Below are positions 1-64,000 of a stretch of 64,000 nucleotides of DNA, piece by piece. Under the pieces are notes generated by a model. The model ran no database searches. It saw nothing but the letters and a program-made list of their open reading frames with translations, and was not told the DNA's origin. The stretch's first letter is position 1; each line of letters starts with the position of its first letter. Made by a program: the position numbers and the translations under genes. The stretch is from Trichoplax adhaerens (taxonomy: Eukaryota > Animalia > Placozoa): positions 186,645 through 250,644 of the forward strand of contig NW_002060972.1 of assembly GCF_000150275.1 (NCBI RefSeq), written 5' to 3'.

Positions 1-2826
1 ACAAAAATGGTGGATGCAGCCACCATTGCAAGAATCTCTATTCCAGCTACTATTGCACATGTCCTGATAACTTAGAACTCCATACCGACAATCATACTTG
101 CTTGGGTATGTATCTTAAGCTATCATTTAAATCAATCCATAGTTAGCTAAAAATTAAAACTCACACCTCCAATAACAAACACGGTTACAAAATTATTTGC
201 AATAGAAAGTATTATTTTACTATTATGATTATATTTAATCAAGCCTGGTGTCAATATCGATTATGCTTTATAATGATTGCTCTTTTATTATAGATCCTTG
301 TTCCGTAAATCATATTTCTTTTAATAATACGTTTAATCAATCAAGCGATTTTATGAAAGTATTTAAAATAAACAGCCAGTGTAATTCTTATTCGAGAAAC
401 TATAAACCAGCTCGTTGGTATGAAGCTAATCTCCAAGATAATTGCACCAACTTAGCAAACTGGATCGATATCAACCAACAACAAGGCAAATGCACTGTAG
501 TTACAAAAGCAAGCAACTTGCAATTAACTTCGTAACGAAATTCTCCATCATTCTACTATCGTATATATAATTAGTTGCAGTATGAAATTACTATATCATA
601 GAGTATTCCAAAATAGTTTTCATTATAAATGATAATGACTTTTATTTTGATTTCAATCTTTAGTCAATCGTGACTTAAACCTAAAAAGTCGTCTGATCTG
701 CATCAATTTTGGTCTTTCAACTTGTTTTAAGACACTGTCTATGAAAACGAAATCTTGCGCCAATGGAAAAGTAATTTATAAAGCAGATCCATCATCAGCA
801 TGCATTCTGAATTATTGTAGTCAAGTCAGTGATCCAGGTACGTAAGTTATTATTTCAATGTGTTGCAGATAGAAAGTTAGCCTTATGATGATCTCTAAAT
901 CGATGGATTAATTGATATTGAAAGATTACTGTAGATCGTCTCCTTGTCGTCAGGGACAGTGTCTGTCTACAGCTTCTGGTTATCAATGTAAATGTTTTCG
1001 AGGATTTGTTGGATTAAACTGTCAATATAAAGGTAAAGAGATCATTTTCGATATAACTAGTTAGTCACATTGACAAAATTTGCTACAATAGAAATAACTC
1101 TTCCTTTTAGAGGAATTATTTAAAGCAACAATCCTTATTTTCCGTCAATATTATATATAAATTGTTTATTATGACAGTATCACAGTTTAGGTAAAAATTG
1201 AGATCAGCTATATAGTTCTCCTGTAGGTTTCTCGTTCGTCTTAAAACTGAAGCTGCTTATTAAGCACATGCATGACACATCACATATTCCTTTATTAATA
1301 TGCCAAAACAATATTCTGTATGCTAGAATTGTCTCTACTCTTACAATTAATATCATTAGTTGTCTGTTAAATAAAGTGTTTACTGACAATAATAGTTTGA
1401 TTATTTCAATCAATGAGCAAACTAATTGATAAAGGTGCGACTTCAATATTCATCCATTTCCATTAAGCCTAGTTTTCGCAATTGATAGGAAGTGAAGCTT
1501 CATGATTTCAACTCTAATTCAATAAGTACCCTGCATAGGATATAATGACATATTCGGAAAGAAAGAGCTGGTTTATTGTACTGCTTCATATCATTCTAAA
1601 ATAAAAGTGCCTTCAACATTAGAGTATTTTTATTAGCTTTGCTGTAATACTTCAGTTACTCTTTCGCATTAGTCTACCTCTATTTTACAACAGAATTTCC
1701 TTCGTGATAGCTCATTACATTGTAGATTCTAACATTTTTCGAACCATATCTTTTACACTGTATATCCGCCACTTTAGATTCTTGCTCATCCTTTCCTTGT
1801 CTGTATGGAAAATGCGAGATCACTTACAACGGCAATTATCAATGTCGATGTTATCCTTACTATACCGGAAATCGTTGCCAAACAAATATGAACGGTACGT
1901 CATCATCAAATGTACTTCTACTCGATTTACATATTTTACTTTCAACACTGAATTGATTGTAAGTCGTTTATAAACCGAAATGACAATAATAATTGCTGAA
2001 AACTTGATCTATCCATGTAGTTCATATTGTTATTCATTCAATGTATCTTATTAGTTAAATAATACTGGCAAACAGCTAACAAAAGTTTTTACTTCTTTCA
2101 TCAGCTACCGAATATTGTCTAACCAAAGCTAAATCTTGCTATGATATTGCCATGCAACAGCCAAATAAAAAATTACCCAATCAATATTACGACATCTATG
2201 ATGACGGAACTAGCAACTTTATGAAAGTTAAAAAATGGCGCGTCTACTGCGACTTTAACTCACAGCCTGGTTTTGCTTGGACTTTAATAGATTCATTTTC
2301 TTTTGCCAATAGACAGCATCCTAAAATAAGGCGTTCATTTCCGTACGATAGCCCCATCAATCATGAAAACGTAAGCTCTAAGCCATGGCCATTATATCGC
2401 ATGAGTCGCGAACAAATGTTATCTACCTATCATCAATATCAAAATTTCAGTGATGGAGGGCTATGGCGAGCAACATGTAATTTTAATTCCCTTTCTTTTC
2501 CTCTTCTAACCGATCCTGTCGATTATATACAAAGTTCATTTCTACGATGGAATATATTGGAAGTTGGTACAGCAGATAGATGCCAATATATCGATTACGT
2601 TAACATTCGCGGCCACCTTTACAGAAATACAACACATTTTATTGACACGGGAACATCAGAACATTTTCATATCGAATCTAGCTTTGGCTGTTCTGATAAG
2701 ACAGTTCCCGATTCTGTCTATAGTGAAGATAATTTTGGCCAGTATGAAAGTTACAATAGATTGTTTACTTGTAGTGCCAATGCAACTAGTATCTCAAGTT
2801 GGTGGATAGGGACAAAAATTCAATAA
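1..2826 (+). CDS. 5'-truncated secreted protein: EGF - UMOD/GP2-type D8C-like domain - 2x EGF - C-terminal fibrinogen/intelectin-like domain
   Basis: Phase-1 exons <1-105 (NGGCSHHCKNLYSSYYCTCPDNLELHTDNHTC, EGF), 294-485 (DPC...RWYE...NC...W), 664-837 (ICINFGLSTCFKTLSMKTKSCANGKVIYKADPSSACILNYC), 925-1032 (EGF), 1778-1894 (EGF) and 2105-2826 (KSCYD...YYDIY...VYCDFNSQPGFAWTLIDSFS...WRATCNF...EDNFGQY...WWIG*). All joins are in frame. Confidence 0.85.
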
Positions 2827-3744
2827 TAGCGGAATTCTGTCATAGGCATCGTCAATTGATGAAGAATTCTGTCATTTAGCGATAAGTCCATCATAATTAA
2901 GAAATTAGTAATTTCCATCTATCCTAAAACTCCAATCTGTACTTGTAGTAGGCACATTATGTAAGCCTTCAAGCTGTTATATTCTAGTATAAAAATGCTT
3001 GGAAATTGATTTCATAAAGACATGTGAACAAGTGAGATTTCCATTATAATAATTCAATAACTGCCACATGCATACAGATATCTACGATGTACCGTGAAAT
3101 TAATACTCTAAATGTGCAATAAATAAGCATCTTGAAAATCATCCGCGAGATGGGTTGCATTTTATTCGTGTTTATTCCTTTTTCTTCCATCTTACTTCCA
3201 TTTGCAAGATATCAACTGTTCTAGAAGATCACAATGGTCCGGCAGGTCTTACTCAATAATGCAAGATAGCTCCGTCTCTTTTTCTTTGAAAATAATGATA
3301 TTAACTATCAGCCAGTATTTTATAAAATATGAATGTTTATCAGTAAGATCATTTGTACTTACATAAAAAGTAATCTAATTAAACCAAGTAGCAAAAGTAA
3401 TCATACCAGTTATACAATTTAGGTTAAAGTTTATTCAGTTACTCGTATGTTGTTTTCCTCTCCTGTATGATTGTCGTCCGTACTGAAATTGATGCTTTAT
3501 TTAAGTATGTAACATAAACAACTAAAAAGGAAATTACAAAAAATGGGAAAAGAAAGATCTCACCTGCCAAACTGCTTGATATCTAAAATAGAAAGATCTT
3601 ACAACACTTCAGCTACTACATTATGACTGCGAAATTTCTATTTTATAAGGTGATATTTATTAGGATAGCTATAATAGTAATGGCAGATTTTATTACTCAT
3701 TGAATCTTATCACTATCATTCTACATTCGTTATTTTTGCTTTTA

Positions 3745-4153
3745 TAATTCTTGTCAGTATGGAATTTTGTATAATTTTTAACCATACCAGTTACCGATGC
3801 TAACTTGATAACACTAGAAATCGTTGCCAAGCATTGGAGATCGAAAAGATGTATGAGAAAGGTATATCATTACGAATGAGCAATTCGACTTAATTTATTT
3901 TAATATTGCATTGATTGCAAGTTACTAATAAGCCAAAATAAATGCAGGTATTCAAGAAAACTGAATATAGCCTCGCATTTTTTATATTCAATTAATTGAT
4001 TGCACCTCACCAGCTAAAAATGATTTAAAAATAGTCACGAGAAATGTTTATTCTTCGATCAGTATCCACATATTGTCAAACCAGACCCAATTCTTGTCAT
4101 GATCAACTTGATAAATTAAGAAGGAATGAAAAATTGCCATATCAATGTTGCGA
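3745..4153 (+). pseudogene. Decayed fragment paralogous to the last two exons of the upstream EGF/fibrinogen-like gene
   Basis: Broken EGF exon (CQYG...YRC*...NRCQ) followed by an exon start STYCQTRPNSCHDQ...KLPYQCCD that aligns with ATEYCLTKAKSCYDI...KLPNQYYD. Homology then stops. Confidence 0.6.
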
Positions 4154-4844
4154 CGGATTTATTGCCAAGATCGAATCGATCTCGCGTAAAAGTGTAAAAA
4201 TAGATATGCTAAGTTGTAAGATGAAACTACTTTAACAACTGCAAAGTTTGTACACTATTCAATTTCATATTTTATACAGTAAAAAAAAGGCTAGAGTAGA
4301 CTTCTCATGGAAAGAAACTTTAGCAGAATTATTATACTATGACAGTATGGCAATCGTCAAGTTATTCGTGGCAGTAAAAAGAGTGAATAACTCTTGAGGT
4401 ATGATTATCGTAGCCATATCATTTCTGTTCGCTTCCAGAACCCTAGTTCTGAGATTACTTGAACATTCTGTCATCACAACCGCTTTTATCCTCGACAAAG
4501 TATTAGGACGAGCTTACGCATCGTAACAGGCAGAGATAGGACAAGCATGAATAATTCCTAGTGGAAATCGACTGCTGCTTCATGATTATTACGATAAACA
4601 TTGTCTGAAATATCATTAACAAGGAACATTCTGATAGTATCAATACAATTTAAATTGAAAATGGGCCGCTGTCATTACCACAATCTGTTTTAGTATTACA
4701 GTAACTAAATTACGGAAGGTTATAACCTTTACTGGCAAGCTATTGACACTACAATAAATCATTTTAAGAGGCTGAATAAGCTAATCATCCCCAAAATATC
4801 GCCATGCAGCGTCTATTAGACGTCGATTTGACATACCGATACAT

Positions 4845-5152
4845 TAATAGCATTCCAGCTATTGTTATGTCATTGCAGAATGTAGACGAAATAGATCAAC
4901 TCTAGTTGATGATATCATTGCCCTACACAATTTGGTTTTATTTTCCCCTTAGTAGCATTGGATTTTTTCAATTTTTTTGTTGATGAACTTTAGAATTGTG
5001 AAGAAGAGGGATTTACTGCAGCTTCACTCTCTCACATATGAACATAAATGGTGTTTCTTACACACTAATTTGCAATCAGCCATCGTTGTCCGTACAAAAG
5101 ATGATGAGGTAAACCAACATAATCGTAACAGAGTTAAACAGGAAATGCAATT
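4845..5152 (+). repeat. Coding-derived dispersed repeat, copy 1 (copy 2 at ~20531-20843)
   Basis: Aligns by eye with 20531-20843 (cattccag.tattg...atagatcaact...gaagaagagg...aatcagccatcg...taaacagg). Many differences are synonymous in the + frame HSSYC...RST. Contains stops. Confidence 0.7.
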
Positions 5153-5200
5153 TATTAATAGCTGTAATCACGGTATTTCTGATATCTATCTGCCGCTTCA

Positions 5201-5540
5201 TTTTAATACTGCTAGAAAAGCGATGAAATCATTCACACCAATCCGTATCCCAAATGAATATAAGATATACATTTTAGTTTAGTGTAGTAGTTTCAGCGAA
5301 TTACAGTAGTAATTGAAGTACAGTAGCATCAAAAAAGTAGGATAGTTTCCTATGCTTATAATCTTGTATCATGTTATAGATTTGCTCAATTTTAATAACT
5401 CAGATTTTGAGTTGGAAGATTGCGAACCAAAGGGGTTGCAAACCCAAGCTTTTCACGAGTTTAATACTGCTAGAAAAGTGATGAAATCATTCGCACTAAT
5501 CCGTTTCCCATATGAACAAAAGATATGCATTTAAGTTTAG
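5201..5540. repeat. Local direct repeat of ~80 bp (5201-5282 and 5460-5540)
   Basis: ttaatactgctagaaaag.gatgaaatcattc.cac.aatccgt...aagatat.catt..agtttag occurs twice. Confidence 0.8.
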
Positions 5541-6374
5541 ATTTCACTGTATGTTTTTAAATTCGTGATCTCTTTTACTTTTAACTTGCCAATTTAATAT
5601 ACATTTATTACCGGTACTCGTTAGATTGGTAAAATTTTCTCTATGCTTCACTCACTACCGCATTAAAGGATTTGATATTATCTGTTTGTTACACTATGGA
5701 GTACAATGAATATTAGCCACTTTATATGCTATGCTATCGAAATAAAAATATGTGTATGACAAGCATTATATCAACTTCAACTTTATTTAGGAACCTTCTG
5801 GATTTAATGTCCTTCCCTAAAAAATGTAGCAGCTATATATGCAAGAAATATTGTACTGTGCTCATAGAATCTTCATGCATTGATGAACGAACTACTGTAC
5901 ACGGCTGTAATCTACATGAAATTATGTCTATCATATTACTTACAATCTAGTGTTAAAAGAAACTTTTTAATAAAGTGAAAATATGATGTAAGACAACAGG
6001 CAATGAGCTAATTATTTTTGAAATTGTAATTGAAGATAGTGCATTTACGATTCTCTCCGTTAATTCAATTAGTAAATGTAGCGAGTAAGTAGCTAATTAT
6101 TATAAATTTTTAATGAAGACGAAGACATTTATGAAAGTTGCCGTTTTTCAATTAATAAATATGCTGGTAGAGAGTAGGACAGACGATCAATATAATTGCT
6201 AGCATTCTAATCACGATTTGAGTCACAACAAAAGCAATTAAATAAATAAATCATAGAATGGCAATACTTCAAATATGCATCCTTAATTAGTTTGTAACTT
6301 GTACTGTGATTTTTGTACATGGACTACATCACTTAGCCTTACCGTAAGAATTCCCGCTATGTAACTTGCACCTC

Positions 6375-6750
6375 TATTATGATGCGTAAGCTCTTAAAGG
6401 GTAGTTTTACTTTATGTGCATTAGGAGTTTCTGACGAGACTATTAAAGGCTGGTATCTGAAGATCCCTTTTTGGTTAGTTAGTCGGTTAGACAGTCAACT
6501 AGTTTATCAATTGCTATTGAATTGTAAAGATTATAATCTTGGGTGCTAAGATTTCTTCAGTAATAAATAGTAGTCAATCTCTGACTACCTCGTCTACACT
6601 GTCAGTGACTCTTTGATTATACTATAGTATTCGGTCGTTGGAACTGAATTATTTGGTGATGTAGCTAATCTCGTCTCTTTAAGTCAGTAAGTGGCGTTCT
6701 CCGCAAGGATTGGCATGTGTAAACTAATTTGTCACTAGTGGTGTGTGACA
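6375..6750 (+). mobile_element. Solo LTR, family A, older copy with internal deletion
   Basis: Homologous to 35158-35594. Begins TATTATGATGCGTAAGCTC (mutated TGTTACGATGCG...) and ends GTGTGTGACA. Flanked by ACCTC/ACCAC (4 of 5 TSD match). Confidence 0.8.
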
Positions 6751-8588
6751 ACCACATATATATGGCAAAAGGTATAAAGGATGAGTAGTCAGTTAACTGA
6801 TTACTTCCTTTATTTTACTGTATTAAACTGTACTCGAGTAAATATTAATAAAATGTAAGCTATATTAGTTTTAGTCTAAATAGCCTTATATTGCGTGGTA
6901 TAGATTAATAGATTAGTCTTTCACCGTAGAACTCTACCTACGAAACGTATACGTAATCTACTAAATTAACGTAATTCGTTGACGAAGACTACTTTGCGAT
7001 AGCTAGACTATCTCAGTTCATGTTTTTCAAAAATTCATTATATATAATTATATTATTAAAGCATCATATTAACAAATACATGATTCAATCATAGAAGAAA
7101 TCGAAATTTTATACTGTAGAAACACAATAATTTTTTGTTAATCATAGTAATCGCTGCTTTTAATGACATCAGCTTAGCATAGATGGCCAGTATCAAGTAG
7201 AGAATAGACATAGTTTCATAGAATCGCTGAATTTCAGAATCTAGTATGCTAGTCTGATTGGACATTTGTAAATAATTCATTTTTAGATTAATCATAGAAA
7301 TTTTTGCGGCCTGCCTCAATTAAATCTATATTAGGAAAACTATCCAAATTTTATACTGCGAAAGAAATGTTATGATAGGGGCCAGACATAACAAACTCAC
7401 GTCGGTGCCAATGGCGTAGAACACCCATCAAGTGTATGGTAAAAATTTTTGTATTTATAGATTTAAAATGATCATCGCTTACCTTAATTATGTAGTAGAG
7501 AGTCACATCAATATTAAATATTAGGACAAAAATACACTTATGTAGACATAATATAAATATAAAAATGGATAAAAAATTAGGGGAGCAAAAATTATAGCAA
7601 TTAAATAATAAACTAAGAACACTTACTAGCATAAATGTGATAAAATGCAATGTTGGCACCATGCTATTAATGCAAGGCAGGTAGGATTGAAATTTTAGCA
7701 TGAAAGAATGGAAAAGATATTGGTTTGTAAGAAAGTTTGAAGACAAATTAAATTATTATTCTCCCCGATGCAATTAAAATTAAATATCTACATCGACTAT
7801 GTTTTAATAATAATGGATGGTACAAGAAATAAAATATTTTGTATCAGTAAAAAGAACAGAATTTTATTTTAATGACCTTACAGCAATACACGTATCAATC
7901 TGCGAAATTAATCAACAAGGAAATTTATAATAGCTAGTGAAGCGATTTCAGCAGTCATGACTTCTGCAAGTGCAACAGTAAAAGAAGTTAAAGCACTAGG
8001 TGACAAAAAAATAGTTGATAGTGGAAAGTAATAAAGTAATTATAGATGATGGCTGGTATAATGGAGCGAAGAAGGCCATAGCTGACGGCCATATAAAGAT
8101 CTGCGGTTGAGTAATACTCTGATATGATTCTGAATTCCTGAGTAGAGAGTTACAGCTGAGTATTCAACTATATTTTGTATAGGTAATATGGAATTGTTGT
8201 TTAGAGTTTATAAGATTAAAGGGCTATTGATCTTTTTGCTTAACATTAGCGATCGGCAGTGTTTAAATAACCTATATTTGTGATAAGGATTGCTAATCTT
8301 AGGTTAAAAGCCCAATCATTACCGTTTGGATTATTTTATTGCTGGAAATTTAAATTTAAATTTTATCATTACTACAAAGTGAGTGTCTAAGCTTTCTCAA
8401 ATTCATCGATTACAGAGAAAAGCTTCCCTGGATTTTATTTCCCACCATGAGGTAAATTTTCGCCATCTTGAATACATTATCACATTTCCCTTAACATTTA
8501 CGAACGAACATTTACAAACGTAATTTCTCCATGGTACACAATATAACCTTTGTTATTGAAGTTATTTATTTATTTTACCCTTATTACA

Positions 8589-8870
8589 GTAATCTTTCAT
8601 ATAATAGCAACATTAACGATCGATTTTTTCGCTGTATTGCTTGATGACCTCGCATTAAAGGCAACTATAAAAGGGTTCGCCATGCTAAGGGTAGCAAGAA
8701 TTTCGTTACGACGTTTTCGTTGGTGTATTGAAAGTATCGATTGCAACCAAATTATATCAATTTCATATTCGAACAAGAAACACTATTAGTATTGAGCTTT
8801 TCAAAAAATGTCCAGAATTCTATTTTCAATGCAGTTTGCGGTAAGCTGTAATTTCGTAATAGCATAACCT
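8589..8870 (+). repeat. Coding-derived dispersed repeat, copy 1 (copy 2 at ~17580-17860)
   Basis: gtaatctttcat...catgctaa...gattg.aa.caaatt.tatcaatt..atattc.aacaagaa...gcagttt is shared. The copies translate to SIDCNQIISISYSNK and SVDCNQIVSI*YSNK. Confidence 0.7.
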
Positions 8871-10479
8871 AGGCAGTATGTCTTCGTATACTTGAAGAGC
8901 TAATACTAAGACTATGGCAGATATATTATTAGAGTAACACCGTCTAGTCTATTTGTTAATCGAAAATTTAAAATAAAGCTATCATAGTTTTTATCTAATC
9001 TTAAATACAACATACAATTTTCTTACATTTTCTTATTCTATCCTCTAGATTTTGAGTCTTTTCCTTACTAGCTTGCAAGCCTTAGGTAATGTAAAAACAA
9101 AGTGTTATCTTCCTAGCTGCAACAACTGGAATGTAATAAATAAACTACTTGTATTTTGGCTATAGCTTTGACATTTGTAATTTGCTGCACTATCAAAACC
9201 TATAACGTCTATTGCAAAATTAATTTTTCATAAACTTTTCTACTCCATTTTCTATCCTTTTAATTTTTTTACCCATATAAAATATAGTTTTTAATCATGA
9301 TAAAGAAAATCTCATAGAGCAAAATGTCACGGCTCACACATAAAATGCTTCCGCTGTTGTCAATTTGCTGTTCTTTATCACAGATATACATCAGACTAAG
9401 GATTTTCTTGCAATTGAATATAGATTAGTTAAATTATAATTTTAAATGTCCTTTTATTCGATACATTCGTTATTTAATGAAGACTTAGATGTTATTCTTG
9501 ATATCATTACCTCTTTTACAGGGGTTGAGCATTGCTAGTTCAATTCATACTGCAACATAGGCACAAAACTGTCCATACATTTATTTATTTTTTATTTCTT
9601 GGCGGTCCAATTAGTATATTTGCAGATACACTAACCTAAGCATTTTATTGTTACATAGCTTTGAAGTTTAATAACAATAATACATCAACTACACGCCAAC
9701 AAATCTCATACATTTTACGATCGTAAATACCTTAACTATCCGATTAAGATCAGTTTCATTAATGAACTATTTTGAGAGTGATTTTCATACCCATTGCTAT
9801 TGTAGGTTAGTCGATCAGTTGTGGAGCAAGAGTAAAAAGGGCGCTCGTTTCAGTGCTTTGCATTCTCAGTTTGTGTTCAGATAATATAGTAGCTTCCTTC
9901 CAATTAATATTGAGTGGGTTATAATATACAATTACTTCAGATTATTTATCTTTAAAATTCTACTAAATTTTTGCTAATTAAACAATGTATTTAATAAGGC
10001 TACTGTAACAAATGCTTATCAGGCTGCAGTACGGTAGGGATAAAGTACTTACATTAGATGTTAAGTACCTTGTATTTCTCAAAATATTTTTCGAATAGTA
10101 CCGATTTTCATCACGGTGATAGTTTTGTGTGTAGATGTAATGAATGAGATAGATTATTATCAACTTGATTCTATTCTGATGACTGACTTAATTTGAATGA
10201 TATCATAGTAAGAAATACTACCTGGCTTCTATTGTAGCCATAACGTAACTTATTGTGGTTAGTTATTAAAATTATACATTAGGATATCTTCAAACCACAT
10301 GACAAAAACTGCGTGCATAATTTCGACAAAATCTCTGACTCAGTTAATGATATTGCTGTAATTCAAAGGCAACACATTGATCAAAATTTTCCTTTAATTT
10401 CAATTTGCAAACTTTATTATAAACAATAACTTAAAAAAAGATTACTTAAGCGAATAAAATTCTCTATTATAATTCTTAG

Positions 10480-13400
10480 AAGATCCATGTTCCAAATCAA
10501 CAACTTTTGTCAATGATTCTATGGCCCAAAATCTCGATTTATTACCTGATAATCAGCTAAAACGCCCTAGCTTCAACATTTCTAAGCAGAAACATTCTAC
10601 TTTACGGTGGTATAGAACCAGTGCTCCAAGAAATTGTTTACCTGTGGCTAGATGGATTAATAACGACTTGCACAGTAAGCTCTTACGGCTGCTGTACTGC
10701 TATGTTTGCATCCAAGGGTACCTTGTTAACCATACGATTCAATAATTGTTTACAATTGATCTAATGCATTTGTAATTTTTGTTGTACTATTAATATATCA
10801 TCTAGAATCAATATTAATAGTAAATTACCTTAAATTGCCTTGTAAAAGATTGATAGGCTGTATAGCATTCCAATTCTTGAATAAATATTGCAAAATATAG
10901 CCATAATAGAAACCGTAAATTTTAGTCGATGTCTGATCAGTAGTTCCAATGCGTTAATTCTAATCTATTTTATAGAGTCAAAATTAAAATTTCTTTCATC
11001 GATATTAATTACTGTATCAAATACATATCCAATGGAACTTATTCATAAAACTAGATGTTGATTACAGCCTTTAAGAATAACAGTAAACATAGTGATAATT
11101 AAAGTTTCAGATCTTGCAATAGTTTATAAATAAAAACAGTGTTAAATGTGCATTGGATTTCTCTTAGCTAATTAATAAAGTATCATAAGTTGAACAATCG
11201 TCGCAAATTCATATTGATAGCAATTATTACTGTAGTTAAACTAAAACAGACATTAAACAGTTGATTCAATATCATATTTTGTAAGGTAGATAAACAAAGC
11301 CATCAAACCAATACGCTGATAAATTTTTTAATTTAACTAAATAATAGATTTATTTCTTTTCAAGCTGTACTTTGCTCATTGTATCTTTCAATTTTCTATC
11401 ATTAGTGACAGGCACTTCTTATAATTTAATTTACTGTTTATTGCAGATGATACCGGAAGAAGAAATTTATGTTTTCACTTTGGACAAGCACGATGTTTAC
11501 GTAATATTTCTATTGCCTACAAAAAATGCTCCGATTACATGGTCTATAAAATGGATAAATTATCCGTGTCTTACTTAAGTTCTTGCAGTCATGTTGAAGG
11601 TATTTTGGATTTTAATTTAATTTATTTAGCTATCAGAAAACTCATAAGAAAGACAACTAGAATATTATTCATCTTCAGAACAATGCTTAATGTTTAATTT
11701 AAATCTTTTCATATCAAAATAAGATAATTGCAATCAGAACCCTTGCCAAAATGGAGGAAAATGTAAATTGATAAAAGGCGGCACTGGATATCAATGTCAA
11801 TGTCGACTAGGGTATCACGGAAAAACTTGTCAGATACGTAAGTAACGAGGAATTTGTAAAATATTCATGCATATAATTAAATGAATTAAAGCTTTACGAC
11901 TTCGTTCGACGTATCGCAATAGTATCAAATGTTAGTTTGTGGATAATGCAATATTTTTGACAATGTTGTAGCTTTCAATGTGTCGACAGAAATTGAGCTA
12001 GTTATTATTGAAACACTGGTACAATATCTGTGCCAGAAAATAGACTCTTTATTCGCTGATGATAAAATTATTACATGGGATAGTTGCTATAGATCAATGT
12101 GTAAGCTGTCTTAAAAGTATCCGAGAAAAACTAACACGGCAATAATTGCACTGTATGAGATATGAGTCAGAGTTCGGCTATTGTAATGACCGAGTAATAG
12201 TTTTTTACTATTACTGTAGGTTCGCTACCTCTAACTCTTAATCTCAATTATTTAAGTTGAGCAAATCCTTATCATATGCAATAAACCGTCACAGCCGAGA
12301 GAGTAGTTTTAAACTACGTTTACTATTCCGCCTGAGCGTGGCAGTGAATTCTATTTTCACCTCTCATATAATCAGTCGAAAACGGTTAAGATAAATCGGA
12401 TAAACGGACTTTAGATTATTTTTACAAGCAATCATTTCCATACAGAATTATATAGCATAAGCTTACATCCTATAGTAAACGTATTAATCTAATGTTATTA
12501 AAAAACAGAAATCGACCCTGGTTAAGATGAAATAATTAACTTTCAACACGTAACTAATAGTTTATCAATATCTATATTAGAACGATAGGTTACACACATA
12601 TATAGCTATCATCAAAATAGCATAGATTAACATCATTGAAATCATTGCAGCTATATATATAGTTTTAGAGGCATAGAATGCATGCAGAGAATAAGATTGT
12701 AGCATTAAATGTAAAATATTGAATACTATAAGTATCGAGTACAAGGAAATAGAGATCTATTCAAAGAAACATGTAGGACAAATTTCGTCACTCTTTCTAG
12801 ATAAAAACTCAACAGAAAAATCGTTCAGATAAAGAATATAATTATCAGACATTGCTCTAGTTGTGATCGAAATCGCATTCAGAAATTCATTTTCTGTGCA
12901 TTATTAAAGTCTTTTAATTAATTTAAATTAAATTGAGGTTTTATAATTAATTCTACACGGCATAAAATCATATAATGTAATTCTAGATTATTGACATATG
13001 GCATCGATCATTTTATAATACAGTATTTCTAAGAAATTTTACTAAAATAAATTTTTATCATGTGTAATTTCCAGGTTCTTGTTGCCCTAATCCTTGCCAA
13101 TTCGGTCGATGTATTACCGAAAGAAATGGTTATTATTGTCAATGTCAAGCCGGATATACTGGAAATTACTGTCAAAAAAGTAAATGATACTGTATAAACA
13201 TTCAATTTTCATATTTACACGTTAATTTCTCTCAGGAAAGATTTGATAAAAGTTTCTAATAAGAAAGATCTTTATATTTGTATTAGTAGATGCTTTATCC
13301 TGAGCACCGATATAAGTGTAGTATCGTAGCTTTGAAAATTTCATTTATTTCTGTTTATCAGTTTTGTAATTTCTCATTTCTGGTATTTCCTATTAGCCTG

Positions 13401-14980
13401 ACAGTGAAGAATTTGCTGCAAGCATTACTTGCATTAACGTATTTATTACGGAATAAGGGTAATAATATGCTTCATCTTTAAATAACTGCAGAAATTTTCG
13501 ACCCCTGCCAATCAAATCCTTGCCATAGTGGCGTATGTATTTCTGAAAATAATACCTATAAATGCCGATGTTATCCTGGTTTTCACGGAGAAAATTGCGA
13601 GCGACGTAAGCAAATTTTCGTAAAATTCTTGTTTCTAGCAGCTAACAGAAATCATTATTAAACTTTCTGTAAGCTATAATCAAGATAGACCAGAATAGCT
13701 GTATGATAGTTGATTGAAGATTTTAAGAGAGTCCCTTAAAAATGTCACACAGAAATCTATACCTTATAGTGATGACTTAAATATAGGATAAATTCAATTT
13801 TGATGTTCATTTACAATTGAAATTTCAGATTACTGTCTACCTAGTCCATGCCAAAATGGTTTGTGTTCTGCAAATGCAACAGGTTATAAATGTATCTGTA
13901 ATACTGGATACTACGGAAAGAGATGTCATTTGCGTAAGTACCATATTCAAGAGTTTTAAAATCTCCAAGAAATAGTCACTTTTATATTTGTATTCGATTT
14001 AATATAAATTTAAAAAAGTAACATTTTCTGTCATGCTAGATTACTGTCGTCCTGATCCTTGCCGACTTGGCATATGTGTTGTTAAAACAGATGGCTATAA
14101 ATGTCGTTGCTTACCTGGATATCATGGAACGAACTGTGATAGAAGTAAGTGAATATACATTAATGCACTTTATATTAAGCTCAGAAGCAGCGTATATTAA
14201 TAAGAGTTTCATAAAATACTGAGATTCCTTAACCCAGAGTCAAACTTACTACATCAGATATACAGTATTGCATCCAGCAGTTTATAAATTGGCCCTTTTC
14301 TGAATTGAAATTTAATAAAATTAGAGATTACACTGTTTTTCAGATAGCTTACGAATAATAAAATTGAAACCAGTTGCGTTAGAAAGGCATATGTTTTTAA
14401 ACTTAGAGCTTAAGTACATTTTGCCAAAAATGATACGACGCAACATAGTTTCAGACTAATTCAATTCTCATGATACTGTATTCACGTTTAAAAATAACGC
14501 CTTCCAATTCTACTGCATACATTGATCATAAAAGTAATCCTTGATCGTCTGCCGTACCTTGCTAGTTATAGTTCAGCTAGTTATATGAGTGAGCTGACAC
14601 ATTTTAACTTTTCTACCTTACCATAGCTGCAGGCCTAGGCTACATTATTTCAATATTAGGACCTTAGAGAGTATTTCCTTAACTGTAACTGTAGTTAAAG
14701 GCATTATCTTTTTCATTCATCATGTAAATTTATTTCTATGATAGTAGACTCAGAGTTGTCTCAATTATTTCAGAAATATTACGCCACTCATTCTAGAACA
14801 TTAGGTAATTGTCTTTATACTTGTTGTTGATACTATAATTCACGTTTGTGACTTTATAATTTTTAACTAGGTTATTGCGATTCCAATCCATGCATTCATG
14901 GTAAATGTTACAAGACAATAAACGGTTACCGCTGCCAATGTAAACCTGGCTATTATGGTGAAGGTTGTCAAAGTAGATAG
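10480..14980 (+). CDS. Secreted D8C-like + 6x EGF protein (paralog of gene at 1-2826); 5' exon(s) not confidently located
   Basis: Exons 10480-10674 (DPC...RWYRTSAPRNCLPVARWIN) and 11447-11599 (LCFHFGQARC...KKCSDYMVYK...SC). EGF exons 11724-11837, 13075-13179, 13492-13605, 13829-13933, 14040-14144 and 14871-14980, ending in TAG. All are phase-1 GT-AG. Confidence 0.85.
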
Positions 14981-17579
14981 AAATCCATCAGTTACTATTT
15001 ACATGCTGCTTTCTGATAAAAGAATAACAATAATAATAGCTGCAGTACTTGAGTAAATTGTTAAAGATTATCCGAGATCGTAGATTATAGGCTCGGCATA
15101 TGATGCAAATATGCCTATTTTAGTATTGAATGTATTTTATATCGAGACAATCTATTTCTTTTTACTAGCTGCAGACTTCATCGAAGAGCTAAATTAGTAT
15201 ATTGCTGTAACGTACTGTACTGCTAGACAGAATAATTTGTACATTTGATTGATTTGTAAAAACGGCAATGCCGTCCTAAACTGAATTTATTGATTAGCTA
15301 AACCTATTTTCAGATCACTGATCATGGTTCTGTATAGCAAGAGCGTCTTACTTGCTTATACTATTGGAACTCTTGATTAAACTTTCCTCTATAAAACCAA
15401 CATCGTAAAGCTGTTGATTCACCTTTCACACACGATATTTTATAAGTATTGATTATAGCGTGTTGATCGTAATTTATTTGCTACACGCTACCGAAGAAGT
15501 AACAATGTTTACAGTTTGAAATTAAAATGAAATTATTAGTACGTGAGTTATCTGAACAACTAATAGATTATTGCATAATGATTAGATTTAAATTAATATT
15601 TATGAAATTTTAAACCTTAAAATTTTATGTTACTCTTAGTGAATCATTTATTTGTGCTTTATATTTTCTGTATTACATAACTGAATTAGAATATTGAGTG
15701 GGTTAAAATTATTCTTTAATCTTAAAGATTGTAAAATAAATGTTTAAATTCTTGGGTAGCCATATAAGCACGCCCATAAGAACAAATTTAAGGAGAAAGT
15801 AAAAATTTAATAAGAGAGTAATCGAGTTTTATTGCACAATCTTATGGTGATTTAGGACACCGGTGCTTTATTCAACCCTTGTTAAAATAGTACACACGTT
15901 ATATTAACGAAATAGATAAAATTATCAGTGCAAACAAGATACTTTGTGAAAAATGTGAATGAAGTCAATTTGCTTTGCATTAATTTTAGAGAATTTCTCG
16001 GCTATCGTTGAAAAACATGTTACAATCTAGATAGCAATAACAGGAAAATGAGATGCTAATTGAATAATTTCGCCTGTAATTTCGAAATAGGCCGCCATGA
16101 ATCTGGAAACCAACTAAGTGAAATACTTTATTATATGCAATATTAAAGATCGAATATATCGTATACCATTGATGCCTATCACTAAATCTTATACCGTAAT
16201 CTAAACAATCTTTACTTTATTTATTAAATGAGACAATAGTTGTGTTCTTGAATAATCTGAAAAGTAATGAAAAATCTATTGAGTACAATTACTTAGCCAA
16301 TTCCATCATCATGGATCTTATCAGGATCCAAAATCAATCTCAGTGTCAGATTCTTAAACGAAATTAATTGTAGTAGTAACATGAAAACGCTTAAACGACA
16401 ATAAAAGTAAAACTTTACACTAGCGAAATGACAGAGCTAAGTTGTGAATGGATATAACTCTAGCATTAAACTTGATGATGCCGATTTAGAACAGAGAATC
16501 GGTGTCGAGTTGAGTTCAAATATAGTTTCATAAATTTTTGAATTTTAAATCTCGCATACTAGGAATATATTCAAGTGTACTGTACTCTATATACGAGTAA
16601 ACACGCCATTTTAGAATTAATTATAAAATTTTCAGCTTTCTGACTGAATCAGAATTAATTTATAGCAGGTAAATGTATGGCGATATTATACAGCGCATAG
16701 AAAATTGTGATAGTTACTCATGCATAACATACTTTACCGATGAAAATCGCATACAATCCATCGAGTGTAGAGTGCAATGGTAACATTTATATAATAAGAT
16801 TTTGAAGTGATCATTGCTTACTTTGCTTAATTAATAAATAGCTTCATATATATTATAATAGGTATGTTTTTTCACATTTGACTAGAACTGATTATTAATT
16901 ATTTGCCTTAATTATGTATTAAATAGTCTTATGTATATTATGATAGGACTATTGTATTTATGCCATTATACAAATTTAATTGGGCAAATAAACTCATTAA
17001 AAAAAAATGAACTGATTATGTAGTAGCATAGAATACAAAATCGGCATGGTAATTGCCGTCGGATGGTTAAAGTTGAGATTATATTGCCAAGCATGGAGAA
17101 GGCTAATGTCTTACATTTAGAAAATTAAAAGATAAACAGTTATTCCGTTGTATATGGTATTAAATGATATTACTATATGAATTTTAATAATATGTATTGT
17201 ACATGAAGTGAACTATCAGGCAATAGCGGATACTTGTAGGAGAGAATTCTTTTATGATGATATTGTAACAATACACGCCGTATTACAATTTACAAAATTG
17301 TCTCCATGTGAAGCTATGATAAGTAATAATTCACATACATTCCGATTATTACGTGGAAGAAAATTCAAATTTTATCATGACCAAAATTCAAGTACTTCGC
17401 TTTATTAGCCTATTAATCATGCCGATAAGTTTTAGGAGCTATTTTGTTTCCCGCTATAGGTGCAAAACTTTTGTCTACTTGAAATTAATGCAGTAATACT
17501 TATATCCCCGTAAATATACTAAAGTCACTATAGAACACAATATAACCTTTATTATTGATATTTATTTATAATACCCTCG

Positions 17580-17860
17580 GTAATCTTTCATTCGTTGACG
17601 ACTTAAATTATAACATTTTGTTTGCATTCTCGATAGGTCCCTATTACAGGAAATTGTGAAAGGGCTAATCATGCTAAAGTAACTAAAATTTTATTAGACA
17701 TTTATTGTTGGCGTTTTCAAAGTGTAGATTGTAATCAAATTGTATCAATTTAATATTCAAACAAGAACACTATCATCATCTTGTGCTTTTCAAATGACGT
17801 TCCGGATTATATTACTGCTGCAGTTTTGTGGCAAGCTACAGTTTTGCAACAAAATATGCA
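17580..17860 (+). repeat. Coding-derived dispersed repeat, copy 2 of 8589-8870
   Basis: Alignment to 8589-8870. Directly abuts the NB-ARC pseudogene exon. Confidence 0.7.
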
Positions 17861-17879
17861 ATTATTTTTTGGGTAAATA

Positions 17880-20246
17880 CGCATTTTGCTAAAATTTCAC
17901 CTCGCGACTTGCCTCTAACTTCTAATAATGTCTACGTGATAAGAGAGGAAATTATAAACACCATTTGCAATCAATTGAAGATTGTCGATGAGTCATCTGG
18001 CCATATTTTAATCGACGGCATTTTTGGTAGCGATAAAACCATTGCTGCTTGCCAATCTATACACGAAGCGTCAAAAAAAGGCTATTTTAAATCAAACGGT
18101 TGTTATTGGATGAATGTTGGTAAGTTTGTAAATTAGCATAATTTACAATTCCGTTTAACGGTTTCAATCTTGAAGAAGAATAGCTGATATTGGAACTGCA
18201 TTTATTTTAATACATAAAAATAGTTGTGTAGTCGATGAAATCGAAGAAAGATATAAAATATCATTCAAACTTAGACTTCTGCTTAATGATAACAAGTGCC
18301 TAATTTTCAAATTTCCATATCCCAAGTAAATAATTGAAATAGGATAAGCGTAGACATGCATTTTAAATACCTTAAAAGAAATTGATAATCGCACACTGTA
18401 TACCATACTGACATTTAGGTGCTAATCGTTACTTCTCTGCTCAGGTAATGTATCAAATAACGAGCAATTTGTTCAGCTCAAGATACTGGGAATAAGTCTT
18501 GGTTTAAAGTGGCAAGAATCCTTTCAATTTATTTATGAAATTTTTGCCTGTCTCCGTAGTTATGTACGAGGTGACTATTTTGTCTTCCTTACTCACTAAA
18601 TTTAGCTAATATTAAGTTACACTGCGATACTGATAATAAAAAATTAACTCTTTTGGAAATAGTCAACTATCCGACATACTATTTTTTGTTGATGGCATCT
18701 TGAAGAAGAATCATTACAACTATTTGTCGTTCGCTAAAGAGTCGATTGCGACTTCACGGTTTATGCATTATGAAAATGAGATGAGCCATCTGTCACAAAA
18801 CAGCTTTCGTGAACGTACCTTAAACTACTATCTACTCTTATGGTTCTCCGACTAACTCCGGAGATCCTCAGTAAGGGAAAACTAACTTATTCCTATACTA
18901 TAGTAATCAAGTCAAAATGATAGGTTTAGGTTAATCAATATCTTCATTACTAGCTTGCTTACGTTTGTACCAGTGTACTCTACGTTAGCCTTAGTGGAAC
19001 TGAGATTAAAAATTAATAATAAAGCTTATATACAGTTTCATATGTCAAACAAATAAGATCAGTGCTAATCTTTCACATTAAATTATAGAATATGCAATAC
19101 AGGCTTACTATAGATTCGACTAGATCGAGTGTTACATATTACTTGCCATAAATTAATATTACTAGTGCAAACTTCCGTCGCTTTGCTGACGGTTTACGAT
19201 AATGTGCTCATTTAACAGAAAGTATTATCATTTGATAGACCTGTCAGAGGTTCAGTAACTTTATACTGTATATCCACGCTGTATATTACTACGATAATTA
19301 ATAACAAACTCAATTAACAACTAGGTTGTTGTCGAGATCGGCAACCTCCATAATAACATTATTACGCATATTAGATCAAAATATTATTCATTTCGGGGCG
19401 AACTCCGTCACACCATCATTGCATCCGTTTGCGGGTTGGTATTTTAATTGAATTTTTGTATCTAATATGATGTTATGTTTGATGAATGAATATTAAAATA
19501 ATAATGCCATTGGTACGGCAGTACATACGAGTACATTAAACTTCACATGTATAAAGAGAATGTTTCTATAACTAACATCATAGTTGTTTACTGTGCTATG
19601 TTTTTCCAATAAATAAATCAGAGTTCTTTTAGAAGAATTTAGAATTTAGTTTCACCTTTCAATATAAAACAAATCTAATTAAGCACACGGAATTAAAGAT
19701 TTATACTACAGATAATTTCTATCAATTTATTTTCACATTTTGTTATCAAATAAAAGATCAAAAGCAATTTGATGAAAAATTAGCATTATATCGAATGCTT
19801 TTTCTGCGCATAGAAGCAACTAAGCTATGATGAATCGATAAAATTGCTAACACTACGATGCCAAGAGCATAATACTCAGAATTTACATGAAAAACAAGTT
19901 GTTAGGAGAATCATTGAAAGTTGTGATGGGCTACCATTGGCTATTAGTTTAATTCTGGGCCTGTAACTGAAAACTGAAAAAGGCTGAGTTAGAGTAGAAG
20001 CGACCCTTGAAAGTGAATCAGTGTCAATGAAATATGCAAATTATAGTTTCAATCTTCACGGAATGCTACTATTAAGCCATGAATCGCTGAAAAATAGAAA
20101 ATTATTAAAATATTAGGCAGTTTTACGCCAGTCGATATTCCTATTCAATCTATTGCATCAGTTTGGGGCCTCAATCTAGAAGTTATGAATCAGATCTTAG
20201 AGGAAATGAATGACAAATCATTACTAAAATATATGAAGGAAAGCAG
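17880..20246 (+). pseudogene. Apaf-1-like NB-ARC pseudogene (NBD-HD1-WHD)
   Basis: P-loop variant ILIDGIFGSDKT and CYWMNVG (to 18119); exon 18445-18570; Walker-B-like ILFFVDGIL and ATSR (18663-18790 plus 19418-19434); IIESCDGLPLAISLI and VDIPIQSIASVW...MNDKSLL (19870-20246) with three stops and a frameshift. Interrupted by a solo LTR. A possible CARD remnant lies at ~17010-17156. Confidence 0.85.
18791..19412. mobile_element. Solo LTR-like insertion, family B (622 bp)
   Basis: TGTCACA...GTCACA termini with a perfect 5-bp TSD CCATC (18786-18790 and 19413-19417). Removing it restores the exon frame and the GT donor at 19435. Confidence 0.8.
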
Positions 20247-20530
20247 GTAAGCAAGAAGTTTAGAATTTATTACGTTTCTGATGTAAAAGTTTTAAAATTA
20301 ACTACAGTGCCTTAAAAATTTCCAAATTATTCTTCTTGTTTGTAGATGACTGTAAAATAAGTTGTATTAAATAGAAGCAACGTTATGCTATTCTATATTC
20401 AACATGTAAAAAACATAAATTTTCACTGTATTCAGGATATAGCTAGTTACCTTAGCACAATGTAAGGTTGTAATAAAGGCCTAGAGGACTACTTAGAGCC
20501 TTTACTTCTTTAAATAATGTGACTTTTTTA

Positions 20531-20843
20531 ACATTAATAACATTCCAGTTATTGCTCTGTTGATGTAGAATTTAGACGATATAGATCAACTGTAGGTGTT
20601 GATATCACTACCCTACGCAATTTGCTTGAATTCTCTTATAAGTGGCACTTGATTCTTTCAATTTCTTATATTGAGAAAATAAAGAATTATGAAGAAGAGG
20701 TATTTACAACAACTTTACTCTATCATGCATAAATATCCTCGGTGATTCTTGCTCTGTAACTTGTAATCAGCCATCGCTATCGGTACGGAAGATGAAGATG
20801 CCAACCAGCATCATTATGATAAAGGTAAACAGGTAATATAATT
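20531..20843 (+). repeat. Coding-derived dispersed repeat, copy 2 of 4845-5152
   Basis: Alignment to 4845-5152. Confidence 0.7.
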
Positions 20844-23800
20844 TAATGGACGTAATCTACATTGCAGAAGTAGGATTATCATCAACATCGTCTATCTAGG
20901 TGCATCCTCAATCATCAAGGTGTATCCTTTACGGTATTTTTCATGGCTTTGCCCTTAATTACAATGGCCTTGATAGACATTACTCAAAGTATTAAAGTAG
21001 AATTGATTATGCCAACTTTGACTAATTACAGATAGTCAACTTCCCAAGAAGATGGTGAAAAACATAAGGAATTACTAAGATGTTAAACTGACTAAAACAA
21101 TACATGTTACGGTCAAAACCCGATATTCGGCCAATACGATAGTTTGATAGTTTGTATGTGGACAAGGTAGAGGAGTATGAATGAGAAATTCAATTTGATA
21201 GCAACATTGGGTATGCTAGCGCTATGCATACAAAGATTGAGCTATAAGAATGTTGATCATATATATTAATATGCTCACTGACTGGAATAATAAGGTCTTA
21301 AATGAACTGAATGATAATCAAATGACTAATTACGAATCGTATGGTTACCGCATACTGTTTCTCTATTGAAACCTTTAAATGAAGCAAAATACGTTGCAAA
21401 ACCGTTTACCATCACTTGTTTGACTTTAGCAGTGCCAATAAATGTTCTTAAACTATGGTAAGCTCTAAAAGTGTTTTCAATTTACCGTTCCTAAATTCTA
21501 ATTTTATTTGCATGATAATAGCTCAAATTCAAAAAGTAATTCAAAATAATTTATTGTTGTTTCTTTCTTCGCAAACGGTGCTGTTACATTATTCATTAAA
21601 TTAATGAAGTCAAAGTGAATAAGCTGGTCGCATGACAATCGAATAAATTCCTTTTCCTACTTTCCGTTCCTATCTCACTCTTTCCGCCTTTTTGACAGGC
21701 AAATTTATTACTTACTTTCTCTTCATCAGCTCCATTACACCATTAGTTTGTGTATCAAGAACTGTGTATCCCGTCTTTCCCAATAGATCAAGCAGGAGAG
21801 AACTGGTACGGATAAACGTTATCATTCAAAATTAATTTTTTAAGTGTTCATCCCAAATTCTCTATATTTATTTTCTTCCGTGTATTATATGCTGCATGTT
21901 TGTCATAAGTTTGACGCCCCTTAATTCCATTCTTAACTTAACATTACTCGATAGCCCATGTTCCAGTTTTTAACCTTCGCTTGTGATTTATTTTATTCTG
22001 ATACAGTATTAAATTTCATAATTGAACTTACGTATTGAAAGATATTTGTTTTAAAGCCTAATATTTCTTCACTAAGCATCAATAATCATTACAAATAATC
22101 TATCCTAGATAGAACAGCGCTTTACAGTACTTATTTTCATGCCAAAGTGCACTTCAAGGAAGCGAAAAGACATCCAAAAATGGAGCTAATACGTTAGCGT
22201 AAATAAATTAGATTGCCAACCCACTATCTTAAACGCAGAGATGAAAACACTTTTTCTTCCTAATATTTTATCGCTTTAGTCTTAAATAGCTTACAGCGAA
22301 TTTACTTTAAGGGTTTATGAATGATAATTAGGGGTTTATATAGTCCATCAGTTTCTTCGAATATGACTAGTATCATTTTGTGAAGTTGTACGCTCATGGA
22401 TAACTCGGTAGGTGACTGCAATCATTTCAAGTTATAAACACATATTTAGGTATAACTTTATCAGTACAATAATCTAATCTATGTTTTTCTACTCACTATT
22501 CCAACATCCAAAGATCATGCTGCACTTAGTTTTCAGTGGTCTGGGTCAGGCACCAAGCAAATGCAGTGATTTCAGAGTTAGAATTGTTCACAAATGGATC
22601 TTATTTATAACAGACTATTTGGCCTGATAAGTTGTCCTTTTACTACTATTTCGACTCGATAAAGCGTACACGATTGACATAAATTTAGCGGATTCTTCAC
22701 GTATTTATGTCACAATTTCACTTCTGCGACAAGGTAACGTACAGTAAAAGTCTATAAGTAGCTACTGACTTAAAACGTCCTTTTACTTAACGTTAAACAC
22801 ACACAGCAAAAGACTGTAAAGATGAAACTTTTATTAGCAAAGATACATCTATAAATTTTTACCACCACTGAACTCAAATGTTCCCGTTTATATTGGAAGC
22901 TTCTAATTTATAAGCAACTACAGTGTTCTTATTATACCTTACTAGGAGAAACATCTCGAACTGAGATGTTCCTTACATAGCTTTTCTATCAGTAAATATT
23001 TTAAATCTCTTACTCATACTTAATCTAAATCTAAGCTCGTAGGTTGTCTAATTCAACTATCTTCAACTAGAACTTTAATCATCTTACTGCTATCTATCAC
23101 ACAAGAACAATTAATATTGAATATGCAATGAACTATTACAAACAACATCCATGTTAAGGCATTACTTATCTTACCTAGCACTACAAATATGGATATTCTC
23201 CATACTAGCTACTACTGTACTTAGTAAACTATCCTAATGACAAGGCAACACCGTAATAATTTAAACATATTATTTGTCTCAACAAAGGATACAAAAATAA
23301 TAATTGTAATGTATTTGTGATGTTACTATTATTATTTAGTTGTCTTACTGCAGTTGATGGCTTATAAGAAGTTAAAAGAAGACTATTATTCTTATAGCCA
23401 CTCAATATTTTTTTAAAGTTAATGCAAGTAATAACTGGCTTTGATGAAATAGAGTACGAGTGCACAATTTTAGCGATATATCAGGCCATACTAACTTATT
23501 TCATTATCATAGTTTGATGCTTTGATGAAAATATTTTTCATCTTCTATGAGTAACATATGCCAATATTAGCTTATGTGCGTGTATCCAGTGCGGTACTTC
23601 TTGCATGCATTAATCTTTATCTTTGGCAAGCTCGTTGTCAATCGTTCTATTTCTTGCATTATTCAACCTTTGTTCTGTCTAATCAAATATTATATACGGA
23701 CCTATTAGAATTGCTAACATGTATTATGTAGAAACATATCACGTTGCCGTCCTATGTATCATTCGTTTATTAAGTATAAAATGGCCATTCTTACAACTGC

Positions 23801-24295
23801 TGACTGCAGTCATCGCCAGTGCAAAATTTAAATTATCAACATTCAATGGCTACCAGTAGAACTGAAATGTTACAAAACGCTTATATTTTTTTTTCAGCTG
23901 AAAAATTAACCTTAAAGTAAATACAAAATGATCATTTTAGATTCTTTCTCCATCGTGCTATAGCGACCATATCAATCAGTCTACTCAAAATTTCAATTTT
24001 TGCTCCTAATATTACCGCAATTGTCAAGTTTATCCATACAATGAAATCAATTAAATGTTTATCTAATGATATAACAAAAAGTTTAGTCTAAAAGAATCAT
24101 TGTAATGCTGTAAAAGAACCATAACTGCGATATCTGGCTGAAACTACAGTTATCCTCTAAAACTTAGTATTTCATTTTCGCCATAGCTAATTTTAATTCA
24201 CATCTGGTGTACGTATATACTGTATGTAATGCTCCAAATTTATCTTAAATTGGATCTTGCATATTTTTCATTTAGGAGTAAGAACTACATTTAAA

Positions 24296-27200
24296 ATGGT
24301 TGTAAGCAAGTATATTAAAAGTGTGATCGACAAAAATTATTTAGAAATAAGGGCAATAGTCCCTTTGGTAGATATATCGTATGATTTGCGGGCTATACAA
24401 ATCCTATCCAATGAAGAAGTTGAAAAGCTAAGAGATGACTGTAAATCTGACAAAGAACGAGCCTTTGAATTCCTAAAAATACTGGAATCAAGCAGTGACG
24501 AAAATTTTTATCAATTCTGCAGCTTACTAAAAGTGAGTAATATTCGAAATGTTCAGAAACTTGGCGAGCGATTAGAAAAAGAGGCCTATAAAACTACAGA
24601 AATAAAAGGTAACCTTATTGCTTGTCAAATTAGGTATCCTTTTCAAAGTATTTATAACAAGCTTTCGCTAACTATTTCAAAAATATCGCTAATTATATGC
24701 TTTACATTCATTACATATTTTTATATTAATTTAGAACACTCTAAAAATCATTATCAGGTACTGAATAACCTACATCAATCAATAGAAGGTAATAAGGATC
24801 GTATACTGCTGTAACGTAGAGTTCTGGAATTTGCATAATTCGTTCTCTGTTTTACAAATCAGCCGATTGTTTTACTATGGAATTTCACTTTGTGTATTCC
24901 ATAATTAAGATTAATGCAGATGCAAAGAGGTATCTCTCGGTTTTATTTTCACTCATTGTGCACGTAACATCGTTCTCTTTGTATCTAACTGCTAGAAAAT
25001 CCTATTTTGCATCCTTTTCGCAACATGATATCCAAGTTGCTCGATTGGAATTCACCATCCTATACATCATCCTCACTAATCGGTGTGTTCTCTAACATTA
25101 CAGATATTAACAACTCGCTTTATTTTTCTTTTCCTAACTTGCATGAGCTGTCCAGTTTGTATATAGCCTGAAATCTCCCAATAATTTATTAAATTTGCAT
25201 TCAGTTAATAAGGATAATATAAGTTCTCAACGACAACAATAAATCTACGGTATAATTATGGTCAAAGTGATGGTTGATTAATATTATAATAAGTTACATC
25301 TTTCAGAATGAATACAATTAAAAGACTACTTTTAAGCTCACGTAGATTACTATACAATTAATCGTTCAATCCGAGAATTTCGTTGTTTGATACAGGATTG
25401 TAATTTTAAGATAACTAGCTAACTACAATTTCGATCTAGATGGGACTTTGGAATCAAGTTTCAATTCTTTGGATGAAGATAAAATGCGATTATTTGAGCA
25501 GTTGGCTGTATTTAAGCGAGTCAATATTCCCATTCAATCTGTTGTATCGTTATGGAACTGCAATCAAACGAAAGCTCATCTTTACTTAACGGAAATGAAT
25601 AATAAATCATTACTTACTTACGAGTATGATGCAGACAAGTAAGTTTAATCAAGTTTCGGAAAGTTAAGTTAATTGAGGGATCTCCAATTTTGTAATGCGA
25701 GATATTTAACATACAAAGCATGACCGAAAGTGTAGTTGCATATGTATTTGGTTATTAATATGGAATGTACAGATTTAACGAGTCTAAAATAATTTAATAA
25801 CTATTTTAAATTCATTATGGCTGTATTTGCACGTCGAATAAGCTTGATGTAGCTTGCTTTATTCAATCTTTTACCTACAGAGCATACTTTTTTATCTACC
25901 TATTAATATACTTGAATTCTATTTATAAAGGAATCATGATAGTTACGATAATTGGTTGTTCTAATTTCTGACTACATAGGCTTCTATTCAGTATTAATTC
26001 TCCAAATACTGTACAGAATATGATCAATCGTTAGTTATACAGTAGGTTGATAATATTGCGCCATTTAGGTTCGTGTAATTTTTTATCGTTTTAGTAAACG
26101 ACGTCGCAAAATACAATTTAACTCCAGATGTCTTTATTATACAACTCTGTCAATCTATATTATGTATTGTGTTCTCTCCAGTAGTCATTACATGAGCATT
26201 GTCTAATGCACAGAAGATATTCTACACAGTAAATTCAATTCTAAGCCTCTTCGATTAGGCTCTCAGATTTAGTGAACTCCTTTTATTGAACTAGCTATCG
26301 GTCTTTTCAATTTGCTACAATTTTATCTGATAGTAAATTATGATTATGATTACGTTTGACGGTAAATTATGATTTCCTATTCTCTAAAGTAATTTGTTTC
26401 TGTGATCCAATTGATCTGAAATTTCCATCCTATATGTTCTACTCAATAATATGAGTCAGTGCTATTAAATAGATAGTTTTACATGCGCTATACAGTACCT
26501 GCATTCATTCTCATGCAACATAATGCAATGCAAACAACACTAAAATGAATAGCCTTGCATTAACTACTGTATATAGTATTAATTCCTTTTATTTCCGTTA
26601 CTTTGTCAAGATCTTACTGTGTTTTACACGATTTGATGGTGGACTATCTACACCAACGACTCTACTCACAGACATCCAGCCAAGATTATTGCAAAATACT
26701 AAACAAAATGTTGATCGATGGTTACCGTAAGCAATGCGATGGACGGTGGAATACCTTCCATGATGATGGCTATTTCTATCTTAATCTTATTTATCATGCT
26801 TTAATAGCTGAAAGTAATGAAGATCTTCAAACTATTATGACTGATTTCAATTGGATGAAATGTAAAATCCAATCAGACAAAACGATCTATAACCTCGTCT
26901 GCGATTTAACAGACTATATCGACTATCTAAAGGAAAGAAAAGAGGTACCATACTGAATTGACGTTCTTAATTTGCTAGAATGGAAAGATTGATTACTTTA
27001 CAAGCGCTTTTTCTCAAAATAGTCCATAACCAATATCGTTTTAATGGTTAATTTACATTCAGAACGGGAAGGACCTTCGTCAACTCGTGGTGCTTCTCAA
27101 GCAACAACAACCTCGCCTAGATGCTGTCGATGCAGATATCATTAAAATGATCTTATGGGATGATATGTCAGATAGTTGGATGAAAAAACGAGCTTTACAA

Positions 27201-30200
27201 TTAGCTAAGGAAAATGTGCGAAATGGCGATGACAATTTAAGTTACTGGAGCATGTCAGAGTAAGTAAACTACTTCCAATTTTATCAATCCATCGTGTTAC
27301 TACCTACTGTAATTTACATTATACTGCCTGTTCTGACTTGCAAATAGGTGTTCAACTGGTGCAACAACGACTGAATATACTTATGATGTATGCCAACGAT
27401 TCGGTAAGAATGAACACGACAAATTTATATCAGTTTCGAATCCCGACTTTGGACCTTTGCGAATAATTGGTAGTGAAAATAATGGTACACAAGACTTGCA
27501 AATTGTGGTATGTTGGTATACGATAAATAAATGCCTAAGGTTAATAATTGACTATCGTTGAAATAGTGCTGTAAACACAATCAAATCAGTCACAAAGATC
27601 GACTCACAAACTGCCAATAAAATCAATGCTAATTACTTGTTACGGCATCATGCCATTGATGTCAATTCTTCACCCATTCCACTTTAGTTGAATCGATCAA
27701 TTAAGATCTACACATTAACATCTTGTCATAGCAGCATCAGTCTGTTCTGTCTGTCAAGCCATGCTACTGTGTACTGACTGTGTAGTCCATAGCTACCTTC
27801 TTTGGTTGATTCAGTGTTTGACATACGTTGATGTAGATTAAATTGAATGGAACGCAATTAAATAGAACTATTTTGATAGCATGTTGATACGATGAGATGA
27901 AGCCAATGGTCGCTCACTATTGCAATTGCATTAATAGATTAAAGATTATCAAACATCAAAAATTGAACTTAAAATATCTCCATATACCTGGATTGATAGT
28001 GTTGAAATCTCAGCTGACGGTCGGACTGTAGCCTTCAAGTCTAATGAGGTAGCACATTGCAATTTGAGTATGATGGTAGCTTTACTTAAGGGATAAATTC
28101 AAAATTGATTATCATCAATGTTGAGTCAATGATCTATATTGCAATTAGACCGCTAATTAGTCTGGAGACAGTTCGAAATTTGCAATCTATTCTGCTGCTA
28201 ATAAAAATACAGTCGTTGTTTATATCATTCTTGATTCATTTTCAACATTCTTAAATAATATCTTCATTCATTTGTTGAATATTCCTAGTGGATCGTTCAC
28301 GATATCGATAAAAATAAAGAAATAGACTTTGCTAAAAACGAAGAAGGGAAAGTCATTAAAACTGATTTTTGTTCGTTACAATTTTGCCCTGCTGTATCTG
28401 AAACCAAAGTCATCATGACACTCTCTAAAGATCGCCGTGAAGTTACGGTTAGCAGTGAATATGCATTTAAGTAAATATTAAACATGCAAAGCGATAGAAA
28501 TCTGTTGCGTTCGACTGTAATATTAGATTTGGAAGATTGAGGGGAATTGCATTAGACCTTTGAATAAGCGAATACTATGCCAATACAACATACGATATTG
28601 TCAATGGGTACAAGTGCATGATAGCGTTCGTGTCTTGTTGGGGTGGAGAAATTTTAATGAATTTGGTAAAAGTCGACATACATCTGACGATCCGTTAAAC
28701 AAGATTAATGAATGGCAAATTGAAGTAAGCTTCCACTGACTAAAAGGAGTAAAGTACTAAATTGTCTCTTAGAGATCTAATTGATAGAAGCTACTTGTAT
28801 TAATTTGACGGATAGATATGGCATGTACAGCGATGGACTTGTCTATCATTGAAAGTACCTGATTACATCCATGCAAAGGATGATGGTCGGTACTTTGCTA
28901 CCAATGATTCTAAAGAAAGTTTGTTCTTGAACTTCATCAATACGCGTATCTACCTTGATGCAACCTATATAATATTAGCATATACAGGTTCCAACCTTGA
29001 AACCAATGGTACAATTGGTCTGTTAAAAATGAAACAATTTGGAAAAATGGAATTTGAAAATGAATTTCGGCCAATATTACATCATATTCCACGAGTTGAG
29101 AATATTTCGGTATCAGACGATCAGCAAATGATTTTCATTTACTTCGCGCGCGCTCGCGATGAATATTATCGTCGTAGTTATATGGGTACATTTGACTGTC
29201 GTGAGAATAAGGTTAGTGCAATATTGGGTTACTCATCATCATAAGCATAATTCGTCCTAAAGTAGATCTGCATAATATTTTATTGTGCAGTAATACTAGT
29301 CCTATATTGTAATACTGTGATATATGTAGAAACTCATACTTAAAATGCGATGTTGTCAAGTCCAATCTTGTGTTCAAGTTGAGCAATCTGGTCCACCAAT
29401 GTTGATTCCTGGTAGTAATCGATTGCTTATTTATGATCGCTCTCAAACACATAATGTATATGAGTATAATTTACAAGGTAAGTGATGATGGTTCTACAAC
29501 AAGTGCAATTTGATCATGCCTACATTCATGGTCACAAGATCGTTTTCATTAAACTAAGGCGATAAAATTGCTTGGCAAGATATCCCTCAATCAAAATCAT
29601 ATGATGATCTTAAAAGATCTGAAATTACCGTCCCCGAATCTACCGTACCCGAAACTTCCGTCAACATATTCAACGTAGGTTAAGCTTTCATCAACACAAT
29701 ATGTTTGGAGTAGCTGTATCGACTCTATACTCAATTGAATTGTTGATTAGTTACAGATGATCGAGTTTCTAGGTATAGAAGATTGTAGAAAGCACCGAGA
29801 ATTAATCTATCAACTCTTAGTAAAAGAATCGAATGATACAGCATTTATGTACATACGATACAGAAAGAAGGATAACACACTTATTTTCATGCAACATAAG
29901 ACAGTATGTTGAAGTGGATATGAAAATGACTTAAGTATTTTTGAACAGGAAATGATAAAAATGAGAATGCTTTTTAACTAACATAACAAGTTATTGAACT
30001 GATTTTACAATTATGTAGGAGGTAAATTGGTCGAAGGATTCATTTAATTGATTTATTTTAGATGCTGTCCCAAAATTGGATAATAACCATTAGCCTTACG
30101 ACCGGAAAGAAGATAATTGATCGACCTGCATGTATTGCAAAAGCTAATATTGAGTACTTTGATGATGATTATCTTTATGCTTGGGAATGCGAGGAATCTA

Positions 30201-31222
30201 ATTCAAACTCGTATAGCTTCAAAGTAAGTATGATTTTATTCTACTTTAATCTTCTTTCTAAACTCTAAACGTGTACAAATTGACTGTTCAGTTTCATGTC
30301 GACGGACTTATTGGAAATAGCCTTGAATATCGACTTTGACGTCCATTGCAAATAAACCATTGCAAATGGAGACGATCAATAACGACATTTTCAATTTGAA
30401 TTTATTGTAGTGTTATAAGATTGGAGATGGTGAATATCATATGAAATTACTGCAAACCATAAGATACAAACATATGGAAAAATTAATCTTTAAAATAACT
30501 ATGAATTACAACTCTAATGGAGCCAATTATAATCCTACGATTGAACAATCGTCTTTTTCGAAGGAGAAAGTGTTAGTTGATGCATGGGGAGAGAGAGATG
30601 CCAATATGATTGCCAATCTACCGGAAGTAAGTCATATTGATGTTGCATAATGCTCGCAGTGATACAGTCAATATGGAAATGATAAATTGGGTGGATGGCG
30701 GATGATGACCACTGTAATGAGTTGATTATGAGAGGAGCTTTACTTTAGTCCATAATTGATCCTTACATTCAATTTAATTCATTATAGAAATATCGTCATG
30801 AAAATTATTTTCTACTACTGGAAAATGGAGACCATATAGCAGTAAGACAACGATAACAGGATACAATCGATGATACTTTATTGTTGAACGTATGTTGTGC
30901 TAATCATAAAATTAAATACCTATAGATAATTGCTAGAACTAACCAACTATTCATGAAAAGATACAAAGACAATATCAAATACTTCGACAGTCGCACCCAA
31001 TTCTTCAACCCTGAAAATTTATGGTCGGACAAGCATTTAATCCTGTACGAGTATGATCGAGTGCAATCCAAATTCAATATTTATAATGCTCAAACACTAC
31101 AGCTACAAATCATTCTACCATTTACTCACTTCGGTGTCGCGGACATTCAGTGGAATCTTCAACAATCTCAACTCATCATTAAGGGTTTTAAGGATTACTG
31201 CTTAGTAACCGTCATTGAATAA
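24296..31222 (+). CDS. Apaf-1-like protein: CARD - WHD - HD2 (APAF1_C-like) - divergent beta-propeller, lacking NBD/HD1
   Basis: 17 exons: 24296-24608 (CARD: MVVSKYIKSVIDKNY...ILSNEEVEKL...RAFEFLKIL...FYQFCSLL), 24735-24788, 25419-25638 (LFEQLAVFKRVNIPIQSVVSLW...NKSLL), 26611-26944 (LHDLMVDYL...DDGYFYLNLIYHA...TDFNWMKCKI), 27063-27259, 27348-27507, 27938-28048 (SVEISADGRTVAF), 28289-28447, 28527-28724, 28816-29211, 29330-29477, 29559-29674, 29751-29903, 30062-30223, 30411-30626, 30788-30841, 30926-31222. Total 3288 nt, ~1095 aa, no internal stop. An optional 87-nt phase-1 exon lies at 24996-25082. Confidence 0.85.
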
Positions 31223-31715
31223 GGATAAACAAGAAAAGAAGCCATTTATTGGTTAAGCATCCGTTCTAGGAGAAGAGTGTTGATTTGCTATATTGAAGAA
31301 TTGCTAACACTGTTGTAGTGATTTCAGCTAATTACAGTAGTTTTGTGTGGGCAATACAGTGATAGTATGTAGTATAGAACTGGATTTCTTAATAAAGTAA
31401 GTGTTGATAATAGGGCTAACAATCCATACACTACAACTGTATAGACTGTATCGATATAATATTTGCATGAAATATTTGCGTGACAAAGAGAAATGGATCG
31501 GCTATGGTTGTTAACACAAGCAAATATTGATGGCAGTCTAATACTGTAGACAGGGATCTCTCTAGCTAATCTTGAATTCATGCAAAATAATCGACATGGC
31601 TAATTTCAATCCTTGAAAGATGGATCATCCATTTAATGAGAGAGTAATTATTAATAAACTAAATCAAAATTACTTCAATAAATGATGGATGGTGGATGTG
31701 TGTACACGTGCATAA

Positions 31716-32185
31716 AGCAAACCCCCAATGTCAGTAAAACGAATACCCCCAAAATTAATATAGTAAACCATCATTAAAAGTAGTGTAGTCCATGGGGTCA
31801 ATGCAATTGTTGAGTTATTTGCAAATCTATTACAAATCGTAGTTAAAGAAGGACTTAAAGAGAAAATGAAAACTTCTCTAAAAAGGCGTTGGTGTAAAAT
31901 AGGATGAGAAAATAAAAATAATAAAAATAGGGATAGAGAAAATCATTTACAAAATTGCAGTCTATCATTAAGCATCCCATCTACTGTACAGCAAACCCCA
32001 AAGTCAGTTAAAACAATACTCAAAAATAGCGCAAAACAAGACCAATAGTATTGCAATCCATTGGATAAATGCAATTGTTGAGTTAGTTGCATGTCCATTA
32101 CATATCGTAGTAAAGACGGACTTGAAAGAGAAACTATCTCAGCAAGTCATTGGTAAAAATAAGAAGATAAGAAAATAAAAATATT
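31716..32185. repeat. Diverged tandem duplication (~275-bp period)
   Basis: agcaaacccc.a..gtcagt...aatgcaattgttgagtta.ttgca...atcgtagt.aaga.ggactt occurs at 31716-31920 and 31990-32185. Confidence 0.8.
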
Positions 32186-33828
32186 ATTTGTTTTCATTTT
32201 CTTACAATTGATTATTTATTTTTATTTGGGAAAACAAAAATAGAATTACAAAAATTCCAATTCATTTGCATCATTCTACCATTCAGTCAATTGTGGAAGT
32301 GGTAACAGTATATCTTCAGCATCATGTCTTCTACAACAATAATTCATCATCGTATATATAGTACAATATCATTGGTCAATTATTATTAACGCATTCTCGC
32401 AAAAGTTATTTTATAGAAACTACGTTAAGAAATCTATGTAAAAGATATTTCATAAAACTAGGTTAAGTATAATTAAGCAGTTTATTACATTACATAGCAC
32501 AACTAAAATACAAAAGCCAAAAATTATCCTAGAGCAGCTCGGCTTAAATAAATTATCTAAAATACAGAAAAGAATACAATGTCATCATATAATTCTCACA
32601 TTAAGTAATTAGATTATAATGATAACATATTTAAATCATAGTAACACTGAAACAAACAGAAAAAGAAAAGAATCACACGGTTTATATTGTAACATGATGC
32701 ACGATTTATAGCATATCACCAATATACTCACATAGTACAAAAAAAAGTTATTTAATTTAGTGAAGCTGCTAGATAAACTATTGTTATCAACATGTTATAT
32801 AGAAGTGAATTAGATATAACTTGAAAATAATACCAATATATAGGTAATGTTTATGATAATTCGAATATGTTGATTTCATCTTCGTAGAATATGATATCAA
32901 TCATAAAATTCATTCTCATAGTAAGTTCTGTAAGTGTTCAGAGACGTATTTCCTAATTGTTATGCTGTAAATAAGTTAGATAACTATTTAAGCAGCAACG
33001 CTTTTCCGTTATTCTTGTTCTTAGTCTTTCTTTTCTAAAATCTGTTGTTCTAAGAAGCTCTTCTTGCCTGCCGGAGCATGTTTTATTATCATGTAGTATC
33101 TCAACCGATAGAGAAATAGTTATGAAATCCGCTGTTATAAAATTGTTTATGTGATCTGCTAGCTAATTACAGTCAATAGAACAGGTTTTATTAGAGTGCA
33201 TATATCCTGTTATTCTATAGTATATCGTAGTAACAGCAGATAATATTGTTGTGCTAAATAAACATACTAGAAAGAGTAAACTATCAGCTACATTACACTA
33301 TATGTAGAGTATACTGAAACTAATGAAACTATATTAACTACGGTTTTACCTTTATAAAAACTTCGGATAAGTACCACCTGATTTTGCAACCGTAATGCAA
33401 TTTTAAAACATTATATAGCGAGTATAGTACTTTACAACATACCCATTAACAACTCAATTATAATTATGGTTGTATTAATAGATTATCCAGTTTAGATATT
33501 TTTTATATATAATCAGCATAAACACTCATGCTCAACAGGATACAGCATATTGACAACTATACATGTAGAAATATTTGATCAAATCTGCGTTTACGATAAA
33601 TTCGAAAATTTGCGAAATTCATTAAATCTAAAGTCTGGTGAGACAATAAGATAACAGCTTTCGCAAGTATATTAATAAATCTAATGCGCCAAATTATGTA
33701 ATTTCTACGTTTCCAATAGTATCACTTTCCGTGCGCATAGAGATTATTTTTATATTTAATTACTTTATATGGAAGGATAGCATTACAATGTAATCATGTT
33801 AACTACTAATTTCTTGATAATTTACCTA

Positions 33829-34730
33829 GAACGGGCCAGTCAAGACCTTATTATGTAACTTTACAAAAGCCATCTTATTCCTAAAATTAAAGGCAAAATC
33901 TTATCGAAAGGTTTTAATGCAAGCTATGCAGGAAGATTTAAGCGAGTTGGTTCAGTTCTATGAAACCATGGCCTCGTACTGCAGACAAAGGTTGGAAAAA
34001 GATACTGTTGCTGAAGGCGGACAAAATCCGAATAACCTTAATCAGCGTCCGATCATCATTGAAAAAGCGGTTAGTATAACCGGCTAAGTAATTGCAGAAA
34101 CTGGATACTGTCTCAACTTACTTCATTCAAGTAACATTGAATTAGATAAAAGCTATTATCTCGAATAAAGTGTATTGTAACAAAGTACGTCCTCCTAGAA
34201 ATACTTTAGCGATATTGAATACCTTTTAGTAAACAATAAAAGTACTGGAGATAGTGTAAAATATAGAATTAGTTTAGATTTTAAAAATTTGGAATTCATA
34301 CGTTATTGAAATTGACTGCGATCCTACTGTTAGTTGACTAAAGGTAATATTGATCGAAATATAGACAACAATATGCGGAAATAAATTACTGGAAGCCAGT
34401 GTTTTGTAAATATCACAACTATAAGTACTTATAAAATTTTACGAAAATCTGATATTGAAGGCCTTATTTTATTGGACATGCACTACTTTAGTTAATGATG
34501 GAAAAAGCAAGAGAAAATTTGCACCAAAAAATGGAAGCAACTGGAAAGCAGATTGATAATCTACTTACTATTCTTCAGAATGCAACAAAAGAGCTTACTG
34601 CTTAGGAAGAAAGTGATTCGCACTGTAATAAGCCTAATACCACCCTACTGAATTTATCATCGCGAAATGATTCCCTTATCGCCAAAATTCTTCATTTTGC
34701 AATAAATATAATCGAAAGTATATATTTAGT
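33829..34730 (+). pseudogene. Decayed helical/coiled-coil coding exons, possibly guanylate-binding protein (GBP) C-terminal region
   Basis: Exon-like 33829-34069 (ERASQDLIM*LYKSHLIPKIKGKIL.../QEDLSELVQFYETMASYCRQRLEKDTVAE...IEKA|gt) and 34492-34730 (LMMEKARENLHQKMEATGKQIDNLL...*). Paralogous to 58730-58966. The GBP assignment is tentative. Confidence 0.45.
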
Positions 34731-35157
34731 ATCCTAATAGCGGCATTCACGAACGTTTATGAGTTATCTTCATTTCAGCCCATACCAATATATTTTAAAC
34801 TACAAATTGTTACTATCAATAGATATCAATTGAATAATTAAAGAGGAAACGGTACGGTATTCGTAATCTAATAAAAGAGCGACCTGCGGTGTAAAAGTTT
34901 AACCCGTAATGATCCCATATTGAAAGATAAATAGACACAAACGGTAATAAATTTCTATCCCTACGGAAAATATTTCCTTAATTTGCTGATGTAAACAATC
35001 TGTAACTTAATACGAAGAAATAAAGCTTCAATTGCACAACTGCAAAAAGTCTTCAATACTTTCTTACTCCATCGCTTCTTAATTGAATATTTCAATGTTG
35101 CTACGAATATGCAGCAGCGCGAAGGCTTCACGACTAGAAGAAACTAGAATGGCTATT

Positions 35158-35594
35158 TGTTACGATGCGTAAGCTCGTCCTAATTATAATTATTGAGTAA
35201 TATTAAATATTGCTTGTGTGGATTGACGTTTTATTAATTGTCATTTCTTCATATAACTTGTTTAACCAGGAGTTTCTGACGAGACTATAAAAGGCTGATG
35301 CCTGAAGATTCCTTTTTAGTTCGTTAGTCGGTTAGATAGTCAACTAGTTTTCAATTGATATTTAATTGCGAAGACTATAATCTTGGGTGCCAAGATTCCT
35401 TCAGTAATAAATGATAGTAAATCTCTGACTATCTCGTCTACATCATCTGTGACGCTATAATTATACCATAGTATTCGGTTGTTGGAACTGAATTAGTTGG
35501 TGATATAGCTAATCTCGCCTCTTTAAGTTAGTAAGTGGCGTTCTCCGCAAGGATTGGCGTGTGTAGACTACTTTGTCACTAGTGGTGTGTGACA
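35158..35594 (+). mobile_element. Solo LTR, family A (437 bp)
   Basis: TGTTAC...GTGACA termini, perfect 5-bp TSD CTATT (35153-35157 and 35595-35599), internal TATAAAA and AATAAA. Second copy at 6375-6750. Confidence 0.88.
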
Positions 35595-35628
35595 CTATTA
35601 TAGAAATAATCATTAATCATCCTTATAG

Positions 35629-37771
35629 ATAAATAATTGATATGAATCATTTTCAAATAAATTAACATTTAAAGTAGCCATAGACAATGATCCTCAAACA
35701 GTCATCGAGATATTAGATTTAGCATTGGCTTGCATAAGCGATATTCCAGTTGTGGCTCTGCTAATAAAGGAAATCAACGATAATGAATATAATTATAAAC
35801 TCAAGGTCAAATATTAATCTCGTGTAGATTTACTAAAGTATAATAATTTCCCTAGAAATAATTGAGCAGAATAATTTTATTGATAATTAGTAGATAAATA
35901 AATACGAAGCAAAACCATCTGCAAAATTGTTGTACTATTCCATACTCTATGACTATAATCGGTGCTTCTTATACAATGATTTAAAAGCTGCTTTAGTAGT
36001 AAATTTTAAAGATAAGAAGCCAAAAATGATATTTACAGAGGTAAATCTTACTATAGGTCGACTAACAAGTAGCCGACAGTACATTGGTCTTTTAAATTAT
36101 CCACTTATACTTTAGTAAATAAACATTATCGCAGATTACGAGAATGAGTAATTTTGCTTGGTTACAATATACTTTCAAAATATAAGTTAGCTATCATAAA
36201 TGTAATCGAGAGTTTAATTTTAACTTCGATTAATGCATATAAGTTGTCAACATTCTGAGTAAAGAGGGGAATGGACAACCCGAGGAATTGCTAAATTACG
36301 ATATTCCTCGGTCATGTATTGGCCGATATGACATCACATCAAGATAAAGAGAAATTGATAATATACTAATTTTCATGGTAAAATCTTGGGTATGTTATAC
36401 CAATAGTTGTTACTATTTCCTAAGCATAGTTTTGATTTACATACATAAATTACAATGCTCGATCTTGCAAGTAGGTTAGAAGCACGTTTATAGTAAAAAT
36501 TTTATTAACCAAGACCAATTACACAATTATTTCTTTTAGGATGATCACCATGAAGCAACCATGTTGATAATCACTATAAGCCTTACAATCAAAGAGAAAA
36601 TGATTTATCGGCTGGACTATAAGTATAAATGGCTTTAAATACTCATCGTTGATGATTGCTATCTTTGCACAAGACAGGAAGAAATAGATCCTAGCAGCGA
36701 TAAGGATCCACAGAGCATTAATGTAGTAAACATTATTTTTGAACACTGTTTTACCCGCATAAACATTTAATTTAATTTACTTTAAATTGCCACACGAATT
36801 TAATACAGAAAGGCTTACTTTGTTGTCTTTTCGATTTATCCTGCCTTATATTTATTTATAAGATGACGTTGATCAATATGAAATTATATTATAACCAAAT
36901 GATTTATCTCCATTCTAAATTGATTTTAGTGCTACAAATTTGGAGACGACAAAATGGAAACAATTTCGTAAGAAACTTGGCCGTTTCCGAGTGGAGGAAT
37001 AATATTTAAAATAACTATAAATTCTTTTATAACTGGTTATGAACCCAAAATTAAATACTTGCTTTACGAGGAGAAATATCTCGTGGATGAAATATTTGGA
37101 CATTATACTGCTCTAATTGTAAGTTGCAGTTTGAATATTCAGGATAAGGGGAAAGGAAGTGACCCATTCGATTTGAGGATAGATCATAATCCATTAATAG
37201 ATTAATAAATAGCAATTTGCATATTCTTCATTACTATGTTTTGATTTGTAAGTACATTGTAGGAAAATTATATGCTAGCAAATAACGAAATCTATATATT
37301 AGAAAATGGAGATCATTTAGCGGTAAGAAATGTTGATATTTAATTAATACCATAGGATTGAATGAAAAATGCTTTGTTTTATCCTACTTATAAAATCGGT
37401 AAAATTACTTCTTTATAGATATTAAACCTTTCCGGCATGATAGTGACGAAAATATGCAAGAACTATTTCATAAAGTTTGATTATGAAGCTTCTATTTTGA
37501 ATAATGATAATTTATGGTCGGAAAACCATTTTATTGCATATAATTGGAACACGTTAAATGTTAGAAACTTTTCTTCAGGCAATCTTATCAGTATTTCTAC
37601 TAAAAATTGTTCAAATCTATACATCTATGATGCTAAAACACTAAAGTTACAGATCAATCTACCGTTTACTTACTTTGAAATATATATGATGCAAAATGCA
37701 ACAGTCAGCAATCCTCACTCATCGTTAGCAACCGACATGATAAACATTGTTTAATAAAACACATTTTATAG
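35629..37771 (+). pseudogene. 3' remnant of a third Apaf-1-like gene (propeller region)
   Basis: Exon 37263-37322 YILENGDHLA matches LLLENGDHIA. Exon 37419-37771 NLWSENHFIAY...IYDAKTLKLQINLPFTYF matches NLWSDKHLILY...IYNAQTLQLQIILPFTHF, with a 2-bp frameshift in an AT run near 37682. The upstream exon-like pieces are degraded and less certain. Confidence 0.75.
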
Positions 37772-39636
37772 GATGTATAAAGCTAAAGTCTTGTTATTCT
37801 ATTTCTAAAATAACCAAGAATGAATTCGAGATTACTGGTATCTCTAAATCTATTACGTACCTATTAACTTTATTAAATTTAGGCTAACTTTTCTACTTTC
37901 AATAAATTAAATGCGTTCACTCAAAGTAAATTAATTTTATTACAGTGAGAAATTAAATTAATGGTTAATAAATTATACAGAGTACAAAAAAGGTTACAAT
38001 AAGATTTGATTATGAAGTGCAAATAAATAGAATTTAAGGGTAGGGATCCTATGTAACGAATTTATCCAGAATTGTGCTAGTCACTTCCATTTCTATTATA
38101 TGCTGTGCTAAATATGCCTAATAATTAAATTGAGTACCGTAACCAAACATTACGATAGAGAGCACAAAAGTATGAATTGATTATATGGCAATTAAAATAA
38201 AAAAATAAATGTCGTGCAAGGTGCTTCTGTTTACTTCCATCTAAATCGAAAGATACTAACTGAATAAGAAATAACGTAATTAAATTTACGTGTATCAGGG
38301 TTACAATACGCTCTTACTACATATTCATATACATATCGTGGTTATTAAGATTAAATAATTAAAAGACAACCCAATCAAACATTGTAAAAATATCGGTCTG
38401 ATATGTAGTTAGACAAAAAGATGGGAAAATGTCGCATTTTAATAAATTAGTGCGTCAAGTATGATAAAATCTCTGCAAAACAAACAAAAATGAGCTTAAA
38501 AATTGGACTTTCAAAATTAGAAAACACAAGACTGTAAGAAATACAGCTATGTTTACTATGAAAGAATTATCTGTAAACCGAATTATCGATGATAGATAAA
38601 GCTTGAAACAATCCTAAGCGGTTAATTAATATTTTGGGAATTAAATGATGACACGGATTGCTTAAAAATAACAAGTTATAGATTCTAGGTGCTTACAGTA
38701 TCCATCTACACTATTCAAAACAAACTGTAGTCTTAAAATGGGTAAGTAAATGTTACTGCGAGAATTATTTTAAAGTTTGCAAAGGCGGTAAAATGGTTGA
38801 CAAATGTGAAGTTAGAGAGACATAAATAGTTGTTATGAAAGGATAATGAATCTTGAAATCATGACCTGTAGGTGTTCTCAAGTATTGTTGTATTTATTTT
38901 ATCTAACATTGCTATCAAGATTACAGAAGTAGACTTACAATAAATATTTCAGTGTCTCAATTTTTCAGACTTAAACTGGAAAAGTAGTTATCTTATTGGG
39001 CTCTCCATTAGCCTAATTCACTGTAGATGTTCGTAGAAAGTTGGTTAAAATGTTGTTGATGTTATTTCGAACTATAAAGTCAAATTTGACCATATACCAT
39101 AAAATTAAAGGGGCGATTCTGTTCAAACCTTGCAATTTCAAGTATTACGGAGCGTAGATAGAAGCATTTACCGAAGAAAATCGTTTCGCTAATCAAAGTG
39201 TAATGCAGTGTTGGAATCATCGAATTTACTTTGCTACAGTTTATGAATGGTTTATGTATCTTGACGAGATAATATTCCTACATTAATCTGAACTTTATTG
39301 TTAGCCAATTTGATATCTTGCCACCATGCAATTTTACCGACCGTTCTGATAGAATAAGTAGTCTTCCATCTTGAATGACTGTGGCCTGTTTGGATGTTGT
39401 GCGAAGATTTTAATTATCGGACTCAAAAATGGGCTGAATAGACAGCAATTGACCTGAAAATGGTAGATTATAGCAATAGCAAAGAAGTTGCTTAATAGAA
39501 GTCGCTTAACAATCATACCTATCATAAACTATACAAGATTTTACGCAAGATTAGTTACGGTTTTCAGATTGTTGCTACTTAGTTAAGGCAAGCCGTGGCT
39601 AACTCACTCGTAGATAAATCAAGCTTTACCAATGAT

Positions 39637-42600
39637 CTATTTAGCTGCTTGAATGTTAGCTATAGCATGTCTCCTTGCTGAGCTGAAAGTTTTCTGTTAT
39701 TGAATATCATAGGCAAAGAACATAAACAAATCACCATCAGCTGAATACCAATCAATATCATTTCCATTATTACCATACAAAATACGTTTTAAAATTTTAT
39801 TTCTGAGGAAGCTATGAATTAAAATTGATTTCTATTTATCAGGCTAGCCAAAATAAATAAAACTAAAACTAATAATCAAACAAATATCATCAGACTACGA
39901 TCAAAATTGTCTCAAATAGAAGCAACAAAAGATAGTAATGAAATCTTAATTTTGAGAGATTACGTATGTTAGTTCATTCAAGGAATCAACCATTGGCCGT
40001 TAATTACCACTGCTTTGCCATTGCTGTTACCTGAACTAATACTAGGTGCAAGCCTATTTCTCTAGCTGCCTCGTATATAAAAATATTGAATTCTTTTTCT
40101 TTCTTCTCCAGCTCGGAGTTTTCAGATTGCAATCTATCACATTAAATCGGATTTCAGCTAGGTAGTTCACAAGACCTTTGGTAATTTGACTAACGATATA
40201 CACGTAAAATGGATACTAAATAGTAATTAATGTTACTCTGATTATTACCTAAATTGATAAATAAAAACTAGAAGGCTTCAAAAATTAAGTATAGTAACTG
40301 ATCTTAGTCCTATTACCACGGATGATTCTTATAATTTTATTGTTATCAGTTGTAGAAAAAATTTTACTAAGAAGAGATACTAGGCAACAATTCAAGATAT
40401 TCAGGCATTCAAAAGTTAGTGTTCTAAGATTGCGATCTCGTAAATTAACAACGACTGAGAGTGGTATCTAGAATAGTAATAGAAGTTGCACATCTTATTT
40501 CTAAATGGATGAATATAAACTGAAATACTTGACTAAGTATCAATCGATTTTATGTCAATTGCTCTTGATAAAAGTTATAGATAAAATCATTTACGGATCT
40601 GTATTACTGCAAAATAACATGTGATATAAACTATCAAATTGTTTCCTTAAGTAATGATCGAAATGATCAGATTACCAAACTATTGCTATAAAATAGTATG
40701 CAGGACAGAGTAATCAGTGTTACTGAGATAAATAGCTCAACAGATAATTAGAAACGTGACTAGAAAACTTTACTATAAACTTAATATAGTAGCTGGTCTT
40801 AGTCTTGCTTCCATCGATAGATCTTATGACTTTATGGCAATCAGTTATAGACAGAATAGTTTTACTGAGTAGGAAAACTGTGCAAGAATCTAAGCTACTC
40901 AAGCATTCTAATTTATTATTTTTAGATAACAATCTAGCAATTTAATGATAGTGAAGAATAGAATCCAGAGTAGCAATGAAAATTACATATCTATTTATGG
41001 AATGAGTAAAGGTGGACTGAATCGCTTGATTTAATAATCAATCAATTTGAGTTCTATTTCTCTCGATAACAGTTATGGATGAAATCATTTACCCGTCCAC
41101 TTTACTACAAAGTAACCTGTTATATAAGCTATGCAGATCACTTCCTCAAATAGTAATCATATCTACTAAGATTTAAGCAAGCATTATAACAGCATCTCTT
41201 TAGCAGTTGTCTGGTAATTTGCTATCACAGCTCAGAGTTTAAGTAAGATGGAATAGATAAAATTTCTGACCTTTCTTTCAATTCTTTCAATTCTTCATTT
41301 AGTAGCATTGGATTAATTACTGGTAATTCTTCAACTCTAAAAAATAATTGATATCGAGAGATGACATCATCCAATTCCATCCTATATTGTTTCATTCGTT
41401 CGTTCGTGTCCTTCAAATTTAAAATTTTGTAAGATTAATCAGAAAAATATTAATTTTAACCGCATGTACTTTGTTAATCTATAGATAGAGCGTTTACTAT
41501 AAGCAACGTTGAATTGCATATTTAATCGCTCCAGAGTAGATCCAATATATCGATTCGCTTTACATTTTCGATCCGCTCTATTTCTTCCTCCATAATTTGT
41601 AGTTTATGTTTTCTTTTATTGTTGTCATTTTTCGTTATGTAGATCATATAATCCATCTAAATATGATGAGAATTGAACTGATTTAGAAAAGAACATAAAC
41701 TATAGGACGCATAATTACGTCAAGTATACTAAAATATTTAGAAAAGGATCATTTTACCCTATCACAAATTTCAGCTGCTTCAGGCAGATTACGTAAATAT
41801 CGATAAAAGTCATCTGTTAGTTCATCTAAAGCTCCAGACAGAGTCTGCATGGAAAAATAGAAATAAAAATTCATAGAATCTACTTCTAAGGAAATTTGTC
41901 TAATAGTAATTGCAGGTCGTTGTTCCTGTATCTGTTTTCCGTTTTTACTATCTAACAATCTGTAAAAAAGTAGCGTTAAGTCGCACTGACGCTACACTAA
42001 GATGTACGAAGGATTAGTGAGTTAGCGTAAAAGTGCACAACTATTACAAAATCACTGAACAACAGGTATACATACTGATTTCAAATCAGGAAATTGCGAG
42101 GGTGATTGGGAAGCAAGAGAAATCATATTTAGTAGCCAGTCCTCCGTTAAGTAAGATAGATAAATTTCAAGTTTATCGAGGCATGCCGCCATATTCATCA
42201 ATTCTAGTTGATTGTTACTGTAAGTGATGTCCAACTATTATTAGAGTAAATGAAAGGCAAGTAGTGAAAAATCTTCGTATTAATAAGGGATTAGCTATAA
42301 AAGATTTTTCCGTACACAACATGAATTATTTACCTTTGGAGTATAAGGATCAACCGCTAAGCGTGATGATAAGTTATTTGAGAACATAGAATATGGGAAT
42401 ACCAAAATTTTAGAATTCATTTCAATTCAAGAGATATTGAGGTGAAATTAGGTTACATTAAACGTTTGTGTTTGCAAAATTAATTGTAACACTCTAATAA
42501 TATCAGAATAGGATGAGATAGAAGTCTTTTTGCTTTGCTTTTTATACAGTCTTAGACAAAGTATCTTAACTTACCTACTAAGGCTGAATTATAAGTTTCA

Positions 42601-44552
42601 AATAGATCATCTACTTTCTGTCGATCGTTAATTGGCAAGGTTTCAACACAAAATTCGTATACAGCCTAAGATGTAGAAATTGGAAGAAATCTTAAAATCT
42701 TTGGCATCACATACGTATTTACCTAAACTAATTGTATTGCCTAAACCAGCAAAATTGTTTATTACGATATCATAAAATACTCTAAATATCTATAGAGTGG
42801 AATAAGGCTTTAAAGCATGTCACGGTACTCGAACTACGACGGGTAACAATGTCATCCCTTTATACAGTATGTAGGTTGTTAGTAAATCTAGAATTGTAAA
42901 ACTAATTCATTTTCGAGTAAAATCAAGTGAACAAGTCAGATAGCTAATTCATAACAGAGCTCAAGGTTGGATTGCACTCTATGCCTATTCAATTGTACTG
43001 TATTTTAAAGTATAGTATAAGGTTGTAAAAAATTTAGATCTAGATTACACGATAGCTAATGTTTGCATAAAAGAAATAAAGCGAGTGACTTTTACAAAAA
43101 GGAGAATTCTAGATTTGATTCCAGTGAAAACTGGCGTGTGTGTTTAATTTAACAAGCGTTGGAAGTAGTTTTGGTAGTGCAAAAAGTGGTTGTTAAATAA
43201 AGAATCCGGTGAATGATAATTTTGGGCCAGTTTACTAACATTTAGTGAGAATACTAACTATAATTAATAGATTGTTATCTCTGAAACTTGGTTTAATTTT
43301 ATTACATTAAGGTTACTGCCACTTGCAAAATGCGAGCTGAACTCGCAAATAATTGAAATAGCGTATCTGCAGTACAGATACAGTATCCTAACATACAAGC
43401 AGCATATATATGTTTTCTACCATGGCATCATTTTAAATTGATTTCCAACTAAAAATTTTAATTGAAAGGTTTTATTACTATCATCAGCTGCAATAATGCA
43501 CAAAATTCAAGAAATTTAATAAGACCGCTATCGTACTTACGCGCTTGTTGTATAAACGATAACTATCCTCATTATTGATCAATTGAGCAACTGGAAAAAG
43601 TAAATCATCTTGATCGATTTCATCATGGCACTGTAAGGAAATAAGAAATTGAGGTTATAGATAAGTTCTAACTCGGTTACAGAAAATACTTTTAAGTTTA
43701 TAGCCAATCACTCTAGCCAGATAAATCTTAGATAGAAAGCTTTAAAAATAGAAAGCAGATTCGTATGCTGTGTGTCGGATATTAAACTGGGCATTTGCTA
43801 GACAAAAGTAATTATTACTACCTTTATTAAAGTAATTGTCCATTGTAAGCACTTTAGCAATGATAACGAAACAAATACATCATCTTGTCCAAAAGCAACA
43901 ACATCTTGTTCGTTTAAAGCTATAGGATATTGAAGTTTTTGTAGTGTTATTTCAATAGTATCGCAATCGATTTGTTCAGCAGCATGTTGGCTATAACCAA
44001 GATCCTGTAGAAACCTCTGGTAATATCAATGATAGACAGCAAATATTAAATTGATAGCTTTATCTAATCAACTTTTCAAGTAGTACCAATGCTATAAAGT
44101 ACAAATAAAACTTTTTACATCACATATATGATATCTATTACTATCACTTCGCCAAATTACGGAATTAATTTCATTTAGTATACAATAATCTCTCCTCCTC
44201 ACTCTGAATAATATGTAGAAATCATTAGGTGTTATGTGGCCTCGATCTTTGATTTGAACCAAATCCAATACTTCATTGCCTTGAAAGTGTTCATGATGCT
44301 GTAAGAACTAAATAGATGGCATGCTAATTAAAAATAGCCTTCCATGCTAGGCTCGCAATTAATATCCGCTCTAGTTATACCTCAATAACATCTTGAAGGT
44401 GCCGTCGGTAAACTTTGGCATATCAGATTGAAATAATATCGAAGATTAATACGGTACTAATAACAAGCAGTGAGTACCTAAAATCGTTCATTTATATAAT
44501 ATATACCTGGACTATCCGGTTTTGTTGTACTAGAAAATTGTAAATCATCCAT
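39637..44552 (-). CDS. Divergent NDC80/HEC1-like CH-domain coiled-coil protein
   Basis: Exons 44552-44507, 44412-44381, 44307-44203 and 44016-43822 give VIEFLQ...TPNDFYILFRRFLQDLG...IEITLQKLQYPIALNE...LLKCLQWTITLIK, matching the Ndc80 CH pattern EFL...DF..IF...LGYP..L...L.WLI..IK. Further exons at 43630-43541, ~42665-42579, ~42355-42333, ~42217-42076, ~41844-41758, ~41656-41564, ~41410-41271, ~40133-40031 and ~39693-39637 encode coiled coil. The 3' exon structure is less certain. Confidence 0.6.
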
Positions 44553-45851
44553 GATCAAGAAGCATTTATGTTATTCATCCATTTGTTAATTTTAAAATTC
44601 AAAGGAAGTTTTCCATTTGGATTTTAATTGCAAAAGGAAGATTAACCGAAGAATTTTTAATGTCAGTACTGTACTTTTCTTGCCTACTCGTTTGGTAGTC
44701 GTAGTACAGGCATCCGTAGTAATGGTGGTAGGGTAGCCAAAACCTCTCTAAGCTATATTTTTTGGAACTTATTTTGACATGTATTACTATGTAGTTTGCA
44801 ATAAACAGAAAATAATTATACAAGCATATGGTTCAGATGATGATGTCACACTAATGTGACACCTATAGATGCATACTCGTATCTAATATTAGTTGTATAT
44901 CGTTAAATGCAACTTTTATTTACTTGTGCATGATTTAAATTCCTGAATGAGTGTATGCTGTACGTATTCACTTTTCTATTTTATTCATATACTTATATAG
45001 ATGAAATATTCCCTCCATTGAAATAATTTAAATATCTGGCGAACGTCGTGATTACAATTATTAACACCGGTATACTGTATGTTGTCAGTAATATTTAGTA
45101 GATGTAAGGGTTTTGAAGGGCGCGCCAATTTCTATTCCTGTATAATTTCATAGATAATATCCAGATACAGACGACGTTGTTATTGCATTTAGCTTCCCTA
45201 ATATCAGTAACTTCCGTTGAATAATTTTAATTTAAGGGATAAATTACCCACTTGATTATAATTATCGCCAGTTACTTTTTTCGCTATACCATACTACTTT
45301 ATGGTGATAGTGCTGTATTCAGTTAATTGCTATTGCAAATTACTTTGTAACAAATGATTCAGACGATTTCGACATTTGCATTTATAAAGTGCTGTGATCT
45401 TTAGTTTTAATAATACTTGAGGATCTTTTGCATTGGAAATTATTGCTTATCATCTAGAAATACAGTACTGTACTGGATGACTAAGTTATGATGTTGAATG
45501 TGATGTTATATCCTACAGTAGTATTATTTGCAGGAGTTGAACTTGTTCTATGACCGGAACTATCTTGGCATCCATGCTCCAACTACAGTACAGGAGGAAA
45601 AAGTTGTGTATTTTGGGTATCAATACTGATTTCTGTGTTGCTAATCTTAACACAGCAAACTTGACAGTATTCCTGCAAGCCAGATAATACCTGCAAATTG
45701 CAAGTAATTCCTTTTTCTAGCGCAAAGGCAAGCTCGTTTTGTGTGTACAGTATCTACCACAGCAAATATTGTGCACAATCACTTTCTGTACTTCAAAGTG
45801 TGCAAAATGATCTGTCACCCTTGATTTCTCTCCCGTCCGAAAGATGCAAAA

Positions 45852-46030
45852 TATCAATACCAGGAACTACTCAATCAAAATTGTACCCCCATTATCGCAA
45901 AAAAAGTCGATCTCCACATTGTTTTCAGTGTAGTTTCTTGTCCCGTCTGCTGTTCTCTTTCTAGGGTAGGGGAGACAATTTTTATATACGGGGTACAATT
46001 TTGATTGAGTAGTCTCTGACAGTATTGACA
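45852..46030. mobile_element. MITE-like element with long terminal inverted repeats
   Basis: Perfect 24-bp inverted repeat ACTACTCAATCAAAATTGTACCCC (45866-45889) / GGGGTACAATTTTGATTGAGTAGT (45990-46013), extended by TCAATAC/GTATTGA. Non-coding ~100-bp spacer. No clear TSD. Confidence 0.65.
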
Positions 46031-46574
46031 AAATAAAGAAAATCACAGTAGCTTACAGTATTTTATACAATGCCAATGATTCACTAAGCTCTTTCTGTAA
46101 AGTGTAAGCTAGTTATAATTTACTGTTAGTTAGTAGTATAAGGGAATTCGAAGAGAAATTCTAAAGTCTAATTCGTCTACCACAACTTAATACGGACAGC
46201 CATCTCCAGTGCGCGTGCGTAATTGGATTTAATCGATTGATAAAAATGTCCAAGAGGCGAACAGCCAGCCAATCGCCGCTTGCCACTTCAGGTTTCCACA
46301 CCCCAAATCTATTGTTATCAAATCAAATCTTTTTCCTTACTATACTTGGAGCAAGGATGATACTGATAGCAAGCAGTACTAGCAGGTACTACCAGTCCTT
46401 GGCCTAGTCTCTGGCAAGCCATTGGTATTGTAGAGTGACTATATTGCCTGCGCACACTTATCCAAATCCATCAGCGACTTCATCACTACGATTTAGTTTA
46501 TTTGGACGTTGAAGCAATTAACTTAAGCTTGATAAAATTGTTTGCAACGACAAGCTATTAAACAAAATTAAAGA

Positions 46575-48861
46575 ATGAGACTGTTGTTTAGCTCGACGTT
46601 ATTCCTCGTGGTATTTGCTGGCTTGGTACGAGGACAAGAAGGGGCTCAACCTAGTGGAGGGATCAAATTCTCTACTCCTGATTTAACCGATGAAGATTAT
46701 CATTCGCCTACTGTGCCATTGCAGTATCGTTGTGCTGTGTGCCAAGCGGTCGCTTACCAGGTTAGCTTATAACTGCTATAATCCGCAGGCAATTGGGATA
46801 TTGAATGGAAATTGCTATAAAAGATTGATTCTTCATAGCCTCCACAGAAGGATCAGCATTTATAGAATTACTTTTGCTATCAATTACGTCGTTAAGTTGC
46901 ACTGCACGCTGCACTATTCTCAGATATCGGATTACTTAGCAACTGCTAGGGAAGAGATGCATCTGTAGACTGCAGTACCAGGTGCAGTTACGGTTTTTGA
47001 ATGAATGAATTCATCAACTATGAGTAACATTTAAAATTGATCAATGTAGTAATGATGAAATCAGTTTAAATTATAATGACTAGATATGAATTAAAATCAT
47101 GATTACAAACCGAGGTTACAACATTATCTCGTCAGGAAACCTTAGTAATAACATGTGCCTCTTATTGCACTAGACTATTGAGCCTAGATATTTGCTGCAA
47201 AAGTAAACAGTTTAATTGGTAATATTGCTGCTGTACACTACGTCAATATCAATTAAATATTTTATCATTTCCTAACGATGCTGAGAGGTAATCTTACGAC
47301 ATAAATTACGAACAGTGCACTACATCAAGTTTGTATAGATGCAGGAAAGTTGTCTTATTTTGGCAAAAAATATTAACTAAGCCTTCATTTAATTGCAATT
47401 TTAATCAAATAGCTAGAGAAAGCTTTAGAAAAAGAACAAATTAAGCTTATTGGCAGAAAAAGACTCTCTGAAGTGGTCTATATTGATGTCTTAGACAAGA
47501 AATGCAATGGAGAATGGGACGGGTAAAATATTAATAGTTAGTCTGTTTAAAATAGCCATCAGCTTGCCCCCCCCCAAATGCAATGGTCGTATGATCATAA
47601 ATCTTATGCTTGACTTGAGCAGCTTCGACTTTACCTTCGTGATAATTGTCAAATAGCATAAAAGTTGTATGTTACAACTAGTATACTCGTATATCCCAAC
47701 TCACTCGAATGAAAGAAACTTTACCCTAGGTAGTGCTTGGGTTTTACGACCCCTTACACACACATAGTACAAGTAGTATAACTACACCGTTTCTTCATCA
47801 GCAATCATGAAATTACCTTATAGTATAGTATAGTAGACTATTTTACTTTTGAATGCCACCGTACTGCAATTGCTACTGTAATTAGCTGAAACTATGACAC
47901 CATATTTGCTATAACGCTTAATGATTGAACTCCTTAAGTTTGACCCTCCTATAACTGATGGATTGTAAAAGATTTCATTAACTCTATACAACTCCGCGAG
48001 GTTACGGATTGTAATTGGCGCTTCAAGATTGAAATTAATTATATAGTAACGTTGCTAGTTCAGTTAAAACTTTCGACTTGGCTATATTATGCTGTTAATT
48101 AACTCAGTCTCCGTCATTATTCAATTCTCTCTAAATTATATACCTTTTCACTACATTTTAAAATCATATTTTAGTTATGGAATCAAAAAGGTAAATGGTG
48201 TTAACCGATTTACTGGCGATGGCGTGCCATATGAAAATGACTTCGGATTTACTCAAACAGGTGGCAAATGGCCATTTAGGTGAGACATATTTGCTAAATG
48301 TGTTTTATAGTTGGCGTGGCAATAAAACATTATTATGAATGCAGAAAATTGAGTTGTTTAGATTAGAGCATATTCCAAGTAGTCAGTTGATGCTATCATA
48401 AATTCAATTTTGTGTGGAAAGTTACATCTATAGCATTCGTCTATTAATGCTCATGGTACTAAAATAACATTGACAGTGTTTCAACTGGGGAGGACGAGTG
48501 TTACAACTGATGGAAAAGAGTTTAGGTCATTGAGTTTTTTTACCGTAAACATTGTAGTAGGACGTTAGATGAGTATATTAAATTCTGCACCATACACTCG
48601 CTGCCTTATGATTGTAACGATAAACGCTATAGATATTTAGAGTATGCGTCTTGGATATTAATATAGTCATAATCTATACGGTGGCTAATTTCTTGAATAC
48701 TGTTGGTCATAAATCCTAGGCTTACCAATGAATGCCAAAATATCCTTGGTGAAGTTGGTGAAGATGAAATATATGAGGCATTTTATGATGGTACACCGTT
48801 AAAGAAATTTATTTGTCTAAAGAAAACTAAGTACTGTAATAAGAAACATGACGAATTGTAG
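46575..48861 (+). CDS. MZB1: MZB1/pERp1-like ER-luminal saposin-fold chaperone (180 aa)
   Basis: Exons 46575-46760, 47413-47522, 48175-48279 and 48720-48861. Signal peptide, PDLTDEDYHSPTVPLQYRCAVCQAVAYQ, LSEVVYIDVLDKKC, YGIKKVNGVNRFTG, TGGKWPFRLTNECQNILGEVGEDEIYEA and C-terminal HDEL, collinear with vertebrate MZB1 motifs. Confidence 0.9.
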
Positions 48862-50464
48862 ACGCGTCATAAAAATTATCCAATCTTGCATTTGGGAAGA
48901 AATTGTTTAGCTAACGTTTTAGAATCACATTCAATCTAATAGTAGTTCAAAAAACGCCGAATTAAGATTTAAAATGATGCCCTAGTTCATTTCTAGAATT
49001 TTAAGTTGCAGTCTATACTGATTCTAAGTTGTATTTGTATAATTTCTTGCATACGCCTTTATTTCCAATCGTTACTTAATGTTGTATACTCTTTAGCATG
49101 GATACGAATACAACTTTCTTGAATCTTCTATACAAATATGAGATTACGTTGTGGACACTTTTTGTGTTTGGTACAATCTTTTCTTCGATATCTGGTACTT
49201 CGCGTATGTGCGATGTTTCATCGTAGACTGTTTAGTTTCTCTACAGCAGATGTAAAAGTTTGTTGGAATGTTGTCCTGCTCAATACTGTATTTGTGTATA
49301 TTTTATAATTGTACTATATCTTAGAAGACAACAATGGTATTGCTCATTTTTACTTTCTTTGTCAAGATTATGGCTAGAATTGATCTTAGTGCAATAAAAT
49401 TTGCCGGATTTTTATTTTTGACACAATTGATTGTATAGCAACCTTGGCTATGTAATGGAACGCGTGAGATCGATTGAGCTATAGTCCATCGCTGAGGTCT
49501 TGATGCCTCTTTAGTGAGTATATTGAAAATTGAGTAATAGCTTGCCTACAGTGTACAGGATTACCTTGGCTGTAGTACTTTAGCTAAAGAGCTTGAAGTA
49601 TCATAATTTGGCTGTTCTTCGATGGAATGATCTATTCAATCATGAAACTGAACTTCAACTTACACTATAATAGCAGTGCCTAATATGCGCAATATTACCA
49701 GGGGGACTTGAACTAGTAATATGAATGGATCTTTTTATTTTCCTAATATGCTGCATTCGATCAGGTATCTTCTCATATTAAGAAGAAATTCTACTGTCCA
49801 TAGTATGATAACCTAGCTGTCAATTTGGTTTCGTGTTCTATTTTGTGTAGAATGTGTTGCTGTTCATTTGAACGGATAGTTGATCGGTAATACGCGTCGA
49901 ATTAATCAATACTTCGGCATCACATTCTAGCCAATGCTAGAGCACAGAAGTGTAAAAGCATCATGCAAAACGATTACTGAATTGTTGCAATGCCATTACA
50001 GTCCTGTGAGCTCCTACCCAGTGGAAAAGAAGTCTGCTCACGTTCGGTGCAATTACAGCACCCTCAATCTTGACTTCAAATCAAATGTCTGGCAATGGAT
50101 ATAACCATTTCCACACCTCATTCTGTGCAATTAAGCATAGCTGATTTTGCTAAAATGAAGCCATATTGTAGACCACTGTCCTCCATTGACATTGCAGTAC
50201 AGTATGGCAGCAGTAGGGTACCCTGTACCCGGTACAGCGACTGCTGTCTGTCATACTGTCTTTCTGATCAGCAGTTTGTGCAATCGGTGCTGGCTTGACG
50301 GTCCAGCACCGAAATGTCCGACTGTCTGAGTCCAGCGTGTTGAAGAATAGTACTGTCCAACGTACTGGTGCCACCACTTGGAAAATGACCACAGAAATAG
50401 TCAGTCAGTGCATTTTTGCTAACGCAAGTCGTTGACACTGTGCCTCTTTCTTCTTTTCATAGCG

Positions 50465-50554
50465 TGTACCCCAATGTGGAAGCACTACTCAAAAGAAAGA
50501 GACGGGATAGGAAACGACCACAGTGCAAAATAATGTGGGGGCTGATCGTTTTTT
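50465..50554 (-). repeat. Partial relative of the 45852-46030 MITE-like element
   Basis: The reverse complement aaaaaacgatc...ccacattattttgcactgtggtcgtttcctatcccgtct...ggggtaca resembles the spacer aaaaaagtcgatctccacattgttttcagtgtagtttcttgtcccgtct...ggggtaca. Confidence 0.5.
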
Positions 50555-50564
50555 CGGTCATTTA

Positions 50565-51260
50565 GTATACAGTACAGTACAGTGGAGAAATTTATTTTTC
50601 ACAACAGTACAAGAACCAAACCTTCGACAGGTGTAACAGTATAGTCACAATTGTGAAAAGTCCTTGACTATTTACAGTGTACAGTACGGCAAACTGAGTG
50701 TACAGTACTGTACACTGTACTGTACAGTATACAGTACTGTAGTCACAATTCTGAAAAGTCCCTGACTGTGTACAGTGTACAGTACTGTACACTGTACAGT
50801 ACAGTACAGTACAGTATGCCACGTTACACTTTTTAAGCCATACTGTATGTCTAAGATATTTTAGCCGATGAAAATTTTAACAAGAAAAATCAATGAATCG
50901 CTTTATCCTGCACAAATTATACATCAATCGGTAGAGAAAGAGCTAAATAACATAGTTCATCAATTATAATCTACGTGCGATGTCTATTTTCTTCATAATA
51001 ACTAGTTAAAGTAGGCAAACTGCTACAGTACCAAGTAAAAATATGGGTACTGTCCACTGAGTGTACACTGTACAGTACAGTACAGTCATGCTGCAGTCCA
51101 TTAGGCTATATAGGCACTCATACAGCATTTAACCAAGAAGTCAATCTCTCTACTGACTTGACCGACGACAGTACTGTACAGTCATTGAAGATGAGAACGG
51201 CTACCGTCTTACAGTACCATCATACACTACAGTGTTTTCACTGTAGTCTGCGTACCGTAC
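50565..51260. repeat. ACAGT/ACTGT pentamer-rich low-complexity array with a 46-bp direct repeat, upstream of ARCN1
   Basis: Runs of tacag/tactg. tagtcacaatt.tgaaaagtcc.tgact...tacagtgtacagtac occurs at 50642-50687 and 50740-50785. Confidence 0.8.
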
Positions 51261-51384
51261 TGTCGCCAGTTTCATAAAAGAAGAACCCAGACGTAGCCCT
51301 ATCGTGATTCTCTTCGAAACTTGGACAACTAGGAGGAAAAAGAGGAAAAAGGAAGAGAAACTCCACTACAACGATCCAAACAAC

Positions 51385-54300
51385 ATGGTTAGCCATCATA
51401 GTTGTCGCTTTACATCATGTATTCTATAGCATCCTTTATCATGATATGGATAAAATCAGTCAGAATGGTTTGTAATCGATTAGCAATCACTCAAAGCTAC
51501 TGCATAGTGTTGGCCGTCATAGCACAGTAGGCAAAATAACTGAGATGCTTCATGACAAAGTCATGCTATCATAATCTTCAGCCATTGGAAAAATGGGTTG
51601 AATTGGACTCAAATTAGCTTGTTATCCATATATCAAAATCTTACTCGATGTTGTCTTTGTCATTCATGCCATTTCGTATTTCAAGATGAATCGAAGAACG
51701 ATACAAACATGTGAAAAATATCCTTTGCAACTTTTGCATACAAAAGAGTGCAAGTCAATGGATGAATTACTGATGCTTATACAGTTGCATGAACCGAGTT
51801 TTAATTCAAGAAACTTACTATTCCCTAATATGTACCGCTAGACAGTCAACGATGATTCAATAGCTCTAATCGAAGTCACAGAAATAAGTATTCAATGAAA
51901 AGACTGGATGGATAGCGTTGACATCAATTACAGTACTGTACCGTATTGAAGGATAGAATACGAATAATTTCTGAATTCCGATAATGATAAGCCACTGCAC
52001 GAATAAGATCAACACAAACAGCTGTGATGACAGGATTGAAAGCAAAACTCTTTCCCATTCGCCTCATTCGGTTACAGTTGATTATTATCGTACTACTGTA
52101 GTAGATAGAATAAAAAAATGGATCATCGTACACTCACCGCCCCATACTAACCTTTGTTATCTTTGACTGTATTAGGTTCTCCTATCGGCAGCTATTTGCA
52201 ACAAGAGTGGCAAAGGTAAAAATATCCACAAGACTAATGCATCAGTATAATCAATAGAATTAGTAGACTATCAGTGAAAGAACGAGCTAGACGTTTTGAT
52301 AAGCTTGATAATATTACTCAAGTAGTTATTGTCATTATTGCGTGTTTCAATTGATATACATTCTTGTAATCATGATAGGACTGCTATCTCGGCAGTTTGT
52401 TGAAATGTCACGATCACGAGCTGAAGGGCTACTTGCAGCCTTCCCCAAGTTGATGAGTAACGGAAAACAGCATACTTTCGTTGAAACAGAAAGTGTTCGC
52501 TATGTTTATCAACCTTTAGAGAAATTATTTGTCTTACTCATTACTACCAAGAATAGTAATATACTGGAAGATTTAGAAACGCTAAGGCTATTTTCGCGAG
52601 TTGTAAGTTAGACACCAGTTCTACAAAAATGTTAACAATCATCCAATAGTTAGCTATATTGAACCCTTCATCCTTTGTTGTAACTGGCAGTTGAACTAGC
52701 TTAGACGAATCGTACACATAGTAGTCTATCATTTGGAACATGTTGGTGTTTCCATTGCAGGATCCTAACAATAGATCAATAAATACTTTAACCGCTTAGG
52801 TGCCTGAATATTGTGGTTCTTTGGATGAAAAAGATGTTCTTGATAATGCATATGAAGTTATATTTGCTTTTGATGAGATTGTGGCACTAGGTTATCGCGA
52901 AAGTGTCAATTTGTCACAAGTTAGAACTTATATAGAAATGGAAAGTCATGAAGAAAATGTTTATCAAGCTGTCCGTAAGGTAATACATTTCAAATGATAC
53001 TTCATTCTTGCACAGTTACATACGTATGTTGAGTTGGTTGACGCAATAATGAATATCAACACCATGTATGTTGGCATTGTAACCACAGTCACAAGAAAAG
53101 GAAGCCCACGAAGCCATGAAGAAAAAGGCAAAAGAAATTGCTCAACAAAAGAAAGAACGAGAAAAAATGAATCGTGGTAAAGGTGGTACGTCAAATATGA
53201 GTAGCTTAATGTCAGGAACATCTCGTTTGTCTCCAGATGTACCAATGGTCGGAGATACAACCAGTTCTGTATCGACTTCATCGAGTAAACCGCAGAGTAC
53301 ATTCACAAGTAGTTCAAGGTGAGTAGTATCCAAATTACTTTCAAAGACAACTGTATTATTAATATATAAACTATCCCCAAATTGTAGACCTAGTGGATCT
53401 AGCCGTGCTTTGAAATTAGGTGGAAAGGATAGAGATCTTAATACGTTTGTAGACAAACTAAAAGCTGAAGGAACTGGTAATTATGAAACAAAATTTTATG
53501 CAGGTTCTATTATATTCTCTTACAATTATTGCTCTTCCAACTCTCGATATGGATTAACTTTAGATGTGATTGCATCAACGGCAAAACATTCCATTGCTTC
53601 AGCCAATAAACCAGAGCCCCCAACCAGTAATGTTATCCAATCAGGGTAGGTTATGACCATTCGCCTGGTCAGTGTTGATATTGCTAACAAACTGCATAAT
53701 GTCATAAAATGTATACAGTATAAAATAAAATTAATTCCACCCAATACTAACTTATTGCCTTACTGTTAGTATTCACCTTAAATTAGAAGAGAAAATTAAC
53801 CTACAAGCTCGTCAAGATGGTAGTTTAGAAACTATGGAGGTCTTGGGCAACCTAATATTACGCATTTCTGATGCTGATAAGCAGAACATACATGTTTGGG
53901 TAAAAAATGATGAGGATCGAGATGTTCAGACACAGGTAATTGATATAAACTTACCTACAATGACTGCATCAGTGTTTCTAACTTTATTTTAAGGAGAAAT
54001 GCGATAAAACCATATCTATTACGCTAATTAAATGCTTTTTTTATATTTTTAAAGCGCTCTTCGACAGTTTCATAGTTCTTCTAGTTATACCTTTTAATTT
54101 TATGAATCTTTGTCCTAGACTCACCCACATGTGGACCGCAAGTTTTTTGCGCAAAAATCAATTATTGCATCCAAATCTGCTTCAAAGCCATTCCCATTGA
54201 ATAACGACGTTCCTGTTCTCAGATGGAGATATCAAACTTCCGATTCAAGTCAAATGCCATTGTCAAGTATGCGAAGAGATATCTAACAGGAGTTGTCGAC

Positions 54301-54923
54301 ATTATAAATGATTCGGCTAAATTGTCTCTTTTTTTATTATTAGTAAATTTATGGCCGTCTTATAATAATGGTATGACAGAAGTAAATGTAGAATATGAGC
54401 TTGAGCAAGAAGACTTAACGCTCAATGACGTCAACATTGTTATACCGATACCGTAAGGCAGAATTATTGTATCTATTCCGTCATTAAGATTGTAAGAAAA
54501 CTGCTTACATAGGTACAATGCTATGATTTTATAATAATAAGGCATGGGTCTGGAAGTCCAGTTGTTAAAGAAGTGGACGGAGACTATGATTATGACAATG
54601 GAAAGTCCTGTTTAATTTGGTCTTTACCAGTTATGGATGCCTCAAATAAGGACGGCAGTTTGGAATTTACCGTAGCTGGAGATCAAAGTGATTTCTTTCC
54701 TATATCCTTGTCGTTTTATTCTCCCAATTTGTATTGCCGTCTTTCGGTAAGTTATGTTTGTGATCTTATCGCTGATTTTGATGCTATATGTAGAAAAGAT
54801 TAAAGTATGCACTTTCAATAATAGATTGCAGGAGTAAAAGCGGCTGAATCTGGAAAAGATATAACTGACTTTAGCAGCGAGATGTTCTGTAAACCGGACA
54901 GATATTTGATTGGCAATGTGTAA
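51385..54923 (+). CDS. ARCN1: Coatomer subunit delta (delta-COP), 524 aa
   Basis: Exons 51385-51387 (ATG only), 52176-52215, 52379-52602, 52800-52979, 53089-53318, 53388-53476, 53564-53645, 53770-53935, 54119-54266, 54344-54452, 54542-54746 and 54825-54923. Motifs [78 protein letters not shown] and QTHPHVD, plus a mu-homology C-terminus. Confidence 0.97.
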
Positions 54924-55136
54924 AAGGTTCTTATTCAGCTGGCCGACTTCCGACATGCTATAGTTATGAAAAATAAACTGTAGAACTTCTATATTAATTG
55001 CAGTAGAATGATATCCTAATAACAGACATTTGTAATGCTATGCTCTATAAGGGTATTTCTATGCAATGCCCTCTGTTAAGAACAAAGTACTCTAAAAAAT
55101 GTTTTTATTATTATTTTATGTAATCACTACAAATTA

Positions 55137-56092
55137 TTGAATAAAGGAATGGTATCAATCCTTACAATTAATTTTTAGGTAGTGCAGTCTATACATCAAA
55201 CTTACTAACTGTTTAAGTTGTATCGGTTTAGAAGGCAGCATATCAGACCAATCACATTAATCTCCTTCAAGGAGGTAACCTCGATTGATCTGGTGCGTGC
55301 GCCGTTCTAAGACAAGTACGTCAGTATAGCATTGTAAAGTCTCATGGTAGTTTCTCCTTGTAAGCAAGCTGGAGTTAAAATTCCTTTATAATTGGCCCGA
55401 TACTCTAATGTGAACAGAAATATTTAATCAACAGTATGCTGGAATACTGCCAAGTAGCACCACTTAAAATCAACTGCAATAAGAAAACTTGGCACTATAA
55501 ATAAAGTAGCTAAAAGTATAGTATAATTCACAAAACACATTAAACATTTATCAGCGTACTTTTACGTCCAAGAGTACATTTAATGGCAAACACTGCATCA
55601 GTTGCTCCAAGAAAACATGGCTCTGAAAGTTCTTGAATAAAGGAATGGTATCATTAGAATTATTTTTAGTTTGTGCAAATCTGCATCTTGTCCTTCTAAT
55701 TGTTGAGTCACTTTATTAAACTTTAAATTAGACCAGTTGCATTGTCCCTTTCAACGGAATTACCTTAATTGATCTGGTTCGCATGCCATTCTAAAACAAA
55801 TACGTGACTGTGGCATTGTAAATTCTCTTGGTAGATTCTCCACGCAATCAAAGCTGTAGTTGAAACTCATTTATAGCTGACCCAACATTACAATATAAGT
55901 AGAAATATCTAATTTACAGTATGCTGGAATACTATTAGCACTACTTTATCAACTGTGATGAGATAACTTGACAGTACAAAGATAGCAGCTAAAAGCGAAG
56001 GTTTATTTAGAAAACGCCTTGAACATTTATCAGCATATTTTTGACGTCCGAAAGTACATTTAATAGTATTAACTTAATCAGTTGCACAAAAA
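55137..56092. repeat. Diverged tandem duplication (~496-bp period)
   Basis: ttgaataaaggaatggtatca starts both units (55137 and 55633). Shared blocks include attgatctggt, gcattgtaaa, acagtatgctggaatact, aacatttatcagc and agtacatttaat. Confidence 0.85.
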
Positions 56093-56387
56093 AATTTTCT
56101 GTAATAGGAAACAACTACAAGTAAGAGAACATATTCTGGAGTGAATTATGGTTAATACTGGTCATGAAATTAACAGCTTCCGAGAAAAATACTTGCTACA
56201 GCACTTTTGTCGATAATAAAGTTTAGGAAAAAAATTAATGCAACAGTAACGTAAAATGTTACGTATTCCGATTATATTATAAAGCAGGCAGTTTCATAAA
56301 AGATTTTTGATATTTTACCCATAATTTAATTAATGGAGTATTGTTCATAAAGCTAACCTATACAAGAATTATTGAATTTAATCATAG

Positions 56388-57557
56388 AATTACCGTAAAT
56401 ACTATAAATAACTGATGATGATGCCTCTTCAAACCTTATTAAGAACTTTTTGAAAATAAAGATTTCGAGCTCGAATGGAAAAGTCAACCATCTCGGTTTA
56501 CTGAAGTTTTATAAAATGAATGAAGAAGCTCTATGGAACAACGAAAAGAAGTTTTTTTAAAGTGCTAAAGAAGGAAGTATCGTTTACTAAATGTTGCAAA
56601 GTGCTTACGGGTATGCCTTGGAAGGCTTTGTTGTGTGAGCGTCGACTATATTACACTTAATTTCCCAGAGTTTTTGTAAGTACTCTACTTACACCTACGA
56701 TCATAATTACCAAATACGATAAGAAATTCTTATGAGTGTCGATAATGTACTCGTGTTTCTTAAATGACTAGTTTTATTTTTACTCAATAAGTATGCTGAG
56801 ATAAATAATACGTACTTTTCCGGTAAATATAATTATTTTGGTAATTATTCTTAGCGCTTTTACAGTTGTAAGAAATCTTCTATCAATCGACATTAGCTCT
56901 TAACTACTAATAAGCATACTGTGCTGATTTCTAGTTAACCCAATGTACGAATATATTAAAGTTTCATAAAGAATTGAATTTACTGAAGGATGCTTTAGGC
57001 GCTTTTTAAGGATTAAATTGTGGTAGCGTTCAACTTAATTGGCCTGAAAGTAAGCCTACGATAATTAATTAATAAAATTATTTCTAATTAAGGGTAAAAA
57101 AATAGCATTAATATCTCTTTAATTGAAATTATCGTTATTTCAAATTCTCAATTTAGATCGATAAAACTACTCTATTGATAGATTTTACGTTAATACTTCA
57201 GTAACAGTTTCATATTTCAGAAGGACAGGTAAAATATTAGTATTTAAGCTACAAAAGTTAAATCTTTATTTACTTTTGTTAATTTATCTACTGCAATCAT
57301 AAATGTCATCATTTGTTTGGCACTTAATCAAGTATATTCTAAGGCCTAGTGTAGCTTGTTACGAACTTCTCAACGTCGAAATACCTGCACTTGCAAATTT
57401 AATTCAGACTAAGGATGAAAGTTTAACTACAGAAAATGTTTTAATAATTGCTGAAGATATAGCACGAGCTATCCAGTCCTTGCATGCTAACTCTATAAGC
57501 TATGGAAGCAATAATGCAGATTCTATTCTCGCTTTCATTCCTGCTCAGTTGAATTGA
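56388..57557 (+). pseudogene. Decayed protein-kinase-like fragments
   Basis: LANLIQTKDESLTTENVLIIAEDIARAIQSLHANSISYGSNNADSIL corresponds to kinase subdomains V-VIb without HRD. Upstream GLLKFYKMNEEALWNNEKKFF resembles subdomains II-III and lies among stops. Confidence 0.5.
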
Positions 57558-58729
57558 TTTCATATTGGATTTATCCAATTTAAATAAATCATCAAAAACA
57601 CGTTAACTATTTATAGCATTATATCGATGATGAATGTAGAACTACTATCAAATACAGTGAAATCCATAACACTGATGCTAATCAATTTCATCCACGTACT
57701 TAAAATTACCACTAATTATCTATCTGATTATGTAATTGGCTATTATAACATGAATTTATTTGTAGCGTAATTTCAAGTTAATGACATATCAAGATACAGT
57801 AGTTTGGCTATACAAAATGTTATTATCTGGTACTATATTCCAATTTGCAGTTTCAGTTATTTAGTCTGTAGTATTTAAAATGATCGCTGCTGGATGAGGC
57901 TACTGAACTTAATCATATGAATGAGGGTAGAATCAGCCTTTTCCGTTCTAAATACTATATGAAATGCTATACTTGTAGTTTACTAAATCCTATAAAGCTA
58001 CGTCAAGTGCCGCTTAATCTTTCCCCAAACCTTATTGTCGTAGACTACTTCCTGACAAAGTTTATAAATCTGATGAATTTGTTGGAATAAGGCCTGATGA
58101 TGATTGAATTACTATAGCATATAAGTTTTCCATACTTGTAAGTACGATAAAGTATAATATTTCCTATACTGTAACACTCAAACACTATGAACATCAGCAC
58201 TTCCATAAAATCTATAATTGCAGTTAACGTGATGCCGTAACACTCGGATAACTGCTATACAGATTTTGCAATTACGCTGTAATTTCAAAACGTTTAGTAG
58301 TATACGACACTCTGCGATTAAGCCTGTCCATGACTCATTCATACCCTGAATTTTCGATTGGTTAGGAAGTCATCTTGTTTAGATATTTCTGATGCGTGTA
58401 TCATTAATATTCGTGCTTAATTGGATCAACAATATTTATTACTATATATTTAGAAGCATCCAATTAGCTCTATGATTACGATAAATTCGAACATTAGTAA
58501 AACTTAAAATTATTATGTATAAAGTTTGGAGCAATAACGAGATGGCAATTTCTGCGAGTCTATTAACAAATCTATTACGGTTAAACTATGTCTTTCTTAA
58601 ATTTTCGATAAAGTCATGATTTTCATTTATATGATTGATTAATTTCAAACTTTGTTACTCTTTTTTACAGCAGAATATTGCCTTAAGATACCTTACTTGT
58701 GCTAACACTAATTCCTTAATGAATTGTAT

Positions 58730-58966
58730 AGAATCAGTCAGCTAAGGCGTCATCGAGCAATTTTACGAAAGCTCAGTTTATTCACAAAAATAAGGACAAA
58801 ATCTTATCCCGTCACTTGATGCAATGCTGCAAGATTTGGCTAAATTAGTTCAATTTTATGGCATTATGGTATCGCACTGCAGGTAAGGGTTGGAAACAGA
58901 TGCCGTTGCTGAAAACGGAAAAATTTAGAGAACCTTTGGCAAAAGTGGATGATGGCAGAAAAAGCG
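58730..58966 (+). pseudogene. Second decayed copy of the 33829-34069 exon (possible GBP C-terminal relic)
   Basis: LQDLAKLVQFYGIMVSHCR*GLETDAVAENG...AEKA versus QEDLSELVQFYETMASYCRQRLEKDTVAEGG...IEKA. Confidence 0.55.
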
Positions 58967-59720
58967 CTTAGTTTTATCTGAAAATTAGTCATAGCTACAG
59001 CACAATATCTCCTATGCTTATTCAAGCATTCGCATTTAGTGAAAAAGGCAATTTCTATAATAGTTATAAATATATTCCACCAATTTAAATGCATATCAGT
59101 TACAGTCAAGCACAATAATAAAATCTTGCTAACCACCTAAAATAAGTCATAAGATTCACTAATTTGAAATTAATACAATATTGGAATATAGTGTTTCCGT
59201 ACTCTACTGTCAATTTGATTAAAATAAATGGTTACAAAAATGCAAATAGAACTATGCACTACAGTCAATGATAGCTTCGTAAAGTAACTGTTTCATCTTT
59301 CTCGAAAATCTCTTGCGGAACATTCTCTTTATTAAATCTACATTGAATTTAGTTAACAAAAAAATCATTAGGATTTCGATTAGAGTGATAAAAGGTTTTT
59401 ACTGTATATCATTTACTCAAGCAAATCACGAATAACGCGATCTTATTCAATTTCCTTCATAATTATTTACACTGTAATGTAGTAAAAAACTGAAAGTAGA
59501 GTTCTTTATAGCTTTAGTATGAAACTATTATTATTTTACTATAGAAAATACTAGAAAGTGATAGTATCTTCAAGTTTTACTCTACCAAATCATGGTGTCT
59601 CATCTTTTCTTTTTCGCTATTTTACACGGTACAGTATAGATTACTATAGGAATAGCCTAAGAGCAATCGCCTAATCTAAAGAAAGGGATTTTGATGGTCT
59701 ATTGGGAATGTAAATGAATT

Positions 59721-59849
59721 TCACTCAGTATGTAAAAGAAGCCACTCGAAATTAAATTATTAGTCTTTGGCCACAATCATACCAATGTTGCTGCATCGTA
59801 TAAAAATCTGGGAAATACGTATAAAAATCAAGGCAAGTATGAAGAGGCT
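59721..59849 (+). pseudogene. Isolated TPR repeat relic (kinesin-light-chain/nephrocystin-3-type 42-aa TPR)
   Basis: SLSM*KKPLEIKLLVFGHNHTNVAASYKNLGNTYKNQGKYEEA. Confidence 0.75.
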
Positions 59850-60822
59850 AAATTACTTAGTTGGCATTTTGCTCCTTAAAATCTTGTGTTACATGAACAA
59901 GGATAATCGGTTTGGCTGGTAATGTATCGTCCAATCTCGCCAGAAGTGGATCGACAATGGTCTAAAATGGATTCAGTTATAATAGTAAATGTTTGGGGCT
60001 ACTTAAAATTAAAATTCTTATTTGCATGACGTAGAATTTTAGCTAAATGTTATATTAAATTGATTATTATCATTGAGTAGGATTTGTATACTTAATTGGC
60101 ATTTTGATTCATCACATACAATTTCACAACGACATCGGAAACTGTTTGGTAGCAGTACATTCACCATTTTAGCAAGAATTTGGAAGGCACGGTGGTAAGC
60201 AAAGCATTCACCAGTGGCTAGTTCATGCCATCGAAAAATATAACGTGAATTATCGCTGCACTACAAAACCACTGGAAATGGGCCGAGAAATGAAAGTGTC
60301 TTACGAATATGATACAAATTCATTTTATTTCATTATTACGGCAATGTGGTAAGTTGTAGGTCCGCGCTAATCGAATCTTTTTAAGCAAATCATCGTTTCA
60401 CGCAACGACCACTAGCAATGGGCAGGAAACGTAAGCACACATGTCTTTCGAACATATCCGACCAGAAATCGACAAATTTACCGAATTAATTTCTCATGAA
60501 GCTAAGTTACTTTTAGAAGAAATTTATTACGGGAGTTATTACATGTTCTTTAACGCAATTACGTCAAGTAACTACCTGATTTGAACTGCAAATTTCGAAC
60601 GTAAAAACGGAAAAAGGTATACAGTTTTCTAAAATGCTCTGACTAGCACAAAGTGATTTGCATTCATAATAGTCAACTCAAATGATAAAAATCGTCGATA
60701 GTAAAGAAATAATGATCAACTATACGCAAAGCAGGATGAATTTTAATATTGTCTACTATTTGCACTACATACGATAGTCATTCAACTAGAAGTTGCAAGA
60801 TCTCATCATTAGTTATTAAATT

Positions 60823-61160
60823 CGCCTATTTTCTCAAGTGAGCTTTCCAAAGTCTCATATCGATCAACTATTTTATACATTAGTGTAAGGTAAAATAAAT
60901 TAATTAGTCTACTCAGTCTATTCAATATTTGTCAGAGTACGGTAGCAATAGTAATTTAAGATTTAAGGCTTTTGTAACATTGTAATTGTAACGTTTTTTA
61001 TTGTGAGAAAAAATAAATCCGTCTATTTCGCAATTAAGCTCTTCCAAGTCTCTTATCAATTATTTATTTTGTGTATTGGAGTAATGTAAAAGCTGTGAGC
61101 TAGTCTACTAAAATCTGTTCAATATTTGTCAGGGTACAATAGCAATGATAATTTAAGATC
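60823..61160. repeat. Diverged tandem duplication (~197-bp period)
   Basis: aagtctc.tatc...tagtctact...ttcaatatttgtcag.gtac..tagcaat..taatttaagat occurs at 60823-60963 and 61020-61160. Confidence 0.8.
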
Positions 61161-61934
61161 TCGATAAATCTATTTAAGATGTGATAGTGATTATCCCAAA
61201 ATAACCGGAATGTAGATACATATAAGAACAGCTACCGAGCCGTAAAGCAACTCTGGTTATATCTTGGTTGTACTCTTAATCAAAATTTTATGCTGGCACA
61301 TGGTCATGCCAACAGCACGCTACATACAGTACTGTGTCAGCTTATCCTTTCCATATTTTCCTCATGGGTAGAATAAAGTATCAACATACAAAGCAATCTA
61401 TCAATTTTTCAATACACTTTTAATAGCTCCTATATTAATCTACCTTATGTTTGCAGCAATAAGCCAATAATGTAGAGAATCGACTATGCACATGCAAATA
61501 TGCAGAATCGCGCTGAATATTTCAACCCAGAATATGAAACTTCAAGCAATACTTTATTTAAGCCTTTTAATAATTAGTGATGTGTTACAATATAGCAAAT
61601 TCCAATTCATTGGATTAGAAGGATTGTTTAACCTGCTAATACATCATAGACAATCACTTAATGATCATTATACTAATAATAATTAATTCATTATCGTAGC
61701 AGCTGGCAAAATGAGATCAAAATGCGCAGCCTATCAAAATTTCTTTTCTTGAAATAGGATTTGTAAGTTTAAGCTAATCAAATTGTTTAAGCCATTTAGG
61801 TCCATTGTAAAGTCCCTTTTAGTAAGATACTTTCAATTTAAAATATGCTATCCTAAAGGTGATAAAGGCAAAGTGAATATGAACATTTAATCTCAACTTT
61901 AATTTCGACAATATCATTGTTATGACTCATGAAT

Positions 61935-64000
61935 CTAAGAAAATTGCAGTACCGGTCGAACGATGATATGTTCATTTGGGAGGTTATTAGCTATACACCG
62001 TTTAAAAAAATAATAATGTTATTGTATGTTTTTGCACATCTTAACATTATAAAATTAACCAGCAACGATTCTTATTCTATCAACTTCCCTTTAAATTAGA
62101 TAAAATATCATCAAGTAATAATAATTACAACTAAACTCATTCTTACCGTTGTTATTTGAGTTGCATCCCAAATCCAAACACCTCCAATTTCCGGCTGGAC
62201 TGCACTTACTGTTAAAAAGATAAAATATTAGATATTGTAAACCCATACCATCGCAAGACTATCTGAAATCTTCAACTATTAATGAGTAGACTGAAAAGCT
62301 CTGCTCGCATTTAAACAGTTTATCTTAATGCTAACTAATTTAGTGAAGGTGAATAAATAAATTGGCAAATTTACTTACCATCTGTGGCACAAACCAATGA
62401 GTTTTACAGTATTTACTGGGAATTTCTTATTTTGGTATTCACACGTATTGGTTTCTATAATCAAATCAAGTATTCTTCTTTTAAAAATGCCAATAAATAT
62501 TACTTGAATCCACTTATAGACTAACGTAGATATTGAATCGGGTAATGTGAAGTAAATTTTGAATTTTAACCTCAATACATAATAATAGTTAAAATCAGCC
62601 TAGTCTATTACTCAAAAGCTCCAGTCATAATTGACAAATTGTGGAAAATAAATATCTACTAATTGTCAGTTTTCTACTTCTATTCTACACAATGAAATAG
62701 AAATACTAGTTTCTAAACAGTATCAAATCTTAGTGACCCATAGCTTACCTAATGGGCAAGGTTTATTGGTACAGACATATTTTCCATCATTACATTTGCT
62801 AAAATTAAACGAATCATAGTACATAGATATATTAAATAATAACAGTAATACTAGTATCCATTTAATTCATCCAAATCTAGCTTTAGCCTACGTATAACTT
62901 ACCACTTTTCGCACTTCTTTTCCTCAACATGGCCATGGGGGATAATTTGACCATTAGTCAGAGTGCAGTTTTGGAATTCTATTCAAATCGATGATATTTT
63001 AGCTCAAACTTGCTTGTTAACGACATTCATTTTAATCACATTATAAGATGAAGGCTACTAGTAGGATTACGAGCAAAAGGAACGTACTTGGTTTTAAGCA
63101 TTCAGAATTCACATTGCATTTCCATTGGCCATCATTCATGCAAGTACTATTTCGAAAATAATTTTATACAATTATTACTCATAGTCGCTTCAACAAAGGT
63201 ATAAAATGATGGCATTGCAGATTGATATAGCATCAGAATGGTGAATTGTAATTTTATTCGTTACCATTGACGGCATTTTTCTTCCATCTTATAACCAGTT
63301 GGAACTTGTTGACTTCCAAGAGCACAAGTTACATTACGTGGAACTGAAATAGAACATATTTGTTTACCGTAGCGGTCTAAATTTAATTATACGTACAAAT
63401 ACCGAAACTAGAGCTGAAATATTCACGATGAATATTCCTAATGAACTTTTGTCCTATGTAATATTTACTTGTAGGAGTACAGTTAGGCTTGCGTTGACAG
63501 TACCAACGAGCAAATAATCCGCAGATACTATAAGGGAGGTAAGTAGGGTAGTTAGTGACGTTTGACAGGTAAAATATTACCGTAAGTATAATATTCCTAC
63601 CATCTCTGGCAATCCTTTTCTACAACAGCCGTAATGTTGTAGTTCTTCTTTTCATAAACACATGGAGCTAATGGATTAGCTGTAATGAAATAGTAGAATT
63701 TTAGATGAGAATACAACAGTTACAGTACGTGATTATTTTTCTTAATCAAAATGGAGATTTTTCAATTACTGCTGGGTGGAGGACAGAATTTCCTGGTACA
63801 TGCCCATCTTCCGTTATTGCAGAAACTAAAGATATAGCAATAGACATATTTTATGAGCAAATAGGTAGTTTAAGTCTGGTTCAGTATAAGCTACATGATT
63901 CCTCGTAAACTGTATGGCTAAAATTTGAACTTACCAGTCATTACAATCTTGCTTTCTGGTTTGGCCGTGGTTGAAAACTTGATCCATGAAACGGCATGTC
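61935..64000 (-). CDS. 3' part of a multi-repeat Cys-rich secreted protein (pacifastin-like / short VWC repeats)
   Basis: Five 6-Cys repeats, each split over two exons: CRFMDQVFNHGQTRKQDCNDCFCNNGRWACTRKFC; CVYEKKNYNITAVVEKDCQRCICGLFARWYCQRKPNC; CALGSQQVPTGYKMEEKCRQCTCMNDGQWKCNVNSEC; CTLTNGQIIPHGHVEEKKCEKCKCNDGKYVCTNKPC; CEYQNKKFPVNTVKLIGLCHRCKCSPAGNWRCLDLGC. The last exon ends in TAG at 61935-61937. Confidence 0.85.

Follow-up and report, generated by a model that had tools for sequence, protein, structure and literature searches.

The gene at positions 24296-31222 (+ strand) of the window, the 64,000-nucleotide stretch of Trichoplax adhaerens DNA analyzed here, is an Apaf-1-like gene comprising a CARD, a winged-helix domain (WHD), HD2 and a predicted double beta-propeller, from which the nucleotide-binding domain (NBD) and HD1 are absent. 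One deletion, whose end at 25413 falls midway through the GLPL/WHD exon, accounts for the gap. Probably the gene is a deletion derivative of recent origin that is still expressed and evolves under relaxed constraint; a dying young copy is a likelier reading than a purpose-built decoy, because its recent evolution looks neutral and because the sister lineage, Trichoplax sp. H2, has a stop codon in this gene.

The splice path was read from RNA contigs (X19 and X15), which carry no abundance information. Following the RNA gives a model of 18 exons (3354 nt, 1117 aa) that is free of internal stops; the junctions 24608|24735, 24788|24996, 25082|25440 and 25638|26611 are seen in RNA, all splice sites are canonical, and the transcript is in frame in both the T. 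adhaerens and the H2 lineages. A 17-exon, ~1095-aa model proposed in an earlier, sequence-only reading of this DNA also keeps the frame, but the RNA follows another path: its junction 24788|25419 is absent from the RNA contigs, and the actual route runs through the exon at 24996-25082 and then to the acceptor at 25440, a junction (25082 to 25440) that the same reading had given as an alternative. That third exon, which it had missed, occurs in a paralog subfamily and is used in the public models P0173 and P0152; its region is homologous to positions 679-1158 of paralog L001 (80%). Transcripts joining the CARD to the WHD, on which the earlier proposal depended, are thus present and in frame. 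Within exons 7-18, RNA contigs support the junctions up to 29903|30062, except 29477|29559; that intron and the final three were placed from the H2 and JGI models and from GT-AG solutions that are each the only one in frame. No in-frame ATG lies upstream of 24296 in the 5'UTR exons examined. The features of the locus and its neighbors are as follows.

17879-20247, + strand: upstream neighbor, a decayed NBD-only fragment of a distant paralog, with a P-loop exon, a Walker B exon and a GLPL/WHD exon with 3 stops
21777-21805, + strand: 3' end of an alternative 5'UTR exon, to which a loose end of the X15 RNA contig maps exactly (GT donor at 21806 checked), spliced to 24276
22515-22733, + strand: second alternative 5'UTR exon, ~219 nt seen in RNA contigs, spliced to 24276
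24276-24608, + strand: exon 1, CARD (residues 1-104), CDS start ATG at 24296; RNA junction 24608|24735, Pfam, paralogs and AF2
24735-24788, + strand: exon 2, linker; RNA junctions in X19 and X15
24996-25082, + strand: exon 3, 87-nt linker exon; RNA junctions on both sides
25128-25412, + strand: deletion scar within intron 3, 286 bp without counterpart in paralog L001, ending at the TAA at 25412-25414
25413-25439, + strand: remnant of the former GLPL/WHD exon (LANYNFDL), now intronic, holding the unused acceptor before 25419
25440-25638, + strand: exon 4, start of the winged helix, with a new in-frame acceptor; RNA junctions, Pfam APAF-1-like_WHD
26611-26944, + strand: exon 5, end of the WHD (LHD motif) and HD2 (APAF1_C); Pfam APAF1_C 38 bits, RNA junctions
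27063-27259, + strand: exon 6, end of HD2; TGG>TAG at 27178 (W368*) in the H2 assembly
27348-31222, + strand: exons 7-18, predicted tandem beta-propeller sensor region, stop TAA at 31220-31222; RNA junctions, AF2, Foldseek
27348-27507, 27938-28048, 28289-28447, 28527-28724, 28816-29211 and 29330-29477, + strand: exons 7-12
29559-29674, 29751-29903, 30062-30223, 30411-30626, 30788-30841 and 30926-31222, + strand: exons 13-18
35900-37732, + strand: downstream neighbor, a decayed C-terminal fragment of the family with many stops

Pfam searches were run exon by exon, the public models P0173 and P0160 were used for whole-protein searches and folding, and the joined 18-exon translation was used for frame checks and alignments. 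The central claim made earlier, that of an Apaf-1-like gene without a nucleotide-binding domain, is borne out, as the CARD, the WHD and APAF1_C were matched and NB-ARC was absent. The CARD exon (24296-24608) matches Pfam CARD at E 3e-3, below the curated cut-off; it shares 76% identity with paralog CARD exons and 43-51% with the N-terminal (CARD) region of full-length paralogs, one of which, P0163, has a CARD match at E 1e-4. AF2 models it as a helical bundle (pLDDT ~83), and the exon 2 linker, with pLDDT <50, is therefore predicted to be disordered. The WHD piece from 25415 matches Pfam at E 2.5e-3 (24.4 bits in the public protein, slightly below the cut-off of 27) and keeps the LHD motif, and APAF1_C is found within 26564-26953 (E 1.8e-9, 38.1 bits against a cut-off of 22.8). 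Profile searches of the exons and public models gave no Pfam WD40 match; the AF2 model, of moderate quality (pLDDT 68.6), is all-beta from about residue 380, and its best Foldseek matches are Apaf-1 (3j2t, 5juy, 3sfz) and Dark, followed by double-propeller proteins, so that C-terminal tandem WD40-type beta-propellers are predicted from structure. The paralogs carry the NB-ARC P-loop NTPase domain; here, motif scans and tblastn detected no NB-ARC, P-loop or GLPL remnant in any frame of 24609-25415, in agreement with the earlier observation that the gap holds no P-loop, Walker B or GLPL motif, and the public protein P0173 has no Pfam NB-ARC match even at E<=10.

In blastn against paralog L001, homology breaks off at 25127 and resumes at 25413; ~2.0 kb of the paralog, including the P-loop, another two NBD exons and half the GLPL exon, are replaced here by 286 bp. 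The open frame of the exon matching GLPL/WHD measures 75 aa, against ~145-146 aa in paralogs, which agrees with the loss of its 5' half read from the sequence, and the TAA at 25412-25414 is present as described. The AG before 25419 also exists, but it goes unused in RNA, where 25440 is taken instead. The filler is not a repeat, its sole other match in the genome being one 66-bp partial. Toward its 3' end it is similar to intronic sequence preceding the P-loop exon of paralog L005. No second NBD-less member was found in the T. adhaerens genome, the other WHD exons being open, ~145 aa long and 2-5 kb from a CARD exon.

The upstream neighbor had been described as a pseudogene with GLPL and ANYSF in one exon, and this is so (19928 and 20036), the exon being broken by stops; no CARD or C-terminal part lies beside the fragment. 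We considered whether it might be the displaced NBD of this gene and rejected the idea: it overlaps the retained WHD half-exon, to which it is 42% identical, it carries stops, and the 5'UTR exons sit downstream of it.

The deletion is common to T. adhaerens, the H2 assembly and another H2 allele seen in RNA, and is therefore not private to one haplotype; a private deletion would, for the sequence-only reading, have counted against its proposal. The three haplotypes differ by up to ~1.5% in intron 2, and the deletion predates them. Between T. adhaerens and the H2 assembly there are 9 nonsynonymous changes (one nonsense, W368* at 27178 in exon 6) and 1 synonymous, a ratio that involves small numbers and hangs largely on the single synonymous change. 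Four NBD-bearing paralogs, pooled in the same comparison, give 19:20 (omega 0.23). With alleles from RNA and DNA contigs added, the count becomes ~20 nonsynonymous and 5 synonymous changes, for 2686 N and 665 S sites (omega ~1); Fisher's p against the paralogs is 0.03 for 9:1 and 0.018 for 20:5. Divergence is 0.30% in exons and 0.45% in introns, a difference that is not significant (p=0.33). In absolute terms dN is 0.34%, as it is in the control paralogs. Neutral evolution, also held earlier to speak against function, is indicated by a dN/dS near 1 and by the 9:1 count with its nonsense change, but not by dN relative to intron divergence, which at 0.74 falls inside the control range of 0.24-0.89. 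The 1117-codon ORF carries no disabling mutation in T. adhaerens, and W368* may be heterozygous in H2, because the H2 RNA allele X19 has TGG, not TAG, at 27178. Under a neutral model an ORF would stay intact with probability 0.42 at a per-lineage divergence of 0.2% and 0.03 at one of 0.8%, so that only a young lesion fits the intact ORF. No purifying selection on the truncated form was found, the form being seen solely in the very close T. adhaerens/H2 pair (99.2% identical DNA). Since 9:1 including a premature stop contrasts with 19:20 in paralogs, the earlier suggestion of a recent deletion with an ORF still to decay is favored. For its other suggestion, a decoy or ATP-independent adaptor, the positive support is the intact, expressed ORF.

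The young-derivative reading runs as follows. One genomic deletion of ~2-3 kb, from intron 3 to the middle of the GLPL/WHD exon, took out the entire NBD (P-loop, Walker B) together with HD1; exon 3, through its phase-1 donor, now joins a cryptic AG at 25438-25439, which by chance restores the WHD frame. The promoter, the 5'UTR exons and the remaining splice sites still function, so the mRNA encodes a CARD, a linker predicted to be disordered, a WHD, HD2 and a predicted double beta-propeller. Judged from its domain content, a protein without the NB-ARC ATPase would presumably neither bind nucleotide nor form an apoptosome hub. Drift without effective purifying selection would have begun shortly before the T. 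adhaerens and H2 haplotypes split, and the gene would be an expressed pseudogene in the making, its ORF persisting only because too little time has elapsed. As in a pseudogene, an essential part of the ancestral gene has been lost (paralog comparison, blastn); decayed family fragments lie on both flanks, and many family copies bear stops. Against decay stand the intact 18-exon ORF, the canonical splicing and the in-frame transcript in both lineages. Transcribed young pseudogenes in tandem immune-gene clusters are alike in the deletion of an essential domain, in neutral-looking substitutions, in nonsense in a sister lineage and in flanking decayed fragments; the present gene differs in that its transcription unit is, in T. 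adhaerens, still complete, canonical and in frame.

It is doubtful, on this evidence, that the gene is a functional NBD-less Apaf-1 paralog, translated and regulating its NBD-bearing relatives. Such a product might offer a free CARD to CARD-caspases without oligomerizing, as a dominant negative; its WHD might cap the NBD of a neighboring protomer; or its propeller might soak up ligand. By analogy with other immune-receptor clusters, such a gene might persist as a presence/absence-type polymorphism. For function argue the transcripts of both lineages, which are correctly spliced, in frame and furnished with 5'UTR exons of their own, as do the intact 1117 codons, the three haplotypes carrying the deletion, and the prediction of domains that fold as in Apaf-1 around a disordered linker. 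However, the 9:1 count with the H2 nonsense allele, omega of ~1 against 0.23 in paralogs and an architecture unique within the T. adhaerens family argue otherwise, and preservation of the frame is weak evidence, because an in-frame cryptic acceptor is expected about 1 time in 3. Functional immune-receptor families likewise show high dN/dS and loss-of-function polymorphism. Mammals provide one precedent: the CARD-only decoys of caspase-1 (COP/CARD16, INCA/CARD17 and ICEBERG/CARD18) derive from caspase-1 by duplication and consist of the CARD alone, without the activating machinery. The gene resembles them in its duplication-derived CARD and differs in its Apaf-1 origin and in the ~970 residues kept downstream of the CARD. 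The other precedent is Arabidopsis NRG1C, reported in a preprint to be a truncated helper NLR antagonizing its full-length neighbors (bioRxiv 10.1101/2021.01.27.428547). NRG1C is, like the present gene, a tandem-cluster paralog that lacks part of the NLR architecture and is expressed beside its relatives, and may by analogy serve as a model for interference by an NBD-less copy; as described there, it is N-terminally truncated, whereas here the deletion is internal, the CARD and sensor are kept and recent evolution looks neutral. The fuller proposal, a translated Apaf-1 without its NBD-HD1 core acting as a CARD-presenting, ligand-binding, non-oligomerizing brake on the placozoan apoptosome/NLR-like repertoire and segregating as a presence/loss polymorphism between Trichoplax lineages, we regard as unlikely.

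Far less probable is that the relevant product is the CARD alone, made from transcripts that retain intron 2 and end soon after the CARD, with the rest of the gene irrelevant. An unspliced contig (24759-25023) is present in both RNA runs, and translation continuing past exon 2 into intron 2 would reach a stop 8 codons later; but the same intron is also spliced in the same runs, and unspliced contigs, lacking abundance information, may represent pre-mRNA or DNA carry-over. That real NBD exons were collapsed in or dropped from the reference is almost certainly wrong: although the family is hard to assemble, because close paralogs lie on small, gap-containing scaffolds, 24200-26000 contains no Ns, RNA junctions go from exon 3 straight to 25440, and mis-assembly, raised as a concern in the sequence-only reading, is rejected because DNA contigs from two independent runs, spanning 24449-26811 colinearly with 4-5 mismatches, and the H2 genome, assembled separately and colinear at 99.2% along positions 19283-35157 of the window, share the deletion.

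By descent the gene belongs to the Apaf-1/Dark/CED-4 apoptosome scaffolds, the NB-ARC STAND ATPases: a Trichoplax family profile aligns to residues 19-593 of human and mouse Apaf-1 (E 1e-56), and the CARD, WHD, HD2 (APAF1_C) and predicted double beta-propeller stand in the order of Apaf-1. It differs from Apaf-1 in wholly lacking the NBD and HD1, with no P-loop, Walker B or GLPL; these form the ATPase and oligomerization core that defines the Apaf-1/CED-4 family. T. adhaerens has ~40 Apaf-1-like cell-death genes, this locus included, a large family in which many copies contain stops. At ~60% identity to its sister clade, the gene is a distinct member of long standing within the placozoan Apaf-1 expansion. 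Tajima relative-rate tests against the sister clade were mixed (significant against P0004, not against P0154 or P0157); there is no clear long-term acceleration, and the rate tests do not separate decay from function. Protein searches returned T. adhaerens and H2 only and a metagenome scan was empty, so that the placozoan comparison is this pair. The gene is already public as TRIADDRAFT_61954, a "CARD domain-containing protein" with an identical NBD-less N-terminus, and its H2 ortholog is annotated merely as a 718-aa hypothetical protein; TRIADDRAFT_61954, B3SCF6 and TrispH2_006300 were not mentioned in the literature and supplements searched. The gene lies outside the placozoan Apaf-1 set of Kamm et al. 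2019 (PMC6321704), because that screen was based on NB-ARC/NACHT domains.

With its T. adhaerens model entered as a CARD protein and its H2 counterpart as hypothetical, the gene is a warning for annotation-based domain censuses. The placozoan Apaf-1 family is unusually large. If functional, the gene would be a natural domain-deletion experiment, since no ATPase switch stands between its CARD and its sensor, and an animal counterpart of the plant truncated NLR inhibitors. If it is a decaying copy, it would offer a well-dated snapshot of the death of a family member, in which the deletion is masked in RNA by a lucky in-frame cryptic acceptor.

The Apaf-1-like gene at window 24296-31222 (+), TRIADDRAFT_61954, has lost its nucleotide-binding domain (NBD), as the sequence-only reading had proposed: no NB-ARC remnant was found in any of its frames, and 2.0 kb of its paralog locus L001 is represented by 286 unrelated bases. 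In all other paralogs, the WHD begins in an exon with an uninterrupted frame of about 145 aa that also encodes NB-ARC positions 152-247 (GLPL) and is separated from the CARD exon upstream by 2-5 kb; the corresponding frame in this gene has 75 aa and lies 1.1 kb past its CARD exon. By blastn against the closest paralogs, window 24652-25127 matches L001 679-1158 at 80%, and 25413-25659 matches L001 3167-3407 at 81%. Between the two matches, L001 has its P-loop exon, another two NBD exons (Walker B included) and the 5' half of its GLPL/WHD exon. The 3' part of the 286-base filler resembles positions 3271-3361 of another paralog locus, L005, intron sequence upstream of its P-loop exon; thus, a single deletion that reached from intron 3 into the GLPL/WHD exon would be the simplest history for the removal of the NBD. 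Two features described earlier are present: a TAA at 25412-25414 and an AG ahead of 25419.

The deletion locus is genuine. A mis-assembly had been a concern, and the deletion is upheld by Logan contigs from each of two DNA runs (two studies, two organism labels), which span 24449-26811 colinearly with 4-5 mismatches, and by the independently assembled genome of Trichoplax sp. H2 (L008, NOWV01000071.1), colinear with window 19283-35157 at 99.2%. Run X6 has 10 of its 12 listed variants in common with the H2 assembly, and its organism is therefore H2. Variants at 25145, 27665, 27827, 28123, 28484 and 28763, which differ from the reference window, are common to the H2 assembly and X1, a T. adhaerens DNA run of 2025; these are polymorphisms common to both named lineages.

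GT..AG joints were found in two RNA runs and in none of the DNA runs. One RNA run is declared RNA-Seq of H2; the other is from T. adhaerens, its RNA type having been guessed and then supported by its joints.

Exon joints in RNA contigs (last base/first base)
24608/24735, 24788/24996, 25082/25440, 25638/26611, 26944/27063 (+): both RNA runs, 5' part
27259/27348, 27507/27938, 28048/28289, 28447/28527, 28724/28816 (+): both RNA runs, further joints
29211/29330, 29674/29751, 29903/30062 (+): one RNA run only

Transcripts thus join CARD to WHD in frame, although not by the junction 24788 to 25419 of the sequence-only reading: the mRNA includes an 87-nt exon, 24996-25082, which that reading skipped, and enters the old exon at 25440. 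The NBD-less gene stands, with its splice path corrected from RNA. Exon lengths of 313, 54 and 87 nt sum to 454 nt; the joint is in phase 1 and is completed by the final two bases of a GAT codon. The intron 29477/29559 and the last three introns each had one in-frame GT-AG solution only, and were set by it together with the H2 and JGI models. The final model has 18 exons, 3354 nt, 1117 aa and no internal stop; the in-frame join claimed before holds, but not the counts of 17 exons and about 1095 aa. Loose RNA contig ends place two alternative 5'UTR exons ahead of the CDS, with 3' ends at 22733 and 21805, and neither contains an upstream in-frame ATG. An unspliced contig over intron 2 (24759-25023) occurs in both RNA runs; if translated, this RNA would reach a stop 8 codons past exon 2, yielding a protein of about 130 aa with the CARD as its only domain.

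The public entry (XP_002117919.1, B3SCF6; "CARD domain-containing protein", 1020 aa) is identical to the 18-exon model over residues 1-256, and hence already lacks the NBD. It also lacks 27 HD2 residues, 20 residues of exon 11 and the entire exon 29751-29903. The HD2 residues (26726-26806) are conserved, and no joint removing them is among the listed RNA joints; both junctions of exon 29751-29903 are RNA-supported. The H2 annotation, a hypothetical protein, covers the C-terminal 718 aa only (L008 10001-14043), with 31 exon-11 residues and all of the gene's 5' half left out. No mention of TRIADDRAFT_61954, XP_002117919.1, B3SCF6 or the H2 model was found in the literature searched.

A domain search of stop-to-stop frames in 24296-31222 (+) gave a weak CARD match in 24296-24608, an Apaf-1-type winged-helix piece starting at 25415 and a clear APAF1_C (HD2) match in 26564-26953. 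An AlphaFold2 model of the public protein, built with 31 family sequences and used for topology only (mean pLDDT 68.6), shows a CARD-like helical bundle (residues 1-100), a low-confidence linker (101-151, roughly exons 2-3), a helical region corresponding to WHD and HD2 (152-355) and an all-beta part from residue ~380 onward. The top Foldseek matches were the human apoptosome, mouse Apaf-1 and Dark; double-propeller WD40 proteins came next. The predicted domain order is thus CARD, linker, WHD, HD2, tandem propellers. The Trichoplax family profile aligns to human and mouse Apaf-1 over their residues 19-593 (E 1e-56), and the AT-rich T. adhaerens genome (105.6 Mb, 1414 contigs) contains about 40 Apaf-1-like paralogs, consistent with the placozoan Apaf-1 expansion described by Kamm et al. 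2019 (PMC6321704). Elsewhere, at G000:C1404:1696788-1812296, about 12 clustered exons are 30-41% identical to the CARD of this gene; paralog searches gave no WHD/HD2 matches nearby, and these exons may form a CARD gene array of their own.

The T. adhaerens CDS differs from the H2 assembly by 10 substitutions: a single synonymous one and nine nonsynonymous (two in one codon). The nine include TGG>TAG at 27178 in exon 6 (W368*), because of which the H2 gene model begins one codon later. TGG is present in an H2 RNA allele and H2 DNA contigs break near 27178, so the stop may be heterozygous in H2. With RNA and DNA contig alleles added, the tally rises to ~20 nonsynonymous changes over 2686 N sites and 5 synonymous over 665 S sites; among the clustered variants of the RNA contigs, some could stem from gene conversion or from chimeric contigs. 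The resulting omega is near-neutral, ~1, versus 0.23 (19 nonsynonymous, 20 synonymous) for four pooled NBD-bearing control paralogs (L003, L007, L013 and L014 against H2 loci L009-L012, same two assemblies). The difference is significant on small counts (Fisher p=0.03 for 9:1, 0.018 for ~20:5), but absolute dN, 0.34%, equals that of the controls, and the ratio hangs on very few synonymous changes. Relative to intron divergence dN is 0.74 (control range 0.24-0.89), and divergence in exons (0.30%) does not differ significantly from that in introns (0.45%; p=0.33). In the controls, synonymous divergence is 1.48%, about twice the intronic 0.72%, on small counts. An intron of one control ortholog in H2 (L012:6117-6611, TRIADDRAFT_60338) carries a ~470-bp element that has at least 40 copies of 89-95% identity dispersed over the T. 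adhaerens genome, none in the window, and that seems to belong to a young family of interspersed repeats.

A single substitution in this CDS has a 5.7% chance of producing a stop. With the local indel rate included, the neutral probability of an intact frame is 0.42, 0.18 and 0.03 at per-lineage divergences of 0.2%, 0.4% and 0.8%; the T. adhaerens/H2 distance at the gene is ~0.4% pairwise. One disabling mutation across two lineages is the neutral expectation, and, if constraint ended with the deletion, the deletion barely predates the split of the two haplotypes. The gene is an old one: its identity to a sister clade is ~60%, against 78-88% between members of that clade, and it shows at most a mild rate excess, which indicates a paralog long maintained prior to the lesion.

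Given omega ~1 and W368* in H2, the second alternative of the sequence-only reading, a recent deletion with an undecayed ORF, is the most likely: the gene is probably a young deletion derivative, still transcribed and spliced, its frame kept by a fortuitous cryptic acceptor, drifting toward a pseudogene. A functional NBD-less regulator (decoy, cap or ligand sponge), likened to plant NRG1C (10.1101/2021.01.27.428547), seems rather unlikely, the intact, expressed ORF being its sole support.

Family fragments flank the gene:
17879-20247 (+): isolated NBD-only fragment of a distant Apaf-1-like paralog, three stops, without CARD or C-terminal part
17879-18121 (+): its P-loop exon, frame still open
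18640-18792 (+): its Walker B exon, frame still open
19814-20247 (+): its GLPL/WHD exon, 3 stops
35900-37732 (+): decayed fragment of the family's C-terminal propeller region, 4-10 stops in matches

The upstream fragment was rejected as the gene's lost NBD, since its sequence overlaps that of the WHD half-exon still present in the gene, at only 42% identity. Within this fragment, a further stretch, duplicated or gapped, is present in the H2 contig (L008 1-2096 versus window 18946-19562); about 437 bp at 35158-35594 is present in T. adhaerens and missing from that contig. The flanking fragments are consistent with a gene cluster in turnover.
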